Assembly (NCBI GenBank): GCA_965644265.1
Contig: OZ286460.1
Coordinates: 126,046,001-126,110,000, forward strand
Reading direction: 5' to 3'
DNA: 64,000 nt
Origin: Glycera tridactyla
Lineage: Eukaryota
Part shown: positions 1-64,000 of the stretch, piece by piece
How the letters are laid out: every line of letters begins with the position of its first letter
How positions within the stretch are numbered: the first letter of the stretch is position 1
The notes under the pieces: generated by a model
Seen by the model: only the letters and a program-made list of their open reading frames with translations
The model's database searches: none
What the model was told of the DNA's origin: nothing
Translations under genes and position numbers: made by a program

Positions 1-1335
1 GGAGGGTTGAAGTAATTCGGCAAGATCAACATATCGATCTTGCCAAATGTCAATGCGAGTTTGAAGGTCTACACAAAAACCGATAGGCAAACCCGCCGTT
101 ATGATTCTCCTTGATTCGGGATTGTCTAATGTAGCCACACCTGTTTGTTGTGAAGAAGGTATGGCACTGAAACCAGAATTTTGAAAGGAAGTTTGTCCAG
201 AGGTGTCAGAATCGCGAAAACCAGAACGCAGTGCTGCTTGAGAGTATGCTGCAGAAAAGGCATCGCCTCGTTCTGAGATGTTTTTGCGCATATTTTCCAA
301 AGCTTGGAATGTAGACATGTTTTGAGTTGGTTGAGCCGACGAAGTATTTTGTGAAGTACTGGAATGAAATTGATCATTTACGTCTGAACAAAGTCCTTGA
401 AAACTGAGGCCTGAACCCGGACGAAATGAATTAGAACGTAACCTATGATCAGTGTCAAAAGAAAAAGGCTCATTACGAGATTGTGATACATTGCTATCAG
501 AGAATGTGAAATTGACATGTGGAATGCTTGTGGAAGAACCAGACCCGGCGAAGGCGGGAGATAGACACCGTTCATCTAAATCGCCCCTGACGCTTATGCC
601 AGGAGGTAGAGAAGAAAACACAGGAGAATGCGAAGTCAAATTACCTTGAGATGAAGGTTGTGAAGTCGAACCCACGCTTCCGTTATTTGAGTTGCCAGAA
701 GGAATAGCTGCCAATTGGTTGATCTTGGCTTCAATATTGACCATAGCCTTTGAAAGCGAATCCATATGTTGAGTGGCAGATGTCCAGGTAGTATGGAACT
801 CCTGACGTAATTCATTGACGGAATTCCTGTATGAATTAGAAACATTTTGGTTTGTAAGTGAAGAGACAGATGGTGCATTGTGTCCAGCAAAAGATGATGG
901 AGGGTTGAGAAAAGAACTAGATGAGCTAAAGATATTAGTCATCGGACGACCAGTTCCTCCCATAGCGTGTCTGTTTTTAATAGAGCAAGCATTGGCAGCA
1001 TGCCTTTGCAAACGAATAAGATTGTTATTAGACACCGGATTCTGAGAGACCAAGATGGGACCTCCCTGAGATGAAGTCCTTGTAAAAGTGTCAGTTTGAG
1101 ATGTAAACTGATTGGGTTGCCCACATGGGATTTGTGTAAGATCATCCGGTCCATTGATCTGTGTAGGCGTGCAAGATGTCACGCTTGGGTTACCCAGCAA
1201 ATTAAGGAAAGGATCCTTACTGTTAAGGTTGCCATCAACCGGATTAAAACCATATGTGTCAGGAGGTCCACCTTGTGCTGCAGGTTTTCTTTTTACTCTA
1301 TCATCCAGGTCCTCTGGAGGGCCGCGCTTCGCCAT
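1..1335 (-). CDS. Gag-like ORF1 of a tyrosine-recombinase (Ngaro/DIRS-type) retrotransposon, open off the left window edge
   Basis: I checked the minus frame codon by codon: no stop from the ATG at 1335 to position 1 (445 codons, MAKRGPPEDLDDRVKRK...). The long S/N/Q-rich region ends in AGLPIGFCVDLQTRIDIWQDRYVDLAELL, resembling the IW..YVDL..LL motif of Ngaro/DIRS Gag. Absent from the ORF track because no stop falls in the window. Confidence 0.7.
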   Translation of the reverse strand, partial: MAKRGPPEDLDDRVKRKPAAQGGPPDTYGFNPVDGNLNSKDPFLNLLGNPSVTSCTPTQINGPDDLTQIPCGQPNQFTSQTDTFTRTSSQGGPILVSQNPVSNNNLIRLQRHAANACSIKNRHAMGGTGRPMTNIFSSSSSFLNPPSSFAGHNAPSVSSLTNQNVSNSYRNSVNELRQEFHTTWTSATQHMDSLSKAMVNIEAKINQLAAIPSGNSNNGSVGSTSQPSSQGNLTSHSPVFSSLPPGISVRGDLDERCLSPAFAGSGSSTSIPHVNFTFSDSNVSQSRNEPFSFDTDHRLRSNSFRPGSGLSFQGLCSDVNDQFHSSTSQNTSSAQPTQNMSTFQALENMRKNISERGDAFSAAYSQAALRSGFRDSDTSGQTSFQNSGFSAIPSSQQTGVATLDNPESRRIITAGLPIGFCVDLQTRIDIWQDRYVDLAELLQPS

Positions 1336-1453
1336 CTGGTAACAAAAATAAATTTCCACAAGCAAACACTGACAAAAAGTAACATTTTGTTTAGTTAAAA
1401 TTAAAAGTAGTATTTAAACAAACAGAATCAATACATAACACAGAAATCCCATT

Positions 1454-2162
1454 TCAGTACAGGCCACGGCGGGTGCGCATACCGCGAACCGCCCGTCCCA
1501 ATTCTGGTAAACAAGAGAGTATGGCTAAGCGCATTTGAAGTGTGTACCTTCTGAAGTATTTTGATTCCTTCTGCGGAAGGAACCCATCTTCACTCCAGTT
1601 GTGAACTGTATGTGGTGTCAAAGGTTCCAAACGACCGAAACCCTTTGTGTTATGGAACCTGAATCCAAAGTTCATTTGACATGCTGCATCTAATCTGCAA
1701 TTGAAATCTAGTGCTTTTGAGCGAAAGGAGTCGGGGACATATGAACGGTCGAGAATTGACATGAAACAGACCATTTCCGTGGTCTTGCCACCCAGAATGG
1801 TAGCGCCTATTTCAAAGAGACAGTCCGCTAACGTACGGCCAGATTCGTCAGAACGGAGGAGGTCATTGGAACCTATATCAATAAGTACCACATCTGGCTC
1901 AAGGGCCGCCAGAGCTAGAAGCTCGTCTGAAATTTGTGTATTTCCTGGGTATTCCTGAAAGTAATGACTGTAACGGAAATTTATCTCTTGAAAGGATTCC
2001 GAAAGGCTTAATAGCCGTGCGTTAACTAAGCCACGAGAGATATTGCCGTTATCCACTTCAGCAGCATAACCTTGTTGCTGAGTAAGTTCCAATAAATGTT
2101 CATCCTGTTGGCGAATAAATTCATGTCCCAAAACCAGTACCTTGGGTTTCCGGCCCAATCAT
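1454..2162 (-). CDS. SGNH/GDSL hydrolase-fold protein of retrotransposon type, catalytic residues replaced
   Basis: 234-aa ORF with block I VLVLGHEFIR, block III PDVVLIDIGSNDL and block V EDGFLP. The nearest ATG (2162) is 1 nt out of frame, and an in-frame TGA lies directly before the TTG at 2158. Confidence 0.8.
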
Positions 2163-2286
2163 TGTTGGACCGGAATGTACGGTGACTTAGGACGAAAGGT
2201 AGCCATGTGCAAAGAGGATATTGAATATAACAAACGTCACCTTTGCCGTCTGGGCTGAAATGGGACGATTGACATACGATCGAGCC

Positions 2287-2326
2287 CTTATATAGGGCGA
2301 CTGTACCGCCCTCTATACCGGAAGTG
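2287..2326 (-). promoter_or_regulatory. Candidate Pol II promoter: TATA box plus ETS-type motif
   Basis: TATATAAG on the minus strand at 2287-2294, about 125 nt upstream of the SGNH ATG; CCGGAAGTG at about 2318-2326. Confidence 0.4.
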
Positions 2327-2580
2327 ACCTAAAATCATAAATATCAAATTGTATTCAACTATCAAGACATATAAAGAGCAGGCAACATAAACATATAGTG
2401 AACAATTGATTTTTAGGAAAATTATTTGGATTTTTAGAAACAATTAGTATTAAGTCGTATCCGAAACTAGAAGATCCTGTAGATTGTGGCAAGGCAACGT
2501 ACCAGTAGTACCAACTACCTCCGATAGGTACCCACACAATTTTGCCTCCGTTTTGCAAAAAGATATCTCCGAAGGAAATA

Positions 2581-2836
2581 TTATTTCACGCTAGTTTCGC
2601 GGTATCTCCGTTGCTTCACATACTGATGACAGACAATAATGCCGGCAGATTCGTCGTAAAATGCAATGAAATGATGGTGTAACCCTCTTCAGAAGCATGC
2701 AGTCCAGCCAAACCCAGGTTCGATGACCGTCGGACGACCTGAAAAAATCATCCGTGCCATTAAAACTGTAATCGGTCATCTAATTGCGAAGTTAGCGTCT
2801 GAAATGTACCCGCCATATTTGGATTTGAGAGTTTAG
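2581..2836 (-). mobile_element. MITE family A, partial
   Basis: Ends in cccgccatatttggatttgagagttt, the family-A terminus; body aligns to 3793-4233. Confidence 0.75.
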
Positions 2837-3792
2837 CTTATTCGCGCGTCTCGCTGCTAGGTGGAGCTGCAGTAGCGAGCTCCCTCACCGCCACCTCGCG
2901 TCGAGGTGCGACATGAAGCGTGTTGCACATGTGAGACACTCACATGCGGTGGATCATGCTTTGCACAAGTCCTGATGAAAACCGCGGGCATCATGGAGTT
3001 ATAGCACTGATGAGCAGAAACAGGGTTCACAAATGAGTAAGTACATCAGGTCCTCTTATCCCATGTGACTGAATATTTGGCNNNNNNNNNNNNNNNNNNN
3101 NNNNNNNNNNNNNNNNNNNNNNNNNNNNNNNNNNNNNNNNNNNNNNNNNNNNNNNNNNNNNNNNNNNNNNNNNNNNNNNNNNNNNNNNNNNNNNNNNNNN
3201 NNNNNNNNNNNNNNNNNNNNNNNNNNNNNNNNNNNNNNNNNNNNNNNNNNNNNNNNNNNNNNNNNNNNNNNNTCTTTATGGTGAGGTGGTCTTTAGAGGA
3301 GGTTCGACTGTAATAATGATAATGATGATAATAATAATTCAAATATATTTGGTCAAGAAAGGGTCATGTTCGACTACAGGCTTCACATGAATCTACGTTT
3401 GATCTGAAGAAGAAAGCGAGAAGATAAAAGCCACGGCTGTCCTTGGGGAAAGGTGTGAACAACACCATCGGTACTCCTCCATCAAGCTACCATGCTTCAG
3501 TGATTTATCTATCTGCTCACTCAAGCATGGAAGCTCTATGGGCTTTGGTTGACATCACATAAGTAGTGCGGTTGTGTGGAAGCCACGGCTCAAAGGTATA
3601 GTATGGTTTTGTGGAAGCCACGGCTCAAATGGTATGCAGAAAAGTTTGCTGAGTATGAGTTCTCCACTGGTTTCAATGCTCATATGGAGCCGTTGATAGC
3701 GCCGCTTGTCCAGGGTAACTTAGTTGCTAGGGGCCGTTGTCGAAATTCCCCCCGCTCATGGTGCTCACCCGCCTTCTCGCGAGAGGTCTATT

Positions 3793-4233
3793 AAAGTCTG
3801 TCAAATCCAAATGTGGCGGGTACGTTTCAGACGCTAACTTCGCCATTTCTGGTCCGATTTCAGTTTCAAAGGCACGAATGTATTGAGGAGATCTTCCGAC
3901 GATCGGCGAATCAGGTTTCATGGACTCTGTATGCTTTTGAAGAGGATTAAGCCATCATTTCATTGCATTTTAACAGCGAATCTGCCGCCATTATCGCCGA
4001 ATATTTGTATGCGAAACAGTGGAGATACGGCCGCCGCACCTGCCGCGAAACCAGCGTGAAATTGACATATTTGGCGTTTTGAGATGAAATGAGCAAGGGA
4101 ACTTCGCCGAGATTAAATTTCTAGCCATCGGACATGTAAACAAAGCCTGTCAGCAAGTTTCATTTCAATCGGAACCGAATTCGCGATGCTGAGGCGAAAA
4201 ACGTACCCGCCACGATTAAGCTTGACAGACTTT
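3793..4233 (+). mobile_element. MITE family A, full length (~440 bp); possibly Kolobok-like (ttaaAG...CTtta)
   Basis: Imperfect 35-bp TIRs: aaagtctgtcaa-N8-gtggcgggtacgttt at both ends. Confidence 0.85.
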
Positions 4234-4482
4234 AGCCACCCTGTCTCATCTGTTTCAATTATTTTCATGTTATCACTGAAATCCCCTTTACTCTACTTTG
4301 TGAAATGTGCCCCGACAACAAGAATGCGCCATCTTTGTTTAGCTTCAATTCCCACTGGTACCCTGTCTATCAGCACACCACTTCACATGTCAACTGAAGC
4401 TTGGGTACCAGTCAGCCAGTAAACAACAAACGGAGTCCCGGCAAAACTCCCTGTTTGGGGAGTGTTTCGAGCGATATCACGT

Positions 4483-4905
4483 AAAGTCTGTCAAATCCAA
4501 ATGACGCTGACTTTGTCAATTTCCGTCTGATTTGACTTCTAATGGCACGACTAGATTGTACAGGTCTTCCGGCGATTAACGAATATAGTCTCGGGTGGTA
4601 TGTATGCTTTGTAAGAGGGGTACACCATCATTTCATTGCATTTTTCGTCGAATACGCCGCAATTATCGGCGATAATTTGTATGCAAAACAGTGGAGAGAC
4701 GGCCGCCGCACTCATCGCGAAACCAGCGTGAAATCGACATATTTTGCGTTCAAAGGTAAACAATAGAGTGGAACTTTGCCGTGATCACATTTCCAATCGT
4801 CGGAGATGTCAACAATGTCCGTCTGCAAGTTTCGTTTCAATCTGAAGCGAATTCGCGATGCTAGGGCGAAAAACGTACCCGCCACGATTAAACTTGGCAG
4901 ACTTC
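4483..4905 (+). mobile_element. MITE family A, near full length
   Basis: Both termini present (aaagtctgtcaaatcc ... aacttggcagacttc). Confidence 0.8.
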
Positions 4906-5325
4906 AACACTTCATCACATAGAGAATACAGGCAGTCTGTTCAAGTGTGCCCGTACATCTGCTTGTTTCGGAGGAGGCGTCCGTCTTTATTCCGACGGGC
5001 CTTGCCCATATCAAATCATCTTAATGAGGACTCATTAGTCGGGTGTGGCGCACATCGGAAGGCGGCCATTGATAAATACATAGAAATCCCCACCTACCGA
5101 CGTTATGTATATAGACTCTAGCCTAAATACCACCTATTGCTCGCAATACCCTTCAATTAGGCGGCAAATATGCTTATCACACCTTTTCTCTTCGTGTGAA
5201 GGGCGTGGGCCGGCTTTTGTTAGCGCAAGATATGTAACCGTAATAGGAGATGATGAGGAATCGATACCAGATGCATAGCATTTGTGCGCCAACACCCCAA
5301 ACCAAACCCGCACACGCACACATAT

Positions 5326-5329
<4 letters not shown>

Positions 5330-5387
<58 letters not shown>

Positions 5388-5850
5388 TTTTTAGTGATAG
5401 AAATCATGCCAGAGACATATTTCCAGATTGTACTGGCAACAGGTCCATGAAATGTGTTCCAAACGCCCAAATTATGTTTTGGCTTGTATGGTATTTGAAC
5501 CATCAACCTTCCAGTTTGGCACCCTGGCCAGCAACAAACTGCCAATGCTTTTGTCCTCTACACCACGGCGGATCCACAAAAATTGATTCACTATGGATGC
5601 ACTCAAGCCAGAGCGCTGCCAGTGTGTTACCCCCAGTTAGTCAATGTATCACGAAACCTGGCACTCACATTCGCACACATTTTTTTAGTGATAGAAATCA
5701 TGTCAGAGACATATTTCCAGATTGTACTGGCAACAAGTCTATGAAATGTGTTCCGAACGCCCAAATTATTTTTTGGCTTGTATGGGATTTGAACCATCAA
5801 CCTTCCAGTTTGGCACCCTGGCCAGCAACAAACTGCCAACGCTCTTGTCC
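5330..5850 (-). mobile_element. tRNA-derived SINE (family C), two tandem ~294-bp units, (TG)n tail
   Basis: Minus strand has A-box-like TGGTGTAGAGG and B-box-like GGTTCAAAT(A/C)CC. The body repeats at 5386 and 5679, and the second head runs into a gap. Confidence 0.7.
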
Positions 5851-6342
5851 NNNNNNNNNNNNNNNNNNNNNNNNNNNNNNNNNNNNNNNNNNNNNNNNNN
5901 NNNNNNNNNNNNNNNNNNNNNNNNNNNNNNNNNNNNNNNNNNNNNNNNNNNNNNNNNNNNNNNNNNNNNNNNNNNNNNNNNNNNNNNNNNNNNNNNNNNN
6001 NNNNNNNNNNNNGCCCAAGCCCAATCATTTTGTGTTCATACAGGGTTTTGACGGCTTCATATACAAGTATATGATTCAGATTTCAACAAAGTCCTATCTG
6101 TACAGGGCATAATCAAAATACATACATTACCACAACTAGTTACAGTCAATATATAGTGGTAGATAGCAGATTGTAGGTTGTTGTCACAGGTTGGTAATAT
6201 ATGGGCGGATACTAGCGCCCAAGGCGAGGTGGCATTCACCGAACGTCTTACGGTATCTCACAAATATTACAATACATTCTACCATTTATTGAGAATATGC
6301 AGCATTCCCAACATTGCAGACTGCAGGAGGGTGCTGGAGTAA

Positions 6343-6527
6343 TTGTTTGTACTTGTTTGTTTGAGGCATGTATCAACGCAAGTGTTATGTATGCCGTGTG
6401 TTCCTGGTTAATGAAAGCTAGATGTTCTATCCCCTGCAGACATCACTCTCACAAACCCTGAACACCAGATGATGGGGAACCTGAAAGGTTGTCAAGTGGA
6501 AGTAACTGACAATTCAGACACACCTCT
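6343..6527 (-). mobile_element. Family B copy 1
   Basis: (ttgt)n, then ...gttcctggttaatgaaagctagatgttctatcccctgcagacatcactctcacaaaccctgaacac... Strand given as the inferred retroposon sense (tail AAAC on minus). Confidence 0.8.
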
Positions 6528-6899
6528 GCTGGAGTCACGATTTGGGTGGCGAACAAAAGTGGAAAAGTAGGAGGTGGCATTCAGGGTGTTGGCTCCTTTC
6601 TGCACCATTCTGTTTTTCTGTCACGTGTCTCTGTTGGTAGGTTTCCCTTTGAAAATCGCAAGGCTGCCTGAATCTCCCTAATCTTTCATCAGTCCATCAT
6701 ATTGTCTTGATCCCCTCCCCGATAACCGCCTGCCTCCCAAAATGATTTTTGATCTTGGTATGTCGAGAAAAGACCCCTTTTGTCTCCCGGTTATTGGTCC
6801 CTTCTGGTTTACTCAAATGATTCAAAGGTGGTGAATTCGTGTCATGTACTGCTAGTAAGGTTTGGACCGTAATCCACACACCTAATGATGCGCACTTAC

Positions 6900-7330
6900 G
6901 GTAGCTTTCGATCCGTATCATCGGACCTTTCTCTGACTGACTGACGGGGGCGGAGATTTGGTGAACGGTCAGTCATGTGACACGATCCCAGAAGAGATTG
7001 AGTCACATGTCTGAACCAGCTGTTCGTAGATGGCTGGAATCTGGTGCCTTCCCCTGTCCCAGTTGAGCTGGGCATTGTTGGTGTCGATGTGTACCGCTCT
7101 GTGTACTTCTCTTATGGATGTCGTGTATTCCCCGAAACACTGCGATTCAGACATGTTTATTACGTCATGTCTTTAATGTGTCGAACCCCAGTTCGTTGTG
7201 CATTTCCCCTGTGCTTCATAGGGCTTCTGCTTGCAATATCATCCGCCGACCGGCATTCTGTAATGCGTTCTTTGAGTCATTTACCTCTATGTGTCATATG
7301 ACACGTCACAGTGGTCTATATCCGGTAAGA
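6900..7330 (-). pseudogene. Penelope-like element 3' relic: GIY-YIG C-terminus plus degenerate hammerhead-like motif
   Basis: LKERITECRS and REVHRAVHIDTNNAQLNWDRGRHQIPAIYEQLV resemble the end of Penelope GIY-YIG. It is followed by stem GGTCCG/CGGATC plus GAAA at 6903-6943. Confidence 0.55.
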
Positions 7331-7378
7331 CCAGGGGCTTGTATAAGCATGGGTGCTGTTTCTTGAGCGATGACAGAT

Positions 7379-7505
7379 AAAGTCTGTCAAGTTTGATCGT
7401 GGCGGGTACGTTTTCCGCCCTAGCATCGCGAATTCACTTGAAATATAACTTGCAGACAGACCTTGCTGTGATCTCCGACGACTAGAAATATGATCGCGCC
7501 GAGGG
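7379..7505 (-). mobile_element. MITE family A, one end only
   Basis: aaagtctgtcaagtttgatcgtggcgggtacgttttccgccctagcatcgcg. Confidence 0.75.
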
Positions 7506-8039
7506 ACTAAAACAAGAACCAATGACAGTGGAGACTTCTGTATTGGGATTGATTTTTGGTCATTTGTGTGTACTTTCATTGGAGAAGTTCATCGCTGAAC
7601 CCGGTTAATATGGTTTCTATGTGGAGTTTCATATTCAGATGATACTAATACCAGTATTTCACTCATTCTTCACAATGCTTATTTAAAATACTCTCGCTGA
7701 ATAGGGCAGATCATGCTAAATCCATCAATGTATTTTGTGTGTGTGTGAAACATAAATCAGTGCCATGCGTTGAACAATTTAATGTAAAAGGAATCACTTT
7801 ACAGACTTTACCTTTGTCAGTTTACCCGCCTGCCGATCTTGTCAATTTCTGGGTGTGTTGTCTGTGCAGCGAGAGATCAAAGAGCGCCGCGAGAGCGGGA
7901 GATCCGCATTCTTCCGCATCGCCGATATTCCACTCATTTTGGCGGTTATCATGGGATAAACTTGAATGCCAACAAGAAAGTAGCAAGCTGCGAGAAGAAT
8001 TGTGGCTATACACATGCTGACAGAGTAGATCAGGGAGAC

Positions 8040-8440
8040 TAAGCTGATTATGGTGAGCCTAAACCATTTTAGCATTTAAACCCTTTTCGAGGGAATACAT
8101 CAAACACTTTCCATGACGAAATGAACATGGTGATGGGCTCTGTGAGAAGTGAGAGTACTGGACAGTGGCAGATGCATCATTCCCCCTCACTTTGAAATTG
8201 ACATAAACCTTGTTGATTTCCTTGCCACTTCTTTGAAGTAGCCCTCTGCTTTGAAATTGACAACCTTGTTGATTTCCTGAACTCCAACTGAAGGCACTCT
8301 GCTGCTTTGAAATTGACACACACCTTGTCAATTTCGTCACCTGCCTTGAGCAGCCACTCAACCAGAACTTCCCCAGAAGGTCTTTCCATGTACATTTCAT
8401 GAAATTCAATTACTGACCACTTTACCTGCCTCCAAACATC
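8040..8440. repeat. Unclassified repeat with three 31-bp palindromic units (second copy at 23960-24335)
   Basis: ctttgaaattgaca-N-accttgt(tg/ca)atttc at 8190, 8249 and 8305, with 28-bp linkers. Confidence 0.75.
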
Positions 8441-8564
8441 TGCCATTTCAACTCTGACTATATTAGCCACATGCTGGATATAGTCCAAAACAACAACCGC
8501 TGACTTACAAAAGGCCCAATCATGCAAGAATGTTGGCAAATGTTGTTTCGTCATAGACAGAGCT

Positions 8565-8989
8565 AATGTGGCGGGTACGTTTTTCGCCCTAGCATCGCGA
8601 ATTCGCATCAGATTGAAATGAGACTCGCACACAGACATTGTTGACTTCTCCGATGATTAGAAATGTGATCACGGCCATGTTTCCTTGTATATTTCACCTT
8701 AGAACACAAAATATGTCAATTTCACGCTGGTTTCGCGGCAAGTGCGGTGGCCGTATCCCCACTGTTTCGCATACAAAAAAAATCGCCGATAATGGCGATG
8801 AATTTGCCGAAAAAAGCAATGAAATGATGGTGTAACCCTCTTCAGAAGCATGCAGTCTAGCCAAACGCAGGTTCGATAATCGCCGGAAGACCTGTATAAT
8901 CCATTCGTGTCATTAGAAGTCAAATCAGACGAAAATTGACGACGTTAGTGTCTGAAACATACCCGCCACATTTGGATTTGACAGACTTC
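8565..8989 (-). mobile_element. MITE family A, near full length
   Basis: gtggcgggtacgtttttcgccctagc ... cccgccacatttggatttgacagactt. Confidence 0.8.
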
Positions 8990-9149
8990 ACCAGTCGATG
9001 TGGGAAGATGTGAGCTACCTTAAATGTGACTATAGTGTCATTTTCACTACACTTCTGTCAGGTAGGTTGAATCCAAGAGGACAGCCCCCATGACCTGACC
9101 CTGTCTGGTAACCAATTGTGGTCCAGCAGCCGAGGCTGCTGGCCACAAT

Positions 9150-9430
9150 TTGGAAATATGTCAATTTCACGCTGGGTTCACGATGTGTGCGGCGCCGTAT
9201 CTCCATTATTTTGCATACAAATAAGCGCCGATGATGGGGCGGATTCGCCAAAAGATGCAAAGAAAAGATGGTGTAATCATCTTCTAAAGCCTACAGACAG
9301 CCCGTGACTAGTTCGATGATCGCCGGAAGATCTGTACAACCCTTTCGTGCCATTGAAAATATCACCAGACGAGAATTGACGAATTTAGCGTCAGAAATAT
9401 ACCCGCCAATTTTGAATTTGACAGGCTTTA
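9150..9430 (-). mobile_element. MITE family A, partial
   Basis: Body and one terminus (cccgccaattttgaatttgacaggcttt). Confidence 0.7.
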
Positions 9431-9861
9431 GTTTGCCGCTGCAATTTTCAACCGAGTAATTTATATGGTTAGTGAACGAAAGGGTACAGCCTAGCCAGAC
9501 TTTAGCCACCCAGTGCGCTTTCTTCGCATTAATAGTGACTTTGTTTCTGTGGAACCAGCTTTACAGCTTGCAACTGTAATTCTAAATCCGGTGTTTGCCC
9601 TTTGTAGTATATGGCGGTATTGTCCGTATACATTTTATGTCACAACTGGGAACATTTGCAGGGAGATAATTTATAAAAATTACCAGGAGCAAAGAACCCC
9701 ACAGTTAATATCAGAATCTTTTGAACGGACATTACCAAATTTTGTATCCTGTGTTCTATTCTAAAAGTAATTTTCGAACCATTTCAAGCTATCGTCATCT
9801 ACACAAGCAAACACACGAACGGGCACGTGCACGCACGCTCAAATTCACTGCCCCCTCGCAA

Positions 9862-9932
<71 letters not shown>

Positions 9933-10221
9933 CCATGTGCCCCTCGTCGATGAAAGTTAGATATTCTCTCCCCTGCAGACATCATTCTCACAAACCCTTG
10001 ACACAAGATGATAGGGAACAAGATTGTCAATTGGAAGTAGCCAGCAGTTCAGACACACCTCTACCTATCTGACATGAACATGATGAATCTCAAAATGGCG
10101 TGCCTAACTATGTGACTGGCCTGAAGCTGGTACTCACACCTGGTAGCTATGCTCCATTTCGAGCAAAACGACATGTTTGAAAGAAGGAGAAACAATGGGT
10201 CTGGAGAATAATCAACCCATG
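9933..10221 (-). mobile_element. Family B copy 2 (abuts (CA)n at 9865-9930)
   Basis: gatgaaagttagatattctctcccctgcagacatcattctcacaaacc... Confidence 0.75.
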
Positions 10222-10245
10222 TTTGCACTCACAGCTTCACAAATA

Positions 10246-10503
10246 CAGTCAAACTTGTCCTAAGCATGAAGCTGCGGGACGTGAGTAATGTGTGTGCTCA
10301 GAGCAAGGGCATGCTTAGTATACAGTCAAACTTGCCCAAAGCAAGACTTGTACTAAGCAAGAACTTGTTCTAAGCAACAGAATTCTGTTCACCCTACCAA
10401 AGTATTTATCACTATATCTGACCTGTTCTAAGCATGAACTTGCTCCCCCCCCCCCCCCTCTTTTTTACTTCCCGTGGCTTCATGCTTAGGACAAGTTTGA
10501 CTG
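10246..10503. mobile_element. Tc1/mariner (pogo-type) MITE
   Basis: 27-bp perfect TIR cagtcaaacttgtcctaagcatgaagc with TA on both flanks; an extra internal left end near 10323. Confidence 0.85.
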
Positions 10504-10619
10504 TAAGTCAATTATAGTGAAAGATACTTTGATGAGATGAACCGGATCCTGTTGCTCAGGACAAGTCTTGCCTAGGACAAGTTCAGTTGTAAGAGTTCCC
10601 CCCCCCCCCCCCCCCAGCT

Positions 10620-10998
10620 AAAGTCTGCCAAGCTTAATCGTGGCGGGTACGTTTTTCGCCGTAGCATCGCGAATTCACTTCACGGCCTATCTCTCTTGTA
10701 TATTTCACCTTGAACGCCAAATATGTCAATTTCACGCTGGTTTCGCGGCAGGTGCGGCGGCCGTATCTACGTTGTAAACATAGGGAAGGCCGGGCGATAA
10801 TGCCTGTGGATTCGCCAAATAAATACAATGAAATGATGACGTAATCCTCTTCAAAAGCATACAGGATCCCTGAAACCTGATTCGATAATCGTCGGAAGAC
10901 CTCCTCTATACATTCGTGCCATTAAAACTGAAATCGGACAAGAAATGACGAAGTTAGCGTCTGAAACGTACCCGCCACATTTGGATTTGACAGACTAT
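10620..10998 (-). mobile_element. MITE family A with internal deletion
   Basis: Both termini present. Confidence 0.8.
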
Positions 10999-11249
10999 AA
11001 TTCTCACCTGACCAGTCCCACTAGTAGGATCTGTCTTTATTATCTGATATGCTCAGTCACAGGTGAATAAAGGCTGGTGTCCGTTACATACAGAGGAGTT
11101 GTATAAATTTCTTGTATTACCACATGTGCAATACAGATTTCTGTATTCACTCCTAGGTCACGTGATCAATATTAGCGAATCACATTCGAGCTTCACCCAC
11201 AACAGGCCACCGACACCCAAAAAAGAGAGAGAGAGAGAGTAAGGGGGAG

Positions 11250-50469: not shown

Positions 50470-51086
50470 AGATTGGTGAAACTAGGATTGTCTCGTTTTC
50501 AACACAGTGTCCTATTCAATGTCTCAGTTACAATACACTGCTAATGTCTCAGTTACGACCGGTTACGACAACTTTGTACTATGATTATTCTGACAGCTGA
50601 TGGTACCAGCAGCCGACAATTACCATTCGAAAATCATCAAAGCAAGTTTTCCTCGTGAAATCTTTCAATAAACCATGATGCAGAAAAATCGTAACTGGAC
50701 ATCTTTGGACATCGCAGTCGTAACTTAGGACAATTCAAGACACTCGACTTTCTTGAAGGAGAGAAATTTCTCCAGTGTTCGGAGGGTCATGACCACTTGT
50801 ATTTTCGGGAAGATGGCACTGTAGAGAAAGCAATTGTATGCAGATTGTTCTCCTCTGATACTTATTTTGTATGATTAGACAAGGGGTGGAAATTTGGGAT
50901 CGTAACAGCTTTTTCTTTGGACATTTCCTTATCCCATGTTTTGAATTGGATATTCTCGGAATTTTGAGAGGATTTTTGGGTATGATATATACAAAATCAC
51001 CATCTTTAAGAAAAAACAATGAATGGGAAACTATTCCATGGAATAATGGATGGGCTCAAGGTCGTTTTGTGTCGTAACAGGGGCTC
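50470..51086. mobile_element. Probable DNA-transposon end with subterminal GTYGTAAC repeats (ends ...CTC; Sola-like?)
   Basis: Multiple gtcgtaac/gttacgac motifs; terminus gtcgtaacaggggctc. Confidence 0.35.
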
Positions 51087-51484
51087 AATAAATGTTACGA
51101 TCTATTCTATGTTGGATTTATTCTTTTCTCAGCATCTGACAGGCGCACACTGAGTAAGTTTGTTAAACACAGGGTGTTTTCTTTCAATGGACACCCGCAT
51201 TGTGAAATTACATTGAGTACAAGCTGAGATATGAATTTTCAAAGTTGAAAAGTTGGTATGCCATCTCCTGCCGGTATTACAGGCGATTGTGGTGAGAAGT
51301 CCTTGTTTTTCTTTAAAATAGACCTGATATTCGTATTCCGCGGGTGCTAAAACATAAAGTGGCACACTTGTAGGTGTTTTGGATGAGTTTGGGAATTTTT
51401 GTGACGTTTTGTTCATGAAAGAAATGACTGGACATACGCGATCGCTAGCAGGCACCACATTTGCGAACACACCAATATATATAA

Positions 51485-51553
51485 ATGTTCCTGATTCATG
51501 AAAGCTGGACGATCGGCCTCCTACATGCATCACTATCACAAACCCAGAACACA
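51485..51553 (-). mobile_element. Family B copy 14 (diverged core)
   Basis: gttcctgattcatgaaagctgg...catcactatcacaaacccagaacaca. Confidence 0.55.
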
Positions 51554-51824
51554 GAAATACATACAAACTCTCTTCAGTTCAGCATAGCATGTATCAGAAT
51601 GAATTTATAATTCTCCCGCACATGGATACCTATCTAATTTATTTCATTTATTCGTTGTATCGTTGATGTTGCGTTATTGAGTTATTTTAGTAGATGTAAT
51701 TTTTCATATCGACGTGTTTACTTCATGTACAGTTGACGATATAAATAATCGTATTCTACATTATCATATCCTATACGGCTGTCATGCATGACTACCTCGG
51801 CACTCTAACTAGGACGAGGGAATG

Positions 51825-52995
51825 CATTAATATACCACGATCAGTGAGTGTTATAGCAGGAACGCATGATCGTGTGGTCGGGGTTGAAGGATCACACGAG
51901 TAGGCGGAGCACGGGAGCGCACGACGGCGAAGCCGGAGTGCGCTCCCGTGCTCCGCCTACGAGTGTGAGCCTTCAACCCCGACCACACAATCATGCGTTC
52001 CTGCTTTTATCACACGGATTTGATGGATTTTCAATAAAATCTTCGTATATTTGTCGTTGAATCCATGTTGTGGCTGGACTGCTTTTTCTCCCTCAATCGC
52101 TGGTAACGCCACTGAGCATGCGCGCACGTGTGCGAGTCCCAAGTGAACCTCAGACGAACGTCGCTGTAACTAGTCAAGATGGATAACGATTTCACCTTGT
52201 ACGACTATTGAATATAAATGTGAGTGCGTGAGTGTGTGCGTGAGTGTGTGCGTGAGTTTGTGTGTGGGTGTAGGCTTCTCCACGTTTTATTTAATAGCAG
52301 CGCTATCGGGTTTGTTTATCAAATTCCAAATTGCGTCACGCGCAACGTCGGCAATGTTCGGCTCGCTCACGGAAACACCCGATCGTTGCTGGAGCCGTGT
52401 GATCCGTGACCAAAGATCACATGGGCATGATCCACACGCTCACGGACCTATCCGTGTGATAATGGCCTTGAATATAAGGGTGTTGAATATAACTCGTTGG
52501 GACCACTGTGTCCGCGGCCGCGGCATGAAATGAATCCCCTTTGAAATAGACATGATTTGCAGGCGACTCATCGGGCACAGTTCATGTCAGTAAAATGATT
52601 CCCGGTCCATTCAATTTCCGATTACATGTCATGAATTTAGGTGCTACACAAACAAATAATACATTGATTGATTCCTTATGATCTGCCCTGTTTAACAAGA
52701 CTACTTTCAGACCCCTAGCTAATTTTGAGTCGAATCCTGCCTTTTGTTCATGTTTGGTTTTTAATATAACTCCCGCTTGGTTCATACAAGGGGTTCATGA
52801 GGGGATAAATGTGTTCAACAAATAGACTGAATATCACTCAGATAAGCTAACAGCCTTCAATTAGCATGACAAATCATGGTATATAAGCAAGAAACCATGG
52901 GGTGTTGTCCAGCCTTCGGCCTCGTGAATTATCTAGCCAAAACACAACTCGTGGTTTATAACTTGTCCGGACAACACCCCATGATTTCTCGCTAC
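51825..52995. mobile_element. Family D second copy, carrying a ~610-bp insertion that starts with a 151-bp hairpin
   Basis: Homologous to 12015-12575 apart from 51852-52463. Confidence 0.65.
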
Positions 52996-53298
52996 AGTGC
53001 CTGGGAATACATAACCAATGCTGCCGGTAATGATCTACCCCCCCCCCCCCCCCAGCCTGCGGGCCGTTCAGTTGAAATAACAGAGAAAACGTTCCCCATA
53101 TCCCCTATCAAATATTCTTTATCTCATGTATGTCAAAAAACAGTAGGGACCCTGTTTCCGGTAGAAAACGTTAGCGATTGTTAGTAGCAACCGGGCACCC
53201 TCGAGGTTTACTGTAAGTGTTCCGCTCTATGCTCGCATTGCACTGCCAACACCCACCCCAAGGAACTGAGCTGAAGTATAAGTGAACCAGAATTGTAG

Positions 53299-53700
53299 AT
53301 TGATTGATTGTTTGATGTTTAACAGCATGTATCAACCCAGAGGATTATGTATGCCGTGTGTTCCTGATCAATGAAAGCTAGATATTCTCTCACCTGCAGA
53401 CACCACTCTCACAAACTCTGAACACAAGGTAATGGAGAACCTGAAATTTGCCAAATGGAAGTAGCTGACAGTTAGGACACACCTCTACCTACCCGACATG
53501 AACATATACCTATCAATGAAAAAACCGACTATGTAACTGGCTGGTATCTGATCTGGCTTGATAGTGCTTAATTTTCAAGCAAAGCACAGCACTTGAAACA
53601 AGGAAAAGCATTAGGTCTGGAGGATACTGAAGCATTGTGTTCAATTAAGAACTGTCAACTTCAAACCAGGCTAGCATTAATGGTTGCCCTGAACTTGCAG
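53299..53700 (-). mobile_element. Family B copy 15
   Basis: (ttga)n tgtttaacagcatgtatcaaccc... to aacttcaaaccagg. Confidence 0.85.
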
Positions 53701-55546
53701 TACTATGAATCCTGCAATATTCATGTATATGATGTATATTATATGTTTACTATATATCTTATGATGATTTGTCGGACTGACACTGCACAAAACAAGCACA
53801 CGCATTATTATACATTATAAAGTAGGTATTTATTAACAATCAACAATTTTCTGTCATAATACAGAACGAAAGACTAACAGACATTACTGTCGTTCGCTTC
53901 AGAATTAAAGATAGTATACATGAACAAATCCAAACGTTGTGATCCTTCTATAATTGTGGGTACATCCTGGATAGAAACATATAATTATTCTCCATAATAC
54001 ACAACCTTTAAAATGTCAGTATACCATTCTGAAACAAAGATATGGATGTTAAAAAGAATTGTGATTCATAATGTACCACTGGAATGTAAAAATGACATTC
54101 TCAGAAATAATTAAAGTCCTTGTTGTAGATTTCAACCTGGATCATGTACTATAATGTACCCTGTGCTTGCATGGGCACCATCAAACTTGCACTTTTATCA
54201 CATGGGATGATGGCTAAAAGCGTGATATGAGCAGAAAAGTGGTTTTATCTCCGCTATGTGATAAAGAAATCCGTACCACAGACTCAGGTGATACAGATTC
54301 AGATTCCATCCAGGCTATCTTCGCATGCGTGGTTGCCGTGGGCGGGAGGATAGAACGACGACGATGCACGCCTCACGATACCGCATGACATTCTGTTTCA
54401 ATCACCATGAGATGACCATTTGGCCATTAAAAGGTGAACTTTAGCAGGAAATCACATAATTGGTATTTCGATAATCGCATATCTATTGTTAAAATGGTTG
54501 TTTCATGCGATAAAAACAGAATGACATGCGTGTGTGATGTTCGAGCTGGTATCGGGAGGCCGGCAGACGGGGCACCTCGAGAGCGCGTAGCTCTCGTATA
54601 ACTTACGCGTGTCGTCCTGTTTATGCATTGCATGGTATCTTTGCAGGTAGGTTCAACAATAATCCTATCTAATCTAAGACAAAAAAAGTAGAGATCCGCA
54701 GAGAAAGTAATGATGCATCAAAACTGTACATTTTGTACAATATCACAGATAGGGGGATTATACATGGACCTAATGCAAGAATGTACAGGTGAGCCTGAAT
54801 AATTCATCATATAAAAATACATTACTACTATGCATGATAAATATACACCTGTTCGAGTGGAATATGATAGACATGAATGCTAAATTAATGTGAGCCATCA
54901 TAACACACATCTTTTTATTCGATATATGCATCATTTTCGTTCAGCCAAAATATGGCTGTTATGAGGATGAAGTTGGATACCCACTACCCTCACAGTAAGC
55001 ATTCATAATTATAATACAAACATTGCTATCAATACCCTTATACGGTAACCACCATAATCATCATTATGATGACGTTCATTATTACTACCATCATCATAAT
55101 CATCATCATCATCATCGGAATCATTATTATCATTATCATTATTTCTATCTTTACTTTCATCTTTTTTATTCATTTGATGCTCTTAGTGAATAAGGATTTT
55201 CATTCAAATTGACATCATCATTGAGCCTGATAATGCCCCTGGACAGAGGTAATTGTTTATATGTATCCATACATCGTTGAACGAAGATAAATAAAGAAGT
55301 AATAATCAATCAATCAGCCATCATCGTCATCATTATGATTTGCATTTTTTCTCTTATTCCGAAGTGAATCAATTGGTTCCCTCTGAAATTCTACACTTCT
55401 TATGTGACCAGGGTAAGTTTTGGTTTACAAAGAGTATTTTTCAAAAAGCACTACTGACCATCACATTTCAAAGTTTGTATGGGAGAAACTAGCCCTGCTG
55501 ACATGTAAACAGACAAACAAACAAACAAACACACATACACTGATTT

Positions 55547-56515
55547 ATTATGGCAGCAAGGGTGCGGTAGACCTATCGACATTTTGATCACGACAAATTT
55601 TGTTTGTTTGTTTGAGGTTTAACGGCATGTATCAACCCTAGGGTTATATATGCCATGTGTACCTGGTTGATGTTCTCTCCCCTGCAGACATCACTCTCAC
55701 AAACCCCAAACACAAGATGATGTCGAGTGGAAGTAGCTGACAATTCAGACATACCTCTACCAACTCTACAAAAACATAATAAACCTGAAGATAGCATATC
55801 TGACTATGTAACTGTCTGGAAGCTGACACTCAAAGCCTGATATTAATCCCATTTTTTTGCAAGGTGCAGAACTTGACACAAGGAAAAACATTGGTGTTGG
55901 AGAATACTATTTGTTCAATTACAAACTGCCAACTTCAAATCAGCTTTACAATCATGGCTTGCCCTATGCTCGCAGTACAATGCCATCACACAACCTAGTT
56001 ATTATGGCAGCAAGGGAGCGGTAGACCTATCGACATTTTGATCACGACAGATTTTGTTTGTTTGTTTGAGGTTTAACGGCATGTATCAACCCTAGGGTTA
56101 TATATGCCATGTGTACCTGGTTGATGTTCTCTCCCCTGCAGACATCACTCTCACAAACCCCAAACACAAGATGATGGGGAACCTGAAAGGTTGTCGAGTG
56201 GAAGTAGCTGACAATTCAGACATACCTCTACCAACTCTACAAAAACATAATAAACCTGAAGATAGCATATCTGACTATGTAACTGTCTGGAAGCTGACAC
56301 TCAAGCCTGATATTAATCCCATTTTTTTGCAAGGTGCAGCACTTGACACAAGGAAAAACATTGGTGTTGGAGAATACTATTCGTTCAATTACAAACTGCC
56401 AACTTCAAATCAGCTTTACAATCATGGCTTGCCCTATGCTCGCAGTACAATGCCATCACACAACCTAGTAACCTAGTCGCAGCCCTAGTAACCCAGAACT
56501 GGTGTGCATGGTACC
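55547..56515 (-). repeat. ~454-bp tandem duplication containing family B copies 16 (55598-55998) and 17 (56051-56515)
   Basis: ttatggcagcaaggg recurs at 55548 and 56002; both copies share private mutations. Confidence 0.9.
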
Positions 56516-56644
56516 CACTTTTTGCATCACAACAGACAGTTGCAGTCGATACAAGAATGTGACAATAGAACATCCATTCCTTGATTCAAAGGTGAGGTCA
56601 TCTTTGTCTACTGGTAGCCTCTGGATTTGGTCATAGTTCGATTT

Positions 56645-56975
56645 AGTTTGGTTAGGTTCAGATTCAACAAAATGTATACATTCAGAGGATTATGTATGAT
56701 GTATCCCTGATCTATGAAAGCTGGAAGATCTTTATCCTACAGGCATCACTCTCACAGACCCGAACACAAGATTATGGGGAATCTGAGAGGCTTTCAAGTG
56801 AAATTAGCAGTGAGTCTCGATAAACCTCACCTGAACTTCGAAGAACCTAAGGATAATATATTTCTATACTTATCTGGCTTGAACCTCTATAGCAATACTT
56901 TCTTTTCAAGTGAGAAACAGTTTCGGAAACAAGGAAATACATCAGGTCTGGAGAATACTCGGTGTGTTCACTAAT
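56645..56975 (-). mobile_element. Family B copy 18 (old, diverged)
   Basis: gaggattatgtatg...cctacaggcatcactctcacagacccgaacacaag...ggtctggagaatact. Confidence 0.65.
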
Positions 56976-57729
56976 GAGCTGGTAAGATTAGCTTTCATCT
57001 AATACAATCACCTTGCTCTACGACATATAATTCATACAATCAGGCTGGATAGCTCAAACTAGATGTATCACAGATTCAACAGTGCAATATTTGGCGCACA
57101 AGATATCTTTCATCAGGGGGTAAAAATATTACATATCATACAAGTATGGTGTGTTCCCTAATGTAAATGGACTGGTTTTACCCTTCATCACCACATAAAT
57201 GCAACTATTCAGTCTCCTAAGGCCGGGAAATTGTGATGTTGATGATAATGGCACATACAGTGGCAAAGATTTTGTGGAAAAGAATAATGATCTGTACAAT
57301 GGACATTGCCACAATATGCTCAAGGAGAAAAATCGACAATGACAATGAAAAATTCTTTCCATTCTTTCATGAATATGGACGCCCTATTCTTTTAGATCAC
57401 AAAACAGAAAATGATTACATGTTAACTCTTTGTGGGTTTCTTGGGCATCATTGTGGACAAATCTGGATGAATTCATACAGTGGCATCATACTGTCACCAT
57501 AATTGTAAGCAGTGCTCCATCATATCATATTATACACGCAACATTTTCGGAACAGATTCGACATTTTCAGAACAAACCTCATTACTGTAGACTCAAAAGT
57601 TTACAATTTAAAATGAGAAAAACTACAAATCATTTCAAGTATATTCGTCAACCTAATATCTTGCGCACTGTGGATGAAGGACGTTCTCAAATGGAGGAAT
57701 GAAGTTCTTTTAGTGCAAATATTATTGTG

Positions 57730-57870
57730 GTTGATTGATTGACGTTTAACGACATCAACCCAGAGGATTATGTATGCCATGTGTCCCTGATCAGTGATAG
57801 CTAGATGTTCTGTCCCCTGCAGGCATCACTTACACAAACCCTGAACACAAGATGATGGAGAACCTGAATG
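57730..57870 (-). mobile_element. Family B copy 19
   Basis: (ttga)n cgtttaacgacatcaaccc...cccctgcaggcatcacttacacaaaccctgaac. Confidence 0.8.
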
Positions 57871-58763
57871 TTATTCTGGATCTGGTGCAGTTAGCGCTAC
57901 TGACGTCATGAAGACGTTATAGGGAATCCCCCATCGTGACGTCATTAGCAGCTTTTCAATAGCATCTTCATCTCCTCTTGTTGTTTACGTCGTTGCGACT
58001 CTCTCTGCGCGCGTAGCTTCTTCCTGTACTCGTCCGGTTCAACGAAAACGAGGCGATGGCGTTGACGGGTCCCACCATCAAATCTCGGTGTCACTGCTGT
58101 CCATTTCGTCCATTTTGTAGGAGTCGTGCTATGTACATCACGGCGAACTGAAAATAAAAAACCAACAAGGAATCTGTAACAGGTGTCTCTAATGTAGTGT
58201 TAGGAATTGGTTGCACTTTGAGAATCGATTATTGGTTATTCCAACCGATCGATTATCAATTATAATCAGTTTGCAACACTGGCACCACAACCACTACCTT
58301 GTTTCTCCATTGTTTTGTCTCCAGAATCATACATATACACAGATGTATGCAAAGTTGTCTACTAGGGTATAGGGTTTGTTTTGGATGGAGCAAGATGACA
58401 TTATTTTGACTTCACAGGAAATCCATAGCTTTTTTTCGTAAAAAAAGGCTGAATTTTCCATTTAAATATATATGCTGACTGTGTTCCGATTAAATCGATT
58501 CCACATCTCTGCAATTGATTGTCTATTTGGCCACCAAGATCGATCGATAATCGGGAATTAATCGATAATCGTGACACCACTACCCTAATGAGTATGAGAT
58601 CAATGGCAACATCTCCAATATGGCCGTTGATACACATGTTGATAACCAGAGTGGACTGCATAGGAAACTGCATGCAAATATTTTCACACAACCGACCATT
58701 TGAGTAAATGATCAATAGATATACCTATGTAGACCCTACATATCTACTGACTCGTAGAGTACG

Positions 58764-58958
58764 TTTGTTTGATTGTTTTGATTATGTATGCCCCGTGTTA
58801 TTGGTCGATGAAAGCAAGATGCTCTCTCCCCTGCAGGCATCACTCACATAAACCCTGAACACAATATGATGGGGAACCAAAAAGGTTGCCAAGTGAAAGT
58901 GGCTGAAAATTCAGACCCACCTCACAGCCACGCATAAATCGATGGCATATCTGTCCAT
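58764..58958 (-). mobile_element. Family B copy 20
   Basis: gattatgtatgcccc...cccctgcaggcatcactcacataaaccctgaacac. Confidence 0.75.
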
Positions 58959-59799
58959 GTAAGTGACTTAAAGATGAATATTTAGTCACACAGATCAATA
59001 CAAAATGATCATAAAAGGACGAAAGTTGCATGCAATTTGTACCAAGCAGAAATCTTGCTTGGAAATATAATGCCGAGATGAAAACACCATAAAATGTATT
59101 GTGAATAAGTCAGAATTCTTTTCCTGAGGTACGCCAATAAATGAACCCTAATTACGTTGAATCCATGCGATTTCATTCACAAATTTTAGCAACATGGGCG
59201 AAAAATGGGTATATCGGATGATAATACAGAATACCTTCGTACCGGGCACGAGTAGGCGGTACGTGCCTCAGAACCTTGTCCCGAGAAAGGGCATCCCCCG
59301 GGAAAGTTACTCGACAGGTATGACCTCCCGACATTCTATATACTGTAATTCTGCTCAACATTGTCTCATACCCATTGCATCCATCGTCATTGAAATTGAT
59401 TGAATTGACTCAATTCTTCCAGGAGAGCATCATCAACGATACCTGTCTACGTTGCTACCTCTGGGTAGCCAATGGCTACCAAATTCACCCTCTGGCTACC
59501 ATAATTTGAAAGTTAGGGGCCAGCCGCCCATACCATTTTGAAAGGTTAGAATGGCAATGTATTGACTGACTGTCAACATTTTGCACTGGCTACCGAAAAT
59601 TTCAACTTAAGAGCCAGCAGGCTCCTAAATATTTTGGTCAACGTAGGGTCCTGTGGTTGATACTATATGGTATCGTATTCAAGTCAATGATCAAAGGCGT
59701 GAAAATTGATCACAAGAGAGTGATCTTGGCAAATCCAAGGTGTGAACGCTAATTGCCACATGGTGAGGCCTGGACTTGATCTTGGAGGGAGTGAGTAAA

Positions 59800-60020
59800 T
59801 CTTTCTTTCATGTGAATTGCCAACAGAACACACAATCATATCATCTTCAATAGACTGATGAAAGAAATGGGTCATTATTTCCATTTTTAACCAAGCAAAA
59901 TAAGGAAGACCATTAGCCCTCCGACTGGACATGTTTCTTTCATGCGAACTACAAAGAAAACACACAACAATATCGCTTCCAGTAGACTTGTGAAAGAAAT
60001 GGGTCATAATTTCCATTTTC
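59800..60020. repeat. ~135-bp diverged direct duplication
   Basis: tttctttcatg...gaaagaaatgggtcat...tttccatttt occurs twice. Confidence 0.75.
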
Positions 60021-60564
60021 ACTAATCATGCGAAATGAGAAAGAATGATGCAAGATTGGCCTGAAATGGCTGATTTAATGACACAGTAAAATGATTCATG
60101 CTTATTGCTTCTTCCACTCAAGAACTGCCGGTATGTAGCGATTCACGCATCCTAGCATAGGTGGCAACGCCCAGTGGAAACAAAGCCAATGTTGACAATT
60201 TGAGGTTCGGCTAGTGAACTTTTCCACAAATTGTCAACAATCTGGGGGTCATCCTCCACTGGGGCTGGTCTTTGCCTGTTAATGAATGCCATGCATCTTT
60301 CTCAGATCAGCGATTTATCACATGGGTGTGACGTTTTAAGTGAAGTATCAGGTGTTGAGTATTGCATGTTATACTTATCAGTTGGGTGAGAATTACCTTT
60401 TGACGATTTCTCTCCTAGTACATGTGATATAAGCAAGAATCTATGCCCGTGAGGTAAACATGCAACACCAAACTTGGTGTGAATTTCGCAACAATTTTGA
60501 CTTTGGCTGCATGACATCCTGCAAAATTTACACCTCGGTTGGTTCACGGCCATATATTCTCGCT

Positions 60565-61004
60565 AAAGTCTGTTAAATCCAAATGTGGCGGGTACGTTTC
60601 AGACGCTAACTCCGTAAATTTTCGTCTGATTTGACATTTAATGGCACGAATGTACCATACAGGTCTTCCGACGATTAACGAACCCGGTTTCAGGTACTAT
60701 GCCAGCTTTTGAAGAGGATTACGCCATCATTTCATTGCATTTTTTCGTCGAATCAGCGCCATTATCGGCGATTATTTGTATGCAAAACAGTGGAGATACG
60801 GCCGCCGCACCTGCCGCAAAACCAGCGTGAAATTGACATATTTTGCGTTCTAAGGTCAGATATACACAGGAATCTCGCCGTGATCACATTTCTTATCGTC
60901 GGAGATGTCAACAATATCTGTCTGAAAGTCTGATTTTAATCTGATGCGAATTCGCGATGCTAGGGCGAAAAACGTAACCGCCACGATCAAGCTTGACATA
61001 CTTT
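60565..61004 (+). mobile_element. MITE family A, full length
   Basis: aaagtctgttaaatccaaatgtggcgggtacg ... aagcttgacatacttt. Confidence 0.85.
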
Positions 61005-62011
61005 ATAAAGCCGATCATCTTGACCGACGAATTGCTAATAATTTCACAACAATATAACATTAGTAACACTTAACTGCACCAGAACAGCCTACAGTTGGCC
61101 CAGATTGCATACATAGGATCGACACATTGCTGACAATTTCGAAGCAACCGAACTTGTCCCTTGTCTAACTTCTCTGAGCGATGGAGGGCTGATATCAAAA
61201 TGTTCAGTATCATGATTAAATTAATAAGCTGCAATACAGATAGCCAGAGAATATGCATTGCATACACTTTGTGGTGAGTTCTTGGAATCTTTAAGATAGG
61301 CATTCCAGCACTACAGGACATATTCGGTAGGGGTCCTTTCGAAATGTTGGCAAACACCATTGATCCATTTGTATGAAGAAATGTAAAATTTGTATGAAAG
61401 ACATCAGGAATCTTGATGCTTACAAGGATGGATCAATTCAATAGAGAGCTAAATATGACTGGCCTGAAAATGTGGGACATACATTCAACTTAAAAACGGA
61501 ACTATAAGCTGATCAACGGACATTGCCTTAATGATTTTTGGCATCACTCATCTCTGTCTTAACACTCAGACTCTGCTTCCAATGCTAGAGGACTTATATT
61601 CCCCAATTTTTACATGCAAGCAACTCGTACTCTCTGAGGTCAGTAAATACATCGATTCTGATTAGAACTATCTGCTCTACAGTACTCGGAATACTAAACT
61701 ACATAATCTATGTTCTAGGGTTACCTTGAGCTAGGTTATTGATGTTAATACACAAAGCAAGCTGTATGGAATAAAGATAACTACATCTGAACCAGCCACA
61801 TCTGGACGGGAGGGCGGGGATGAGTCCAGATGTAATTCTCAACATTCCACACAATCATTACACAATCATTACACATAATGATTAGACAACACTCATTCTC
61901 ACTATCAATCATTGTACCATGCTGTGCTCGCTCAGAACTAGAAAATAGTGTTTTCCTGTGAAGTAGAAGCAGGGATCAGAACACAATGTCAGCACGGCAT
62001 TATACAAAAAC

Positions 62012-62380
62012 TTACTTCTAGTGAATATATTAAATGCTTAAAACACAAGACACAAATCGGTGATCATCGTCTGATGTTATTATATACAATTGTAAGTCAT
62101 TTTCGATAATTAAACCACACCCCTTTCTAAGACAATTACTCTAGTAAATATATTGAATGCTTAAAACACAAGACACAAATCGGTGATCATCGTCTGATGT
62201 TATTATATACAATTGTAAGTCATTTTCGATGATTGAACCACACCCCTCTCTAAGACAATTACTTCTAGCAAATATATTGGATGCTCAAAACACAAGACAC
62301 AAATCGGTGATCATTGTCTGATGTTATTATATACAATTGAAAATCATTTTCGATGATTAAACCACACCCCTTTCTAAGAC
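62012..62380. repeat. ~124-bp tandem repeat x3
   Basis: aaaacacaagacacaaatcggtgatcat recurs three times. Confidence 0.9.
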
Positions 62381-62783
62381 GTCTTAAGATGAATTGGGTA
62401 TCAGGTACAGCAGAAGCGGGGGTAAGGATACAGATAGAATTTTCGAGATCTGGATTCCATTGAACAGTTTCGTTTTGATATATACAACATATGGTTGCTA
62501 CATAAGAGGATCAGGTGGGTGGCTTAATACACGAAAACAACAGCACACAGATATAAAATGTTAAATGAATGACTGTAAATCTCAGTGTGATTTGTGTGAA
62601 TGATGGTAATATACATAACATGAGAAATGAGCAAAAGAGATTGAATCTTTATCTCAATCAGAAGCTAGGAAAATCATAGGAAACTTCACTATGACAAATG
62701 AGAGCACTTCCTGTAGAATGGAATATGGCATGAAAATACAATGATTGACTCCCCAACACAATTTTAATCACTGGTCACATGAG

Positions 62784-63001
62784 CAGAGCTTCAGATTTCT
62801 GGTGGGACCGGGCCTGTGGCCCACATTTTCGCTTTTTTCGCCCATTGATATGACCTGTTACGGGTACACTGGTCCAGCTTTTTCATTATTTTCAATCATG
62901 GATAAGTGGTGGATGGCCCATCATTCTGAGTTATGGCCCATGGTATCTCTGATTCATGGGTCATATGGGCCTGCTGACCTGTCAGAAAATCTGAAGCTCT
63001 G
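62784..63001. mobile_element. hAT-like MITE with 6-bp target duplication
   Basis: TIR cagagcttcagattt; catgag on both flanks (62778-62783 and 63002-63007). Confidence 0.75.
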
Positions 63002-64000
63002 CATGAGGATCATTGGAAGTGCCCTGCCATGCCATAATGAAGACATTAATGAAATAACATAGAAAGAATTAAAGGCACTACAAAACTGAACAAGTTATCA
63101 TTCTATCAGTAAATTGCCATGTCTGTACTAACCACAGCTATATACAATGTTGGTCCTAAGAGTTCACACTATCTGCAAAACAAATTAGTCATCATATAAG
63201 AATACTATGCATGAGGCTATTTTACATAAAACAATCACTGGGTAATCTCGTTCCAATAGACTGTCATAGATCGAGCACTAATGTTAATTACCGTCTACGA
63301 CTAGATGGCTGCCAATATTCTTGAAAAGTTGGTTGTATACTGGGAGACCCACTCGCCTCATTGTGGACAGACTGAGGGGTGTATAACTATGGGTTTTCTC
63401 CTTTTTTCCCCCATAATATCAATCTTACAGTAAGGTGTGATGTGCTCAAAGAGGAAATCTTTTACTCATTGCTGATTTAGAATATATAGCATCTAAGATG
63501 TTTGAATCTTAGCCATGCCATACCATGTTACCACCAGCCATTTCCCAGGAATCCAATAATTCAGCCAAACTGACTGAAGAAATTTAGGTTGAAAGAAATA
63601 ATCATGGACGATAACATCCACCCAGGCAGTCATATATCAGTGTTTTCTATATGACTTGGGGAGCTGGATAACAGATCTCTTACGTCTGACACCAGTTCAA
63701 GATGAAGTGTGGTAAAAAATTGAGATGATCTCACAAAAACTTCGGTTGAAGCATGATTGATTTGGCTGGAGTACAACAACTACTTCACCGGAATTTGCTA
63801 CAGAAAATACTGTTATAGTGCCGCCAGTAATACAATCAGGAATCATAGCATCTAGCCTCTAGCTCCAACACTATACCTACATATACTAATGAAAATTCCA
63901 AATGACCAAACGTTCCTGAAAAGTCGGGAAAGTTAATGCTACATTGCCTAGAGATGGGTCCTCAATAGATCAATCTTGGATGGGAACTGTGCATGAGAGT

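Follow-up and report, generated by a model that had tools for sequence, protein, structure and literature searches.

The window, a 64,000-bp stretch of DNA, carries a GPCR gene on the plus strand and numerous copies of one repeat, family B. Just to its right lies a minus-strand ankyrin-repeat gene with exons from +82 to +125 kb; those at 117470–117709, 122376–122837 and 125105–125341 (window coordinates) match Pfam ankyrin repeats, and a 4.9-kb exon at 81985–86891 is bounded by the acceptor ...TTTTTCCAG and the donor CAAG/GTAAAG. All 12 HMMER relatives stop at the same ...YLQG position, as for a conserved intron, and at least one further exon is therefore expected downstream, towards the window; a search for this last exon did not find it. 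The window itself is 18–82 kb downstream of the giant exon. A verified intron of the gene, the one host gene examined, contains nine family B matches at 91.8–104.9 kb, eight in gene sense and one, a 46-bp fragment, antisense.

The first-pass annotation had described family B as an unidentified, plus-stranded element without target duplications. The analysis showed it to be a non-coding, non-autonomous retroposon of ~838 bp that is copied by the target-primed reverse transcription of a LINE and whose sense strand is the minus strand of the window. The (TTGT)n/(TTGA)n tracts on the left and the variable right ends described earlier were both seen again; the former are the complement of the 3′ simple-repeat tail and the latter reflect ordinary 5′ truncation. 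Full-length copies end sharply at ...CCCACCCTACCCAC, with variable tails complementary to (ACAA)n, (TCAA)n or (GAAA)n. Target duplications of 9–15 bp surround 14 of 16 full-length genomic copies and were also seen in the window, at 6349 and 46898. Family B contained no open reading frame longer than 72 amino acids on either strand and no tRNA, 5S, 7SL or Rfam head, the missing tRNA head having been noticed before. Across the genome, 33,321 sites matched a family B 33-mer with at most three mismatches (16,561 forward and 16,760 reverse), giving at least 33,000 copies with balanced strands. The copies of the region vary from 62 to 91% in identity to the consensus and are separate insertions of very different ages.

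In the window, the sense strand of every copy is on the minus strand (positions in brackets are those of the profile, counted from the 3′ tail, followed by identity). The leftmost copy, at 6342–6528 (2–195; 91% to the consensus), has the target duplication TGCTGGAGT on both sides. It is followed by a copy at 9933–10256 (61–387; 75%) with its tail side next to a (CA)n tract, by one at 12697–12822 (48–178) that reaches the assembly gap 12828–13005 on its 5′ side, and by two old internal fragments of ~65% identity within 14202–15038, at 14202–14471 (293–580) and 14811–15038 (467–727), which are possibly one rearranged copy. The copy at 19877–20198 (3–326; 91%) has a (TTGT)n-type tail on the left, and that at 21448–21829 (6–394; 85%) has its tree partner on another chromosome (L013). 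After a short fragment at 25352–25406 (83–138; HMM E=2e-7) and a copy at 26545–26747 (47–265; 69%) whose tail side borders the assembly gap 25898–26540 comes the longest copy of the window, at 35194–35644 (32–486; 91%), which served as the query of the genome search and is likewise partnered in the tree by a copy on another chromosome (L003). Further to the right are a short fragment found by HMM at 36955–37006 (91–142), a copy at 37766–38046 (6–285; 91%) with a possible 7-bp target duplication AATGATT, and a copy at 46148–46295 (9–138) beginning right after the assembly gap 45997–46145. The neighboring copies at 46457–46624 (9–205; 81%) and 46895–47145 (3–257; 89%) are not sisters in the tree; the second has the target duplication GGTCATTTATC and a partner on another chromosome (L010). 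Another short HMM fragment lies at 51486–51553 (66–133), and within 53204–53707 an old fragment (53204–53295; 383–472) abuts the tail of a copy (53297–53707; 4–423; 81%). The single tandem duplication reported earlier was recovered at 55599–56527 as the copies 55599–56001 and 56053–56527, with a period of ~454 bp; 55545–55999 and 56000–56469 are 95% identical, and the copies form a sister pair with support of 1.0. The series closes with an old copy at 56643–57019 (6–406; 68%) and copies at 57721–57870 (2–154; 85%) and 58780–58975 (50–259; 77%), the last with a (TTGT/TTGA)n tract just to its left.

Using three window copies as queries, blastn against the window found family matches on the plus strand only, the sole minus-strand matches being those of (CA)n simple repeats. 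A profile HMM built from 29 full-length genomic copies produced, at a cut-off of E<1e-3, 23 matches between 6349 and 58975, all on the plus strand; the profile was built antisense, and a plus-strand match places the sense strand of the element on the minus strand. The matches correspond to ~20 insertion events, with 14202–14471 and 14811–15038 possibly reflecting a single event and likewise 53204–53295 and 53297–53707. Three copies (12697–12822, 26545–26742 and 46148–46295) adjoin assembly gaps, so that their true ends may lie further out; the orientation calls are independent of the gaps. The uniform orientation claimed from the first reading is even stronger than stated: neither search revealed a reverse copy in the window, and over the 244 kb read around it (–90 to +154 kb), 45 matches were on the plus and 2 on the minus strand. 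The one-way block extends from –53.6 to +153 kb, spanning at least 207 kb. The two antisense survivors in the region are fragments (positions 239–337 and 343–388), both without the acceptor and poly(A) region of the consensus.

While the bias is real, the two-sided probability of ~4e-6 computed earlier for 19:0 overstates the surprise, because neighboring copies are co-oriented genome-wide. In a set of 154 copies from the first 11.8 Mb of one contig (C1), same-direction pairs made up 92% at 2–5 kb, 79% at 5–10 kb, 72% at 10–40 kb and ~50% beyond 40 kb. Orientation flips were seen within 18–45 kb. The block is an extreme case of this habit. In the region, the bias is specific to family B: MITE family A, already reported to occur both ways, was found 8:6, a tRNA-SINE-like family with a different tail ~5:3, and reverse-transcriptase relics on both strands. 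The density of family B in the block is ~4 times the genome average (16 hits with the 33-mer over 244 kb versus 1 per 61 kb), and the family is absent from the adjacent 36 kb with young autonomous elements. Copies are clustered, with five to six in 3.5 kb at 55.5–59 kb and three in 1 kb at 46.1–47.1 kb.

The acceptor and reading frame that had been noticed on the plus strand are the antisense consensus of family B, which is non-coding. The 15-mer TTCTCTCCCCTGCAG is exact in seven window copies. The frame is open for only 54 codons in the consensus and is interrupted in 20 of 22 regional copies, and substitutions by codon position (8.2/7.2/8.6%, p=0.19) lack periodicity. With 25% A and 32% T on the sense strand, the antisense strand is the A-richer one, and it carries ~2.5 times as many poly(A)-signal hexamers as the sense strand (21:8 in 44 genomic and 9:4 in 45 regional copies). 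The antisense consensus has the acceptor at 106, AATAAA at 214 (~110 nt on) and a donor-like AGGTATGT at 669; the sense consensus has five acceptor-like sites, with no poly(A) signal and no donor at 7/8 positions.

Among the four readings offered by the first-pass annotation, the best supported is an orientation filter within a long minus-strand transcript. We consider it somewhat better than an even bet that the block arose from one or more long minus-strand transcription units, with antisense copies purged, likeliest by selection, and the GPCR nested antisense. The adjacent minus-strand ankyrin gene and the 8:1 ratio in its intron support this, as does the gene-sized scale of co-orientation across the genome; the unit, most likely the last intron of that gene, would reach into the window and to –53.6 kb, and only copies in the sense of its transcription would persist. 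The likeliest filter is purifying selection: given the strong acceptor-like site, the AATAAA and the excess of poly(A) hexamers, an antisense insertion would provide the host pre-mRNA with a cryptic terminal exon. A sense insertion would bring acceptor-like sites but neither a strong donor nor a poly(A) signal. The plus-strand GPCR would then be a small gene nested antisense within the unit. Several observations speak against parts of this reading. The block is ~5 times the typical co-orientation length of ~40 kb, acceptor-like sites occur on the sense strand too and the AATAAA at 214 is poorly conserved among copies. The ratio of 45:2 is far beyond the selection-driven biases known in mammals, and the youngest regional copies are biased as much as the oldest, so that selection alone would suffice only if purging were fast. 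No sign of the direction of transcription came from compositional skews, and the sequencing runs found for the species behaved as low-coverage DNA contigs.

The same bias at all ages, the least diverged copies included, would also be expected if copies were born in gene sense and selection were not needed. It is possible, though rather unlikely in our judgment, that the orientation is fixed at integration through a coupling to transcription: target-primed reverse transcription by the LINE partner would go to completion, or its intermediate would evade repair, only at sites where priming uses the template strand of a transcribed gene. Human L1 provides a precedent in its repair-dependent orientation bias at the level of integration, although in the direction opposite to that of family B (PMC5717806). 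The unbiased tRNA-SINE-like family is as expected if the bias is a property of one LINE machinery, and the higher density in the block and absence from the adjacent 36 kb fit a targeting of transcribed DNA, although this contrast may be mere dilution by young elements. However, 13 full-length target sites contained no strand-specific motif beyond a weak A/C preference after the nick, and the lack of the suspect signals in the antisense survivors, two cases only, fits selection better.

The extent of the block, which exceeds the typical stretch and covers the gene body, the plus-strand GPCR and further sequence, would be natural for a replication domain. Integration coupled to the direction of the replication fork, perhaps with the lagging-strand template as the place of priming, could then explain the block as DNA that is replicated one way, and the match to gene direction would be a by-product of replication and transcription running alike; human L1 reportedly has a mild lagging-strand preference. 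We nevertheless hold this to be improbable, as the co-orientation length of ~40 kb with flips within 18–45 kb is short for metazoan fork-direction domains, and the other retroposed families sharing this DNA show no bias.

The strong clustering raises the prospect that the (TTGT)n tails of old copies served to prime new ones, or that new copies landed beside old ones, producing one-way clusters without a regional cause. Some copies do abut the next tail or nest the same way (53204–53295 against 53297; L006), and 75–92% of pairs closer than 5 kb share their direction. Yet kilobases of unique DNA lie between most copies, full-length copies do not have TTGT-like target duplications, and the co-orientation stays when pairs closer than 5 kb are left out, still reaching 72% at 10–40 kb and here extending over 207 kb. 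Tail priming is thus at most a short-range contribution, and very unlikely as the explanation of the block.

In flies, one-way transposon blocks of 100–200 kb are a hallmark of one-strand piRNA clusters, and the dense family B block resembles one; a cluster transcribed from the plus strand could have been kept rich in antisense family B as a silencing template. We give this little credence, as only family B is co-oriented among the repeats of the region, the block crosses introns of a protein-coding gene, and neighboring copies are co-oriented in every part of the genome that was sampled.

Two remaining readings of the first-pass annotation, spread by local duplication or conversion and a decayed array of cassette exons, hardly merit consideration and are refuted as general explanations: the acceptor-like motif in most copies, the tandem duplicate at 55599/56053 and a near-identical local pair at –53.6/–51.5 kb speak for them, but the flanks are unique except for overlaps with neighboring copies, several window copies have target duplications of their own, the copy tree proposed as a check scatters regional copies among those of other chromosomes and contains just two local sister pairs, the short, aperiodic frame is broken in nearly all regional copies, and the family has ~33,000 copies on both strands of the genome.

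Family B resembles the LINE-dependent retroposons with simple-repeat 3′ tails (the CR1/L2-mobilised type and "head-less" SINE-like elements) in its target-site duplications, variable 5′ truncation, tetranucleotide-repeat 3′ tail, lack of coding potential and dispersed copies numbering tens of thousands. It differs in having no tRNA, 5S or 7SL head, in its length of ~838 bp, long for a SINE, and in that a partner LINE with a common 3′ end was not found. In mammalian introns, L1 and LTR elements lie mostly in one direction relative to transcription (PMC3088655, PMC1794541), and the proposed causes are cryptic splice and poly(A) signals carried by one of the strands, or repair at the time of integration (PMC3088655, PMC1794541, PMC5717806). 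Family B is alike in running mainly in one direction within a gene; however, the mammalian bias favors antisense and that of family B gene sense, the ratios here (8:1 within the verified intron, 45:2 across the block) are far more extreme, and the bias concerns one family, with others in the same DNA unbiased. In its 100–200 kb of one-way transposon fragments, the block is similar to flamenco-type piRNA clusters, but those co-orient all retroelement classes and do not lie in a protein-coding intron, whereas here co-orientation is confined to a single family and is a habit of that family throughout the genome.

We searched the window, which lies on contig C4 (126046001–126110000) of the 2.04-Gb assembly, for copies of the repeated element family B with an 838-position profile aligned from 29 full-length copies on other chromosomes. 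The profile was built antisense, and a match on the plus strand is an element whose sense strand is the minus strand. All 23 matches at E<1e-3, from 6349 to 58975, were on the plus strand and none on the minus strand, which confirms the one-way orientation described in the first-pass annotation. Using three family copies as blastn queries, we matched about 20 places in the window, again all on the plus strand, the minus-strand matches being (CA)n simple repeats only. Three window copies adjoin assembly gaps (at 12828, 26540 and 46145), which hide their true ends and leave the orientation calls unaffected. With 180 kb of flanks included (total range −90 to +154 kb), the profile found 47 matches, 45 plus and 2 minus, and both minus matches were short internal fragments (profile positions 239–337 and 343–388). 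The co-oriented block spans −53.6 kb to +153 kb or further, and the profile search found no family B copies in −90 to −54 kb. The 36-kb stretch from −90000 to −54000 (loci L045–L048) borders the block directly and holds young autonomous retroelements with 700–837-aa ORFs on both strands.

The full family B unit runs from a simple-repeat tract at one end to a sharp ...CCCACCCTACCCAC end, about 838 bp in all, and copies elsewhere in the genome extend well past the 460 bp first given as the upper limit. Perfect direct repeats of 9–15 bp flank 14 of 16 full-length genomic copies as target-site duplications; such duplications, initially reported as lacking, are also present at the window copies at 6349 (TGCTGGAGT) and 46898 (GGTCATTTATC). 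The left-end tracts differ among copies, being (TTGT)n, (TTGA)n or (CTTT)n. The tail end (profile positions ~2–60) is common to all copies, and the other end stops anywhere from 138 to 836. The tail, the ragged ends and the target duplications are marks of target-primed reverse transcription, and they reverse the polarity assumed before: the sense strand of family B is the minus strand of the window. Read in sense, the element carries (ACAA)n, (TCAA)n or (GAAA)n as its 3′ tail, and 5′ truncation accounts for the ragged ends.

On either strand, the consensus contains open frames of up to 72 aa. ARAGORN found no tRNA-like head on four full-length loci, bearing out the earlier observation, and an Rfam search of one full-length copy at E≤1 gave nothing above chance; Rfam at gathering thresholds gave nothing across the window, and a further ARAGORN search was likewise empty. 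We rejected a classical SINE, as ARAGORN and Rfam revealed no Pol III head from tRNA, 5S or 7SL RNA. Lacking both a frame above 72 aa and a tRNA-like or Rfam head, family B is therefore a head-less, non-coding retroposon dependent on a LINE, and otherwise ordinary. As a check for an autonomous partner LINE sharing the 3′ end, the profile was compared with the 244 kb and had no match beside the reverse-transcriptase-bearing relics at 15.7, 27.3, −21 and +140 kb. The 5′ end of the element (sense positions ~1–60, from loci L002–L030, none in the window) reads ...TCTATAGAAGG...CCACCAATGGGCGCGGG..., which, judged by eye, could be a TATA-like and CCAAT-like pair and thus a candidate internal Pol II-type promoter.

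Genome-wide, a 33-mer allowed up to three mismatches gave 33,321 matches (16,561 forward and 16,760 reverse), and an exact 68-mer gave 1,488 (754:734). Five small public runs, available as contigs and none recorded as RNA, showed depths of ~1–10 for unique DNA and 10^4–10^5 for family B on 52800–58800; they look like DNA of related samples sequenced at low coverage and confirm the very high copy number. From the matches listed for two 15-mers, we placed 154 copies on contig C1 within its first 11.8 Mb (78 plus and 76 minus). The proportion of pairs pointing the same way was 75% at distances of 0.25–2 kb, 92% at 2–5 kb, 79% at 5–10 kb, 72% at both 10–20 and 20–40 kb, and 43–54% beyond 40 kb, and of 153 adjacent pairs, 96 agreed (permutation p=0.0008). 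Co-orientation over ~40 kb is thus the usual state of this genome, in which the present block stands out for its length. Around 29 other copies, in loci of 3.4 kb, 15 extra copies pointed the same way and 4 the opposite way. Exact-33-mer close pairs (6 same and 3 opposite, among the matches listed), set against exact-15-mer pairs less than 20 kb apart (48 of 55 the same way), make an under-powered age test of selection against integration bias. The sense-directed, family-specific orientation bias looks to extend genome-wide.

The one gene against which the orientation could be checked is an unannotated minus-strand ankyrin-repeat gene right of the window. A 1,666-codon open frame on the minus strand at 81960–86957, 18 kb from the window, corresponds to a giant exon of 4.9 kb (81985–86891) that encodes ~1,633 residues, which are mostly disordered and include repeats of a GVRHSPGVPMTPKDD unit. 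Its 5′ side reads ...TTTTTCCAG/GAT and starts with half an ankyrin repeat (DKQLTPYDAAVLKRNEEVAEFLK), and its 3′ side reads CAAG/GTAAAG. Minus-strand exons at 117470–117709, 122376–122837 and 125105–125341 match Pfam ankyrin families with E down to 5e-21; the exons of the gene sit in loci L039, L041 and L042. Outside the ankyrin exons, Pfam found no match in the product, a word-based protein search with the 1,633-aa giant exon returned nothing, and the ESM Atlas gave no usable match. A HMMER library search recovered 12 weak, unnamed relatives of the conserved C-terminal part, sharing a stretch of ~70 aa that ends ...DWE.YLQG at the conserved donor. All 12 stop at the same ...YLQG and continue into unrelated residues resembling donor-site read-through (GK-stop, GE-stop), which points to a conserved intron at this position and so to at least one further putative exon downstream, towards the window. 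Inside the window, the minus strand showed neither a canonical ankyrin motif nor any other clear coding exon. Nine family B matches, at 91.8–104.9 kb, fall in the verified intron of the gene, between its ankyrin exons and the giant exon, eight in gene sense and one, a 46-bp fragment, in antisense; the orientation of family B agrees with the direction of the gene. The GC and AT skews, computed with family B and simple repeats masked, were small and inconsistent and gave no direction of transcription.

Of the explanations proposed in the first-pass annotation, we favor an orientation filter in a long minus-strand transcript. Minus-strand transcription would span the block and antisense family B copies would not persist, with selection plausibly keeping the signal-rich antisense strand out of pre-mRNA. 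In the sense strand, A makes up 25% and T 32%, and the antisense strand is therefore the A-richer one. Along the antisense consensus lie an acceptor-like site (position 106), an AATAAA (214) and a donor-like AGGTATGT (669); the sense consensus has acceptor-like sites but lacks both a strong donor and a poly(A) signal. Among the copies, poly(A)-signal hexamers are ~2.5 times more frequent in antisense (antisense to sense, 21:8 in the genomic and 9:4 in the regional sample). For the window, the filter predicts a long minus-strand transcript with a plus-strand GPCR nested in it as an antisense gene. This rhodopsin-family receptor appears in three pieces (40271–40627, 41246–41485 and 42883–43425; Pfam 7tm_1, E=1e-14 and 2e-22) and runs opposite to the retroposon block. 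Assembly gaps at 40021–40260 and 41487–42089 interrupt it, making its continuity and frame across the gaps unreadable. The PMFGWN motif after TM4 presumably recalls adenosine-type receptors.

The selection filter is weakened by the poor conservation of the antisense AATAAA, the acceptor-like sites of the sense strand, the very strong 45:2 ratio and the equal bias of young and old copies. Integration coupled to transcription, with the orientation set as the copy inserts, therefore stays a serious rival, and coupling to replication at the same step is another; human L1 offers a comparison case for orientation bias at the level of integration (PMC5717806). We consider it unlikely that transcription or fork direction fixed the orientation at integration with a preference of ~20:1, making the map of more than 33,000 copies a fossil record of that direction. 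If true, target-primed reverse transcription would be strand-coupled, with a polarity opposite to the human L1 bias and far stronger. Self-priming of new copies on the tails of old ones can add to the short-range effect only; the target sites of full-length copies are not TTGT-like and the bias holds over tens of kilobases.

Spread by local duplication or conversion had also been suggested, and both the copy phylogeny set against position and the flanks argue against it. The 400-bp flanks of the copies match one another only through a neighboring family B copy or another dispersed repeat. In a maximum likelihood tree built from 22 copies of the region and 28 from elsewhere in the genome, the regional ones are dispersed among copies of other chromosomes and form cross-chromosome pairs (W46898–L010, W35194–L003, W21448–L013 and W91823–L030, each joining a regional W copy to a genomic locus). 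Local sister pairs are two only, the 454-bp tandem duplicate at 55599/56053 and the pair at −53.6/−51.5 kb; as homologous flanks or local clades are confined to these, we rejected a segmental or tandem duplication array. The copies are target-primed insertions that arose independently. In the region they are 62 to 91% identical to the consensus, and they accumulated over a long time.

A decayed array of cassette exons fared no better. The acceptor-like TTCTCTCCCCTGCAG and the peptide DITLTNPEHK... that had prompted this reading both belong to the antisense consensus of family B, in which the frame stays open for just 54 codons. Indels or stops break it in 20 of 22 regional copies, and the mismatches by codon position (8.2/7.2/8.6%, p=0.19) have no periodicity and give no coding-type pattern, on which grounds we rejected the array.

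Other repeats in the same DNA place the bias within family B: it is specific to this family, and it is regional. The 14 copies of the MITE family A are divided 8:6, in line with the mixed orientation first noticed, and in the window lie at 2599–2837, 3790–4235, 4482–4904, 7377–7503, 8564–8988, 9153–9433, 10680–11002, 22793–23854, 24346–24572, 43668–43891, 45113–45259 and 60562–61006. A tRNA-SINE-like family, which combines a B-box-like GGTTCAAATCC with an A-rich stretch and a (TG)n tail, is unbiased at ~5:3 and with this mixed orientation is a useful internal control; its copies lie at 5360–5850 (minus), 11249–11629 (plus) and 34694–34786 (plus) in the window and at −42.5 (minus), −7.6, +102.7 and +104.6 kb (all plus) in the flanks, and ARAGORN called no tRNA in it. 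Reverse-transcriptase relics occur on both strands, minus at −21 and +140 kb and plus at 15.7 and 27.3 kb (15739–16062 and 27347–27856); one of the plus relics matches Pfam RVT_1 (E=5e-12), and the other, unmatched in Pfam, shows a C-terminal region typical of reverse transcriptases. As not all classes are co-oriented, we rejected a one-strand piRNA cluster. A large minus-strand retroelement at 1–2158, continuing to −3 kb, has 600–670-aa ORFs and a weakly GDSL-lipase-like ORF (E=4.5e-4, below the Pfam cut-off). An element of ~180 bp, bounded by terminal inverted repeats (ACAGTCAAACCTG...CAGGTTTGACT) and containing GGTCTTTATAGAG repeats, occurs at 18948–19136 and at −13.3, −12.0, −7.9, +77.5, +92.6 and +100.5 kb; its seven copies, oriented 6:1, are too few for calling a bias. 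The minus-strand tandem repeat at 64657–66609 (locus L032) has several frames open together, up to 617 codons, and in this resembles a stop-free satellite more than a coding exon.

What is noteworthy in family B is the strength and direction of the bias, not the element itself. If genome-wide, the bias would indicate, without annotation, which way genes are transcribed and how far they extend in a 2-Gb invertebrate genome with giant introns, and would be a clean system in which strand-coupled integration can be told from selection on cryptic splice and poly(A) signals. It would also suggest a common rule, by which the A-rich, signal-bearing strand is excluded from pre-mRNA, whichever strand of the element that is. 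In the literature searched, itself a limited collection, sense-biased copies of LINEs or SINEs were not reported for molluscs. In mammals, LINEs and LTR elements are mildly antisense to their host genes, whereas nearly all family B copies run in gene sense in the one gene tested. For the orientation filter that we favor, the rule proposed is the same as for mammalian L1, with the signal-rich strand kept out of pre-mRNA, and the harmful strand would be swapped in family B.
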